Source: Mobula hypostoma (lineage: Eukaryota). From it: a stretch of DNA of 64,000 nucleotides. Shown here piece after piece: positions 1-64,000 of this stretch. Every line of letters begins with the position of its first letter. Within the stretch, counting starts at the first letter, position 1. The notes under the pieces are model-generated. The model was not told the DNA's origin and did no database searches. It saw only the letters and a list, made by a program, of their open reading frames with translations. Where the stretch lies: contig NC_086097.1 of assembly GCF_963921235.1 (NCBI RefSeq), forward strand, positions 91,762,001-91,826,000, in the 5' to 3' direction. The position numbers and the translations under genes were made by a program.

Positions 1-240
1 CCTCAGGAAGGCTTAATCTTACATCCGCAACAGTAACTGAAAGCCCAGGCGCACTGAATACTGTCAGGGTGCATGGTGACATACCTGTCCCATTTTGTTC
101 AAAGCATGCACAGAATGTGTTAAACACATCACAAAGGGGTTTGTTGTCAGTGATGCTGCCTGACTTAGTTTTGTAACCCTTTATGTATTTTGCCAAAGCT
201 GATGGCTGGACTGAGACAGTCTCTTAGCATCTCTGATAGC
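1..240 (-). mobile_element. Rex1/Babar-like LINE fragment (EN-RT linker), degenerate
   Basis: Minus strand reads ...GGTTACAAAACTAAGTCAGGCAGCATC...AACACATTCTGTGCATGCTTTGAACAAA, similar to the 'ELNAFYARFE' segment of the Rex1 copies at ~34700 and ~48310. Confidence 0.55.
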
Positions 241-294
241 TGGTTGGACAATCTGGGATTGCTTCTGCTGGGGCATCAGCAGCTGAGTGGCAAT

Positions 295-500
295 CTGATA
301 AAAGTACATAAAATTATGAGGGGTCTAGATATGTAAATTGAGTCTTTTTTAGTGCTTGGTACGTGCTGATAGGGGAAGTGGTAGAAGCAGAGGTGGCAAC
401 AACTTTTAAGTGGCATTAAGACAGAATCATGAACACGCAGGGAATAGATCACATGCAGTCAGATGTGTAGTTTAAATTGGTATCATGGTTGGCACAGCCA
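295..500 (+). mobile_element. CR1-like LINE 3' fragment, degenerate
   Basis: TGATAAAAGTACATAAAATTATGAGGGGTCTAGAT (LIEVYKIMRGLD-like) followed by a CR1-type 3' end similar to other copies in the window. Confidence 0.55.
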
Positions 501-1759
501 TGATGCCAATTTAAACAGCACATTTGCCTGCACATGATTCTGCTTCTTTGGCTTTACTAAGTTTTGTGGTCTAGATGCTATATGAATCACTGACCACTTC
601 CATTTTTTTTTAAATTTCCCAGCTTCCACTGAACTTTGCCACATGCTTCGAGCGCAATGCCTGCAGAACAAGGCAAAAAACAAAAAATATATATTTTAAT
701 TAGCTAACAGATTAAATCAGAGAGGGAGAAGACTTTTTCTACAGAATACATCAAAGGACGGTTCTTAAAGCATCTTTGTACCAATCTTTTTGCATATTGA
801 CAGACTCTGAATTTTTTAATGGTCCTTCAGCCTTTTTCGGCTCAGGCACTTTTAGTTTTGCAACTACAATTCATATTGCACTTTCTGTACCATCATTAGC
901 CATTATTGTTCAACACTTTTAACCAACCACAGCAGAACACAGTGAGCAGAGGTCAAATTCCAAGCTGCAGTGACGTGCATAAACAGGAGCTATGTACCAT
1001 CAGGCAGTCAGCTAGCTGGTGCAGTGTGGAACGATGCAACAAACCTATTAGTCTGGCTTGACCGTGTGCAGACTGCAGCAGGATGTGTTGTAAGATTAAT
1101 CATGACAAACCTGCCTTCTAATTAAAATATCCTTCACTACCAAAGTGAAAATTACCAGAGTGAAAACAAGCAAACAAGCTTGTGGAGAAAAGCTTTTTTT
1201 AAAATATGTTGTACGAAGAGTTCCCTACAGCAACACAGAATTCAATTCAGAATCATATACTGCTGTATTGCTTTAAAATTATTAACATAAAATTGTTTGT
1301 CAATACGAGGTTTTTTTCCTGTCCTGATGCAGTTTCATAAGGAATTAATCCTCATTAATTTGTGGCAGTGTTTTCAAAGTTTTATTTAGTTTTACTGGAT
1401 TTTATCAAACTCAATGTGCAATACAAAGTGTACAGGAAAATGAAAGCAATTAATCATGTTTAACATTAATTAAATAGCTCTCACTGTTAAAACCAGAATA
1501 ACACTTTTGTTTCCTACTCCCAAAAATCTGCTTTATCCAATACTGAAGACAATTTGGTTCAGAGACAAATTCAGTTTGCTGCAGTGTTTCTATTTTCACC
1601 TTAAATAAATCTCTTACAACCAATTTTTATCTTTTCTGTACAGTGAACAATTGAATTTTACAACAAACATGATGACCTTCAGGGACTTCAGCAGATAGAA
1701 AGAATCATGAAAAAAATCAGACTTAGTGAGGTGCTCCCAACCATTGTTGGGTCCCCCTG

Positions 1760-2036
1760 ACACAGAGGAAGACAACATGCCAACCACTCATAAACAATGA
1801 CAAATATTTTATATCCAGCTTGACTTTGGTTGTTTTAAGACCTGTGAAATCATTTCACTGCTCCTGGGTTGTAAAAAATCATTCACTGCTTCATTTGGTA
1901 GTGAAAATAATCATTATGTAAGTTTTTAAATTACCTGTGTGGTTTAAAGAATCGAGGGGTGGCACTGTATGCCACGTGCCAATGAAGTTTTTACCTGTAC
2001 CATCTCGGGCATATGTGCCATAGGTTTGTCACCCCA
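1760..2036 (+). mobile_element. hAT/Charlie-like element right-end fragment
   Basis: Ends in TGTGCCATAGGTTTGTCACCCC, resembling a Charlie-type TIR. No matching left end seen. Confidence 0.35.
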
Positions 2037-2128
2037 GCTGTAAGAGATTTGAAGAGTTAAGGTCAAGCCTGCAAATCTATTTCTGGACATAATTTGTTTT
2101 ACAGAGTAATTTTGTAAGTAGGTTTATA

Positions 2129-3769
2129 CAGGTGTCCCCCGCTTTCCGAACGTTCGCTTTACGAAACCTCACTGTTACGAAAGATCTACATTAGTACTCT
2201 GTTTTTGCTTTCAGAAGGTGTTTTCACTGTTACGAAGAAAGGCAGCGCATGATAAAAAATCAGCGCGCAAAAAAATCAGCGCGCGATAAAAGGCAGCGCA
2301 CGCCCCGAGCAGCCGCTCTCCCCCGGATTCGGAACGGTATTGCTTAAACACAAGCCTGTGAGCAGCCGTTTGCAAGATGAGTTCTAAGGTGTCAGAAAAG
2401 CCTAAAAGAGCTCGTAAGGGTGTTACACTTAGCGTAAAACTAGACATAATTAAGTATTTCGATCATGGTGAACGAAGCAAGGACAAAGTGAGTTTGGCTT
2501 GTGGAAGCTGACGAAGATGATGTTGAAGAGGTTTTGGCATCCCACGACCAAGAACTGATAGATGAAGAGCTGATGCAATTGGAAGAGGAAAGGATAACAA
2601 TCGACACCGAATGCAGTAGCGAAAGTGAAGTCGTCCAGGAACTGAATGTGAAGCAACTGTGAGAGATTTTCGCTGCAATGATAAAGTACAACTTTAATTT
2701 TGAAAGGATATGTAGGTTTAGGGGATATTTGCAGGATATTTTGAGTCCTTACAAAGAACTGTGTGATAGAAAAATGCTCAAGGCTCAGCAGTCAAGCAAG
2801 CCTTCCACATCAGCCACAGCAGACGACGAACCTCGACCTTCGACATCGAGGCAGGCAGTCATAGGAGAAGATGAGCTGCCTGCCCTGATCAACGATGAGA
2901 TGACACCCCCGTGTCCCACCACCCCAACACCCGGGCCCCAGACAGATACTGTACCGATTCGCGGAGAATGCAGCGGTAGCTGGGAGACACACAGCACATC
3001 ATTAAGAAAAAAGCCGAAATAAACATGCTAATTAATTAGGTGCTGCCCAGCACATAATTGTCGGCCCAGATCAGTGCCGGTGCAATCGGCAATCGCCTCT
3101 GATCTGCGCCGACATTTATGTGCTGGACAGCACCTAATTAATCAGCATGTTTATTTCGGCTTTTTTCTTAAAGATGTGCTGTGTGCCTCCCGGCTACCCC
3201 TGCATGCTTCGCGGCAATGTATCAGTCGGCGGCCTGGAGGGTGGGGGCCACTGCTCCACCCCAACCTGCAACGACTCAGTCTAACACACCATCATTAGTG
3301 TGCTCGATGTCTTCCCAATTCCCGTAAGTGATACTACACTGTACATACATTATTTCTACTTTATATAGGCTGTGTATTTTTACGTGTTATTTGGTAGATT
3401 TGGCAGCTTCATAGTTTAAAGGTTACTGAAGAGCGCGTTTATGCCAACAGCGCTTGCGTGAGACTTTCTGCCAAGAGCGCTTGCATGAGATTTTCGCTAC
3501 GGAGATCTATGCAGGCAATTGTTGCAGAGGAGTATTTCTACTTTATATAGGCTGTGTATTTATATATCATTCCTGCTTTTACTATATGTTACTGTTATTT
3601 TAGGTTTTATGTGTTATTTGGCATGATTTGGTAGGTTATTTTTGGGTCTGTGAACGCTCACAAAATTTTCCCATATAAATAAATGGTAATTGCTTCTTCG
3701 CTTTACGACATTTCAGCTTATGAACCGTTTCATAGGAACGCACTACCTTCGGATGGCGGGGGAAACCTG
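2129..3769 (+). mobile_element. pogo/Tigger-like non-autonomous DNA transposon (internally deleted)
   Basis: TA flanks at 2127-2128 and 3770-3771. Imperfect ~24-bp TIRs CAGGTGTCCCCCGCTTTCCGAACG / CCTTCGGATGGCGGGGGAAACCTG. ATG at 2377 gives MSSKVSEKPKRARKGVTLSVKLDIIKYFDHGE (CENP-B/psq-like HTH), joined out of frame to a Tigger-like acidic tail VEADEDDVEEVLASHDQELIDEELMQLEEE. No DDE domain. Confidence 0.9.
2968..3205. repeat. Long inverted repeat (~106-bp arms, ~24-nt spacer) inside the Tigger-like element
   Basis: 2969-3074 (TGCAGCGGTAGCTGGGAGACACACAGCACATC...GGCCCAGATCAG) is the near-perfect reverse complement of 3099-3204 (CTGATCTGCGCCGAC...GTGCCTCCCGGCTACCCCTGCA). Confidence 0.9.
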
Positions 3770-6179
3770 TATATAGCTATTGACACAGGTAACAACCTGT
3801 GCTACAAGTCTGTAGAATCCTCTTATCCCAGTAAAATAACCCAGGGCACTTTCTAACAAAGTTAAGGACAACTTAACACCATGCCACAAAAAGCATTACA
3901 AAGCAGACGACTAAAGGCTTGGAGGCTTAAGGAGCACCTTAGAGGAGGAACAACATACAGAGGATTTAGGGTGGGGAATTCAGAAGAAAGGATATTGCTG
4001 ATTGGCTATCAACAGTAGAGCAACTGTTCAGGAAGAATACTTCACTTTTATAGTTTGATACCTTAGGAAGCTTAAGGAATAGGCTTGAAGTGCACATTCA
4101 GATGAGCTGGAACAGATTTTGAAATTGTTTCTTTAAATTCATGCTAAACCAGAAATAAATTTACTTCATTGAATCCCCAAATTTTAATACATATTTAATA
4201 CATATTACAAGTTTTTTGTGGTTTTTCCTGTACATATTTAATGATAACATTTTATTAGGTAAGTTATGGCAATGAAAAAAATCATGTCAAATATGTACAT
4301 TATATGCATTTACCAAGGTATGACTTATTTTAACCCTAGTTACATGTCGTTTGGTCGTGCAGTAAGGACTATTGTAACCTGTGGCAAGAGTGATCAACAT
4401 TTGTTGACATCTATAAACACTGCTACATTTGTATTTAGAGGATCACCTGATTTGATACGATCATACATAATCTCCTGCATTTCCTGATATCCCTGTCAAT
4501 ACATAATATTTATCACAGGACCCCTGGTAACTAAATACAAATATGACAAGACTACAAAATACAAGCTTCAATGCTTTGGAATCAAAAGTTCCTAGTAATC
4601 CAGACTCCAACGAGTGGTCCACTTCTGCTGGTTTGGTAACCCAGTTACAGGGTACGTAACATATGATAATCCACAAACCTCTTCTAAAAAGGGGTGCATG
4701 TTGGGGTGCACTGTACCTTGCTGTTAAGTATTCAGCTCCAATTTGACTGCTAGTTGGTAAACTGGCTAGCACAAACAGAATCTCCTAATCCATGTACAAG
4801 GGAAGGGGAGGGAGCACAACCGATTCTCAGCTTTCTTGACATAGCCCTTTCAACGTTCAGCTTTCCTGCACAAGCCAAATGTTAAAAGGCATCACTTCTC
4901 ATATAAATGTCATTTCCACTTAAATACTATCTTTATTAACCAAACAATTTGGATGCTCAACTCAAATCAAAATGGGACAACGTTGTTTTATACCTCGGAA
5001 CTGGGTGATGCAAACTAGTCCTCTGTACAACTCCAAGCAGATGTGCAGTCTGAGCAAATATTGTTCATCTCATTGATGAAATAATTCCTGTGTTGAAATT
5101 CTCAGCCATGATACCAATGACCGGGCAGTCTCAAAATGTGACCAATAATCAATATATGTTCCTTTCTGCCCATGCTTTTGATTTCCTGATCTGCAGACGT
5201 GTTGAGCCATTATACAATCATTGATCATATTACTGCATTAAAGCTGATCAAATACTGTACTAGGCTACATTACAACAGCTTTGGATTATGTGTGATAATA
5301 AATTACTTAAACATTTTTATTGCAATGCTTGGAAATTAACCAAAGAATGTTAATGCTTCCAAGAGCATCCAGCATGAGAAGACACACTCAAGTAAAATAA
5401 GCCAAATCTGTCACATGCTGTCATCCTCTTAAGATCTACAAAAATGCAAGATGACTATTTTTGCTTGGAACATAGATCAAATTCCTTAGGCTTATATCTC
5501 ACTCTAGAAGGCTACACAACATTAACACAAAAGCAAATACTGCAGATGCTAAGATTGTAAAATAGTCATTAATAGTCAGGCTCAGTTTCCCAGTTGATGG
5601 AACATGTAATGCTGTCTACATCAGCTGTACTTTTCTGTCATAGTTTTGTGGGAAATTGCATTCTGTTAAATCAGCCATCCAGCCTTTACACATGCCTAAT
5701 CTGGATTACAGATGGTTGTGAATTTTTCCACATTTACAATCACAACCTGGTCCTACACTCATCTGTGAACTCTCCCACTCACTTTCATCAACCAACATTA
5801 CTGTATACCTTGCATCTTGACTACGACCACCAACTTGTTGCTACTTTTAATTTTATCCTCTCTAGTCCCCAGGACTTTCGCAATATGTTTACTCTTGCTC
5901 TTACGCACAAATAACTGAATAATATCCATTGCAAGGCCCTAAATACATTGACTGGATTTCCTCCCACTTTTCATACCACCTTTAGAACCAATGTTCCCAA
6001 TTTCTCTCAAGGCACCCAACCTTGCACATCGTGGCTGTTATCTGTTCTTCAACCCAGAACCAAGGCAGGAATCCCATCGCCGTCACTTTCTATCTTAGTA
6101 ACCTTCATACTCAATGGACCATTCTCTGCAATTTTTGATATCTCATTCCAACCTGATATGTAAACTCCAATGCTCTTGA

Positions 6180-6670
6180 ATGGAAAATTGTTCAAATAGT
6201 AGTGGATACGGCCCAGTCCAACACGAGGAAAGTCCTCCCTACCACTGAGCACATCTGCATGGAATGCTGTCACAGGAAAGCAGCATCCATCATCAAAGAC
6301 TCCCATTACCAAGGCCATGCTCTCTTCTTGCTGCTGCCACCAGGAAGAAGGTATAGAAGCCTCAGGAAGCTCACCACTAGGTTCAAGAATAGTTATTACC
6401 CTTCAACCATCAGGCTCTTGAACCAGTGGGGATAACTCCACTTGCCCCATCACTGAACTGCTCACACAACCTATTGATTCACTTTCAAGGAATCTTCATT
6501 TCATGTTCTTTATATTTATTATTTATTACTATTATTTCTTCTTTCTTGTATTTCCATAGTTTGTTGTCTTCTGCTCATTGATTGTTTGTCTGTCCTATTG
6601 GGTATTGTCTTTCATTGATCCTATTATGCTTCTTGGATTTACCAAGCACGCCCTCAAAAAAAAGAATCTT
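6180..6670 (+). mobile_element. Rex1/Babar-like LINE 3' fragment
   Basis: ORF 6202-6435: RKAASIIKDSHYQGHALFLLLPPGRRYRSLR...RFKNSYYPSTIRLLN (Rex1 C-terminal motif), followed by a T-rich 3' UTR. Confidence 0.85.
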
Positions 6671-6711
6671 CACTTCTGCTCTCACATCTTCTCCTCCATT
6701 CAGAACAAGGA

Positions 6712-9700
6712 TTGGCCCCATTCTTGCCCCCATGTTTTGAAAGAGATAGCTGAAGAGATTGTGGAGGCTCTAGTAGTGACCTTTCAAGAATCACTAGATT
6801 CTGGAATGGTTACAGAGGACTAGAAAATTGGAAGTGTCACTCCATTCTTTACAAAGGAAGGGAGGCAAAAGACATGTAAAATGGTATGTATTCTAAGGGA
6901 CCAGATATATAGTATTTAGCTGGACAAGGACTGATTAGCCAGCATGGCTTTGTGCATGGTAAATCATATCTAACCAATCTTGATAGAGTTTGTCAAGGAA
7001 GTTACCAAGAAAGTTGAAGAATACAAGACAGTGGATGTTGTCTATGTGACTCTTTGTCTACAAAGCCTTTGACAAGGTCCTGCATGGAAGGTTGGTCAAG
7101 GAGGTTCAGTCACATGGAATTCAAGATGAGGTAGTAAATTGGATGAGGTATTAGTTTTTCAGAAGAAGCCAGGGGGTGGTTGAAGATGGTTGCCTCTGAC
7201 TGGAGGCCTGTGACTAGTGGTGCTCCACAAGGATCAGTGCTGGCTCGATATTGTTGTTAATTTGCGAATGAGACCAAGATTGGGGGTGTAGTGGACAGTG
7301 AGGAAAACTATCAAAGCTTGCAGCGGGATCTGAACCAGCTGGTGAAATGGACAGAAATGACAGATGGAATTTAATGCAGATAAGTGTGAGGTGTTGCACT
7401 TTGGGAGGACCAACCAGGTTAAGTCTTAAACGGTGAGTGATAGGGATCTGTGGAATGTGGTAGAACAGTGGGGTCTGCAAATGCAGACCCATAATTTCTT
7501 GAAAGTTGCATCACAGGTAGATAGGGTCATAAAGAAAGTTTTTGATACATTGGCCTTCATAAATTAATGTAATGTGTACAAGAGTTGGGATGTTATGTTG
7601 AAATTATATGAGGTTAGTGAGGCCTAATTTGGAATATTGTGTTCAGTTTTGGTCACCTACCTATAGGAAAGATGCAACTAGGATTGAAAGAGTGCAGGAA
7701 AAATTTACAAGGATATTGCCAGGACTTAAGGACTCGAGATATAGGGAAAGGTTAAATACGTTAGGATTTCATTCCCTAGAACATAGAAGATTGAGGGGAG
7801 ATTTGATAGAGGTGTACAAAATTATGAGGGATATAAATAGGGTAAATGTATTAGGCTATTTCCACTAAGGTTGGGTCAGACTACAACTAGAGGTCACGGG
7901 TTAAGGTTGAAAGGTGAAATATTTAAGGGGAAGTTCTTCACTCAGAGGATGGTGAGAGTGTTAAATGAGCTGCTAGTACAAATGGTGGATGCAGGGTCGA
8001 TTTCAACATTTAAGTTACATGGATGGGAGAGGTATGGACGACTATAATCCAGGTGCAGGTCGATGGGACTGGGCAGATTAATGGTTTAGCATGGACTAGA
8101 TGGGCTGATGGGCTAGCTTACATGCTGCAGTGTTCCATGACTCTGCAAGAAATTATAGGCTTGGATTTTCAGGAGGTCTTTCACAAGGTGCCGCACCCGA
8201 GGCTGCTAAATAAGGTAAAGTCAAATGGTATTACAGGAAATATACTAACATGGACAGAAGGCCAGCTGACTGGCAAAAGGCAAATAATGGGAATAAAGGG
8301 AGCCTTCTCTGATTGGCTGCTGGTGACTAGTGGCGGTGTGCAGGGTTTGGTGCTGGGACCTCCTCTTTTCATGTTTTATGTTAATAATCCCGATGACGGA
8401 ATTGGTGGCTTTGTTGGCAAGTATGCGGATGATATGAAGATTAAATGGAAGAGCAGGTAGTGTTGAGAAAGCAGGAGGTCTGCAGGAAAACTCAGTCAGG
8501 AAAGAGGAGGAGGACCTAAGGAGAACAATGGCGCCTAACGGTGACTCCTCTGCTTGCATCTTCAGAAACAGCTCTATTTCTATCTATAATATCTCTATTT
8601 TTTTGCCCTTTTATAGGTTCCTTTGAAGACCCTGACCTGGAGATATACACTGACTTCAATTCTTTGCGGAAATGGGACCCGCTCTCGGGGTCTCATGACT
8701 GGCTGCTATTTGATGTGTGAGGATGCAGCCTAGAAGACTAGCACGCTTTCAGGATTCCGGGATTTCATGCCCCTGTTGGCAGGTAGACTGGAAGTCGGTG
8801 CCGCCCACAGGAAATTGGTGTGGCGTGGGAGATGGCAGATCAAAAGCAGCAAGCTGGCCGTGTGTCCAGAGACCCGAATTCATTGGGTACAGAGCTCGGA
8901 AGAAGCAACGCAACAGACTTTTGACATCGTAAATCAGCGAGTTCTTTGGTTATGTCTCGCCTCTCATTGTGAAATGGGGACACCTCTTTTTCCCTTATTA
9001 GGAACAGAGAGAGCCTGTGGTACGTTGAATTATTGGGTGAACGAGTAGTCTATGGGGTACTGCAAGTCTGTGTCTTTATTGATGCTTTACTGCACGCTTG
9101 AGTGCTCGGTGGGGGAAGCAAATGCTATTTTGCTGGTGGGGGGATCAGTGCTCTGCTGCTGCTTATGTGTGGGAGAGGGCAGCTGGGGGGAATTTAGGGT
9201 TCTAACATTTAACTGTCATTCATTCTTTGAGGCACAGCTCTGTTTTTGTGGATGTTTGCAAAGAAAAATAATTTCAGGATGTATATTGTATATATTTTTC
9301 TGACACTAAATGTACCTTTGAAACCTTTGAGGTTGAGAGAAAGGGCACAGTGGGAGATGGAATGCAGTGTAGGGAAGTGTATGGTCATGCACTATGGTAG
9401 AAGGAATAAAGACTACACTACTTTCTAAGTGGGGAGCAAATTCAAAAATTAGAGGTGCAAAGGAACTTGGGTGCTCTAGTGCAGAATTCCCTAAAGTTGC
9501 CTTGCAGTTTGTGTCAGTAGTAAGAAAGGTAAATGCAGTGTTAGCATTCATTTCAAGAGCACTAGAATAGAAAAGCAAGATGTAATGATAAGACTTCATA
9601 AGACATTTGTCAGAAAGCATGTGGAGTATTATGCCCCTTATCTACGAAAGGTTGTGTTGGCATTGGAGAAGGTCCAGAGGAGATTTATGAGAAATGTCCC

Positions 9701-9930
9701 AGGAATGGAAGGGTTGATATATGAGAAGCATACGATGACTCTAGAGCTGTACCTGCTGGAGCTCAGAAGAACGGAAGGGATCTTATTGAAAGCTGCTAAC
9801 TATCAAAAGGCCTAAATACAGTGGACATACAGAGGATTTTTTCCAGTAGTGGGTTAGTCCAGGAGCAGAGGGCACAGTCTCACTACAAAATGACATGCCC
9901 TTTGAGTAGAGTAGAGGAGGAATTTCCAGA
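6712..9930 (+). mobile_element. Nested CR1-like (HER1-like) LINE fragments, RT region
   Basis: VLKEIAEEIVEAL..FQESLDSG; LVRPNLEYCVQFWSP; VTSGGVQGLVLGP..YADD. One CR1 copy (~6880-8143) interrupts another (6712-6880, 8143-8500, 9330-9930). Confidence 0.85.
8503..9330 (+). mobile_element. Non-coding SINE-like insert with LINE-type 3' tail, inside CR1
   Basis: Interrupts the CR1 RT between ...CTCAGTCAG and GGTTGAGAGAAAGGGCA. No TE ORF. Ends AATTTCAGGATGTATATTGTATAT...TAAATGTACCTTTGAAACCTTTGA. Confidence 0.6.
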
Positions 9931-10519
9931 TTCAACATTCAAGATTGCATAATGTCATTTGCTGTACACAAGTGTAAAGGAGAACGAAATAATTGTTACT
10001 GCACTTCGATGCAACACAGATAAAAACAAACAAAAAAGAACACAATAAATATAAATTCTTTTGATTCTGGTTAATTGGGTCATATCAGGACCAGTACAGT
10101 TTGGCCCAATTAAGTGGCCGACTCAATTAGCTGAAGTTTCATAGAAATAATTAAAAGGTATAAAAAAGACAAATTACTATTTAACTGAGTACGAAATTAT
10201 GTACTTAAATCAACTACAGACCAAATCAGAAAACTACCAATACCTTTATAGTACTATAAAACTGTGTAATAGTTTCTAATAGTCATCTGCTGTGTTCTTT
10301 TGATAGATTGTAAGTGAATAAAATCAGTGCAGGCACTAAGTGCAGATAATGGACCGCCTTCGTGCAATGCTTTAGAGAATTGCATTCTCCAAATCCTCAT
10401 CTCTGTTGTAACATCCAAGATGATTGCTAATACTTTCAAATTTCCTCGTAGTTCCTAACTTATTGAATTTGTTTTATTTTCATTCCTGGCTGTTTATATT
10501 ATTCCTATTTTTCAATACT

Positions 10520-10765
10520 GCATGGAGTAGGCTCTTCGGGCCCTTTGAACCACACCATCCCATCAACCCCCAACAAGCCCAATTTAACCCTAACCTAATC
10601 ACAGGACAATTTACAATGACCAATTCATCTATGCGGTATGTCTTTGGATGGTGGGAGGAAAGTGGAGCAGCTAGGGTAAAACCATGTGGACGCCAGAAAT
10701 GAACTCCCAAGTCTGATGCCCTGAGCTGTAATAGCATCGTGTTAGTCACTACACTAACGTAGCAA
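10520..10765 (-). mobile_element. HE1/V-SINE-like tRNA-derived SINE
   Basis: Reverse complement similar to 28683-28972 (TATTACAGCTCAGGGCATC...TTTCCTCCCACCATCCAAAGAC...TTGTAAATTGTCC). Confidence 0.75.
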
Positions 10766-11106
10766 CCAAGCTTGAATGCTTGAAACCGCAGTGAGCAAAA
10801 CAGTTCCAAATTGTCTTACCGCTTACTTCTCACCAATTGTCAGTGACAAAGACTGCCACTTTTTAAACACAAACACAGGCAACTGATGCTATTTGAAAAG
10901 TGATCATTCTAAGCACAGTGTAGTGTCGAACAGCCATGCAAGTGCACATGACTGACGCTAGTTAGAAACTGGCAACAGTTTCCTGTCCCAACTAAGCAGC
11001 AGTGTCCCAAGTAAATGAAGGGAAACATGACTATTTTCTTGTTTTTAGTTTTTCTTCTTTAAGGGGTGTCCCAAATAAACAGCTGCTCCAATTAACTGAT
11101 GGCCCA

Positions 11107-11397
11107 ACACCGTCGCCAGCAGTGCATTCCACGCACCCACCACTCTCCGTGTGAAAAACCTACCCCTGACATCCCCTTGGTACCTACTTCCAAACACCTT
11201 AAAACTATGGTACCTCGTGTTAGTTATTTCAGCCCTGGGGAAAAGCCTCTGGCTATCCACACAATCGATGTCTCTCATCATCTTGTACACCTCTATCGGG
11301 TCACCTCTCATCCTCCTCAGCTCCAAGGAGAAAACACCAAGTTCACTCAACCTATTCTCATAAGGCATGCTCTCCAATCCAGGCAACATCTTTGTAA
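11107..11397 (-). mobile_element. CR1-like LINE fragment
   Basis: ORF 11045-11389: MLPGLESMPYENRLSELGVFSLELRRMRGDPIEVYKMMR...FFTRRVVGAWNAL. Confidence 0.85.
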
Positions 11398-11793
11398 ATT
11401 AACAGGAATCTACTGTACATAAGATAGATTATATACAGTGCCTATAAAAAATATTTACTCTCCTTGGAAGTTATCACATTTTATTGTTTTACAACATTGA
11501 ATCACAGTGGATTTAATTTGGCTCTTTTTTGATACTGATCAACAGAAAAAGACTTTCATGTCAAGTGAAAACAGATCTCTACAAAGTGATCTAAAATAAT
11601 TACAAATATAAAACACAAACTAATTGATTGCGTAAGTATTCACCTCCTTAATATGACACATCAAATCATCAATGGTGCACCCAATTGATTTTAGAAGTCA
11701 CATAATTAGTTAAACAGAGATCACCTGTGTGCAGTCAAAGTGTTTCAATTGATTGAAGTAAAAATACACCTGTGTCTGGAAGGTCCAGCTGCT

Positions 11794-12981
11794 CCCTACT
11801 AAAGGAGTGTTGCAGGAGTGCTGGGAAAATGGGAGGTTTCAGAGGGATACCTTTAGTCAGGTAGGGAATGATATCGCGAAAGAATGTGGAGTGTTTGATC
11901 TGAGGATGAGTCCTTCAGTAGTTTATCCGGTTGTAGCTCCATGGAAGCTTGTATGGCCTGACATAGACTGGCATTTGTTAGAGGTAAAAAGGAAAGAAAG
12001 ATATAAAACAGATTTGGTAAATGCATTTAACTGTCATGTGATGGAAAAGTATAGTGATTATACTCACATTTATATGGATGGTGCGAAGGAACCTGAAACA
12101 GGAGTGACAGGGTTTGGGGTGGTAATACCAGCAAAAGAAATTGGAATCAGCAAAAGAACATCTAGTAAGTTAGGGGTGTTTACAGTGGAGATGCTGGCAG
12201 TGTTGGTTGCGTTGCAATGGGTGCAGAAAGCCAGACAAGCCAAAGCATTGATATGTTCAGATTCATCCTCAGTTCTAGCAAGTTTAAGGTCTTTTCACAC
12301 AAACAGTTGGCAAGATGTACTTTATGAAGTCCTTCAGTTAGTTACAAGAATTGCAAATCAGGGAGGTCAGGTAAAATTTCTATGGGTTCCAGCACATGTA
12401 GGGGTGAAGGGGAATGAGAGAGTGGATGAGTTGGCAAAGAGGGTGTTAAAGAAAGAAAATGTGGAAATGCACATTAGTATCAGTAAAGCAGAGGTTAAGT
12501 GTGTAATCTGGGAAAAAGTCAACCGAATGTGGCAAGAAAGATAGGACAGGGAGGGGAAAGGGAGGCATTTATATCAAATACAAAAGAGTGTTGCAGTTAC
12601 TAGGGTAGGTAATGGAAACAGAAGAGAGGAAATAGTGTGGACTAGGTTAAGGCTGGGGCATTGTTCATTAAACAAAACATTGAAAATGATAGGGAAACAC
12701 CAGACAGGATTGTGTGAGGAATGTCAGGAAGAGGAGTCAGTAGAACATGTAGTTCTGAGTTGCAGGAAGTATGGGATACAGAGAGAAATGATGAGAAATA
12801 AATTAAGGGAGTTGGGGATGCAGGAATTCACATTAAAAGGGTTGCTGGGCATGGGTGAGAGAGCACAAGTCCGGGTATTTTTAGCATTTTTAAGGGGTAC
12901 AGGGTTTTTTTTATAGAATATGACGAATAAACAGGAATAGGATACTAGGATGGTCAAAGATGGGAGGGTGAAGTGTAGGTT

Positions 12982-13043
<62 letters not shown>

Positions 13044-13161
13044 CGCGCAATTGGGTGAAGGGAGTTAGAATGTATGTCTAGTGCACATTCTGGAGCAGAG
13101 GGTGGCGGTAATGCACCATTAAGCTGGATGCCAACCGCCGTAAAACAAGATACAGACAGAC
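11794..13161 (+). mobile_element. 5'-truncated I/Nimb-type LINE (RNase H + CCHC), relatively young
   Basis: ORF 11807-12544 is RNase H (IYMDGAKE...EMLAVLVAL...ICSDSSSVL...WVPAHVGVKGNERVDELAK). ORF 12635-12916 has TRLRLGH...CEEC..ESVEHVVLSC. 3' stem-loop GGCGGT...ACCGCC and (AGAC)n tail. Perfect 13-bp TSD AGGTCCAGCTGCT at 11781-11793 and 13162-13174. Confidence 0.9.
12982..13049. repeat. Compound (TG)n(TA)n(GC)n microsatellite
   Basis: Read directly; lies in the 3' UTR of the young I/Nimb-type copy. Confidence 0.95.
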
Positions 13162-13872
13162 AGGTCCAGCTGCTGAGGAGAATGAAGTGTCCACTGAGTA
13201 TGGCTTCCAATAGTCAGGATGCTTTGAAGGACAGTGTGAATGATTGTGCTGTCTCAGCCTTGGTTGTGCCTGGGGCTGACAAGAGCTGTGTCCCATACTG
13301 CCAGGAGTTGGAGATTTATGCTGTGGGGAAGTGCAATAAAAAGGGAATTAATAGGAGAAAGGCTGTACCATGGTGGACTGAGGATTGTGCAGAAGCAATA
13401 AGGGAGAGAGATATGGTGTTGGGGAGGTTCAGAAGTACCACACTCTGAGTGACCTTATTAAGTATAAATGTGCACAGACCACAGTGAGGAAAGTGGTGAA
13501 GGTTGTGAAAAAGATTTACTGGAGGTCATATTGTGATAGCATTGGAAGGAATATTAAATTTGGAGATATTTGGGGAATGATTAAGAAAATGGGGAGATTC
13601 ATAGGGCTAATGACATTCCAGTATTGATTAAAGAAGGTAATATAATTGTTACTGAAATAGAGAAGGTTGAGTTACTGGTAATCGTAATCAAGATAATTTA
13701 AGTGAAGAGGCAAACAATGTAGAGATAAGGCTCTAATTGAATGGCCTGATATGCTAGAGGCCAGCTGTAGCAATGACAGTATTAGTGATGTAGAGTTTTG
13801 TTTGTGTGAATTTAAGAAAGCTATTCATAATACAAGTCAGATGGCTCCCGGAAAGGATGATATACATTACTG

Positions 13873-15026
13873 CAACAAGAAGAAAATCTGCAGATACTGG
13901 AAATCCAAGCAACACACACACAATGCTGGAGCAACTCAGCAGGCCAGGCAGCACCTATGGAAAAGAGAACAGTCGATGTTTTGGGCTGAGACCCTTCAAC
14001 AGGACTGGAGAAAAAAAGATGAGGAGTCAGAATAAGAAGGTGAGTGCAGGGAAGGAAGAAACACAAGGTGGTAGGTGAAATCGGGAGGGGTGAAGTAAAG
14101 AACTGGGAAGTTGATTGGTGAAAGAGAGGGGACTAGAGGAGGAGGAATCTGATAGGAGAGGACTGAAGAAAAGGGGAGGAGCACCAGATGGAGGAGATAG
14201 GCACATAATGAGACGAGGTGAGATATGGAAATGGAAATAGGAATGGGAATGGTGAAAGGGGTGGAGGACATTACCAGAAGTTCAAGAAATCAAAGTTTAT
14301 GTCATCAGGTTAGAGGCTACCTAGATGGAATACAAGGTGTTGCTCCTCCAACCTGAGTATGCCCTCATCGTAACAGTAGAGGAGGCCACGGACTGGCATG
14401 TCAAAATGGGAAATGGAATTAAAATGGGTGGCTACTGGGAGATCCGCTTTTTCTGGACTACGGAGCGTAAGTGCTTGGCGATTCGGTCTCCCAATCTATG
14501 ACGGGTTTCACCAATATACAGGAGGCCAGACTCAGAGCACCGGATACAGTACACCAACACACTCAGAGGTGAAGAGTCACCTGACGTGGAATACTGTTTG
14601 GGGCCCTGAATGGTAGTGAGGGAGGAGGTGTAGGGGAAGGTGTAGCACTTGTTCTGCTTGCAAGGATAAGTGCCAGGAGGGAGATCAGTGGGGAGGGACA
14701 AAAGAACATGGGAGTCGCACATAGAGTGATCCCTGTAAGAAGTGGGGGGGAGGGGGAAGAAGATGTGTTTGGTGGTGCGATCTTGTTGGAGATGGCAGAA
14801 GCTCCAACCCTCCCCCTCCTGTCTTCTCCTATCATTTTGGATCTCCCCCTCCCCCTTTCAAATCTCTTACTAACTCTTCCTTCAGTTAGTCCTGACGAAG
14901 GGTCTCAGCCTGAAACGTCGACTGTACCTCTTCCTACAGATGCTGCCTGGCCTGCTGCGTTCACCAGCAACTTTTATGTGTGTTGCTTAAATTTCCAGCA
15001 TCTGCAGAATTCCTGTTGTTTGCGTG
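13873..15026 (-). mobile_element. Penelope-like element 3' part (GIY-YIG) with inverted partial pseudo-LTR
   Basis: ORF 14432-14722: LVYCIRCSESGLLYIGETRHRLGDRIAKHLRSV (GIY-YIG). Minus-strand body 13873-~14802, then a plus-strand copy of the same terminal repeat ~14803-15026. Confidence 0.85.
14888..14923 (+). ncRNA. Minimal type I hammerhead ribozyme (Penelope-associated)
   Basis: AGUC-CUGACGA-AGG GUCUCAG CCU-GAAA-C-GUC^GACU. Stem I AGUC/GACU; intact core; loopless palindromic ACGU in place of stem III. Confidence 0.75.
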
Positions 15027-18000
15027 TTATGGATGGATGGATGGTCTTTTGATTAAATTATGGAAATTAGGAGTGAGAAGGCGGCTATATAATTTGAGTA
15101 TTTTTTTATTTGGACGGTCAATGCAGGTAAGGTATGTCCGAGCTTCTATGAGATAGAGAATGGGACCCCACAAGACAGTATTTGTGGCCCTTTATTGTGC
15201 AATATTATGATTAATATTTTCTGAGATAGATACTGAGGTAGGTAAATCACCTTTTGTGGATAATAGAACTTTATGGATCAGAGATAGAAATTTCAATTTA
15301 ACTGTATATAGGAGGCAATCAGAGGTTAATAAGGTTGGACAGTGGGCAAATAAATGGGGTTTTAAGCTTTCAGTAACTAAAACACAAGTTACGTGTTATA
15401 CAGGGGATCAATAGACCTGCACTTGATTTGAAATTATATGGTCAAACTCTTGAAGTGTCATTGGTAAGATTTCTCAGCATGTGGCTGGATAATAAGCACC
15501 ATATCAGTAAAATAATTGATAAATGTAAAGAGCATTAAATATCCTCAGGTGTCTTTGTGGGTATTCTTGGGGTGCTACACAAAAATCTGACTATTTATAT
15601 TTGTTTAATTAGATCTGCACTTTATTATGGCTATGTAGCCTATGGATCAGCTTCATCATCAAATTTAAAACATCTGGATGTGATACAAGCGCAGGCTTTA
15701 AGACTGTATTGTGGTGCAGAAAGGTGGTCTCCCTTTCCGGCTTTACAGGTTGAAATGGGACAATTTACCCGTACAGTTGCAGAGGTTGAAGCTGATGTTA
15801 ACAAATTGGATTAATCTGAGGGGGCAGAGCAATGACCACCCTGTTAAAAGTGTGTTGGAGGATTGTCAGGAACACCACAAGAAGAATGTTCTTAGTTTTA
15901 GGTGGCTGGGCTCTTATCACACTGAGGTTTGCTGGATTATGCAATATGTCTCATTGTAGCTTTTATGGTAACCCCACCCTGTTTTTTTCCAATGACTTTA
16001 GTTGATTTTAGGTTGCATGATTTAATGAAGTCCAAGGCTCCTGATCTGCCTGAGAGTCTGTTGGTTCATCAATATCTTAAGAAAAATTATTATGATTTAA
16101 CAATTTTTAATAATGGATCAAAAGATAATTTAACTAGGAATGTTGGTGTGGCTGTTTTGTGCCTGAATTACAGGTAACAAAAATGTCTTACTCACCATTT
16201 ATCAGTATCCACAACCGAATTGGTTATCATCATCATTTTGGGCTAATAGTGGGTAGAAGAAATTTGTCCTCGCAAAGTTGTAATTTGTTCAGATTCTTTT
16301 TTGGTTTTGATTAGTCTTAAACAGGTTATTTTAGCAGAAGGTCAGATTTACTGCTGGAAGCTCTTCAAACTTTATTTCATATTCAAAGTATTGGTTTACA
16401 TACCTGCTTCTTGTGGGTCCCTGCACATAGAAGTGTTGAGGGTAATAAGTGGGTTGACTGTTTGGCCTAAAAGGCTGTTCAACTGTGGATACAGACATTC
16501 CACTTAGCAAATCAACAGCTAAGGGGCTGGTGGGGCTAAGAATTAGGGGATTATAGCAAGACTTGTGGGATAATGGGCATAAATGGGAAACAATTTTACA
16601 GAATAAAACAAGAAGGGAAGGAAGTGTATTGACTCAACTCAGAATCTGGCATACTATGCGTAGTTATTCCTTGTACCTTATTGGAAAACATTACTCTGGA
16701 GTGTGTAGGTTTTGTCATTATGAAACAGTTGAACACTTCTTTTACACTGTGAAGCATACAAGGCTGAAAGAAAGCAATGCAGGCTGCACTACTATCTTTG
16801 GGAGGTTGATAGTTTTTAAATGAAAACTAAGTTATGGAAGTGATTTTAATTTAATTCACAGTACAGTCTTTCATTACTTACAATCTATAGGGCTTTAGAG
16901 GTAATTTCATTTTCATTTCAAAAATAGCTAGCAGGAGTTTTATTTCCCAACACTCTACACCACACTCCAGCCCAGTTGGTGGTGGTAATGCAACTTTACG
17001 CTGGGAAGGAGGAGGAAACATCTTCTGGTGAGTCAGTATCCAGGCAAAAACTACACCATGAAGACAAAAGAACACTCCAAGCAACTCTACAAAAAGGGTA
17101 TTGAAAATTACATATCAAGAGATGGCTATGAGAAAATTTCCAAGTCCCTGAATATCCCTTGGAGTACAATTGCGTCAATCAACAAGTAATAGAAAATAAT
17201 ATGGCACAGCTGTAAAGCTACCTCGAGCCATCCTCAAAAACTGACCATGCTAGAAGGGGACTAGTGAGGGAGGCCACCGAGAGACCTATGACAGCTCTAG
17301 AAGAGTTGCAAGCTTCACTGGGTGAGATGCGAGAGACCATGCCTACAATAACCGTTGCCCGGGTACTTCACCATTCACAGCTTTATGGGCGAGTAGCCAA
17401 GAGAAAGCCACTTTTGGGGGGGGGGAAAAAAAACTCACATGAAATCTCGACCAGAAGGCATGTGGGAGACACTGAAGTCAGCAGGAGCAAGGTTCTATGG
17501 TCTGATAAAACCAAAATTGAGCTTTTTGGCCATCAAACTAAATCTATGTCTGGCATAAGCCAAACACCACACATCACCAAAAAACACACCATCCCTACCA
17601 TAAAGCATGGTGGAGGCTGTATTCTGCTGTGGGGGGGGGGGGGGGGGGAATGCTTCACTGCAGAAAGCCCTGGAAGGCTTGTGAAGGTAAAGGGTAAAAT
17701 GAATGCAGCAAAATACAAGGAAACCCTGGAGGAAAACCTGATGCAGTCTGAAAGAGAAGATTTGTTTTCTAGTAAGACGATACCCCAAGCATAAAGCCAG
17801 AGCTACACAGTAATGGCTTAAAACAACAAAGTTAATGTCCTGGAGCTTGAGGAGCCACATTTTGCCTTCTTACTAGGCACTAGGCATGTGAGTCTCTGGA
17901 CTCAATGTTGGGCTAGATCGTGCTGTTGGCCAACTGGGAATTCCATACAGAATGCAAAGGTCCAGTGGGGACAGGCTGTGGATTGTACCACCCAAGGGAA

Positions 18001-18699
18001 TGGTGAAGACACTTGGAGGCAAAGTAGCATCTGGATACATGCTTGAAACTCCAAAGGTATCGAAGGTGACGAACAAAATGTTTCTAAATGAGATGTTCAG
18101 ATGAATACTTATTACAGACATGGTGGGCCAAAGAGGCAATTTCTCTACTGAATGTCTGATTCCATCATATCATAGACCTTTCCCTTTTGATCTCTCCATC
18201 TCTTCTCCCTTTTTATGGAACTTACAACTTATTTCTAACTTATAAGATTATGATTTTTTCAGAAATGTTTGCACACTCTATCCCACAAGTGCTTTCTGAC
18301 CTGGAAAGTACCTGGAAAGCTATTACACACGCATATTAGTGAGCAGAGTCATTTACCTTCGTATCTTTATTGAATTATTTCTAAATTAACCAATCTAAGA
18401 TGCATGTTTAGAGTATCACCAAACACTTCAACTATCAAACAGTCTAATTTTAAATATTTGCCATCAGTATGCTAACACAGATGTTTTACTCAGATTAGTA
18501 GTGTCTAGGTGAAAGTAGTTTATGCAGGTTTGATTCCAACTTCTCAAATTTTGTATAAATACATGGATGAGAGGGATATGGAGTGCTATGGTGCAGATGC
18601 AGGTCGATGGGACTAGGAAGAATAACAGACATGGACTAGATGGGCTGAAGGTCTAGTTTCTATTCTGTAGTATTCTGTGACTCTCAAGTTCAAGTCTCT

Positions 18700-21185
18700 C
18701 TCCAGAGACCTGAGCACAATATGGTGCAGGAAATACAGGGTTGTAGTTATCGGTGATTTCAACTTCTGTCATATTGACTGGTACCTCCTGACTGCAACGG
18801 GGATAGATGAGGCTGGATTTGTCAGGTGTGTTCAAGAAGGATTCCTGACACAGTATGTAGACCAGCCGATGAGAGGAGAGGCTGTACTGGATCTAGTTCT
18901 GGCTAATGAACCTGGTCAGGTGGCAGACCTCTTGGTGGGGGAGCATTTTGGTGATAGTGACCACAACTCCCTTAGCTTCAGCATAGCTATGGAAAAGGAT
19001 AAAAACAGACAAAATGGGAAAGTGCTTAACTGGGGAAGAGCTAACTATGAAGGGATGAGGCAGGAACTAGCAAGAGTAAATTGGAAACAGTTGCTCAAGG
19101 TGAAAGCACAGAAGTAATGTGGAGGAAGTTTACAGGCCACTTGTGCTGGGTCAGGATAGGTTTGTCCCACTGAGACAAGGAAAAAATGGAACTGTGGTTG
19201 ACGAAACATGTGACGCAACTCGTCAAGAGGAAGAAGGGAGCATATGTTAGATATAAGAAGCAGGAAGTAAGGGGGGCTCATGAGAAATATAGGGTAGCCA
19301 GGAAGGAGCTTAAAGGACTTAGGAGAGCTCGAAGGGGGCATGAGAAGGCCTTGGCATGTAGGATTAAGGAGAACCCCAAGGCGTTCTATGCGTATGTGAA
19401 GAACAGAAGGATGATAAGAATGAAGGTGGGGCTGCTAAAGGATAAAGAAGGCAACATGTGCCTGGAGACAGAGGAGGTTGGGGAGGTCCTAAATGAATAC
19501 TTTGCTTCAGTATTCTCAAGTAAAAAGGACCTTGATCAGGGTGTGGTCAAAATAGAACAGGCCTGTGTGCTGGACAATGTGGAGATTAAGGAAGAAGTAG
19601 TGTTGGATCTTCTTAAAAACATCCAGGGCCGGATGTGATATACTCCAGGTTGCTGTGGGAAGTGACAGAAGAGATCACTGGAGCAGTAGCTATGATCTTT
19701 GAATCCTCTCTGGCTGTAGCGGAGGTGCCGGAGGATTGGAGAATGACAAATGTAGTTCCCTTGTTTTAAAAAGGGTAATAGGGAGAATCCTAGGTACAGA
19801 CTGGTGAGTTTTAATTCGGTGGTCTGCAAACTACTGGAAAGGATTCTTAAGAATAGGATCTATGAGCATTTGGAGAAGTACAGTCTACTCAAGGATAGTC
19901 AACCTGGCTTTGTGAAGGGAAGGTCGTGCCCCATGGGCCTAATTGAGTTTTTTGAAGAGGTAACAAAAAAAAAAATCGATGAGGGTAGGGTGGTAGATGT
20001 GGTCTACATGGATTTTAGCAAGGCATTTGACAAGGTCCCCCATGACAGACTCATCCGGAAAATCATGAGGCATGGGATCAGTGGAACCTTGGCTGTTTGG
20101 ATTAAAAAAAAAATTGGCTTAAAGGAAGAAAGCAGAAGGTAGTAGCGGAAGGAAATATTCTGCCTGGAGGTCGGTGACTAGTGGAGTACCACAAGGATCT
20201 GTCCTGGGACCCCTGCTCTTTGTGATTTTTATAAATGACCTGGATGAAGAGGCGGAAGGATGGGTGAGTAAGTTTGTGGACGACACGAAGATTGGAGGAA
20301 TTGTGGATGGAGCTGTAGGTCGTCGAAGGTTACAAGAAGATATAGACAGGATACAGAGTTGGGCAGAAAAGTGGCAGATGGAGTTCAATCTGGATAAGTG
20401 TGAGGTGATGCATTTTGGAAGGACAAACCAGAAGGCTAAGTACAGGGTTAATGGTTGGTTACTTAGAATGTGGACGAACAGAGGGACCTTGGGGTTCAAA
20501 TCCATACATCCCTCAAGGTCGCTGCACAGGTTGATAGGATAGTTAAGAAGGCCTATGAGATGCTAGGCTTCATTTATAGCGGGATTGAGTTCAGGAGTAG
20601 AGAGATCATGTTGCAACTCTACAAATCTCTGGTGAGACCACACTTAGAGTATTGTGTTCAGTTCTGGTCACCTCATTATAGAAAGGATGTGGAAGCTATG
20701 GAGAGGGTGCGGAGGAGATTTACCAGGATGTTGCCTGGATTGGAAAACAAGTCTTATGAGACAAGGTTAGCAGAGCTGGGACTTTTCTCTTTGGAGCATA
20801 GAAGGATAAGAGGGGACTTGATAGAGGTCTGCAAGATTATGAGAGGCATTGATAGGGTGGATAGCCAGTACCTGTTTCCCAAGGCATGAATAGCAAACAC
20901 CAGAGGGCGTGTGTACAAAGTTAAGGGAGGGAAGTTTAGGGGAGACATCAGGGGTATGTTTTTTTTAAACAGTGTTGTGGGTGCCTGGAATGACTTGCTA
21001 GGGGTGGTGGTGGAGGTTAAAACATTAGGGGTATTTAACAGCCTCTTGGACAGGTACATGAATGAAAGAAAAATAGAGGGTTACAGGGTAGTGTGGGTTT
21101 AGTACATTTTTTTTTAAGGAATATGGGTCAGTACAACATCGAGGGCCGAAGGGCCTGTACTGCGCTGTAGTATTCTAGTGTCTAG
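18700..21185 (+). mobile_element. CR1-like LINE ORF2 (APE C-terminus + RT), frameshifted, with 3' tail
   Basis: VVVIGDFNF...LDLVLANE...GDSDHN; VDVVYMDFSKAFDKVPH; TSGVPQGSVLGPLLF...FVDDTK; LVRPHLEYCVQFWSP; tail TCTAGTGTCTAGTGTCT. Confidence 0.92.
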
Positions 21186-21877
21186 TGTCTTCTAATATCT
21201 GGATTCTGAATTATCTTTTCAATACACGATCAAACAGAAGCTCTAACTACTCAGGGATGGATGTGAATGACCCCACAGCATTATTCTTAACTAATATTTA
21301 CCATTTTAGTCACAATTTATTCTATTGTCATGATTGTGGGGTTTTATTAGAAGCATCCCAGCAATGCATTTCCCATACTACAATTGTGATTATTTTAAAA
21401 GTATATTGGTTGTAAGTACATTATGCTTTATTAAAGTAACACATATATGCATCTTTCTTAAATAATTTACATTTTAATCAAAATTTGTGAATTATTTGTA
21501 GTAATAATAATGCTTCCTTATAGCATAAAATAACTTTGGATGCAGTCTCCAAAACATATGATTTTTTGGATTCTGAAAATCAACACACGACATCTAAAAG
21601 CATAGATAACAATATTTGAGAAGGTGGAGCAGTCAGGGAATTAGATGCACAGATCAATACTTGCTTATCAGCTAAATCAAATCAATCTTCTGACTTCAAT
21701 TTGTCCTCCCAGAACATTGCAGTGTTGATTTGCTTCACAAATATGCTTTTTTTAAAAAAGCACAGCAGAAGATACAAATCTCCAGCTTGCATTGAACTAA
21801 ACTTGCATTAAATTTTTAGCTGTAAGGTAGGTTGACTGCATGTTCAGCCATTAAATATCATTGTAGGATAGATTCTA

Positions 21878-22170
21878 ATAACACACAAAATGCTGGAGGA
21901 ACTCAGCAGGTCAGACAGCATCCATGGAAATGAATAACCAGTCCACATTTCAGGCCGAGAATTTTCTTCAGGACAGGGGAGGAAGGGGGAAAGATGCCAG
22001 AAGAAAAAGGTCTGGGGATAGCTAGAAGGTGATAGGTGAAGCCAGGTGGATTGGAAAGGTAATGGGCCTGAGAGGAAGGAATCTGATAAGAGAGGAGGAG
22101 GAGCAACAGGGGCAGGGGAAAATATTTTACTAGAACGAGAAATCGATATTCATGTCATCAGATTCTAATA
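21878..22170 (-). mobile_element. Penelope-like pseudo-LTR fragment (decayed hammerhead)
   Basis: ACACAAAATGCTGGAGGAACTCAGCAGGTCAGACAGCATC... matches 13915-14160. Confidence 0.75.
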
Positions 22171-23504
22171 GCATAGATGGCAGATGTTTCAATCCTGCAT
22201 GAGTTTCTCCATTTTCAATGAATATCCACATATCTTCATTGGAACAAAAAACCTGAGAAAGCAGCTTGAAATGATAGAAGCAAACATGCATATTGAAATA
22301 GACTTGTAGGAATAAATGGAATACCTTTGCCAGCAATTTGCCAACCCACAGACACCTGTTAGAAGACAACAGACAGCTGGATGGTAAGGAAAGGTTTAGA
22401 AGGATAAGGGCCACACACTGAAAATCGGCACTAGCTTGGAGGGTCATCGTGGTCAGCATAAACCAGTTGGGCCAAAGGGACTGTTTCCACTCCATGGCAT
22501 GCTGACCATATGTGCAGCTTTTACTTACCTTTCAAAGATTAATGCAAGCTGGAGACCAGAATGATTCAGCCATAGAAATGAAGACTACTTCACAAATAAT
22601 TCACAGCTGACAAAAGCAATGTCACCATCCATAGTCAGGGACATGTGTGGAAAATATATATAGATGCTATTTTGGTTGTATTCAGTGAGTCAACCAGTTA
22701 ACATGACATGAATGCTCCAGAACCAGACTAAAATATCTTTGGGGAATTACGTGGATGGAGCACCAGCTCAAAAGGCTGCACATCAGAAAAAAATCCAGGC
22801 CGGATATGAAAGTGAAAGGGCCATCAGAGATTAGAATCAGTCCATAATGTTCAGCAGCGCCTCTCATCATTGCATAAAAAATTAATTATCTTCTCCATTT
22901 TGCATTCTCTAACAAGGTGTGTCACATCTGTTCCAAAATGGAAATAATCCCTAATCAATAGACTAGAAAGATAATGAGTTCAGTATTGAGACAGGAGGAG
23001 CATAACATTGTTCAGAACAGTTTAGCTATAGCAGTTAAATGATAAACCAAGCAGAAATGACTGAGATTTTTTTTTCTTTGAACTAGCAGATAATACAATA
23101 GTTTCCTCTAGACAATATTCCTAGATATTCAGTCTGAATGTTGAAGCAGATGAAGTATTTTTTTCACTTCCAACATGCAACACGTCTAGTGCACCCATTA
23201 ATGTGTTTCACAATTATAGCTATTTTAAATAAACTTTAATAATTATGAGCAAGCAAATTTATGTAATGATACCAAATGTAATTTAAGAAATCAAGGTATA
23301 ATTCTCTTGACTGTCAAATTTGGCATGTCATGGATATTAAGGTTCAAGCTGGACGTTTAACAAAATGCTAGTTCCAAAACTGCAGTAGACGAGTCCTTAA
23401 TATGACCTCACCTCCACTCAAAATGTGTAGTGGTCACTTTAACTAACACTTCCGTAGGCAAATGCATCTGCAACACAAACCACTGAGGCAAAGAAAGTTT
23501 ACCC

Positions 23505-23766
23505 TTTATGTTTCGTAATTCCAAAACATAAAATTAATTGAAAGAAAAAACACAGAGCCAGGATAACTAGTGTACATTATTAGTTTTACTTTTAGTGAGG
23601 TGAACGCCTATTAGTTGGAGCCATTATGACGTATGCCATTCTCGTACTTTTATATATAACCCGCAGCGCATTATGTAAATAACAAAGAATACTTAATCAA
23701 ACAATATTTACAATATTATTCAAATATTACTGAAATATCAAATACACAACACTCCTCACTGCTTAG
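23505..23766 (-). mobile_element. Gypsy-like LTR with upstream polypurine tract
   Basis: Minus strand: CTAAGCAGTGAGGAG (PPT-like) then TGTTGTGTATTTG..., TATA-like TATATATAAAA, ending ...GGAATTACGAAACATAA (~250 bp). Confidence 0.6.
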
Positions 23767-24069
23767 CTATGAAGTCCAATTCAATTAAGATGTATCTCTA
23801 CCAGAGGAGGCATAAGGTATTCCTTCTCTCCAGTAGCCTGATAAAGATAGATAATCTATAAATTATTTTGAGAATATGCACATCACAAACTTGAGATTTC
23901 TCATGGATGGTGTCTTAAAAGTAGCATAGAGCACAATACTGCAAACTTTTATCAACTCAAACAAGTAATTCTCTTGCTGCAGCTTCAAGATCTCTTGAAA
24001 TATGCTGCTTCCTGTCAACGTGGTACAGAGCTAGGGTCTCTATCAAGGATGTGGATCAGACTTACTTAT

Positions 24070-24900
24070 TTGTTTTTTTTCTAGCTTTCTAGAGATGGTT
24101 TACAGGACAGAGAGGGGATTTAGGGGTCAGGTTAGGGTTTAGGGATAGACTTGGAGGAGTTACAGGTCATGCTGGACCCTAGGCCTCCACTTGGCTTTTG
24201 AAGGCCAGTGATGACATGGACAAAGGTCATCCATGGACAGCTGTTGGGCTGGTGAGCATTGTTGACAAAGACCAGTGAAGACGAGGGCCCGTGACCTCCC
24301 CTCCCCCACATCCCTCCAGTCAGCAAGACCCCATGGGATCAGATGCCCATGCAGGCAAGAAGCACAAGGGCCAGCGACCCCCAAGGCACACAAACTGGCA
24401 AGTCCAAAGTTTAAGGCCTGAAGTTTAGGGTGTCATCATTGACGAGTCTGGAGTTCGAGGTCATGCCATCACTGAGTCCTAGGGCTGATACTGAAGATTG
24501 AAGTCTGAAGGTCAAGTGGAAGTCTGATAGTCTAGAGGTCAAGCCCCAAAGGCCGAAAGCTTGGGTCAGCAAATCCACTGCGAATTTGGAGGCCATGCGA
24601 GTCCACTGGAGAAGTCGGAGACCTGATGTCTTTGAGTCCTTAGTACAATGGAGGCTGGGGGCTCGGAGCACTGTCTGGTTTCGAGTGCGTGGGTGGGTGA
24701 ATGGAAGGGAAGAAACAGGCTTGCTTTGTTACTGTGGTTCTTCTGAACATTATGAACATGCTATGTTGGCACTGGAATGTGTGGTGACACTTGCAGGCTA
24801 CATCCAGCACATCATTAGGTTTTGTTGATTATTAATGCAAATGATGCATTTCACTGTATGTTTCAATATATATGTGAAAAATAAACGAATCTGAATTCTC
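24070..24900 (+). mobile_element. Non-coding SINE-like element with LINE-type tail
   Basis: GC-richer body with repeated AAGTC/GAGTC/AGGCC motifs. Ends TTTCACTGTATGTTTCAATATATATGTGAAAAATAAACGAATCTGAATTCT. Confidence 0.45.
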
Positions 24901-25639
24901 TTAATCTACCTGCTTGGTGCCACTTAGGGTGAATAATGCAATCAACATGTTGGCATAATTCACCTCGAGTGCACCAAACATTATGTTCTTTCTCACTCAG
25001 CCAACCATAAAATAATGAAGATATTTGCATTATTGCTTTCAAATCTGCTTAACTAAGAGGGAAATAGAAACATGAAGTAAAATGGAGATATCTGAATGGA
25101 CAACTCAGAAAGCATTTTTTCTGTTTACCATAGAAACAGATTTAATTGGTCGTCACAAGTTATACAAAAGAAACTTCAGTCACAGCACCTGTTCTCTGGA
25201 GAAGAACATTGAGTTCTGAAGAAACTCTTTGAATAGGTGAATTTGGGCAGAGCAATGAAGGAAACAGCATTCAGTAGAAATATAGAATTTCTGCTTATAA
25301 GGCTACATCTACAGTATACTTAGTAAAGGCTTGAGTGAGAGGCAGTGCAAGATTGGGGCTCCAGTTTGACAATAGAGAAGCACAATAGTGTTGAAGAATT
25401 AAATAAATAGCCCAGAAAAAAGATTGTGTATAAATTGCCTGTGCTTGGATCTGCATTCTTATTCTAATATTTTTTGTATTATGTATCAGCCTCAGTAATA
25501 CTCCCACTCAAATTTGGAGATTGTGAGCTCAAATTGACCTCAACATATTTTGAAAACTTTAATTTTCACCAAAAATATTCAATTACAGCTCAGAATCACA
25601 AAAATATCAAAAAGTTCGCAAGAAAGCTTGTGGTAGCTA

Positions 25640-26340
25640 AGGTACTGGTAACTCCTGTTTCCATCCAGGGGGTCAGTGTGGACATGGTGGAGGATTACAA
25701 ATACCTGGGGATACAAAATGACAATAAACTGGACTGGTCAAAGAACACTGAGGCTGTCTACAAGGGTCAGAGCTGCCTCTATTTCCTGAGGAGACTGAGG
25801 TCCTTTAACATCTGCCAGACGATGCTGAGGATGTTCTACTAGTCTGTGGTGGCCAGTGCTATCAAGTTTTCTGTTGTGTGCTGGGGCAGCAGGCTGAGGG
25901 TAGCAGGCACCAACAGAATCAACAAACTCATTCGTAATGCCAGTGATGTTGTGGGGATGGAACTGGACTCTCTGACGGTGGTGTCTGAAAAGAGGATGCT
26001 GTCTAAGTTGCATGCCATCTTGGACAATGTCTCCCATCCACTACATAATGTACTGGGTGGGCACAGGAGTACATTCAGCCAGAGGCTCATTCCACCGAGA
26101 TGCAACACAGAGCGTCATAGGAAGTCAATCCTGCCTGTGGCCATCAAACTTTACAACTCCTCCCTTGGAGGGTCAGACACCCTGAGCCAATAGGCTGGTC
26201 CTGGACTTATTTAATAATTTACTGGCATAATTTACATATTATCATTTAACTATTTATGGTTTTACTACTATTTATTATTTATGGTGCAACTGTAACGAAA
26301 ACCAATTTCCCCCGGGATCAAGTATGACTATGACTATGAG
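25640..26340 (+). mobile_element. Rex1/Babar-like LINE 3' fragment (second family)
   Basis: YKYLG...KLDWSKNTEAVYK.GQS.LYFLRRLRSFNIC; ILDNVSHPLH...RLIPPRCNTERHRKS.LPVAIKLYN; tail (ATGACT)n. Confidence 0.88.
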
Positions 26341-26519
26341 ATACGAGCAGGGTTGAGGGGCTAATAGTACATTCTTGTTCAAAAAGGGCTGCAAGGCTGA
26401 TCCATTTATCACTTATGTTGAAGAAGTTTCAAACAAGGGAAAATAAATACATTCAACTAAGAAAAGCCTCAGTTAATAAATTTATGCTCACTCCCCATTA
26501 TTTAAAGCAAAGGGTTGAG

Positions 26520-27400
26520 GGCAGCAATGCAGCATCTGGATATTGATTTTCAGCAGACATTTGATAAAGTTTCACATTAAAGACTGGCCTTCAAAACTGA
26601 ACGCACTGGCATCATGGATAGAAATTGGTCCAGGAATAAAATACTGCGTTGTGATAATGCAGAGGCTGAAGGGAGATAAGAGAGTTCAAAGGCTCAGTCC
26701 TTTTTGACAGGTTTTTTTTAACAGATACAGTATAAAGATTTAGATATAGGTGTATAGTGTATAGGTCACAAATTTATGGATGGCACAAAGCTTGATGTAA
26801 AGCCAATAGTTACAAGCCTGGTAGTTCAAAGCATTGGCATAAGGTAAATAAAAAATTAATGCACAGAATACAAAATAATACAATTTGGCAAGAGATCAAC
26901 AATAGATAAAGATTAAAAAGTACAATTTTAAAGTGGATGCACAAGTTGACAGAGTGCATAAATCTTTGAAGGAGGTAGGACAGCTTGAGAGAAGGGTTAA
27001 CAAAGATCCTATGTCTTATAAAGTAAAAGTTACATTGAATCTTAACAAGCACTGGTTAGGTCTTCTACTTCTCCTTACCACACCTTTTACTGTTGGTAGG
27101 GTCACAAAAGCTCTAGACAAGGCTGCTTTCAGTTATGACAACAGACTGAAGTACCTGGGGTTTCCTTCCCTAGAATAGAGCTGCTAGAACTGTAAAGGGT
27201 TTAATCAAGACATATGAACAGAAATTGCTTCAAGTGGCAAAAAGCTGAAAATTAAATGGCCACAAATTTAAATTAACTGAAGACCAAATCCAGAAGCATT
27301 TTTAGGCCACAAGTGGTTATGTGCTGAAATGTACAGCCTGGGGATAAAGAGGATGTATATTCAAGAGGCTTTCAAAAGGGAACTGAGGGAAACAAAACAG
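26520..27400 (+). mobile_element. Old, highly degenerate CR1-like RT fragment
   Basis: ATTGATTTTCAGCAGACATTTGATAAAGTTTCACA (DF..AFDKV.H); AAATTTATGGATGGCACAAAGCTT; CTTTCAAAAGGGAACTG near the end. Confidence 0.5.
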
Positions 27401-28682
27401 AGCATCTGAACAATTGGGCAATAATGCAGAGTTGACTGAATTGTGCAAGAAACAAACCACACAAAACTTTCACATTTGGCATTCCAAAGTCAAATCATCT
27501 TGAAGTGATAGCTCCTGTAAGGTTAATAGGACAGCCAATTTTCATACAGCAAGCTTCCACTTGTACCTGTATAATCAGGCTTATTGTTATATTGCACACA
27601 GTACCAGAAACCCCTCACACTTCATCGTACTTCTTGTGAGAACCTTTACATTCACCTGAGAGATTCTAACATTTTAAAAATATATACCAAATGTGATTCC
27701 ATTGCACAGTATAATTCAAATGGCAATATACAAATATGCTGATCATACTACAGACCAAATGCCAAAAAATCTTAAAATGCATCCAGCAGCATCCTGGACA
27801 ATGGAATTTAATGACAGAGCTCAGACTTCAAAACCAAATAATGGAATACTGGAATCGAATGGCATGCTGACTTCCAACCTTTAAAAATTTCATCATTTAA
27901 TGTAATGGACTGAAAGCCGTTTGGACAAATTTATTATTGGCGTTGTGAACTGCATGTGTTCCCCTGGTTCTTAACCTGAAAGTGAATGGCAGCAAAAGGA
28001 GTCAAACTTGCAACTTATTCAAGGGCACTTCACAGTTTATCTAATGTTTCACAGGCAATAGTGAAGCCCAGAGAGGAGTCAGTAACATGACAATTCTTAA
28101 AAAGGACAACAATCTTAAAGTCATAATTATTAGATCAAAACTAACATTACATGTACTACATGTGCAAACTTGGAACAGTTTGTCATAGTTTATTCAGTTC
28201 AAAAGTAAAAGGGAACTATAATGTTTTGAACTGTTTTTCATGGTTTAAATCTCTTCAGGAGTTTTTTTTTGTTTGAGGCAGGATAGAAGCACGTGGCTGC
28301 AAACGGCACAAGATAGATTGGTGTTTGCTGTCCTAAATGGCTGAATATTTTCCATAAACACAAGTGAAAATCTTACATACTTCCCCACAAAAAATGCTGC
28401 AAGTACAGAGATGAGCAATAAATGAGTTTAAATAACCATACATATCAAAGCAGGTCTCATAGCATTTCTCTCAATGGCACATCAATGCTGAAGGATATTT
28501 TATTCAGTAATTTTTTTATGTTATTTAACTAGATTTGAAATGGATTTATATGTCTTACTTTGATGTTCAAATCTCTTTCAACCAGTTTCGTTACTCTGTA
28601 ATAAAAGTTTCACAGCTGACCTGTAGACAATACTGTTTCTGTCTTATTTATTTGATCCATTGAAGTATCTGGGAGAATCATA

Positions 28683-28972
28683 AGTAACGGTTAGCACGAC
28701 AGTATTACAGCACAGGGCATTCCGGAATTCAGAGTTCAATTCCGGCGCTATCTGCAAGGAATTTGTACGTTCTCCCTGTGATGTGCATGGGTTTCCTCTG
28801 GGTACTCCGGTTTCCTCCCACAGCCCAAACACATACAGTTTACTAAGTTAATTCGGCATTGTAAATTGTCCCGTGATTAGACTAGTATTAAATAAGTGGG
28901 TTGCTGGCAGTGTGGTTCATTGGGCCGGAAGGGCCTATTCTGCAAATTATCCCTAATTCAATAAATAAATAA
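28683..28972 (+). mobile_element. HE1/V-SINE-like tRNA-derived SINE
   Basis: tRNA-like head (GTAACGGTTAGCAC; B-box-like GAGTTCAATTCC), V-domain-like GGGTTTCCTCTGGGTACTCCGGTTTCCTCCCACA, CR1-type tail TGGGCCGGAAGGGCCT, then (AAAT)n. Confidence 0.85.
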
Positions 28973-29139
28973 AACTATTGCTTTCAACCGGTCAATTTGA
29001 TGATGTTTCAGGCAGAGAAAATAAGTTTTCAAGTTGAGCTCATTCTAGTTTCAAAACCACAAGAACCAAACTGAGAATTCCAATGTGTTTTGAGAATGCT
29101 GCTCAACAACACAGCTATCTGAATTCACATTATTTGAAC

Positions 29140-29990
29140 ACACACAAAAAAAACAAGAGGAACTTCGCAGGACAGGCGGTATCTACGGAAAAGAATAAAC
29201 AGTCAATGTGCAAAAGTCTATGTTGCAAGTCTTCACTGGTAATGTTCCCCAACTTTTTCTACACTACATTGACAACTGCACTGGTACTGCCTCATGCACC
29301 AATGCTGAACTGGTCAATTTCATCAACTTTCCCACAAATTTCAATTTGCCCTTAAATTCACTTGGTCCATTTCTGACATCTCTCTCTGTTCTCCATCTCT
29401 TTCGGTCTCCATCTCTGGAGATAAAATGTCTACCAATATCTTTAATAAACCTACTGACTCTCACAGCTATCTTTACTATACCACCTTGTCACCCGTTTAA
29501 AATAAACTATATTCCCTTTTCTCAGTTTCTTTGTCTCCATTTTCAGGTTGAGGCTCTCCTTTCCAGAACAACAGAAATATCCTCTTTTTTCAAAAATAAT
29601 AGGGTTTCCCTCCCTCCACCATTAATGCTGCCCTCACCTGCATCTCCTCCATTTTCTGGACATCTGCTTTCCTTCCTTTTCCCTTCTCCTATGGTCCACT
29701 GTCCCCTCCCATCGTATTCCTCCTTCAGCCCTTTACCTTTTCCACCTCCCAGCTTTTGACCTCATTCCTCTCCCCCGCCCAAATGGCTTCATCTATCACT
29801 GTCCAGTTTGCCTTCCTCTTTTTAATTTTGGCTTTTCCCCCCTTCTTTTCCAGTTCTGATGATGTGTCTTGGGCCCAGATGTTCACTGTTTATTCTTTTT
29901 CATAAATGCTACCTGACCTGCTGAGTTCCTTCAGCATATTTTGTGTGTTACTCTGGATTTCCAGCATCTGCAGAATCTCTTGTGTTTACA
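29140..29990 (+). mobile_element. Penelope-like element: inverted terminal stub, RT fragment, pseudo-LTR
   Basis: PQLFLHYIDNCTG.ASC...ELVNFINF (RYIDD-type RT); KPTDSHSYL; IPFSQFL. Decayed CTGATGA at ~29856. Minus-oriented stub 29140-29208. Confidence 0.75.
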
Positions 29991-30720
29991 TTGTTTGAGA
30001 ATGGAAATAATGAAAAGATCCAGCATATGGGCAGACAGTTTTTTTAATTTGAAACCAACAGTCCTACACTGTGAATTGGACTTGCAATGTTTGGATTTAA
30101 CTGATAAACGATTGAAAAAAAAACACTTGAATGTCTATTTGGAGAACAAAATCCTTCCCCCCACCCCCCACCCGCAGATGTTTTTCAGCTGGGCAAGCCA
30201 CATGCCAGGAACAAATGATGACTATGAAGTGCGTTACACTCAAAATTAAAAATTCTGGTCTTGATTTTTAGAGTAGTACAGATGTCACTAATAGAAACTA
30301 CAACCAAAATAAAAAAGACATACAAAGAAGAAAAAGATGTCAGTTAATAACTTGGTTGAGCACTTGCACTATTGGGAACCAGCTGCCCTACGTTGAGCTA
30401 TTTCTCCAAGGGGCTCCTGCAGTGAAAACTGTGCCACACACTTGCCAGCTTCACAGTAGATACTCAGCTTTTTTTTTGTTCATGTAACTGTTTGATGCAT
30501 TGTTGAATACTGGAAACTACTCAAAAGTTCTGGTAAGCAACACAGCTTCTGCACTCTGGTCCCTCATATTTAGCAACATCAATCTGGGGAAAATATTACT
30601 AGTTTAAGTTTGTGAATGGGAATACCACCCTTGACGGAAACAAAAGATTACAAATTGAAGCAACCTTGTTCAACGGATTTACATTTTACAATCACGTTTA
30701 GCTTAAGTGACAGTGGTTCT

Positions 30721-31450
30721 TTCTTTTCTTTTTAAATCTTTTTATTGAGTAAGTATACAAAAAAGGTAAGCCATATAAACATTAATACAATGTTAAAGTA
30801 TAATAAAATTCCAAAAGATAACAATACCAAAAAGAAAATACTACAAACAATGTAATTTAAGCATAAGAAACCAAGATAACATAATAGTATACTAGATTTT
30901 ATATATATCAATAGAAAAAAAAAGAAAAAAAAACCCCAAAAAAAAAACCCACCGTGCAACTAACTAAAAGCAAAGCAAAGCAATGGGCTAACTTGAAACC
31001 AAACAGAGTTAAACTTAAAATCACGTCCTCAATCCCGACCTCCATTAAAACAGTGAAGAAAAAACAAGAAGGGTAAATATTACATTAAATGAAAATATCG
31101 AATAAAAGGTCCCCAAATCTGTTCAAATTTAAATGAAGAATCATAAAGGTTACTTCTAATTTTCTCCAGATTCAAACATAAAATCGTCTGAGAAAACCAA
31201 AAAAAGGTAGTTGGAGCATTAAGCTCTTTCCAATGTTGTAAAATACATCTTTTCGCCATTAAAGTAAGAAATGCAATCATTCTACGGGCTGAAGGGGAAA
31301 GATTACTAGAAATTTTAGGTAGTCCAAAGATAGCAGTAATAGGGTGAGGAGAGATATCTATATTTAATACCTTAGAAATAATATTGAAAATATCTCTCCA
31401 AAAAGTTTCCAAAGTAGGACAAGACCAAAACATATGAGTTAAAGAGGCTT
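30721..31450 (-). mobile_element. 5'-truncated L1-clade LINE with poly(A) and TSD
   Basis: ORF 31080-31433: (H)MFWSCPTLETFW...LMAKRCILQHWK..PT...LNLEKI...F.QIW.PF. AATAAA plus A-rich tail on the minus strand. 11-bp TSD ACAGTGGTTCT at 30710-30720 and 31451-31461. Confidence 0.92.
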
Positions 31451-34400
31451 ACAGTGGTTCTGAATCATACAAATTTCACAATCTATGATTGACATGCGAA
31501 AGGTTTAAAGCACCTATTAAGTATTTCTTACATTCAAGTCTTACAATTTAGCAAACGAAGCACTTGAAGCACTATAATTTCTGAACATTCATTTTGATTT
31601 TCTACACAGTCAGCAATTCTCCCAAGCTTTCAGAATTAGTTTGCAGTTTTAACTTTCAACTAATTTGCAAGTAATCCAGCAGAATTAATTAATGGTATGT
31701 ACATTCATCCCAGTCTGTACATATGAAATGTCAGGATAACACAGCACTTATCAATTGGATTCAAAGGACATGCAGTGGCCAGAATTAGTGAATAATTATT
31801 TTACGGTAATGATAATGCTTGTAGGTAGAGCAAATGTGAAGCATATCTTCCCTCAGATTCATGTCATCAATAACTACAAGGAAAGGACATCAATATTTTA
31901 CTGGATCATTAAAAATGTATGCCATAATTTACTGCAATAGGTTTTCTTCATCTTAAAACTGTCCATCTGCATTCCCTCACTGATCTTTATATTGGCATTT
32001 AGTTTGCACCCATCATCAATGTAACTATTGGAAAGATTATTTCAACAAAAATCTTTTCGCACAAGCAATTATGTTAATTTTAATAACTTTGAATATTCAT
32101 GTCTAATTATAAACAATTTTGATTTATTATCTTGTTACTAAAGGTTGATGAATCATTTAATGGAGATTTCATTTGAAAAATTAAAACATATCCAGCTTCG
32201 CCCATGATAAAAAAAAATCCAGGCTGGCCAGGAATCAAAAAAAAACAAAATAAAAATCTCAATCATGAGCCACATACTGCTGTGCTCAGTACACATTTCC
32301 AAAGCTTCAAAGTGACAGATGAAACTGATATTTTAGCTTATGCAATTATTTCAGTTGACGGGGAAATACAGAAGGGATATAATCCTTGAATCAGAACTAT
32401 GTCACTCGGGAGAAGTATCAGGAAGCATCTGCGCACACAAGACAAAGGAAATCTTAAGCACTCTTCCCTCAGCTGTGGATGCTGATTTGGAGCCGAGCCA
32501 GATAAATGGATTTAGCATGCAAATCATCCAAAATCTAATCATGACTAAGCAGGCTTGAGGGATTGAATAGTCACTTTTGTTCTCATTACATAAATCTATT
32601 CTTGTTAATGCTCAAAACATCATTATTCAATTCCCTTTCAATGTGTATTTAATTAAGCTACTTTATCTGTGATATTTTCCTTCCAACCACTAAAATTTGG
32701 TTTTTCTTTCACAAAACCAGAGGGGTTTTTTTGTGGAGGCTTCATCCATGACAATTTGCTGTAGCCAGATGATTTAGGTCTCAGGAAGCATTCTACTTCT
32801 CCCTCTTCCCATCCCACACAATACTGAAAGAATAGAGAAGAAATAATACTTGCATGTTTGGTTGGTTCAGCAACCCCACCCTCGTCTCCAAGTGAGAGTG
32901 TTATAAGCTTAATGCAGTATTGAGCACACAAGTCAATTTGGGCCATCTGCAGCTGAACAATATTCCATCTCAATTTGCAACACTTTAATTGCCATCAAAT
33001 TAGTTAATTACAACTCGTTCTCAATGAGAACCTGGAAGAATGCATCAAGTGCAACATTAGGCATAACAGACTACAACACAAGAAATACATGCCTGCAAAA
33101 CAGCACTAAACAGAGCTAGGTTTTGCAGATGCAGTGAGTGCTAAACAATTTAAAAAATATATTTACAAAGATTCCAGAAAAGTTTCTTATTCTCAATATT
33201 GCCAGAGCATTACATGTGAACAGCAAGTAGGTGAAATACATACAACAATCCTCACTCAGAGATGCTTTGTGAATAATCCATCTCGGCATCCTCTTGATAT
33301 TCCCACCATCACTGAAGACTATTTGATTCATTCCATTTATCAAGAAACCACAGAGCATTAGAAACAGCAAAAGCAATGGAGCTCTCCAACATGAAAGAAG
33401 ATATATACATTGCCTCTTTGTAAGTTCATGTTAGTTCATAGAATTTTGCATTTCAGTCCCGAATAGGATACAAAACTACAATCTTATGCATCAGAAAGTA
33501 CAAGTAATATTAAACAACTTCTAGAAATTCCCATACTTCACTTCCTACTATAGAACTATTGAATTCTATTGGCAGGCACTGTTAAAGTGCAAACAAATTG
33601 TCAAAATTTCAAGTTCAATTTTATTGTTTTCATAGGCATACATGCACAGGGCATAAATGCCAAAAAAAATGGCTTTTTGCAGCAACCGCATAGTACAAGA
33701 CTAGAACAAACACAAGATAAACAAACAAATTAACAGAGATAAGTGCCAGAGTGCAGGTACAACATTGACAGGAGGAGACAGAAAATACTCTAAAAATGGC
33801 TTCTAGATCAAGGGAGATGACTCACTTACAGGAAATGCCATTGCACTTGAGAACACAGCTTTAAACAGTTCAAAATTGCTGCAAGTAGCACACTGAAGCT
33901 GAATACTTTATAATAAAACTGGATGTTTCAGCAATCATTCATTTTGGTAGTAGTGTACATTCCAACTCAGGCCAATGTCACACAGACGCTAGATGATCTG
34001 AGCGATGTGATCAAGAAGAAGAAACTGCACATTCTGATGCCTTCACCATCATTTTGGGGGATTTTAACCAGGCCAGCTTGAAAGAGTCACCAAATAATTA
34101 TCATCAACAAATCACTTGTAGAACCAGTATAAACTGGACCACTGTTACACCACCATCAAGACAGCCTACCATGCTATTCCACGCCCATATTTGGAAAGCC
34201 TGATCTCAGGGCTGTAGCTCTACTTCCCGAATTTAAGCAGAGACTGAAGACTGCAGCACCAATAGTGAGGACCAAGAAGGTGGACCAAGTGAAGCACGGA
34301 ACACCTACAAGACTGCTTTGAATCAGTGGACTGGACTGTATTCAGGGACTTTTCTTCAAATCTAGATGAATATGCCGCAGTTGTTTCCAACTTCATTAGA

Positions 34401-36221
34401 ACCTGTGTGGATGAGTGTGTGCCTAAGAAAACTTGCTGTACAATCCCAAACCAAATGCTATGGATGAACCAGGAGGATCGTAGTGTGCTGAGGGCTAGAC
34501 CTGTGGCAATTAAGTCTAGCAACCCAAGTTAGTACAAGAAAACCAGGTATGACTTGCAGAGAGCTATTTCAAGAACTAAGAAACAATTCTGAGCGAGGTT
34601 GGAGGCGATATTGGATGCATATCAACTCTGGCAGGGTTTGCAGGACATTACTTCCTACAAAGCACAACCCTATAGCATAAATGGCAGTGAAGCTTCACAA
34701 CCAGATGAACTCAATGCCTTTTATGCATGCTTTGAAAGGGAGAATATAACTACAGCTGTGAAGATCCCTGCTGCATCTGGTGACCCTGTGACCTCTGTCT
34801 CAGAGGTCAATGTCAGGTTGCCTTTCAGGAAGGTGAACCCTTGCAAGGTGGCAGGCCCCAATGGAGTATCTGGTAAGGCTCTGAAAGCTCGTGCCAACCA
34901 ACTGACGGAGACATTTTCAACCTCACACTGCTATGGTTAGAAGTTCCCACCAGCTTCAAAAAGGCAACAATTATACCAGTGCCGAAGAAAAATAGTGTGA
35001 GGTGCTTTAATGATTATTGACCTTAATGGCCAGTAGCACTCATAGCTACAGTGATGAAATGCTTTGAGAGGTTGGTCATGGCTAGAATCAACTCCTGCTT
35101 CAGCAAGGACCTGGACCCACTGTAATTTGTTATCGCCACAATAGGTCTACAGCAGAAGTAATCTCAAAGACTCTTCACACAGCCTTAGCTCACCTGCACA
35201 TTACAAACAGCTATGTCAGAATGCTGTTCATCAACTATAGCTCAGCATTTAACACCATCATTCCCATAACTTTGATTGATAAACTACAGAACCAAAGCCT
35301 CTATACCTCCTTCTGCATTTGGATCCTTAACTTCCTAACCGGGAGACCACAATCTGTACAGACTAGTAATAATATCTCCCACTCACTGACAATCAATACT
35401 GGCACATCTCAGAAATGTGCTTAGCCTACTGCTCTATTCTTGCTATACCCATGACAGAGTAGCCAGGTAGAGCGCAAAAGCCATCTATAAATTTGCTGAT
35501 GATATAACCATCATTGGCAGAATCTCAGATGGTGACGGGAGAACATACCAGAGCGAGAGATACCAGCTCACTGAGTGGTGGCGCAGCAACAACCTTGCAC
35601 TTGATGTCAGTAAGACCAAAGAGTTGATTGTGGACCTCAGAAAGGGGAAGACAAGGGAACACATACCAATCCTTATAGAGAGATCAGATGTGGAAAGAGT
35701 GAACAATTTCAAGTTTCTGGGTGTCAGGTTGTCTGAGGATCTAACCTAGACCGATCATATCAATGCAACTATAAAGAAGGCAAGACAGCAGCCATATTTC
35801 ATTAGGAGTCTGGGGAAATCTGGTTTGTCACCTAAAACACTCAAAAACTTCTACATCACTGTCTGGTATGGGATTGAAAGGAGCTGCAGAAAGTTGTAAA
35901 ATTAGTCAGCTCCATCTTGGGCACTAGCCTCCGTAGTATCCAAGACACCTTCAAGGAGCAGTACCTCAGAAACACAGCGTCCATTATTAAGAACCCCCAT
36001 CACCCAGGACATGCCATCTTCTCATTGTTACCATCAGAAAGTAGGTACAGAAGCCTGAAGGCGCACACTCAGCTTCTTCCCCTCTGCCATATGTGCCTAA
36101 ATGGATTGAACCCATGAACACTACCTCACTTTTTTATTACTTGTTTCTGCACTATTTTTAATTTTATATATCACACACACACTTAAATTTTTTTGCTTAT
36201 TTTTTTCTTTATTATCAAGTA

Positions 36222-36588
36222 ATAAATTATAGGTAGTAGGTAGTGGGTATTGGCTCCTCATGTCACTACTACAGGGTGTGATGACCCTGCCTTACACGAA
36301 TCCCGGGCTCAGCTGGCTCCGGCTGACAGTACCCGGTATGGGCCCCTATCCAGGGTTACGGATCCCACTGCCTTATGGGTATCTTCGGGAGAAGAGAAAG
36401 CTAAGGAGTAAACCCTACACAAATCCGGAGTAGAGCCCCTACGGCGGTTGGATGACGTATCACGTCACCTCCCGCAGCTAAGCTGATGCCAAATGTACTG
36501 CTTCGCATTCCTTAGGACTACATCCGCGAGGCCGAGAGGGAGATCTTGATGTCTGGGTAGCCCAGGATCTCCATATTTATCGCCATGA
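36222..36588 (+). mobile_element. Short non-coding retroposon (probably RTE-related), ribozyme-headed
   Basis: 11-bp TSD ATTATCAAGTA at 36211-36221 and 36589-36599. GC-rich, hairpin-rich body with no ORF in the track. Confidence 0.75.
36233..36304 (+). ncRNA. HDV-like self-cleaving ribozyme fold (probably CpG-decayed)
   Basis: P1 GUAGUAG (36233-39) / CUACUAC (36266-72). P2 GGG(U)AU / AUCCC. P3 (U)GGC / GUC(A). L3 UCCUCAU. P1.1 position AG. P4 UGUGA / UUACA. J4/2 C36297-GAA. Confidence 0.6.
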
Positions 36589-36642
36589 ATTATCAAGTAT
36601 TCGATTGTACTGCTACCACTAAGTTAACACATTTCATGACAT

Positions 36643-39600
36643 CATCATCATCACCATCAGGTGCCATGCCCAGTTTGAGCTTTGACTGCCATGGCACACA
36701 CACTCCTGTTTCATATCAAGTGGATCAATTCATTGGTATTCATTTCCAATTCTCTGGCTGCTGCCTCCATCATCATTTGTCTTTGTCTTCCTCTTGCTTT
36801 CTTCCCTTCAATCTTTCCCATAATTACCGTGCATTCTAACTCCTCTTTCCTAATCACATGTCCAATGAATTTATGTTGCCTTTTCGTGATCTCATACATT
36901 ATTTCTCTTTTTGTGTTTGCTCTGTTCATGACATCCTCATTAGATATTCGTTTCGTCCACAATATTCTTTGCATCCTCCTCAAAAACCACATCTCTGCTG
37001 CTACATTCATTTCCTCATGTTACTAGATATTGTCCAACATTCTGAGCCATAATACATCTGGATAAACGTAACATTTCAGTACTCTGAGGCAGGTTGTCAT
37101 GCCTAGTTTAGTATTGGTCAGTATACTCTTCATTCTCGTAAAGGTGTCTTTTACCATCCCTATTCTTCTTTTGATGTCCATGTCGCACTTGCCATCTGAT
37201 GTCACCAAGCTTCCGAAGTAGCAAAAGTTCTGTACTTGTTTTTTGTCTTCCCCGTTTATTCTCAGCCTGCAGATAGGATTCTCCTCCTTTTTGGATATCA
37301 CCATACATTCTGTCTTTTTGCAATTGATAGATAGACCCATTTTTGCACTTTCTTCAACGACTATATCAATAAAGTTTTGTAGTTCTTCCTCCGTACTTGC
37401 AATTAATAGTGTCATCTACATACCTGAAATTATTGATGATTTCACTGCCAACTTTGATTCCCAAGATGTCTCTTATTTTTTTGTAATATTGTTTCACTGT
37501 ACACATTAAATAAATCAGGGGAGAAAACACACCCTTGTCTAACGCCTCTCTTGATTTTAGCAAACTGACTCACTTCTCCATCTATTCTTACAGCGGCAGT
37601 TTGTTCTCAGTACAGATTTCTGATTAGGCGGAGGTCTTTCGAATCTAGATCTAGAGTTTTCTGTAATATTTCAAACAACTTAATGTGCTTCACTTTAGCA
37701 AATGCTTTTGTGTAGTCAGTAAAACAAACAAATCTTTTTGCACTTGAATAGCTCGTTCTGATAGTATTCTTAACATCAATATTGTATTTCTTGTACCTTT
37801 GTCTTTCACAAAACCATTGTTCTTTACCTATTTCAGTTTGCACCTTACTTTTAACTCTTGTCATCAAAATTCTTAGAAGTATCTTGATGATATAACTCAT
37901 TAAACTTATGGTCCTATGTAAATCACATTCTATTGCTCCAGGTTTCTTAGGAAGAATGATAAATACTCATCTCTTCTGGTATTATTCCAGTCTCATAAAT
38001 GTCATTGATTAAATCAGTAAGTTTTTCAATTCCATAATCTTCAAGGGTGATAATTTGTTCTATTACTAATTCATCAGGACCTGCTGCCTTTCCGTTCTTC
38101 ATCTTATTTATTGCATTACGATCTTCAGATTTTAAAATACCTGGACCTTCAATGTTCTTCTTAATTTCTGGTTTTTCGCCTCGATCATCTTCAAACAATT
38201 CCTGAATATACTCAGTCCATCTGTTCATAATCTCATCTTTTTCCATGATAATGGTACCGTCCTTTGCTTTCAAACATCCACCTGAAGAACAGAGGAGCTT
38301 TTTACCAGTGATATTCTTGATTTGTTGATGTAACCTTTTTGGATCAGTAATAGGGATTCTTTCTATTTGCTCACATTCCTGGTTTAACCATTCTTCTTTG
38401 GCTTTTTGACATAAGCTTTTAACTTTTTTATCTGAGGACTTATATTCTATAGAATTTGCTTTCTTCTGTCTCCTTTCTTCCATTAGATTTTTGATTTCAT
38501 CTGTCATCCATTTATTCTTTGAGCTTTTTTCTTTTTTCTCCCCCACTGACTTTGCTGATTCTACCAAGGCATCTTTTAGAGAGTTAAACTTCATTTCTAC
38601 AGGATTGCTATCATCTTCAACAGATTCTATTTCTAGACTTTGAAATCTATTCCTTACTTCAATTGTAAATTTTTGTCTTAAGTTTTCTTCTTTAATTACA
38701 AGTAGTCAGGGGATTGTTCAGGTTTTTGCTTCTTTAGTTTTTTAAGTTTTACTTTTACATGACATATTACCGGGTTATGGTCACTATTACAGTCTGCGCC
38801 TGGATAAATTTTGCATTGAGTCACTTAGTAATAAAGTCAATTTGATTTCTAGTGTTATCACCTGGACTTTTCCAGGTCCACAAGCATCTTGGATGGTTTT
38901 TAAAGTGGGTATTCATAATGACCTGATTATTCATCTTGCACCATTCTACCCATTTCTCACCTCTTTCATTTCTTTCCCCTAGTCCAAATTTTCCTACGGT
39001 ATTTCCATCAGCACCTTGTCCTACTTTAGCATTTAGATCTCCCATGACAATAACAGTATCTTGAGATTTGCATTCATGCTTTGCTTGTTCAAGCTCTTCA
39101 TAGAATTTATCTATATCCTCATTTGTTCCATCTGTTGTTAGTGCATATACCTGTATACTTGCTAAATCAAATGGTTGTCCTCTGAATCTAACAAGGAGCA
39201 CTCTTTCTGATGTTGCCCAATGTCCTAAAACACTTTTTGCCATGTTTTCTTCCATAAGAATTCCTACTCCATTAGTAGGGGATGTTCCACAAGAATAAAT
39301 TAGTGTTTTATTTCTATTCTGACATGTTCCAGCACCTATCCAATGAACTTCCCTAATTCCCATGATGTTAATCTTTAGTCTTTCCATTTCATTTATCACA
39401 TTGTCCAATCTTCCTGCTTGATATAGGGTTCTTACATTCCAAGTGACAATAATTTTCTTTTGTGTTACTTGAATTTTATGAGCAGTAGCTTGATGACGGT
39501 CAGGGATCCCCTGCTGACCAGAATCAACCCTACCGAGTGAAGCATCTTCAGAATTGTCTTGAAGATCCTTTTGATGCTGTTGCTGTGTGATACATTTTGT

Positions 39601-39984
39601 GAGTTTGACCAAGGTTTTCTTAGCAAATAGGTTCCAGGAAACCTAGTATCTAGCAACAGTGGTTTGCTATTGCCTACCGTTGGGTGAACCAAAGAAATCA
39701 CCATTTCTCTTCCCAAATGTTCATCCGCCTGTACTATAGCCGTTGACATTTGAGGTTCTAGCTCATCCATCTTCTCCGTCATAAGTTGAGTTACTGAACC
39801 TGCTGGCTTTGCTGTTGGCCTTCACTCGTATCCTGAGCAGGAACCCTTGCAGGTGCTACCATTCCGGGTCAGAGCGGCCCTGGGAGCAATGGATGACTAA
39901 GGGGTAACTCCACTTTCCCCAAAGCTCTGAAAGTCCCCAATCAGAGCCTCATCACCCATTGCAGTTTAAAATCATACCCAGGAC
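36643..39984 (-). mobile_element. Near full-length RTE-clade LINE (APE + RT), frameshifted
   Basis: IVTWNVRTLYQAGRLDNV..EMERLKINIMGIREVHW; VIVMGDLNAKVG; WTWKSPGDNTRNQIDFI; KAAGPD; FTDYTKAF..VKH; INNFRYVDD; AAEMWFLRRMQRI; IEGKKARGRQR; (TGA)n tail at 36643-36660. Confidence 0.93.
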
Positions 39985-41069
39985 AAGAGTGGGAATAAAC
40001 GGGACCTTTTCAGAATGGCAGGCAGTGACTAGTGGGGTACCGCAAGGCTCAGTGCTGGGACCCCAGCTGTTTACAATATATATTAATGACTTGGATGAGG
40101 GAATTAAATGCAGCATCTCCAAGTTTGCGGATGACACGAAGCTGGGCGGCAGTGTTAGCTGTGAGGAGGATGCTAAGAGGATGCAGGGCGACTTGGATAG
40201 GTTGGGTGAGTGGGCAAATTCATGGCAGATGCAATTTAATGTGGATAAATGTGAAGTTATCCACTTTGGTGGCAAGAACAGGAAAACAGATTATTATCTG
40301 AATGGTGGCCGATTAGGAAAAGGGGAGGTGCAACGAGACCTGGGTGTCATTATACACCAGTCATTGAAAGTGGGCATGCAGGTACAGCAGGCGGTGAAAA
40401 AGGCGAATGGTATGCTGGCATTTATAGCGAGAGGATTCGAGTACAGGAGCAGGGAGGTACTACTGCAGTTGTACAAGGTCTTGGTGAGACCACACCTGGA
40501 GTATTGTGTGCAGTTTTGGTCCCCTAATCTGAGGAAAGACATCCTTGCCATAGAGGGAGTACAAAGAAGGTTCACCAGATTGATTCCTGGGATGGCAGGA
40601 CTTTCATATGAAGAAAGACTGGATGAACTGGGTTTGTACTCGTTGGAATTTAGAAGATTGAGGGGGGATCTGATTGAAACGTATAAAATCCTAAAGGGAT
40701 TGGACAGGCTAGATGCAGGAAGATTGTTCCCGATGTTGGGGAAGTCCAGAACGAGGGGTCACAGTTTGAGGATAAAGGGGAAGCCTTTTAGGACTGAGAT
40801 TAGGAAAAACTTCTTCACACAGAGAGTGGTGAATCTGTGGAATTCTCTGCCACAGGAAACAGTTGAGGCCAGTTCATTGGCTATATTTAAGAGGGAGTTA
40901 GATATGGACCTTGTGGCTACAGGGATCAGGGGGTATGGAGGGAAGGCTGGTGCAGGGTTCTGAGTTGGATGATCAGCCATGATCATAATAAATGGCGGTG
41001 CAGGCTCAAAGGGCCGAATGGCCTACTCCTGCACCTATTTTCTATGTTTTTTATGTTTCTATGTTTCTA
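39985..41069 (+). mobile_element. Young 5'-truncated CR1-like LINE, uninterrupted RT C-terminal ORF
   Basis: ORF 39959-40963 is open for 334 aa (VTSGVPQGSVLGP...KFADDTKLGG...LVRPHLEYCVQFWSP...FFTQRVVNLWNSLP); the first ~9 codons come from adjacent RTE sequence. Tail (TTTCTATG)n. Confidence 0.93.
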
Positions 41070-41124
41070 ATTTCATGACATATGGCAGTGATATTAAACC
41101 TGATTCTGATAGTATCTTGGGTAA

Positions 41125-41790
41125 ATTCTAAATGCCTGGGTATGAATATCTCTGAGGACTTGTCCTGGACCCATTATTGTGAGGAAAGCACGACAGCGCC
41201 TCTACTTCCTCAGGAGTCTGCAGAGGGTCAGCATGTCACCAAAAAACTTGGCAGACTTCTTTAGATGTGTACTGGAAAGTGTGCTGACTGGCTGCATTAC
41301 TTCCTGGTAAGAGAACATCAATGCCTTTGAATGGTAAAGCCTACAAAAGCTAGTGGATTCAGCCCAGAACATAATGGGTAAAATCCTCCCAAACATTGAG
41401 CACATCTGCATGAAACAATGCCGTAGAAAAGCAGATTCCTTCATCAAAGATCCTCACCACCCAAGCCATGCTCTTTTCTCACTGCTGCCATCAGGAAGAA
41501 GATGCAAGTGCCTCAGGACTCTCACCACCTGGTTCAAGAACTGTTACGACCTCTCAACCGTCAGGCTCTTGAACAAAAGGCAATAGTTACACTCATTTAA
41601 GGGCTCTGTCATATTGTTATTTCATGTTTGCTATTTATATCTGCATTTGCAGTTTGCTTACAGTTAACAGTTCCTGTTGTTTACAGTTACTGTTCTATAG
41701 ATTTGTTAAGTACGCCCACAGAAAAAGAATCTCAGGGTTATATGTGGTGACATGTATGTACTCTGATAATAAATTTTACTTTGAATGTTG
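41125..41790 (+). mobile_element. Rex1-like LINE 3' fragment
   Basis: ORF 41353-41586: KDPHHPSHALFSLLPSGRR.K.LRT.TT.FKN.Y..STVRLLN. Tail GTACTCTGATAATAAATTTTACTTTGAA. Confidence 0.85.
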
Positions 41791-43049
41791 ACAGTCCATA
41801 TATTTTCCTTTTTACAATTCACTTTAATCTCTGTTATTCTATACCTGGCACATTATAGTCTGTGCATCAGTTTGAATGATTCAGTGGAACACCAGTAGTT
41901 GCAGTATATAATTTTAAAAAGCATCCACTTTTTTCATCAGTTTTTAAAAGTCTGTTTGACAAACAATCCATATAAACAAGCATTTCAAACTCAGTTAAAT
42001 CCATGGTTTTCACCATCATGCTCTATACAACAAAATTGTAACTATTGTTCATCTCGTATATTACAGTTGTGAGAATTTGATTTGCCTGAAAGTGTCAGCT
42101 TCTGTTAATGGTGAGCACTCAATTTAAATTCCGGTTTAAATCTCCAAACATAGTCTTTAGAAAAAAAGATGAACTGGAGTGAAACTATAGCAACTATAAG
42201 CAGTCTAATAAGTTACTTTCAATGAGATGATACATGGATTCATCAAAATAATAACCTGTCTTTGATTTTACACTGCTTGGATCGAGTATCATCTTTGACG
42301 CAGAATCTGGATATTTGTTATTTATTAAACATCAATCCATATTACAATCTAACAGCAGATGAAAAATGCTCCATGAAAAGGTTGAAAATGTTTTTACTAT
42401 AAATGCAATATACAAATAAATTATTTTTAAATAAATTTGCACAAGTGTAACTTGCGGGTTATTTGACTAAGATGGATAATCTTACTTTCATTGAATAAAT
42501 TGCTTCACAACAACAAAAAAGCAAAATAAAAATCAGCAGTGCCTCATTGTTACCAGTATAAAGAATATGTATTTTATGTATTCACCCAGCAGTCAGTCAG
42601 AAGCTTGTGGATCCATAGAAACGAAGATTAAATCTAGGCAGTTTTCATTATCAGAAGCAACATTTATCAGGTGAAAAAGTTAACTCCTATGCCCCACTAA
42701 CCATTTAGTTTAGTATATCACTCTAAAATTAAAACAGAATTGTACAGGGCTCTGTTTCCCTACCCTTTATTCTTTTCTTATCCAACACAAAAACAATCAT
42801 GGACTTTAACATTGTACAATTTGGCTGTTGCTTTTCCTACACAAGATCAAACACTGATACAAGTTGAGATTGTGAAAACCACAATGTTTTGCTTACAATC
42901 AGACATAAGCTTCCAACAACTGATTACCTGGTATACCAGAGACAACTGACAATACCCTCATGATGCCCTTCAAATCAATTGTGCCTCCATTTTAGACTAA
43001 GTAAATGGAAAGCATTTAAGATTGCTCTTTAAGCTTCTTGCTGGAAGTA

Positions 43050-44019
43050 TACTCAGTGGTCACTTTATTTAGTACACCTGCACACCTGCTCGTTAATGCA
43101 AATATCTGAAGACACACACTCAACTTTCCCTCTGCCATCCGATTTCTGAATGGACATTCAGTTCCTGAATTCTACCTCACTACTTCTTTATTTTTATTTT
43201 TGAACTTACTTAATTTAACGATATATACATACATACACATGCAGTTCCAATAAAAAGTTTGTGAACCCTTTGTTTTTCTGCTTAATTACTCATAAAATAT
43301 GGTCTGCTCTTCACCTAAGTCACAATAATAGCCAAACACAATCTGCATAAACTAATAGCACAGAAACAATTGCACTTCTCATCAACACTGAGTACACCAT
43401 TTAAACGAACAGAGTTAAGGTTCAAAAAAGTATGTGAATCTCTGGGGTAATGTCTTCTACAAAAGGTATTTGTAATCAGGTGTTCCAATGAACGAAATGA
43501 GATTGGAGGTGTGGGTTATAGAGATTCACGACATATGCCGATGAGATTCAACCTGATTCTCACTCTGATTCCGATTTCTAAACAGCCAATCATGTGACAG
43601 CAACTCAATGCATAAAAACATGTAGAGGTCAAGAGGTTCAGTTGTTATACAGACCAAACCAGAATGGGGAAGAAATGTGATCTAAATTACTCTGACTATG
43701 GGGTGATTTGTAATATTTCAGAAACTGCTGATCTCCTGGGGTTTGCACACATAAGTCTCTTGAGTTTAGTGCAGAAAACGAGAAGCATCCAGAGAGTGGC
43801 AGTCTGTGGGTGAAAGTGCGTTGTTATTGAGATAAGTCAGAGGAGAATGGCCAGGCTGGTTCAAGCTGACAAGAAGGTGATGGTAACTAAAATAACCACA
43901 TGTTACAAACATGATGTGTGGAGGCACACAACAGGTTAAACCTCGAAGGGAGTGGGCTACAGTAGCAGAAGATGTTGCTTATCTAGTTGGTGTGCCTAAT
44001 ACAGTGGCCACTCTGAGTG
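43050..44019 (+). mobile_element. Tc1-derived non-autonomous element with nested Rex1 tail and a second Tc1 left end
   Basis: TA + (T)ACTCAGTGGTCACTTTATT...AATACAGTGGCCACTCTGAGTG + TA. N-terminal remnant MGKKCDL...SETADLLG. Nested Rex1 3' end (~43110-43225, 43523-43577) and a CAGTTCCAATAAAAAGTTTGTGAACCC Tc1 end at 43242-~43520. Confidence 0.8.
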
Positions 44020-44459
44020 TAATAACTCATGTTCTTACAATCAGCCAGTACACTGCAAAGTGTAGTCAAATGTTCTACAACCAAAATGTCAATTTTATCA
44101 GTAACCAAAGATTAGATTGCTTTATTTCATGTAATTCATTCCCTTTTGATATTGGAGATTAATGTTCATCCAAGATCTCACAAGATTACAACATAATTAC
44201 TGTACCGAAGAAGGAGGCCATTTGCACCACCTTCCAGGAACCAGAGAAATCTTAATACTCCATTTGGATCAAATTATTTCTTAAATGATTCCAAGTTTGT
44301 CTTTACAACACTCTCTGGAAATTTACACCATTTAACTGTGAAATTTACTGTACCAATTTACCGTGAGAATGAATTTCAAATATCAAGTTTGTTGCAGAAG
44401 AGGGTTACGACACCTATCCTTGAAGCCCAATTAATTTAACCTATCCACCATATTATCAC

Positions 44460-45580
44460 AATTCAAAATATATTTATTATCAAATTATGTACACAATATA
44501 CCACTTTGAGTTTCATCTCTTTACAGGCAGCCACAAAACAAAGAAACCCAATCGAACCCATTAAAAATAGACTGTCAAACACCCAAAGGACAGAAAAAAA
44601 CAAATTCTGCAAACAATAAAAGGTAAGAAAATTACATTCAGAACTGAAGTTCACAAAAGTGAGCTCAGAGCCATAAAACCAGTCACAACCAACACAGAAG
44701 CTCATTAGCTGCAGGCCACAGCCTCAAGCCTGATTTATACTTCTACATCAACGCGTCACTGTAAGTACTGCATCACTGCAAAGCCGATGCGGAACCCTAC
44801 GCAAGAGCCTGCGTTGCTGCGACGCGCACCTCTCCCAAAATGTAACCGTGCGTCGCGGCAACACAGAATGCAACAGCTGTGATTGGTCCGTTTGGTAGCA
44901 TCACATTTCATCCTACGCTGCAATAGCTTCTCATTGGGCGACTGAAGGGCAGGGAAGGAAATCTGGCTGCAATGCTTTCCATAAAGCTTTACAGACCTCC
45001 GAAATTATGGAGGACACATTTCGCTTTTATGAAAAAAGGTGCTCGCTTCTTGTTTACCCCAAGAAAGACTACCATGACTATGAAGCCTTGTGCGGGCAGG
45101 TGAGTGCGCATGCGTGACGTGTGCGAATTGCAGAGCGACGCAGACACACCAACGCACAAGTATAAATGCTCACAACGCGCGTAGGCCACTTGCGGTGTCC
45201 AGTTAACGCAGAAGTATAAATCAGGCTTCAGTTCAGTGCAGAGACCAGTAAACCTTGTGAACAGGGAGATGAACACCAGCCAGTCCCTCCCTCCCGCCCC
45301 GACATCCTGACCTTTTCGATCTGACCCAGTGCTTAAATCAGCCATTCCTCACTCTCAGACCCATACCCTACCACTTCAATAAGCTCTCAAGATCAGGATC
45401 TGCCACCTTGAATCAGCCAACACTCAACCTTTGCAATTCGGTCCGGCACGTAAATCGGTCAAATCTCGGCTTGCTCCTCACTCTCAGGCCTGAGCCGTCG
45501 CTTCAAATCACCTCCAAATCCACCTTAGCAGCCAAACAATTCAATTCAAACCAACATTCCAGGGCATTTTTCCCCTTCTT
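44460..45580 (-). mobile_element. Non-coding SINE-like element with Rex1-like tail (host of the MITE)
   Basis: Minus-strand 3' end ...CTCAAAGTGGTATATTGTGTACATAATTTGATAATAAATATATTTTGAA resembles the tails at 9270-9330 and 41725-41785. Confidence 0.55.
44727..45227. mobile_element. PIF/Harbinger-type MITE (501 bp)
   Basis: 18-bp perfect TIR AGCCTGATTTATACTTCT / AGAAGTATAAATCAGGCT. 3-bp TSD TCA at 44724-26 and 45228-30. CpG-rich. Confidence 0.85.
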
Positions 45581-46777
45581 CTTGAACTATGCATATACAC
45601 CTATGATTCTGTGGCTAAATATAGTTCCAAAGCTGTATTTAAGTTGGCTGATGACACCACTGATGATGCCACAAAATCTGCATTGGTTGCTTCCAGATAT
45701 TTGAATCTCACTCTCACCCATTTCCTCTTCCTTAACACCGCCCAGTTCCACTCTGCCTCAACATACATTTCTGAAACATTTACCCATGTCTTTGTTATCA
45801 CTAGAGTTATTGGATTTCGGGCCATTATCTTTCATTCTACAGTCACACAGCATGAAAGCAGACCTTCAGTCCAACTAGTCTATGCTGACTGTGTTGCCAA
45901 GTGAGTTAGTTCCATTTGCCCACATTAGATTATTAGCTCTCGAGGCCTGAATTGTGACAAGTTACAAGTTTACTCAGGTCACAAAACACGAGGCTCCTTG
46001 TGAGGGCACCATTAAAACCTCAAAGGATTTTTTTTTAACGCAGTTTCTAGAGATTTGCAACAACTACATGTTTAGTATGTGCAATCAAAATCAGAGAAAA
46101 CAGTTGGTTAAAAGTGGCAACGTTAGAAATGGGTTTAAACAAGCGACTTTCAGTCTTGTTTCAAGACCAGGCAGTGTGTACATGTTTGTGTACAGCAAAT
46201 GAGAAAACTTAGGCATACCTTTTTACACACTGAAGGAGGATGACAAAGAAGCACTATGGAGACAGTAATGAAAAAAAATTTAAGGTAGGTTCACTCAGGG
46301 CACAGTTCTGAAATACAGGCGGGAAGCAATCCCACAGAAATTGACACAGAGCATGATCATCACCTTCTTCATGGCAAAGTCATTTGGATTCAAAGCAAGC
46401 TTGGCAAGAAACCAATAGACTAAGCAATTGCCCAAAAGCCATAAGGTTGCAGATCATCTGATTAAAATTACGAGACCACTTGCATGAAATGTTGTAGAGT
46501 CATTAGAGCATTACAACGCTACAACCCAATAAGTCCATGCCAACAGTGGTACGCACAAGGCTGGTCTCAAATTCTTACATTCATACAACTCTAAGTCCCT
46601 TGGCCTTGGGAGTTACAGGAGTTCTTTGGCTTCATTCAGCCTGCTCTTTCAAGATGGCCCACTGTCACGGGGTGAGTATAAAGACGGTGATAAAAGTTAC
46701 CAACAAAGACAGTAGATGCAGTTTCCTAAGAAAGTTAAAAGGCAATAGGGAGCTCGATGATAAGCAGCTAGGTTTAA

Positions 46778-46960
46778 AACACAAGAGAATCTGCAGATGC
46801 TGGAATCCAGAGTAACACCCACAAAATGCTGGAAGAACTCAGCAGGTCAGGCAGCATCTATGGAAAGGGAATAAACAAATCCTGATAAAGGGTCTCAGCC
46901 CAAAACACAAACTGTTTATTACCCTCTGTTGATGCTGCCTGACCTGCTCAGATTGTTCAG
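46778..46960. mobile_element. Penelope pseudo-LTR fold-back fragment around a decayed hammerhead
   Basis: AGCAGGTCAGGCAGCATC..AATAAACA - AATC CTGATAA AGGGTCTCAGCCC AAAA - TGTTTATT..GATGCTGCCTGACCTGCT. Confidence 0.75.
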
Positions 46961-47439
46961 CTATAGTTAAGGTCTTCTTCAGAAGACAAACAGATGTTAG
47001 GCCAAAACCAGAGACTGAAAAGCTGACCAACTTAGACAGCCAAGGTCTACGGTGGGGAAAATATGTAACATTGAACAGAAAAGTGATAATGCCGAATGCA
47101 AGCTGTAATGCAAGATGCTAACATCACCAAAGAGTACATCTCTTGGGTCATAGAGAACATTAGCAGCATGTTTCAAAAGCAGGAGCTTACAATTGGAACA
47201 TGCTGCTAATATTCTTGGGTATCTGCCAGCAGGAGTTGTGCACATGTACTTAACTGCAGGGCAGCAAGAAAAAATTCTTGCAAACAGTATTAGTGAGATT
47301 CAGATGCAGGTATCATGCATTACAAGATGGAAAGGCATACCTGCAGGACAAAGTATCAAGCATGCCAGAAAATTGGCAAGTCGGCCCAGGGGGACAGTAG
47401 CCCAAGTTCAGAATGTATTTTGAATATTTGAGCAAAAAA

Positions 47440-47628
47440 CAAACAGTACTCAATTAGTCAGGCAGCATCTATGGAGGAAAAGGAATAATCAACATTTTGT
47501 GTCAACCATTCCAGTCCAGATATAGGGTCTTGACCTGAAACGTTGACCATCTCCACAGATAGTGCCTGATCCACTGAGTTCCAGCAGCAACTTGATTTTA
47601 CTCCAGATTCCAGCATCTGCAGTCCCTT
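47440..47628. mobile_element. Penelope pseudo-LTR fold-back fragment
   Basis: Minus-oriented CAGGCAGCATCTATGG... joined to plus-oriented CAGTCCAGATATAGGGTCTTGACCTGAAACGTTGAC...CCAGCATCTGCAG. Confidence 0.65.
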
Positions 47629-47919
47629 GGATGTTGATTACCACTTTCGGATACTGGGATCGGTCACAATTCTTGACAGCAAGCAGTTTGAGGGTGAGTC
47701 TGCAATCTGTTTGGATAGCCTCAGCTAACCAGGCAACAGCTGTGCCTCGGCAAGGATCTACAGATAAATTTTAAGACAGAAAGTTCTGCACAGGGTACTG
47801 TGTCAAGGTCACTGTAACTAAGCTCTGGGGAATGAGACTGTAAAAGTCTTGGACAAGAGTCTGAGCTCCACTGGATTTCTGTTGTTTACTGAGTAACTAG
47901 AAGGGCTGAATCCAGCTCA

Positions 47920-49782
47920 GATTCAACTGGATGACTTAAAACTGTATTTAGGGATTCATCTTTGAGTCTGAATGGATATGCCACAGCCGTCACTGACTTC
48001 GTTAAAATCTATGTGGATGAGTGAGTGCCTATGAGAACTTACTGTACATACCCAAATCAAAAGCTGTGGATGAACCAGGAGGCTCGTGGTCTGCTGAGGG
48101 CCAGATCCATGGCATTCCAATCTGGTGACCCAGGTCTATACAAAAAAAAGTACAACTCAAGGAGGTCTGTTTTAAGAGTTAACGATCAATTCCAAAATAG
48201 GTTGGAGGCGAAATCAGATGCATGTCAACTCTGGAAGGGTTGCAGGCCATTACTTCCTACAAAGTGAAACATAACACCATGAATGGCACTGATGCTTCAG
48301 TCCCAGATGAGCTGAATGGCTTTTGTGCTCGCTTTGAAAGGGAGAATAAAACTACAACTATGCGGATCCCTGCAGCACCCACTGACCCTGTGATCTTTGT
48401 CGTGGAGGCTGACGTCAGGTTGTCTTTCAAGAGGGTGAAGCAGGCCCCAAGGGAGTACCTGGCAGAGTTCTGAAAACTTGGGCCAACCAATTGGTGGGGT
48501 GTTCAAAGACATTTTCAATCTCTCGTTGCTACAGACGGAAGTTTGCACTTGCTTCAAAAGTGCAACAATTATACCAGTACCCAAGAAAAGCAGGGTGAGC
48601 TGCCTTAATGGCTATTGTCCAGAAGCACTTACATCTGTGGTGATGAAGTGCTTTGAGAGATTAGTTTAGGATGAGAATTAACTCCCTTCTCAGCACCTGG
48701 AACCACGGTGTTTGCCGATCACCATAATAGGTCTACAGCAGACATCACCTCACTGACTCTTCACACGGCCTTGTATCACCTGGACAATACAAATACCTAT
48801 GTCAGGATGCTGATTATTGACTACAGCTCAGTACTTAACACAATCATTTCTACAGTTCTGATCAAAAAGTTCCAGAATCTGGGCCTCTGTACTTCCCTGT
48901 GCAACAGGCTTCCCTTACTTCCTAACAGGTAGGCCACAATCTGTAGGGATCAGAAATAACATCTCCACCTCACTGACAATCAGCACTGGCACACCTCAGG
49001 GATGGATGCTTAGCTCACTGCTCTACTCTCTCTACACCCATGACTGAGGTACAGCTCAAATGATATCTATAAATTTGCTGATGATACAACCATTGTTGGC
49101 CAAATTTCAGATGGAAATAAGAGAGCATACAGGAGTGAGATATATAAGCTAATTTGAGTAGTTTGCTACAACAACTTTGTACTCAACATCAGTAAGACCA
49201 AAGAACTCATTGTGGACTTCAGAAAGGGTAAGACAATGGAACACACACCAGTCCTCACAGAGGGATCAGAACTGGAAAGAGTGAGCAATTTCGAGTTCTT
49301 CAGTGGCAATATCTCTGAGGATCTAACCTGGTGTCAACATATCGATGCAATCACAGAGAAGGCACAGCAGTGGCTATATTTCATTAGGAGTTTGAGAAGG
49401 CACTCAAATTTCTACAGATGTACCGTGAAGTGCATTCAACTGGCTGCATCACCATCTGGTATGTGGAGGCTACTGCACAGGATCAAAGTGAGCTGCAGAG
49501 TTGCAAGTCAGCACTAGCATCCTTAGTATCTAGGACATCTTCAAAGAGCGATGCCTCAAAAAGGCAGCGTCCATCATCAAGAACCCCATCACCCAGCTCA
49601 CGCCTTGTTCTCATTGCTATCATCAGGAAGGAGATACAGAAGCCTGAAGGCACACACTCAACAACTCAGGAACAGCTTCTTCCCCACTGCCATCCGATTT
49701 CTGAATGGACATTGAACCCATGAGCACTACCTCAATACTTCTTGATTTCTATTTTTACGCTGCTTATTTAACTAATATATAT
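47920..49782 (+). mobile_element. Rex1-like LINE (same family as the 33940 copy)
   Basis: [60 protein letters not shown]; collinear with 34330-36180. Confidence 0.88.
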
Positions 49783-49787
49783 ATCAC

Positions 49788-52700
49788 TCCACCACTGCAT
49801 CATGGCTGATTACTTATCCCTTTCAATCCCATAATACCTATTCTCCCCATAACCTTTGTCACCCTGACCAATCAAGGAACTATCAACCTCCACTTTAAAT
49901 ATACCCAATGACTTAGCCTCTACCGCCATCTACCCACAGATTCACTAACCTCTGGCTAAAGAAATACCTCCTCGTCTCTGTTTTAAATGGATATCTCTCT
50001 ATTCTGAGTCTGTGCCCTCTGGTCCTAGACACATCCACTTTAGGAAACAACCTCTCCACATCTAATCTATCTAGGCCTTTCAATATTTGATAGGTTTCAG
50101 TGAGATTCCCCACACTCCACCATTCTTCTAAACTCCAGCAAATACAGACCCAGAGCCATCAAGCACTCCTCATATGTTAATCCTTTCATTCCCAGAATCA
50201 TTCGCATGAACCTCTTCTGGGCCCTCTCCAATGTCAACACATCTTTTCTTAGATAAGGAGCACAAACTGCTCACAATTGTCCTAATGTGGTCTAATCAAT
50301 AAAGGGGTAGCATTATATCCTTGTTTTTGTACTGTATTCTAATGCTCTCAAAATGAATGCTAACAATGCATTTGCCTTCTTTACCACCAACTCAAACTGC
50401 AAGTTAACCTCGAGGGATTTCTGCACAAGGACTCCCAAGTGCCCATGCACCTCTGATTTTTGATTTTCTCTCCATTTAGAAAATAGCCTATGCCTTTATG
50501 CCTGACCATACACTTCCCTACACCATATTCCATCTGTAATTCCTTTGCCCATTATCCCAGTCCATCCAAGTCCTTCTGCAGACTCCCTGCTTTCTCAACA
50601 CTATCTGCTCCTCCACCTATCTTCATGTCGTCCACAAAGTCATCAATTCCATCGTGCAAATCATTGACATATAATGTGGAAAGCGGTCCCACACCAACCC
50701 CTGTGAAACACCACTAATCACTGGCATCCAACCAGAAAAAGCCCCCTTTATACCCACTCTCTGCCTCCTGCCAGTCAGCCAATCTTCTATCCATGCTCGT
50801 ATCTTTCCTGTAATACCATGGGCTCTTATTTTGTTAAGCAACTTCATGTGCGGCACCTCTGGAAATCCAAGTAAACAACATCCATGAATCTCAAAGAGTT
50901 CCAACAGATTGTCAGGCAGAATATCTCCTTTGGAAAACCATGCTGATTTTGGTATATTTTATCATATGCCTCCAAGCATCCTGAAACCTCATCCTTAAAA
51001 CAGACTATAATATCTTCTCCCAACCACTGAAATCAGACTAACTGGGTATAATCTCCTTTCTTTTACCTCCCTCCCTTCTTAAAGACTGGAACAGAATTTG
51101 CAATTTTCCAGTCCCCTGGAACCATTCCAGAATCCAGTGATTCTTGACACATCATTACTAATGCTTCCACAATCTCCTCACCTACCTCTTTCAGAACCCT
51201 GGGATACAAGTCCATCTGATGCAGGTGACTTATCTACCTTCAGACCTTTCAGCTTCCCAAGCAGTTCTTCTTAGTAATAAAACTACACTCACTTCTCTCC
51301 CCTGACACTCAAAAATATCTGGCATATTGTAAGTGTCTTCCACAGTGAAGACTGATGCAAAATACTTCTTAAGTTCATCCGCCATTTCTACCTCACCAGC
51401 ATCATTTTTCAGCGCACAATATCAACTCTCACCTTTTTTTTTTACTCCTTATTTATCTGAAAAAACTTTGTGTATCCTCCTTTATAATATTGGTTAGCTT
51501 ACCTTCATATTTCGTCTTTTCTCCCCTTATGCCTTCTGATGGTTTTTAAAAGCTTCCCAATCCTCTAACGATCCCCTAATTTTTGCTACATTGTGTGTCA
51601 TCTCCTGCTTTTATACTGTCTTTAGCTACCCTTGTCAGCCACAGTTGCCTCATCCAAGATTAGAAAATTTAATCTTTGGGATGTACCTATCCTGTGTCTT
51701 CCAAACTGCCCCTAGAAACTCTACCCATTGCTGTTCTGCCATTATCCCTGCCAGTGTTCCCTTCCAATCAACTTTGACCACCTCCTCTCTCAAGCCTCTG
51801 TAATTCCCTTTACTCCACTATAATATTGTTACATATGACTTTAGCTTCTCCCTCTCAAACTGCAGGGTGAATTCTATCATATTATGATCAGGGTTCCTTT
51901 ACCTTGAGCTTCCTAATTAAACCTGGTTCATTGCACAACACCAAATCCAGAATCACCTTTCCCCTAGTGGACTCAACCACAAACTGTTCTAAAAAGCTAT
52001 CTTGTAGACATTCTACAAATCTCTTCTCTTGGGATCAGCACCGACCTGATTTTCTCGATCTCCTGCATATTGAAATCCCATAAGACTATCATAACATTGC
52101 CCTTTTTACATGTCTTTTCTATCTCCCATTGTAATTTATATCCTACCTCCTGGCTACTGTTCGGAGACTCATCAGGGTATTTTCACCCTTGCAGTTTCTT
52201 AACTCTACCCACAAAGATTCTACATCTTCCAAATCTATGTCACCTCATTCTAAGGGTTTGATTTCATTTTTTTTTGAACCAAAAGAACTACCCCACCACT
52301 ACTGCCTTCCTGCCTGTCTATTTGATATAATGTCCTTAAGTTCCCAGCTATGATTCAGTGATGCCCACATCATATCTGCCAATCTTTAACTGCACTACAA
52401 GATCATCTACCTTATCCTATATACTGAGTGCATTCAAATGTAGCACCTTCAGTCCTTATTCATCACCCTTTTTGATTTTGCCCCAGTATTATTCAACTCA
52501 TCCCACTGATTGCAAATTTGCCCCATGAACTGCCTGTCCTTCCTCACAGTCTTACTACATACTGCATCTACTTGTATATCAACTGCCCCATCCTCAGCTC
52601 TGTCAATCCAGTTCCCAAATCCCCTGCCAAATTAGTTTAAACCCTTCCCAACAGCCCTAACAAACCTGCCCAAAGGATATTGGCCCCTCTCAGGTTCTGG

Positions 52701-53110
52701 CGTAACCCATCCCTTTTGTACAGGCCGTACCTTCCCCAGAAGACATCCCAAAGATCCAGAAATCTGAAACCTTGTCCGCTGCACCAATTTCTCAGCCATG
52801 CATTAATCTGCCAAATTATCTGATTCTTACCCTGATTGATGTGAGACACAGATAGCAATCTAGAGATCACTACCATAGAGGTCCTGCTTTTCAGTTTTCT
52901 ATCTAACTCCCTATATAGTCTCTTCAGGACCTCTTCCCTTTTCCTACCTACGTCAGCGGTACCAATTTGTACCATGACTTTGGGCTGCTCACCTTCCACC
53001 TTTAGAATACTGTGGACCTGATCAGAGCCATCCAAGACTCTGGCACCTGGGAGACAACATACTATCTAGGTGTTTTTTTTACGTCCACAGAATCTCCTCT
53101 AACTACGGAC
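49788..53110 (-). mobile_element. Long CR1-like LINE with ORF1 SGNH-esterase remnant and internally deleted ORF2
   Basis: ORF 52637-53035: VQIGTADVG...VVISRLL...NAWLRNWC.GQGFRFLD.W..FW...LYKRDGL..N.RG (CR1 ORF1 esterase). RT remnants KVPH.KLLNKI.AHGI and FFSQRLVNLW. Confidence 0.88.
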
Positions 53111-53404
53111 TTGAAGAAGGAGTGCTTTGTGCTACAGAAGTTAAGAATTCTGAAGATCCCTTATGGGATATTACACCAGTCCTAGATTTTGATGTCAGAT
53201 TAATACAGTGTAGACAGAGTCCAGAAGACACTGAACTTGTGAGAATTTAACACAGCTTAGTTGATGATTTTCTAACTTCAACTAGACAGCTGGAGGAAGG
53301 AAAAGGGTTAGTTTCCATAGGAAGTTATGATGCAAAATATGATGACTAGGCTCACAAATAAAGTTAGAAAAATTTACAATCAATCCTAATGTATAACTCT
53401 AACT

Positions 53405-54702
53405 AGTGGTCGCCAACCTTTTTAAGCCCAAGATCCCCTACCTTGGCCTTAGTGAAAGGCAAGATCTACCCACTAAATCACTTAGAGAAAAAGCAACTCA
53501 GATTGTACTTCCAACTTGAGGCCTTTTATTTGGGCTAATTGTATTGAATTACATAAAATGCTTTTGTCAAACTTTCAAATTAATTCAACCAAGAAAACAC
53601 TGTAACTAGCATATCAAACAGGCCATAGCTGTCTTTAAGCATATTACAATACTTCATACCTTTTGTAGTAACTTCTACTTTGAAAAAGGACCACTCGACA
53701 ACTTCATGTCCAAAGGAACAACTTTATCTGGGGTGGCAAAACCAATGTGGCAGAGGGGCTTACACACACATGCGCAGAAAAGACTGGAAGTAAAACCCCG
53801 CAACTCCGGAAACAACCTCTGGTTACAAACAGCTTTCCATAGCAGGAGTATTGCTATATTACCATTATCCTAATTGGTATTAACTTATCTTTATAATGCA
53901 CACATTACAATACTTCTCCCCCTTTAAATTCCAACGTTTCCCAAAGGTAAAAGAACTGGGAAACAAAAAACAGTGGTGTAATTATCTTGCGTACCTCTGA
54001 AACTTATACTAGTGTCTCAGTAACAGTTTACCAATACAAAACACCTGAAAAACTTGGCAGATTCAACATTCAGTCTAACAAAGGAAACTGTCCATTCAAA
54101 TATTCAGTCTGTCTGGAGGTTTGCGAGGGTGCTGTGCTGCAACAGATGAAAATTATGAAATCTAAGTACAGGAGCTGTCTTACTGACAGACACCTCACAG
54201 ACTGGCTCAAACTGGCTGTCTGTAGTTATGAGCCAAATTTCAGGGAACTAGCAGAAAGTATTCAGCCCCAGGCCCCAGTCATCACACTGTGTGCAACAGT
54301 AAATTTTTATTCATTTATTTTTCGTGTTGAAATAAAATTAAATAATGAAACACAGAACTAAAGGTGTTGTAATGTGAGCATTATAAAAATAAGTAATACT
54401 AATTATGATAATATTTCCGGGTTGCGGGGTTTTACTTCCGGTCTTTTCTACCACGGTGCATGGCAGGGGAGCTACACATATGCGCACTGGGCAGCAAAAA
54501 CGGAACTAAAACCCAGCAACCTGGAAACAATCTCTCTTTACAAACAGCTTTCAGTAGCGGAAGTATTGCTATATTACCATTATCCTAATTAGTATTACTT
54601 ATTTTTATAATGCTCACATTACAACAGTATTTGCGTATTTATTTTCCAGTTTTTCGGGATCTACTGGGAAAGTCTCAAAGATCGACTGGTTGGCGACCAC
54701 TA
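53405..54702 (+). mobile_element. hAT/Charlie-like non-autonomous element containing Gypsy-derived sequence
   Basis: TIR (T)AGTGGTCGCCAACC / GGTTGGCGACCACTA. Direct repeat CTCTAACT at 53397-53404 and 54703-54710. hAT C-terminal dimerisation remnant MKIMKSKYRSCLTDRHLTDWLKLAVCSYEPNF at ~54146-54270. Confidence 0.85.
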
Positions 54703-57700
54703 CTCTAACTCCTTAAGTATTCATGTGTTATTCGCCTAAAGTTTAATTGATGGTTAGAACTATACCTGTGGTTATAAATAATTAAGATAGTACAGGATGT
54801 GAAATTAATTATCTATTTGGAGAAGTGATTAACAGGATCAATATCTCTAAAGGACACGTGCTTAGCTTAGACCCTCATGTTCACTTTGTGGTCTAAAGGA
54901 CCAAGAAAATTTAGTACATTTATTTGTTTGAATTTACTAGGTATATACAGTATATGCATCTTTAAATAATTGGTTAACTGCATAATTGGACATGTAAATA
55001 GTTAACCAATGGTATTCAACATGGAAATAATAATTGATGTGTTATTTTGAGGAGGATGCATTGTAGTATGAGTGAATATACCTTTACAAACTCTGTACCA
55101 GGACTTTTGACATCTTATCAGCTACTGCTGTGAGTTGAGGCAGTAGCTGAGTTTAAAAAGGATATTTTAGATGTGTTCGTATTACTTGCATGGCAATACC
55201 AAAGAACCGACAGCTTGTTATTTGTTTCCTATAGTGCATTAGACCTTCTTCAGCCATAATCTTTGCTTACTTATCTACAATGACCCAAGCTATGCAACAA
55301 CACAAATTTTCAAATACCTATATGACCTTACCATATCCCTAATCTCCTTCTCAATCTCATGTACACCCCAGATTGTAATGACTCCACCACTGGGAAACAT
55401 TCCTTCATGTTACGTCCTAAATCTCTAGAACTCACTCCCTCAAGCCCTCTGCCTCTCCATTTGTGTTCATGAAGGACAGTGCTTATAATTTTTGTGACTT
55501 ATTGTCTACTTTTTTTTAAAACACAGAATTCCTCTGATTCACCATGGAATATTTCTTATATCAAAAGTTATTACAGTTACAAATATCTTATTTTGTTTAA
55601 AGCCTTGCGGTCTGTAGACACAATTCTCAAATTTCAATGACCTAATTCTCAACTTTATACATCATTCTTGAAAAGGGTTGCTTTTAATATCTCAATATTC
55701 TTGTCTACAATTTTTAAACTCATACCAACCCATTTGAATTTTTGTTAACTATTACAAAATTGAATAGTTGGATTTACTGCTACATCCCTTGACCTTATTA
55801 AATCTATATGATATCAAGTAACATGTCTAGCAAGGAGGCTTCCAAACTAAGATTTAGAACAACTTTGTCTTTATTAGTACTCAAATTACTTAGATGTGCT
55901 AATGTACAATAAATATCCAGTAACTCCACATGACACTCATTACTTGAATTTAAGTACCATCTGTGTGAGATTATCTGGCAAAACTCACTCCAATGAAAGT
56001 TATAATCTCCAAATTCCAAACTCAAGAGTCTCTCTTCTGTAATAGTTGTTCCTGGGTTATCACCAATAATGTCCTTGATGGTCTCTCTTTAATATCCTTT
56101 CTTCTGATCTTCTTGAAGTTCAGTGACTTATCCCATGCCCATACCACGAGGCCATTCATTCAAAGATGGGTTGAACAGCATAAATTTATTCCACTGTTCC
56201 TTTTTCTAACATTAATTTAGCAAACTAGGGCCCCAATGAGGTTGAGCAACCCTTCACAAATTAGTTAGATTACTGAGTGGCTGTCTGGTTCCACTTTTAC
56301 TTTCTAGCAGGCTACAAAGTTCATGTAAAAAATTACTCCTTTTCCCAGAATTCATCTGAAATTGACTTTTTTTTTTCCTATTTATACTCAAAGGCATAGT
56401 TGTTAGTCATACAGCTACACATCTCTTTTAGGCTGCCAGCCTTGAAGTTTTCCTCCATTCTCCAATGAAATGTATGTTCCTTGTCTTGTTTGTCCTCAGG
56501 GGTTTCCACTGGATTATCCTATGGATAATTTCAACAAATTATACTCACAGCAACCCTGTCCTCAGCCTGTCAGAGACATGTTTCTACCCTATCCATTCCT
56601 CCACCAACTTCACTGCAATTACCTCTTTCCCAGTTCTGATAATAGGTCTTTGACACAAGATATTAACTGTTTCTTTTTCCATAGATGCTGCTAACTGCTG
56701 AGTATTTCCAGTGTTTTGTTTTATTGCAAGGCAAGACGTCACTACAATTAAAAAAAAGTAAGGTTTCAAATTCCTAAATATTTTAAGAAATTTTCAAAAA
56801 CCGACCACGCATTTACAGTAATTTTTCTTTTAGCTGTTTCAGATTTATAGTAATATCACACCCACTTCACATCACTCTGTTGAACTAGGTCTGGAATTAA
56901 TTAAAGATGTATGTCATGTGGAGCATAAAAAATATATGAGGCAATGCCTGAAGCTGTCTTGTTTTCATTTGAGAATGAAAGGTTTGAAATTTATTTTGCT
57001 CTGTAAAGTTAAATTCATAACTCATCTATGATCCTATGTAATATGATTATGAAAATCACAGAAAAGGTAACATTCTCACAACATGACAAGTCTACTTGCA
57101 AGAACATTATTTAGCAATATGTGATCTTCTGCAGCTCCATGTTACTTCATAAATAAGAGGTATCACTGCTGTTTTATCCAGTTCCTCATTTATAAATTGT
57201 AAATGCTAGAATTATTTAAAATGATAGAATTACTTAAATTGATAAGTGAGGCAGCCTGCAAAATTATTTTTATTTTCTGGAAACTAAAATATTTCAGAAT
57301 GAAACAATGGTATGTGAAATAAAAAAAACAAAGTTTAGAGTAAAATTAAAAACTTCTCCCCACAGATTTTTCATGGCTTTATGAAACAGAAGCAGAAAAT
57401 AGCATCTCTTTTTTTTTGTTTCTATTTCACACAGCCGGTGGCTTGTGAACAAGACATAGCTTGTAAAACTGGAGTTGTTTCTTTAATTCAGATATAATTC
57501 TAATAGAACTGCATAAATCTGTTTCCCAGAGAAATCATGGTTCTCACAACTTTGAGATCTAATCTATACTTAATCTAGAAAAATAGCTTCTACACATAAA
57601 ATACTTACCTTGGGCCTCAAGATCACCTTCAATATAAAACTTGGTTTAATTGTAACTTAAAATAATAAATATAATTCATTTCAATGGGAACTCTTAGATG

Positions 57701-58134
57701 CTATAATTGCAGGAATCAACAGTAGGAGATGCTCTATCAAAGGTCTGAGCTTAGGGAATAGAAGTGGAATGTACTTTTGTACAGAAAACATGTATAAATC
57801 ATCTAGGTTGTCAAAGACGGAAAGCAATTCTGAAGTGGCACCAAATTAACATTCTAACAGAAACCCATACCTTACTTCTAGTCAGATGTTCTTTACCTGC
57901 CCTTCTGAAATTGCACAGATAGAAAGAAACAGAATACAATTTCAGAGCATTTTTGAAAGTGTACAGGAAAAATAAAATGCAAATACAGTTCAAAATTAAA
58001 CCATTTGTCCCAAATGATTTATGTCAATGTTTTTGTTTCAAATGCCACATTTACTTATTTAACAAAATAACACATTCTATTCTTTCTCTAACTTCCCCTT
58101 CAGTGATATAGATTGCTTCTATGTCTTATAATTT

Positions 58135-58485
58135 AGGCCATTTAGTATGCTCCACCATTCAATCATGGCTGATTCATTTTTTCCTTTCAATCCCGTTCTC
58201 CTGACTTCTCCATGTAACCTTTGACGCCTTTACTAAACAAGAACCTATGAAAATCAGCTTTAAGTATATTCAATGACTTGGCCTCCACAGCATATCTGAG
58301 ACAATGAATTGCATAGATACTCTACTCCATGGCTAAATAAATTCCCCCTCATCTTAGTTCTGAAATGTCCTTTTATTCTGAGGTGTGCCCTCTGGCCATA
58401 GTCTCCCTCTACTCTATCCAGGCCTTTCAAAACTTGGGAGATTTCAATAAATTTCACCCCCACCCCTATCCTTCTGAATTCCACT
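58135..58485 (-). mobile_element. CR1-like 3' fragment
   Basis: QVLKGLDRVE...LRIKG..RTKMRGNLFS; CR1-type 3' UTR ATCAGCCATGATTGAATGGTGGAGCA. Confidence 0.75.
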
Positions 58486-60714
58486 GAGGATGGGCTCAGG
58501 GAAATAGGTATTGCTATACAGGTTATAACAATACCCATTTCTGAAAGGGAAGAAAGTTCTACCAGACTTATTGAAGACGATGTCTATAACACAATTTTAT
58601 ATTTCCTATAAGTGAAATAATCTTCAGAAAATAAATTTGCATCATTGCTAAACTTGAAATGGATGAAATAAAGGGTGAATATACAAGAGCCTATGATAAA
58701 TGCTTATTATTCCACACCATAGCAACTCATTATCTTCTGCACTGATGGATGGTGTGTTAGATATCTATTGCTTAGCTGGAGCTTTCCATTCAAAAGGAAA
58801 ATAATTTATGTTTTAGAAACCTCTTTTAAGAACAGGAGCAGGTTATTGGGCCCCTTGAGTCTTCAATGAGATAGATGATGGTGGATCAGTGGACTCAACT
58901 CCATCTGCCCACGTATATCCCAAATATAATTCTGATAAATCAGCCATGTACACTTTATAAGGTCAGTATGTCACTTATGACCAAAGCCAAGTGCTGCTCA
59001 CAGTAGCCAAGGTTTGTTTTAACTAAACTATAATTTCCAAGTCTTTGTACTCCAGACCTCTGAACATAATAAAAGCTGAAGTGCAGATCTTTATATGTTT
59101 TAATATCTGTTCTTATTCCTACATTTTACTGCCAGTCATTTGATTTCACATCGTATCATAAACAGTAATTTGCATTCACTCCATGGTCTTCAAATTTAGC
59201 TTATAATCCCTCATAGCAGACCTTATCAAATCACTTCTGGAAGTCCACACATATAACATTCATTGGTATTCTCATCACTTAAAAAAAATTGGCTTACAAT
59301 TTGTACAGAACCAAAGTCTGGACTTGAATAGCCTCTTGTCTCTTTGTGGAATAATTCCAATGGTTCCAATCCAAAGGTCTTTCCTGTAAGTGCCAATTTG
59401 ATATGAAAACCCCATGTGATTGTCTGCATGGGTTATCAAGTCAAGGTAATTAGAGAAAAAGGAGTTCCAGATCTTAATTTTTTTTAAAGTTTCTTACACC
59501 CCCATCTATATTTTTGCTCATAATTTTGAATGTATCCCTGATCCTAAAACATTTACCAATGAGAATAGCTTCTACTTATCCAGATAAAATGTTATGTTCA
59601 CGTCTATAGGATCCCCTCTTAACTTTGAACTTCCAGGAGAATAATTACAATTTCTCCAGTTAAACTCTCAGCCAAAAACCTAATGCCCTGGAATTACTCT
59701 GGCACATCTTTCCTGGATATTCTCTAGGACCTTCACAACATTTTTAAAACGTGGTAGTCAGAATTATTTGCATTTGTCTATTTGTGGATATAAAACCAGT
59801 TTTTTTTTACCTCAACCTCTTGATTTGTACTTTCTTTCTATTTACCATATGCAGAATCCCATATGCTTTCTAACCCCACTGTCAACGTCTTGCCATTTTC
59901 AAAAACATACGCACGCACATCCACAATCTTTACAACAATGCCATTTATTCTATAGTGTCTGCCAGAATGTGTCAAGAAAATTCATCTGGCACAACCTACC
60001 TCTTATAAATTTATGCTAGATCGCCCCCCACCCCATTACTAATCAAATGAAAATTCTGAAATTTAAACCCCTCATTAAATGTGCATAATTTTCCTGTCAA
60101 GGTAGTAGTTCTCATCTACTACCTTAAAATCCTGGATGATTCTATGGATGCATGTTTTTGTCATTATTTTCTTCATAATCACTGGTTTGCTTGTACTAAT
60201 TGTAATGATTTTTTTCTCTATAATCTATAAGAAAATAATTATTCCATCTGTTCACTGTTTCATTACAATGGCGTGTTTTTTTTAAGGCCAACTTGGCTTT
60301 TAATGATCCCCTCCCCCCTTCCTAATGTACTTATTCAAAAACTGCTAAAACACTTGCCAGTTTTTCAACTCTTTTTGTAGTTTGTATTTTGTTTATCCTT
60401 TCTTCTTCTTAGCTTGAGTAAATGTTGTTCAATACTTGGGACCACCTTCCAGTAGAATAATTGAGTAAAATGAACAATACTTGGGAAACAGCTCAGTAAA
60501 GCTTGATTGCTTGAATATGACCTTATTTATATAAGAGTACTATAATGCAAGACAATTAAAGGATGTACAAAAAAAGTTCAGCTTGGCTTTGAAATACATG
60601 AAGCTTCAAGTATAACAAAATGTCTTTGGAGTGCCTCAGCCTGGGAAAATATTACCCCAGTTGTTCAAGACAGCATAATTTATTCGTAGCAGAAAAATTG
60701 CCTTGTGTGTAATC

Positions 60715-60848
60715 ACAAACAAGAGAAAATCTGCAGATGCTGGAAATCCAAGTAACGCACAAAATGTTGGAGGAACTCAGCAGGCCTGGCAGCACCTATG
60801 GAAAAAGAGTATAGTCAACATCTCGGGCCGAGACCCTTCATCAGAAAT
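60715..60848 (-). mobile_element. Solo Penelope pseudo-LTR piece starting at a near-intact hammerhead
   Basis: Minus strand CTGATGA AGGGTCTCGGCCC GAGA TGTT GACT (GAAA mutated to GAGA). Confidence 0.75.
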
Positions 60849-61747
60849 GTGTAAAGCAGTTATTACATTTTCCAGAAACCAAATGGTAAAGAAAAGATAA
60901 AAGTCAGGTGGTTGGGCCAGATAAGGTGCTTATTATCTGAATAGAGAACTAAAGGCTTCATTAAATACAGACAGTAAGAGACCAGATGTACTAAATATTC
61001 TCAAAACATTTGTGGTCAACTATTGTTTAATTTGTTGATTTTATGAACTTTCACATTATTAACTGGAACACCAAAATAGCACAGGCTGAAAACAAATAAC
61101 CTTGATAGCAATTTGCTTTGGATAATCCAGTGGTCTGTAACTCTAACATCAAACATCTATCACTAACCATATATGGAATTTTCTCAAACCGCATTCTTAT
61201 CTCTTAAGGAAGTGTAGATTGGTTCTGCATCATAAGGTCCCTTTGGCACATTTCCTACTGGTTTATTAATTAACAAATGATAACTATAGAGAGAATCCAT
61301 ATAATGGCAAGGAGGCAGTCAAACCAAGAATCTTTGCAGTCGTTTTCTGTTCTCTTTCACTTGGGACACTGTATTGAACTTGATCATACTAGAGATTGCT
61401 TTTAGATTAAAGTTCACAATTCACTAAGCAATGGAGTGAATGTGGTTCATTCCAAAATATAAAATGGTTTGCTTCCTTTCTCAATATACAAGAATATTAA
61501 ATTGAACTTAGTAAATGAGACAGACCAACTGCAATAGCCCATTTGACATAATGGACAACAGCTTCTTAAACTATGGTAATAATTACCAAACACACAAACC
61601 AAAACATCCAGGAACGGAAAGCCACCCAGTGACATCAACACAAAGCTAGTAACGGCAGGCTTAATTCACAACATCTTACCTTACTCCACGCATCCCAACT
61701 ATTACATAAAGTGGCAAAATATTACACCTCCAGATTACTATTAAGCC

Positions 61748-61945
61748 AGCCAATGGTGTAGTAGCATCCACAGCCAACTTTGAGACCAGTTTGAATTTGG
61801 CCGGCTCCTTGCATGATTTCCACCCGTGCTGGGTTGAGCACTGAGCTAGCAAAGCGGCCTCATAAAATGCAGTCCAAAATGCTAAAGAAATGACAAGACT
61901 GTCTCCCAGTGCACCACAAGGCACAGAAAGGAACAGCAACAATAA
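61748..61945 (+). mobile_element. tRNA-headed SINE-like element with (CAA)-type tail
   Basis: GCCAATGGTGTAGTAGCATC (A-box-like)...GTTTGAATTT (B-box-like); ends CACAAGGCACAGAAAGGAACAGCAACAATAA. Confidence 0.45.
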
Positions 61946-63021
61946 AAGATCACTGTTACGGCATATTCTGGGGTTATGAAATATAGCCAATATTAATTTC
62001 AACAGCAACCAGTCTTCAGAGCTGAATATGGATTGTAGATTAAATTTTTCATGCATCTCAGAACAATGGCCTTCCTGGAGCTGCATTTTGGGTTTCATTG
62101 CAGACCAAGAAACACCCCATTGACCTGAGATACCTGCATATGCACAAATAAAGCTCAGAGACAGTGGTGATTAACATTCATTGTGGGTATGCTGGTGTGA
62201 AGACCTGGGTGTCTGAAAACTATATGCAACTCAAAGGAAGCATTTTGAATGCATTACAACTATAAAAATTGTCTTGTTGTCACCTTTGTTTTCTAACATC
62301 TAAAAGTGTGATGCAATATTGGGTCAGGGAGCCTCTGTCCAGTGTGCCTCCAAATACTTTTAGCTTGTGTGTGCCAAATAAAGACTTTTATACTACCAGC
62401 AGTATGTCTCTCTAGTGGCTTTTGTTGACAGTCATAACAATTACAGACACTAGAATTAAGGACACCCATAGTTACAAAGAAGTTTACATATTATTATTAA
62501 ATTCAAAGTCTGACATATGTACCCATGTTTATTCCTGTGAACAGCAGAACGCGTTTCATCTCTCTCCCCTTTAAGCAATTGCTCTTCCTTCTCAGTCTTT
62601 TGTGTTTTTGATACCATTCCTTACAATACTGTAGAAACATGATTATGATAGAGAAACTGTGTAAAATCAATGGACAGGAAAGGTTTAAATGGATATGAAA
62701 CAAATGCAAGCAAATGGGATGAGCTTTAGATGGGCATATTTACAGCAGGACCAGTTTGGCTCAAGGGCCTGTTTTTGTGCTGTATGACAATACTCAGAAT
62801 GTAACACTTCCAAGTAGGTGATGAGTTTGAGGCAAATTGCATAGATGAATTTAGGAAAACAGCTTTCTAGATGAGATTAGATTAAGGCTGGGAAGATGCT
62901 TCTATATACTATAAACACCACTGTAGACGTTGGGCCAAAAGTTGCGATTTCTGATTGAGGTAACTTCAAATATCAATGAAACAGTTTACACCATTTGAAC
63001 TTTTAACTGTGCATCCTGGGA

Positions 63022-63420
63022 CAATAGACAATAGGTGCAGGAGTAGGCCATTCAGCCCTTCGAGCCAGCACCACCATTCACTGTGATCATGGCTGATCAT
63101 CCACAATCCGTACCCTTTTCTTGCCTTCTCCCCATATTCCCTCACTCCACTATCTCTGAGAGCTCTATCTAACTCTTTTTTGAAAGAATCCAGAGAATTG
63201 GCCTCCACTGCCTTCTGAGGCAGAGCATTCCAGAGAACCACAACCCTCTGTGTGAAAAAGTTTTCCTCAACTCCGTTCTAAATTGTCTACCCCTTATTCT
63301 TACACTGTGGCCTCTGGTTCTGGACTCCCCCAACATCGGGAACATGTTTCCTGCCTCTAGCATGTCCAATCCCTTAATAATTTTATATGTTTCAATTAGA
63401 TCCCCTCTCATCCCTCTAAA
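63022..63420 (-). mobile_element. CR1-like 3' fragment
   Basis: MRGDLIETYKIIKGLD...FPMLGESRTRGHS; WNALPQKAVEA; tail (TATTGTC)n. Confidence 0.88.
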
Positions 63421-63486
63421 AGGAGGTATCATGCAAAATTAAATTGCAACTAACTCCACTAAATATAACATCACTATGAACTATAA

Positions 63487-63624
63487 ACATGAGAAAGTCT
63501 GCAGATGCTGGAAATCCAAAGCAACGCACATAAAATGCTGGAGGAACTCAGCAGGTCAGACAGCATCTATTGAAATGAATAAACAGTCAGTCAACATTTG
63601 GGGCCAAGACTCTTCTTCAAGACT
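63487..63624 (-). mobile_element. Solo Penelope pseudo-LTR piece with decayed hammerhead
   Basis: Same family as 60715-60848. Minus strand AGTC TTGAAGA AGAGTCTTGGCCC CAAA TGTT GACTG. Confidence 0.7.
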
Positions 63625-64000
63625 ATATTTGTGTTGCAGCACAACTCTTATAAAATCTGGAAAAGTTTATGTTGGTTTGTGTAAAGAATTATTACAAGTC
63701 ATCTCCAACCCAGAGTGAGAGAATAACATAAAGCAAAATTTAAAAGCAAATTTTAAGGCTAGGTTTTATCCTCCAATTTTGTGGAAGATAATAGAATTTT
63801 GATCATGAAGAAGTTTCCTTTCTGCTTTGTCACAAATGGCTATTCAAAATATTTCATGTACAAGTCCAATGCTTAAAAACACAATTGAAGAACATGCAAG
63901 GCTAGTTACTACCCAATGTTAATTCAGTTTGTCGATGAAGACACTGGACATTTATCCGGGGGAGACGTCGACTCAGACCATGAGAGGTCTGTGTCGGGGA

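Follow-up and report, generated by a model that had tools for sequence, protein, structure and literature searches.

Two LINEs of different families lie in the leader of a single Tc1 transposon of Mobula hypostoma, both in the sense of the transposase and close to its start codon. This arrangement raises the question of what brought them there: the transposon sequence itself, or a position that a transposon promoter shares with ordinary genes. The original prediction, made from the DNA letters alone, had proposed the former, a possible sequence-specific targeting of the Tc1 leader. We followed this up in a window of 64,000 nt (GCF_963921235.1, NC_086097.1 positions 91,762,001-91,826,000, forward strand). 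Positions refer to this window, and the features discussed below are the following.

11434..11793, + strand: putative Tc1 left end up to the insertion site (TA target 11434-35, terminal repeat from 11436)
11759..11765, + strand: TATA-like word with one mismatch; weak, one of seven such words in the Tc1 arm
11781..11793, + strand: TSD of the young LINE, left copy
11794..13161, + strand: young 5'-truncated RT/RNase H LINE, I group, Nimb-like
11795-12916, + strand: ORF2 tail of the young LINE, one in-frame stop at 12542-44
12062-12445, + strand: RNase H of the young LINE (Pfam RNase_H, E 7e-15)
12713-12763, + strand: CCHC knuckle of the young LINE (motif)
12980-13050, + strand: microsatellite in the young LINE
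13101-13139, + strand: 3' hairpin of the young LINE, then a short GACA-type tail
13162..13174, + strand: TSD of the young LINE, right copy
13167..13175, + strand: candidate left TSD copy of the older insertion (7/9 match)
13176..13337, + strand: captured 5' end of host ZNF598 mRNA, fused in frame ahead of the older LINE ORF2
13338..17018, + strand: older, decayed 5'-truncated RT/RNase H LINE of a second family, beginning in the endonuclease-RT linker
13875..15020 (approximate ends), - strand: Penelope-like insert; inverted terminal arms, GIY-YIG remnant
16978-17003, + strand: hairpin remnant of the older LINE, purine-rich tail after it
17019..17027, + strand: candidate decayed right TSD copy of the older insertion (7/9 match)
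17028..17845, + strand: remaining Tc1 leader (30 nt) and dead transposase ORF, ATG 17058

Two LINE insertions in a Tc1 leader

Four layers are nested at this locus: the Tc1, the older LINE, the Penelope-like insert and the young LINE. The HTH domains (Pfam HTH_SB and HTH_Tnp_Tc3_2), the left TA and the left terminus mark the first of these as a Sleeping Beauty-like Tc1; its right terminal repeat was not found within the window. The ORF ends at residue 266 of 339 (17845), matches P0074 at 53-63% on the amino acid level and is dead through frameshifts, stops and loss of the 3' end; a disabling effect of the LINEs, also part of the original prediction, would be masked by this damage. We infer the left arm from the motif at its terminus and from where it lies with respect to the transposase ORF; its one match, weak and 43 nt long, was to a fish locus. 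Both LINEs lie on the + strand like the Tc1, in the predicted sense orientation. No further copies of either LINE family or of the Tc1 occurred elsewhere within the 64-kb window.

The young LINE carries marks of the I group, an RNase H downstream of the RT and a C-terminal CCHC knuckle. Its ORF2 tail is 70% alike in amino acids to the full-length ORF2 P0041 (APE-RT-RNase H) and had 1904 relatives in a search of representative sequences, with no named Nimb or I reference sequence among the database matches. The AP endonuclease region, which P0041 possesses, is cut off in both window LINEs by 5' truncation, and ORF1 is absent from the window. We call the element Nimb-like from its architecture, its fish relatives and the 3' hairpin/GAA-tail signature, which we take to be a pointer to Nimb. 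Rfam matches in the window were all sub-threshold, with 13 of 15 falling on the microsatellite, and the 3' hairpin pattern had no match in viral contigs or prokaryote genomes. Alignment of the LINE to viral contigs gave RNase H-type matches of 21-34% at 69 loci, which we set aside as evidence. The young LINE is flanked by the expected TSD, an exact 13-bp direct repeat, AGGTCCAGCTGCT (13/13 identical; chance 1.5e-8 at one position), the first two bases of which can alternatively be read as LINE tail.

The older LINE indeed belongs to a different family, as the two share 29-50% of amino acids over three decayed segments and 57% of DNA over 356 nt; its relatives align in contigs of all four sequencing runs. 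Its 3' end was correctly placed before a 7/9 match to 13167-75 (p 0.0013 at one position, 0.007 over five). Its predicted start at 13176 proved wrong: LINE homology begins at about 13338, and the preceding 162 nt are the 5' end of host ZNF598, with a 5' UTR of 24 nt presumed from position, the ATG at 13200 and codons 1-46 (13200-13337). This piece is 62% identical to stingray ZNF598 from Met1 onwards and is CpG-decayed, with 0 CpG remaining. Reading 13176-13340 as diverged ORF2 failed against four of five references (p 0.2-0.7; one p 0.008). Low contig depth at 13201-13345 was dropped as a sign of non-LINE origin, since depth is just as low in parts of the LINE body. The mark of a chimeric retrogene, a host RNA piece 5' of a LINE on the same strand within one TSD, is present, the TSD matching at only 7/9. 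A piece of cellular RNA before a truncated LINE is also produced by 5' transduction. The Penelope-like insert lies within the older LINE, and about 137 ORF2 codons are lost at the same spot.

The claim of a common insertion site held in part. The junctions of the two LINEs are only 1-5 bp apart but do not coincide exactly, the 5' junctions differing by 1 bp and the 3' junctions by 5 bp (3 bp if two ambiguous bases are counted as tail). Both insertions lie 30-45 nt upstream of the Tc1 ATG, the end of the older LINE (17018) being 39 nt from it, and the predicted distance of ~30 bp between site and ATG was recovered (ATG 17058, 30 nt after 17028). The chance of a second same-strand insertion within 5 bp in a 1.6-kb element is ~0.003, and repeated same-orientation insertion at one spot thus looks non-random. 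Furthermore, a 229-nt contig from run X1 begins exactly 30 nt before 13176, so that the LINE tail plus 12 target bases occur in a second context. Given 10,000 random flanks, the chance of such a branch point, called with a word length of 31, is ~6e-4. The contig points to one more young copy in this position of a Tc1, and the branch point is equally well compatible with Tc1-specific targeting.

Flanks of fish relatives with the same 3' hairpin

Ten metagenome fish loci from only three assemblies carry the same 3' hairpin, eight of them with a readable flank. They were found by a CpG-containing pattern, which favours unmethylated promoters; that CpG is gone from the older window copy. The loci represent distant relatives (35% at the amino acid level for L008, 66-74% at the 3' end). 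None of the eight flanks is a Tc1 leader and all eight differ from each other, so that a shared base-exact target sequence, the mark of Tx1L, Keno and R1/R2, is absent in a comparison that covers distant fish relatives and the two window junctions (3-5 bp apart).

Gene-start-like DNA adjoins the tail in all eight loci. Just after the tail, CpG amounts to 6.1 per 100 nt (130/2131 nt), compared to ~1.4 per 100 far downstream (50/3715) and upstream (98/6263); L008 is barely CpG-rich at 2.3 per 100. Where an ATG was called, it lies 19-106 nt downstream of the tail. Databases identified the downstream gene at two of the eight loci, both in sense: TMEM129 at L007, its ATG 19 nt past the tail (E 1e-21), and a chordate protein start at L009, 90 nt past the tail (atlas 0.94). 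L002, L004 and L008 show a sense ATG with a donor-like site, by pattern only, and L001 and L010 have no determined orientation. No antisense gene appeared in 111 frames on both strands of seven loci. L008 has an open ORF2 of 464 codons and the 3' end of L002 is 99% alike, which indicates that young copies also sit at gene starts. Two of the 10 loci carry a stack of two different 3' ends in one orientation, an arrangement seen in none of 200 shuffles. We found no TSDs in the eight fish loci, and Rfam gave nothing at gathering score in the ten.

Tc1-specific targeting, as put forward in the original prediction, is therefore not supported as a general rule: the stacking in the window looks non-random, but 0/8 relatives enter a Tc1 and 8/8 flanks are gene-start-like. 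As the relatives are distant, the two ray families may still have a narrower habit of their own. The position of the fish copies at ordinary host gene starts suggests that the lineage may home on promoters generally and not on a transposon.

Proposed insertion by position at Pol II starts and alternative readings

We consider it somewhat better than an even bet (roughly 0.55) that I-group, Nimb-like LINEs insert in sense at or just before Pol II start sites by position, and that the Tc1 promoter was one such target. Tc1/mariner left arms act as promoters according to the accessible text of two reports (PMC6446368, PMC10138897). At the locus, the junction interval lies 22-34 nt downstream of the weak TATA-like word 11759..11765, and the Tc1 start site predicted from this word would fall inside the TSD. 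A LINE particle may be tethered there by the initiation machinery or by open start-site chromatin, and the bottom strand would be nicked at the start site to prime reverse transcription, which would fix the orientation. A chimeric RNA or cDNA, consisting of the ZNF598 5' end and the truncated older LINE, would have inserted first, and the young LINE later into the same promoter remnant. The ZNF598 piece could stem from a template jump onto a host transcript or from read-through of a source copy ~160 nt into ZNF598 exon 1; by either route, a LINE would have come to lie where a Pol II gene begins. The 3' end of a LINE may then act as a putative substitute promoter for the gene cut off from its own. 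Such a promoter is also supplied by Tf1. Against the start-site reading stand the CpG-containing detection pattern, the restriction to three assemblies, the distance of the relatives, the lack of TSDs in the eight fish loci, the weakness of the TATA-like word and the identification of only 2/8 genes by database. Moreover, as decay of the Tc1 had set in before the young LINE inserted, an active promoter at that time is an assumption.

Absence of any active targeting, with near-random insertion or a short nick motif and a local accident in the window, is unlikely in our judgement. The promoter link elsewhere would then stem from CpG-biased detection and from the survival of copies that benefit the downstream gene through their 3' end. 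Nesting is common in a repeat-rich genome, the search pattern requires an intact CpG, and most salmon Nimb copies lie outside promoters, as given in the accessible part of PMC11960703. Yet detection bias leaves unexplained the sense orientation, the CpG step at the tail, the young intact copies at gene starts and a branch point that coincides to the base with the point where the window sequence departs from the Tc1 leader, and the low chance of the second same-strand hit also argues against an accident. That the older block arose by recombination or deletion, joining a ZNF598-LINE chimera and Tc1 halves of different copies with the 7/9 match due to chance, seems very improbable to us. The imperfect older TSD and further rearrangement of the locus, in which part of ORF2 disappeared at the Penelope-like insert and the Tc1 lost its 3' end, would fit such an event, as would the lack of an empty Tc1 copy; protein scans of viral contigs and prokaryote genomes yielded no Tc1 relatives and hence no empty site. 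However, the 7/9 match directly follows the purine tail (p 0.001-0.007), and tail, TSD and leader are ordered as target-primed insertion predicts. The spacing of the rejoined leader also agrees with that of related fish Tc1 leaders as we presume them to be.

Recognition of the Tc1 leader itself by two ray families, as hyperparasites of this Tc1 family, is quite unlikely. Such recognition would account for two LINE families at one spot; the second context of tail and target 12-mer fits it, Tc1 copies are abundant in all four runs, and the accessible text of PMC6719617 gives a precedent in Tx1L into Tx1D. It is at odds with 0/8 relatives in a Tc1 and with 3' junctions 3-5 bp apart, and target-specific non-LTR families are mostly early-branched or Tx1 and R1 rather than I/Nimb in the portion of PMC4640811 available. 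In addition, contigs of runs X1 and X5 add up, at the young 3' end, to 2.5-3.1 times the depth reached over the Tc1 ORF, depth not being copy number. Over 13056-17400, contigs of the four runs showed no Tc1-junction joint or loose end among the 15 listed of 3065 joints and 24 of 7682 loose ends; this is weak evidence, as that alignment (32 pieces listed) is dominated by the Penelope-like insert and absence there proves little. No Tc1-LINE fusion was present among 39 Tc1 proteins.

Insertion by position at Pol II starts could also be extended, tentatively and with considerable doubt, to a widespread fish LINE lineage that docks on Pol II initiation sites with near base-level precision and fixed orientation. 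It would take over the upstream promoter, give the displaced gene a promoter in its 3' end and pick up nascent 5' ends; many housekeeping promoters of fish would consist of LINE tails piled on one another, and those of transposons would be hit by the same route.

Comparison with known systems

So far, position-specific targeting by non-LTR elements is known at amoeba Pol III genes, and promoter preference from LTR and DNA transposons. If true, a vertebrate LINE lineage landing in sense at Pol II starts would explain the promoter enrichment of salmon Nimb, LINE tails would be a routine source of core-promoter turnover in fish, and LINEs could separate DNA transposons from their promoters without recognising them; this would also be relevant to promoter-directed gene insertion. 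Apart from the salmon statement, we found no literature report of Nimb/I elements targeting Tc1 or Pol II starts; Repbase Reports and subscription journals lay outside the search, and a prior description is possible. The accessible parts of PMC8633743, PMC11676430, PMC3706591, PMC9004415 and PMC4758252 added nothing on this subject.

The closest parallel in kind of element is Atlantic salmon, where Nimb is the only large TE superfamily enriched at promoters, with 18% of copies at -1000 to +200 and 82% outside promoters; the available text gives no orientation, base-level position, stacking, mechanism or transposon-promoter targets (PMC11960703). In zebrafish, LINEs taken together are more distant from genes on their own strand (PMC9341512). 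TRE5-A and NLTR-A/B of Dictyostelia are likewise APE-type non-LTR elements, which insert at a fixed distance from the start through ORF1-TFIIIB and not by target sequence. According to the same excerpt, they are L1-group elements at Pol III tRNA genes, TRE5 in opposite orientation, whereas here Pol II, the I group, sense orientation and a presumptive tethering are involved (PMC5911963). Tf1, P element, Mutator and mPing are LTR or DNA transposons with integrase or transposase and broad windows, and not non-LTR elements (PMC6719617, in part). Tx1L inserts into one site of a DNA transposon, Tx1D, in Xenopus, as the LINEs do here, but it belongs to the Tx1 clade, lacks RNase H and is strictly sequence-specific, while our LINEs have RNase H and the flanks of their relatives are free of transposons (PMC6719617, PMC4640811, both in part). 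Finally, in chimeric retrogenes made by template switching, cellular RNA stands head-to-tail before a truncated LINE within one TSD, as it does here (PMC2104539, accessible text). The chimera at this locus differs in that its cellular part is the very beginning of a housekeeping mRNA, broken off within the coding region and in frame with ORF2.

Two LINE insertions in the Tc1 leader

The window, which stems from a cartilaginous fish rich in repeats, harbors a Tc1 element with two different LINE copies between its left end and the transposase ATG, both on the + strand like Tc1 itself, as the original prediction had stated. The features are as follows:

Starts at 11434-36: Tc1 left end; transposase ATG at 17058
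11794-13161, + strand: young LINE, with an exact 13-bp repeat on both sides (11781-93 and 13162-74)
13176-13337, + strand: ZNF598 5' end (putative UTR, ATG, 46 codons), an in-frame fusion to a truncated LINE ORF2 (linker)
About 13875-15020, - strand: Penelope-like insert carrying a GIY-YIG remnant; its inverted terminal arms are 82% alike

The exact repeat confirms the target site duplication (TSD) of the young LINE, which codes for the last 372 residues of ORF2 (RNase H, CCHC knuckle, one in-frame stop); a full-length APE-RT-RNase H protein shares 70% identity with these. The 3' UTR of the young LINE carries a compound (GT)(AT)(GC) microsatellite (12980-13050) in place of the simple T-rich or TTA repeats seen in teleost relatives. 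The strongly decayed old LINE matches the young one at 29-50% on the amino acid level and 57% on the DNA level and by this comparison belongs to another family; by architecture and 3' end, both are putative Nimb elements. The old LINE ends with what remains of a hairpin and with a purine tail, after which comes the proposed 7/9 copy of 13167-75 (p 0.001-0.007). The 3' junctions of the two LINEs are 3-5 bp apart and the 5' junctions 1 bp; the claim of a shared insertion site therefore holds within a few bases, but not exactly. The Tc1 copy is dead, its transposase ending at residue 266 of 339; from 17846 the ORF gives way to unrelated sequence, with CR1-like LINE remnants from about 18670.

The junction interval lies 22-34 nt downstream of a TATA-like word at 11759, and pyrimidine-purine steps at +28 and +32 from this word fall in the TSD. 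The Tc1 arm has 7 near-matches in all, this word among them, so it counts as a weakly predicted Tc1 core promoter element. According to PMC6446368 and PMC10138897, Sleeping Beauty and Hsmar1 have left arms with promoter activity.

The ZNF598 head of the older insertion

The older insertion had been thought to begin at 13176 with LINE sequence. Judged by protein similarity, it instead opens with host ZNF598 sequence ahead of the LINE: 13200-13337 matches the closest ZNF598, that of a stingray, from Met1 to residue 47 at 62% identity (E 4e-4, 5.8 billion proteins searched), with a Pfam RING_ZNF598 match under the cut-off. The 24 nt preceding the ATG are a putative 5' UTR by position only. Across 13176-13334 (159 nt), the GC content is 50%, CpG is 0 and TG+CA reaches 20.8 per 100 nt vs 15.1 across the window, a composition that fits decayed CpG-island DNA. 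The alignment of another old-family member, from sequencing run X1, starts at 13338, which is the ZNF598/LINE junction. Depth over 13201-13345 is 4-12 times single copy in three runs. The UTR remnant at 13181-13209 resembles a terminal-repeat-like motif at 43042-43069 (86% over 29 nt, E 0.01), probably by chance.

The old ORF2 is short of about 137 codons where the Penelope-like insert sits. We infer that Tc1 was followed by the ZNF598-LINE chimera, after which the Penelope-like element and the young LINE arrived. Since contigs of a second organism match parts of the old LINE at 97-99%, the old insertion probably predates the split from that organism.

Flanks of related 3' ends in fish

Searching metagenome contigs for the 3' hairpin with a pattern that requires intact CpG yielded 10 loci in 3 assemblies (L001-L010), which by content appear to be fish DNA and represent few hosts and distant kin (L008, 35% at the amino acid level). 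Flank counts used 8 loci, leaving out L003 and L005, where the contig ends within 12 nt of the motif. CpG is dense right after the tail (130 in 2131 nt) compared with sequence far downstream (50 in 3715 nt) or upstream (98 in 6263 nt), L008 being weakest. Identified or candidate downstream starts lie in L002, L004 and L006-L009, but in neither L001 nor L010 was one called. In L007 (1420-1655), the TMEM129 start codon follows 19 nt past the LINE tail, which would make the tail the probable 5' UTR or core promoter of this housekeeping gene. A chordate protein starts 90 nt past the tail in L009; L002, L004 and L008 have a sense ATG and a donor-like site, by pattern only, and L006 an ATG at the end of the contig. 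Among 111 frames on both strands of 7 loci, TMEM129 alone passed the cut-off, and two weak matches were likewise sense. L008 has an ORF2 open over 464 codons and a 3' end that is 99% alike in L002; young copies thus show the same behaviour. No TSDs were seen in the fish loci. In the window, the spacing is 39 nt from the end of the old tail to the Tc1 ATG downstream and 38 nt from that of the young tail to the captured ZNF598 ATG, likewise downstream, both inside the 19-106 nt range of the fish loci.

A second, different 3' end occurred on the same strand in 2/10 loci (0 in 200 shuffles), which is the arrangement found in the window:

L005, about 820-900 (LINE orientation), same strand: divergent, GAA-tailed Nimb-like 3' end, 322 nt upstream
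L010, about 135-200 (LINE orientation), same strand: divergent, GAA-tailed Nimb-like 3' end, 93 nt downstream

Proposed start-site seeking and its alternatives

Anatomy, stacking and the flanks of the relatives are directly seen. They are suggestive of a lineage that seeks start sites, its copies choosing Pol II starts by position and inserting there in sense orientation (probability roughly 0.55); for the ray families themselves, to which the two window copies belong, support is thin. The Tc1 transcription start would then fall within the TSD, initiation factors or the open chromatin of start sites would tether the LINE, and priming on the bottom strand would set the orientation. The ZNF598 5' end would come via a template jump or read-through from a source copy in exon 1; translated read-through RNA is slightly favoured because the fusion is in frame (a one-in-three chance). 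The LINE 3' end may have putative promoter activity.

The locus is real and its first reading was partly wrong. Against the proposed hyperparasitism of Tc1, none of the 10 loci is Tc1-like at the protein level (Tc1-like DNA occurs just once, as a weak match of 43 nt in L008, about 860 nt past the tail), and the relatives flank gene-start-like DNA. Four runs were compared over 13056-17400, with tables dominated by the Penelope-like repeat, which is at very high copy in 4/4 runs. Among the matches listed from these runs, viral contigs and prokaryote genomes, no empty Tc1 copy was found. A 229-nt contig of X1 spans 13146-13374 with zero differences to the window. If contigs overlap by 30 letters, as would follow from a word length of 31, 13146-13175 (LINE tail and 12 target bases) is present in a second context, and the sharing ends exactly at the base where the window departs from the Tc1 leader (chance about 6e-4 for 10,000 random flanks). 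The contig suggests that one or more further young copies sit at that position of Tc1; alternatively, its start reflects a heterozygous or error base there. Relative to the Tc1 ORF, the young 3' end has a summed depth of 3.1 times in X1, 2.5 times in X5 and 0.3 times in X13; such depth is no copy number, and it speaks weakly against Tc1 as the sole target. Over 13056-13200 (runs X1, X5, X13 and X9), organisms A and B have far more depth in the young-family 3' end, measured against Tc1, than D has, a hint of a lineage-specific burst. Targeting of Tc1 sequence by the two ray families is improbable in our view. That chance, selection and detection bias produced the pattern appears unlikely, and a recombined pseudo-site very unlikely.

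As for start-site seeking, passages on salmon in PMC11960703 name Nimb as the only large superfamily with an enrichment in promoters, where 18% of its copies lie, giving no orientation or mechanism there. Beyond this statement, searches of the literature outside Repbase Reports and subscription journals found no account of I/Nimb elements that target Tc1 or Pol II start sites. Zebrafish LINEs as a class are described in PMC9341512 as sitting further from same-strand genes, a trend opposite to that proposed here, and PMC4640811 describes target-specific non-LTR families as mostly early-branched (Tx1 and R1). From the accounts in PMC5911963 and PMC6719617, the proposed behaviour is most like that of TRE5/NLTR at Pol III genes and also like that of Tf1, P and Mutator upstream of genes, without membership in either group. 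The ZNF598 fusion corresponds to a LINE chimeric retrogene as portrayed in PMC2104539.

Follow-up and report, generated by a model that had tools for sequence, protein, structure and literature searches.

The window analysed here is a stretch of 64,000 nucleotides from Mobula hypostoma (contig NC_086097.1, positions 91,762,001 to 91,826,000, forward strand), and our subject is a short insert at its positions 36222-36588 that an earlier note had read as a non-coding retroposon headed by an HDV-like ribozyme. The sequence bears out the description of the insert itself: it is bounded by an 11-bp target-site duplication (TSD), ATTATCAAGTA (36211-36221 = 36589-36599), the motifs on which the ribozyme fold was built are in place (GTAGTAG at 36233-36239, TCCTCAT at 36255-36261, CTACTAC at 36266-36272 and CGAA at 36297), and so are the hairpins named further downstream. 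Its parts are as follows.

36211..36221 (+): left target-site duplication, 11 bp, identical to 36589-36599
36222..36231 (+): 10 AT-rich nt at the 5' junction, of unexplained origin and foreign to the family (no match in the family consensus)
36232..36238 (+): extra GGTAGTG-type unit (GGTAGTA), which holds the G1 and the 5' strand of P1 of the proposed ribozyme (unit counts in 69 copies)
36239..36269 (+): family head, comprising a pair of GGTAGTG units plus a simple hairpin with stem GTAGTGGC/GTCACTAC and family loop TCCATAT (per-column counts; predicted fold)
36239..36584 (+): part of the RTE partner's 5' UTR, corresponding to consensus positions ~2-357 (consensus matches the first 374 nt of five full-length LINEs at 93-96%)
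36582..36588 (+): junction of the window copy, where the GCC microhomology is followed by the 3'-terminal bases of the LINE (alignment)
36589..36599 (+): right target-site duplication, 11 bp (sequence)

The window copy is an incomplete, damaged member of its family. About 55 nt of the family's 3' part are missing, with the GCC microhomology (36582-36584) at the break, and both arms of the 5'-3' helix described below as well as the 3' hairpin have gone with it; because the 3' hairpin is lost, this copy is probably dead now. Its 5' UTR part carries a 10-nt deletion after 36473 and a G>A change at 36300, within the CGAA of the proposed ribozyme. Per-column counts identify two further changes in the head, G>T at 36250 and AT>TC at 36258-36259, the former of which lies behind the proposed P2 and is otherwise found only in one copy 352 kb away. 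The insert sits inside the 3' region of a decayed LINE (window 34593-36220, + strand, with a weak reverse transcriptase (RT) match at 35471-35746), which may be Rex1/Babar-like. An unrelated RTE-like LINE of nearly full length (~36620-39900, - strand) has its tail about 30 nt from the insert; this LINE was considered as the partner and ruled out by its different 3' end and an RT identity of 28%.

The insert is a repeat. A first look gave 1508 candidates in the 3.5-Gb genome, 40 of which were scored, the others being 90-93% identical, and a 19-nt pattern from the head has 306 exact matches. The majority sequence of 44 aligned short copies is 412 nt long, and the copies diverge from it by 2.6% outside CpG and by 16.8% at CpG. 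Two GGTAGTG units are present in 56/69 copies, three or more, as in the window, in 4/69. The 5' ends are sharp, with 93 of 120 copies beginning at reference position 1-2; TSDs of 6-15 bp flank 42 of the 49 copies whose tail was located, and ATT/ATG-type microsatellites form the 3' ends of the short copies. Variable TSDs together with a 3' microsatellite are what is expected for insertion by target-primed reverse transcription, and the TSD lengths agree with the range of 7-15 bp given for RTE in the pertinent part of PMC6007223. The same head occurs on contigs of four other organisms, with CpG- or decay-type changes only, none of them listed in L3 at a 10% threshold. The copies descend from near-identical masters, which, together with the purely decay-type changes in the other organisms' heads, bears on the proposed P1-P4 covariation test. 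Some irregularities were seen at individual ends. At the 5' end of L035 the head is duplicated about three times, and L023 has four units, suggesting re-priming at the 5' junction. The two bases preceding the element are usually T and then a purine (T 35/56, G 29/56, A 22/56 in the insert's family, F1), and the junctions of the related family F3, introduced below, look similar. An inverted second copy within ~750 bp was found in two cases (L005, with the second match at 2248-2317, and G000:C2:220490561 with 220491311).

By way of a longer derivative, L026, we arrived at the autonomous partner of these copies. All five LINEs fetched, 3.8-4.0 kb in length, share their first 374 nt (93-96%) and their last 36-38 nt with the short form, so the 412-bp element has a two-part structure, 374 nt of 5' UTR followed by ~38 nt of 3' end. 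The earlier suggestion of a non-autonomous, SIDE-like element mobilised by an RTE partner is upheld by these full-length relatives, and so is the absence of a Pol III head, since no tRNA was detected in any of three loci scanned and the head is the LINE's own 5' end. Pieces of the LINE encode an AP endonuclease and an RT (PF03372 and PF00078, Pfam matches on pieces of L112), and the frames are broken in all five fetched copies; among the top relatives, single proteins of ~1040-1050 aa that combine endonuclease and RT are frequent. By eye, the 5' UTR resembles positions 134-237 of RTE-12_AMi (supplement of PMC5786205). This likeness suggests the RTE clade for the partner, as do the shortness of its 3' UTR and the single-protein build of its relatives. 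The insert's family is thus a bipartite, non-autonomous LINE of the SIDE type, probably of RTE, and the insert is one of hundreds of such short elements. ORF-less bipartite derivatives of RTE have already been described, namely Bov-A, MAR4_MD, WALLSI3 and RTESINE2 (PMC5786205), and the text of PMC7245038 bearing on the matter calls the bipartite type common for RTE.

The ribozyme itself fared differently. The earlier note had placed G1 at 36233 and a catalytic C at 36297, and had ascribed the departures from the HDV core to CpG decay. At the level of the family the fold fails, its P2, L3 and J4/2 having been drawn on changes that are nearly private to the window copy, and the same register carried over to the consensus has at least eight departures. 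The L3 of HDV-like ribozymes has a conserved U..C.CG core, and their P2 is preceded by a C-N-R-A joiner. The family's L3 is TCCATAT (T in 120/131, A in 129/131), the first base of P1.1 is A in 130/133 copies and the joiner reads CGAG instead of CGAA (G in 132/136); neither UCCUCGU nor CUAC-GG is restored in the consensus, and decay of CpG does not account for the departures. A true CpG nearby has kept its C in 107/135 copies and its G in 118/135. Among the 100 head matches listed, the loop is TCCATAT in 93, TCCACAT in 4 and TCCATGT in 3; the CpG-restored L3 had 0 matches across 3.5 Gb. An older, CpG-restored subfamily was also considered and dropped, there being none in the genome, including none among the 6 matches of a second L3 search, in which the window's TCCTCAT proved unique. 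A C at L3 position 24 occurs in 8/131 copies, which is above background. Nor do 5' ends pile up at G36233: the copies start about 6 nt downstream, 56/69 of them having two units. Where a P2 of at least 5 bp would be expected after the joiner, as for HDV-like ribozymes in PMC3774820, the consensus CGAG-UCCC has no partner strand. The same source, in the part concerned, reports that R2 ribozymes tolerate much variation, that the conserved G of L3 takes part in a G-U reverse wobble, and that a wasp R2 ribozyme no longer cleaved once this G was changed to A.

How readily such a fold arises by chance was judged with a descriptor of our own, built on HDV/CPEB3 features and not taken from a published file. 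The proposed fold has 4 departures in the window copy, and 24/150 dinucleotide shuffles of the same 150 nt score 4 or fewer. With R2-type slack the window copy scores 3, a level that 6/82 shuffles, in this case of the family consensus and not of the window copy, reach or better somewhere; under the same slack 5 departures is the best that the consensus can do at its 5' end, a score matched by 17/82 shuffles. Alternative HDV registers through CUGA-CAG were set aside, with 5-7 departures and at chance level. It is the make-up of the head, a repeat plus a hairpin, that allows P1 and P3 to be drawn, and in two other copies the head is predicted to be a plain 9-bp hairpin. Rfam returned no match in the window or over the heads, and this blank is uninformative because the same search also missed the motifs of families F3 (3 loci) and F2 (2 loci), which served as positive controls. 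The family head is therefore likely to lack a working HDV ribozyme. A more general warning may be drawn, namely that a single decayed copy of a repeat-plus-hairpin head can imitate the HDV fold.

Judged by sequence, the HDV-ribozyme hypothesis does fit a sister family in the same genome. This family, F3, is a second RTE family with 1850 first-look candidates, mostly short and two-part among the copies printed (L092-L111, L231-L280). It is sister to the insert's family in an RT-region tree of 15 rows (support 94/99, not starred), from which 5 of 20 candidates with no RT match had been left out. Its HDV motif has a single departure and puts G1 at the element's first base (P2 GUAGU/ACUAC, P3 GCC/GGC, L3 UCCUCGCU, CUGA and a J1/2 of 160 nt), and no shuffle of the window head or of the family consensus reached 2 departures or fewer. 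The F3 junction is a variable GAT/ATC palindrome. The heads of the outgroup F2/F2b have, by eye in 6 copies (L047, L053, L056, L057, L058, L061), an HDV-like core with a hairpin inserted in L3. HDV-like ribozymes are known in non-LTR elements, RTE included (cited in PMC5786205 and PMC6765202). Since F3 carries a canonical HDV motif at its 5' end, the insert's family has probably lost an ancestral ribozyme and kept the motif GTAGTGGGTAGTG, the only clear likeness between the heads (p ~0.002 with F3, where it lies inside J1/2, and 0.015 with F2); the kept motif perhaps serves as a promoter. A weak likeness of the family head to the F2 ribozyme core under relaxed gaps (p 0.03-0.05 in 2/3 settings) makes a dead ribozyme relic in the head possible. 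The head was also considered as what is left of P2-P3 of the F3 ribozyme after collapse, a notion dropped because there is no significant alignment beyond the 13-nt motif.

The site at which the two parts of the element meet is where the family is most variable. In the LINE, TGCGCCC(CGG) in the 5' UTR can pair with (CC)GGGCGCA ~40 nt from the 3' end, and in copies sampled without regard to their junction 45/58 join inside the loop of this helix; several of the other 13/58 are truncated, carry a secondary insertion or break at most a few tens of bases off. Exact patterns gave 278 fused matches vs 10 for the unfused 5' side and 21 for the LINE-type 3' side, a rough ratio given that the patterns are of unequal length. 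The loop has 47 sequences of 0-25 nt in 126 short copies, most of which were found by a pattern needing both helix arms, and 107 copies with near-complete heads fall into 20 coarse junction classes, the largest with 26, 19 and 16 members. Extra LINE sequence may be confined to one side, with 4 copies keeping 15 nt from the 5' side and 2 keeping at least 9 nt from the 3' side; many loops have extra A's and some junctions carry added bases. Four control hairpin loops of the same element have deletions in only 0/104, 0/106, 1/109 and 1/113 copies. Varied junctions in the helix loop suggest repeated template jumps on intact or trimmed LINE RNA, and in vivo template jumps have been described for R2 (PMC3414825). 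Deletions in two rare long classes could have given rise to most junction classes. Two breaks of other kinds may be added: L084, L161, L165 and L169 form a secondary cluster at the end of the next small 5' UTR hairpin (GGAG..CTCC), and the longer derivatives L026 and L052 have the same 3' break, which lies 98 nt before the end.

The helix itself is modest. It has 9 bp, is equalled by 55/2000 shuffles, and has rivals in four further regions within the first 900 nt of the LINE that pair no worse; among single decayed copies it is reached by <5% of shuffles in only 4/13, and in an energy test of 6 copies it was mostly not significant. A related LINE copy has 14 bp at the same site, equalled by 0/300 shuffles. 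No clean covariation is to be had because both arms are conserved motifs. Markers of lineage are mixed as well: 351T occurs across many junction classes and in one full-length copy, is enriched in one class (10/26), and another rare class shares a marker in 3/3 copies; changes are shared within classes at p=0.002, and at p=0.11 once 351 is left out. The neighbours L132 and L133 have variants in common on both sides of the junction and differ in their loops, which means that conversion, or some event after insertion, can alter the loop. In our search of open-access text we found no paper on an end-pairing helix in RTE or on recurrent junctions; subscription papers on Bov-B SINEs and RTE ribozymes, or Repbase, may have it.

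Lineage markers are confounded by gene conversion, of which the copies bear likely traces. Among 90 copies of the insert's family with coordinates, derived non-CpG changes shared per pair average 1.74 for the 19 pairs lying <2 Mb apart, 1.28 for the 18 pairs at 2-5 Mb and 0.22-0.25 for distant pairs (p=0.001). F3 behaves alike, with 4.75 per close pair (8 pairs) vs 1.2-1.4 (p=0.001) among 62 copies, the 2-5 Mb class there being not significant (p=0.07). Close pairs (<2 Mb) thus share ~8x as much as distant ones in the insert's family and 3-4x in F3; examples are L175/L176/L177 (C2:85.5-86.8 Mb), L132/L133 (C1:48.0-49.0 Mb) and L094/L101 (C96), and one trio shares its changes in a mosaic that fits no tree. 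Segmental duplication was rejected because the flanks are unrelated in the 7 close-sharing groups printed, and local hopping because 14/78 gaps are <2 Mb vs 12.6 expected (p=0.37). Gene conversion is favoured over local hopping since flanks are unrelated, copies are unclustered and one trio is mosaic. Gene conversion among neighbours over megabases is thus likely in two families; an assembly artefact is possible. No paper on conversion of such repeats over megabase ranges was found in open-access text.

The explanation we favour, and hold to be rather probable, is that the insert is a damaged, two-part RTE element made of a 5' UTR and the last ~40 bases, that its head likely has no HDV ribozyme, and that the short form likely recurs by an RT jump across the predicted helix. 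After loss of the ribozyme, Pol II would make RNA from the LINE's own 5' end, with GGTAGTG as a candidate promoter element. The RTE enzyme would then prime at the 3' microsatellite, copy ~45 nt and jump the 3.4-kb loop at the helix; alternatively, with the RNA in two pieces, each trimmed as far as the helix, it would cross from the end of one piece to the end of the other. In the process 0-4 untemplated bases would be added. Some of the resulting short copies would act as masters in trans, and after insertion neighbours on the same chromosome would exchange sequence by gene conversion. The window copy would have jumped further, or been deleted further, at the GCC microhomology. A bolder version, which we offer only tentatively and would not expect to hold in full, has RTE LINE RNA forming rings through the short 5' UTR-3' UTR helix, so that most insertions skip the coding region and the "SINE family" is largely a recurring by-product, whose copies in addition convert their nearest neighbours across megabases.

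The variety of junctions might instead have arisen at the DNA level. If one short master or a few had been amplified in the manner of SINEs, and the RTE enzyme's requirement for both arms had preserved the helix, the loop could have been diversified later by slippage, repair and gene conversion. The dominance of a few classes (26, 19 and 16 of 107), the existence of class-linked markers, the more than tenfold excess of short forms over LINE ends and the case of L132/L133, which share flanking variants yet differ in the loop, all speak for this. We nevertheless think it unlikely: stronger hairpins of the same element are almost free of loop deletions, some classes have LINE-only sequence on either side of the junction, the tree is nearly star-like with most rare classes having no shared private change, and selection alone would not limit the breaks to a few bases on both sides.

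A further group of alternatives concerns the head. It could be a strongly altered, still active self-cleaving RNA, either a squeezed HDV type or a ribozyme of some other class, and its cleavage would then account for the sharp 5' end seen in 93/120 copies. The HDV motifs of the relatives, the weak likeness to the F2 core, the wide variation among R2 ribozymes (so described in PMC3774820) and, as read from the consensus, a CUGA in the head followed by a strand that pairs 6/7 bases with the second GGUAGUG unit are all consistent with it. Yet the best 5'-end consensus fold has 5 departures with 17/82 shuffles equal to it, L3 has neither the conserved C nor the conserved G, J1/2 plus P2 would not fit beside two units, and the predicted fold is a plain hairpin, which together make an active head improbable. 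Less probable still, to the point where we give it little credence, is the original proposal of a family headed by an HDV-like ribozyme with G1 at 36233, catalytic C36297 and departures owed to CpG decay. The pairings can be drawn in the window copy with 3-4 departures, C at L3 position 24 exceeds background, and RTE ribozymes are known (cited in PMC5786205); but the genome has no restored L3, the fold needs near-private changes and an extra repeat unit, the consensus stands at no fewer than eight departures, and the score is at chance level against shuffles. As far as sequence comparison can decide, this proposal is largely refuted.

Taken together, the type of element is already known, and the ribozyme reading is unsupported for the insert's family. 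Why only a few LINE clades yield two-part derivatives is stated to be unknown in the passage of PMC5786205 that raises the matter, and the helix as a jump point is a candidate cause. This cause can be separated from the ribozyme because the insert's family makes miniatures without one. If true, the ring model would explain the frequency of two-part RTE elements with ~40-nt tails, no ribozyme being needed. As for the neighbours, their range of conversion would, if true, be a hundred times that for Alu; if it is indeed conversion, the sharing among them would distort the subfamily trees and ages of repeats and would provide a natural read-out of the reach of homology search in the vertebrate germline.

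The closest known systems are the bipartite RTE LINEs. Bov-A, MAR4_MD, WALLSI3 and RTESINE2, as presented in PMC5786205, likewise combine a 5' end with about the last 40 nt of a LINE, have no ORF and no head from an RNA gene, and carry TSDs and a microsatellite tail. In the relevant portions of PMC5786205 and PMC7245038 they are treated as families that arose by internal deletion of unknown cause, whereas here many junctions crowd at a 5'-3' helix. RTE-12_AMi of the alligator (3904 bp) is alike, by eye, in having the shared 5' UTR block at ~134 vs 146 from the 5' end and a similar total length, a comparison confined to 104 nt with the head outside that stretch. The R2 SIDEs and R2/R1 SIDEs of Drosophila (PMC3414825) are also internally deleted LINEs that keep both ends, and template jumps are discussed there as one origin. 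They differ in having tested HDV ribozymes and in being site-specific, and their authors, in the text concerned, favour recombination; the insert's family has no ribozyme core and inserts widely. With the HDV-like ribozymes of other non-LTR elements, the likeness lies in the 5'-end motifs of F3 and F2, whereas the head of the insert's family fails the core features. Finally, neighbouring Alu copies undergo non-allelic gene conversion over a range of ~10 kb (Aleshin and Zhi 2010, as cited in PMC8230782 and PMC6598467). There, too, neighbours share non-diagnostic mutations, and the sharing declines with distance, but what spans ~10 kb in Alu extends to 2-5 Mb in the sparse families described here.
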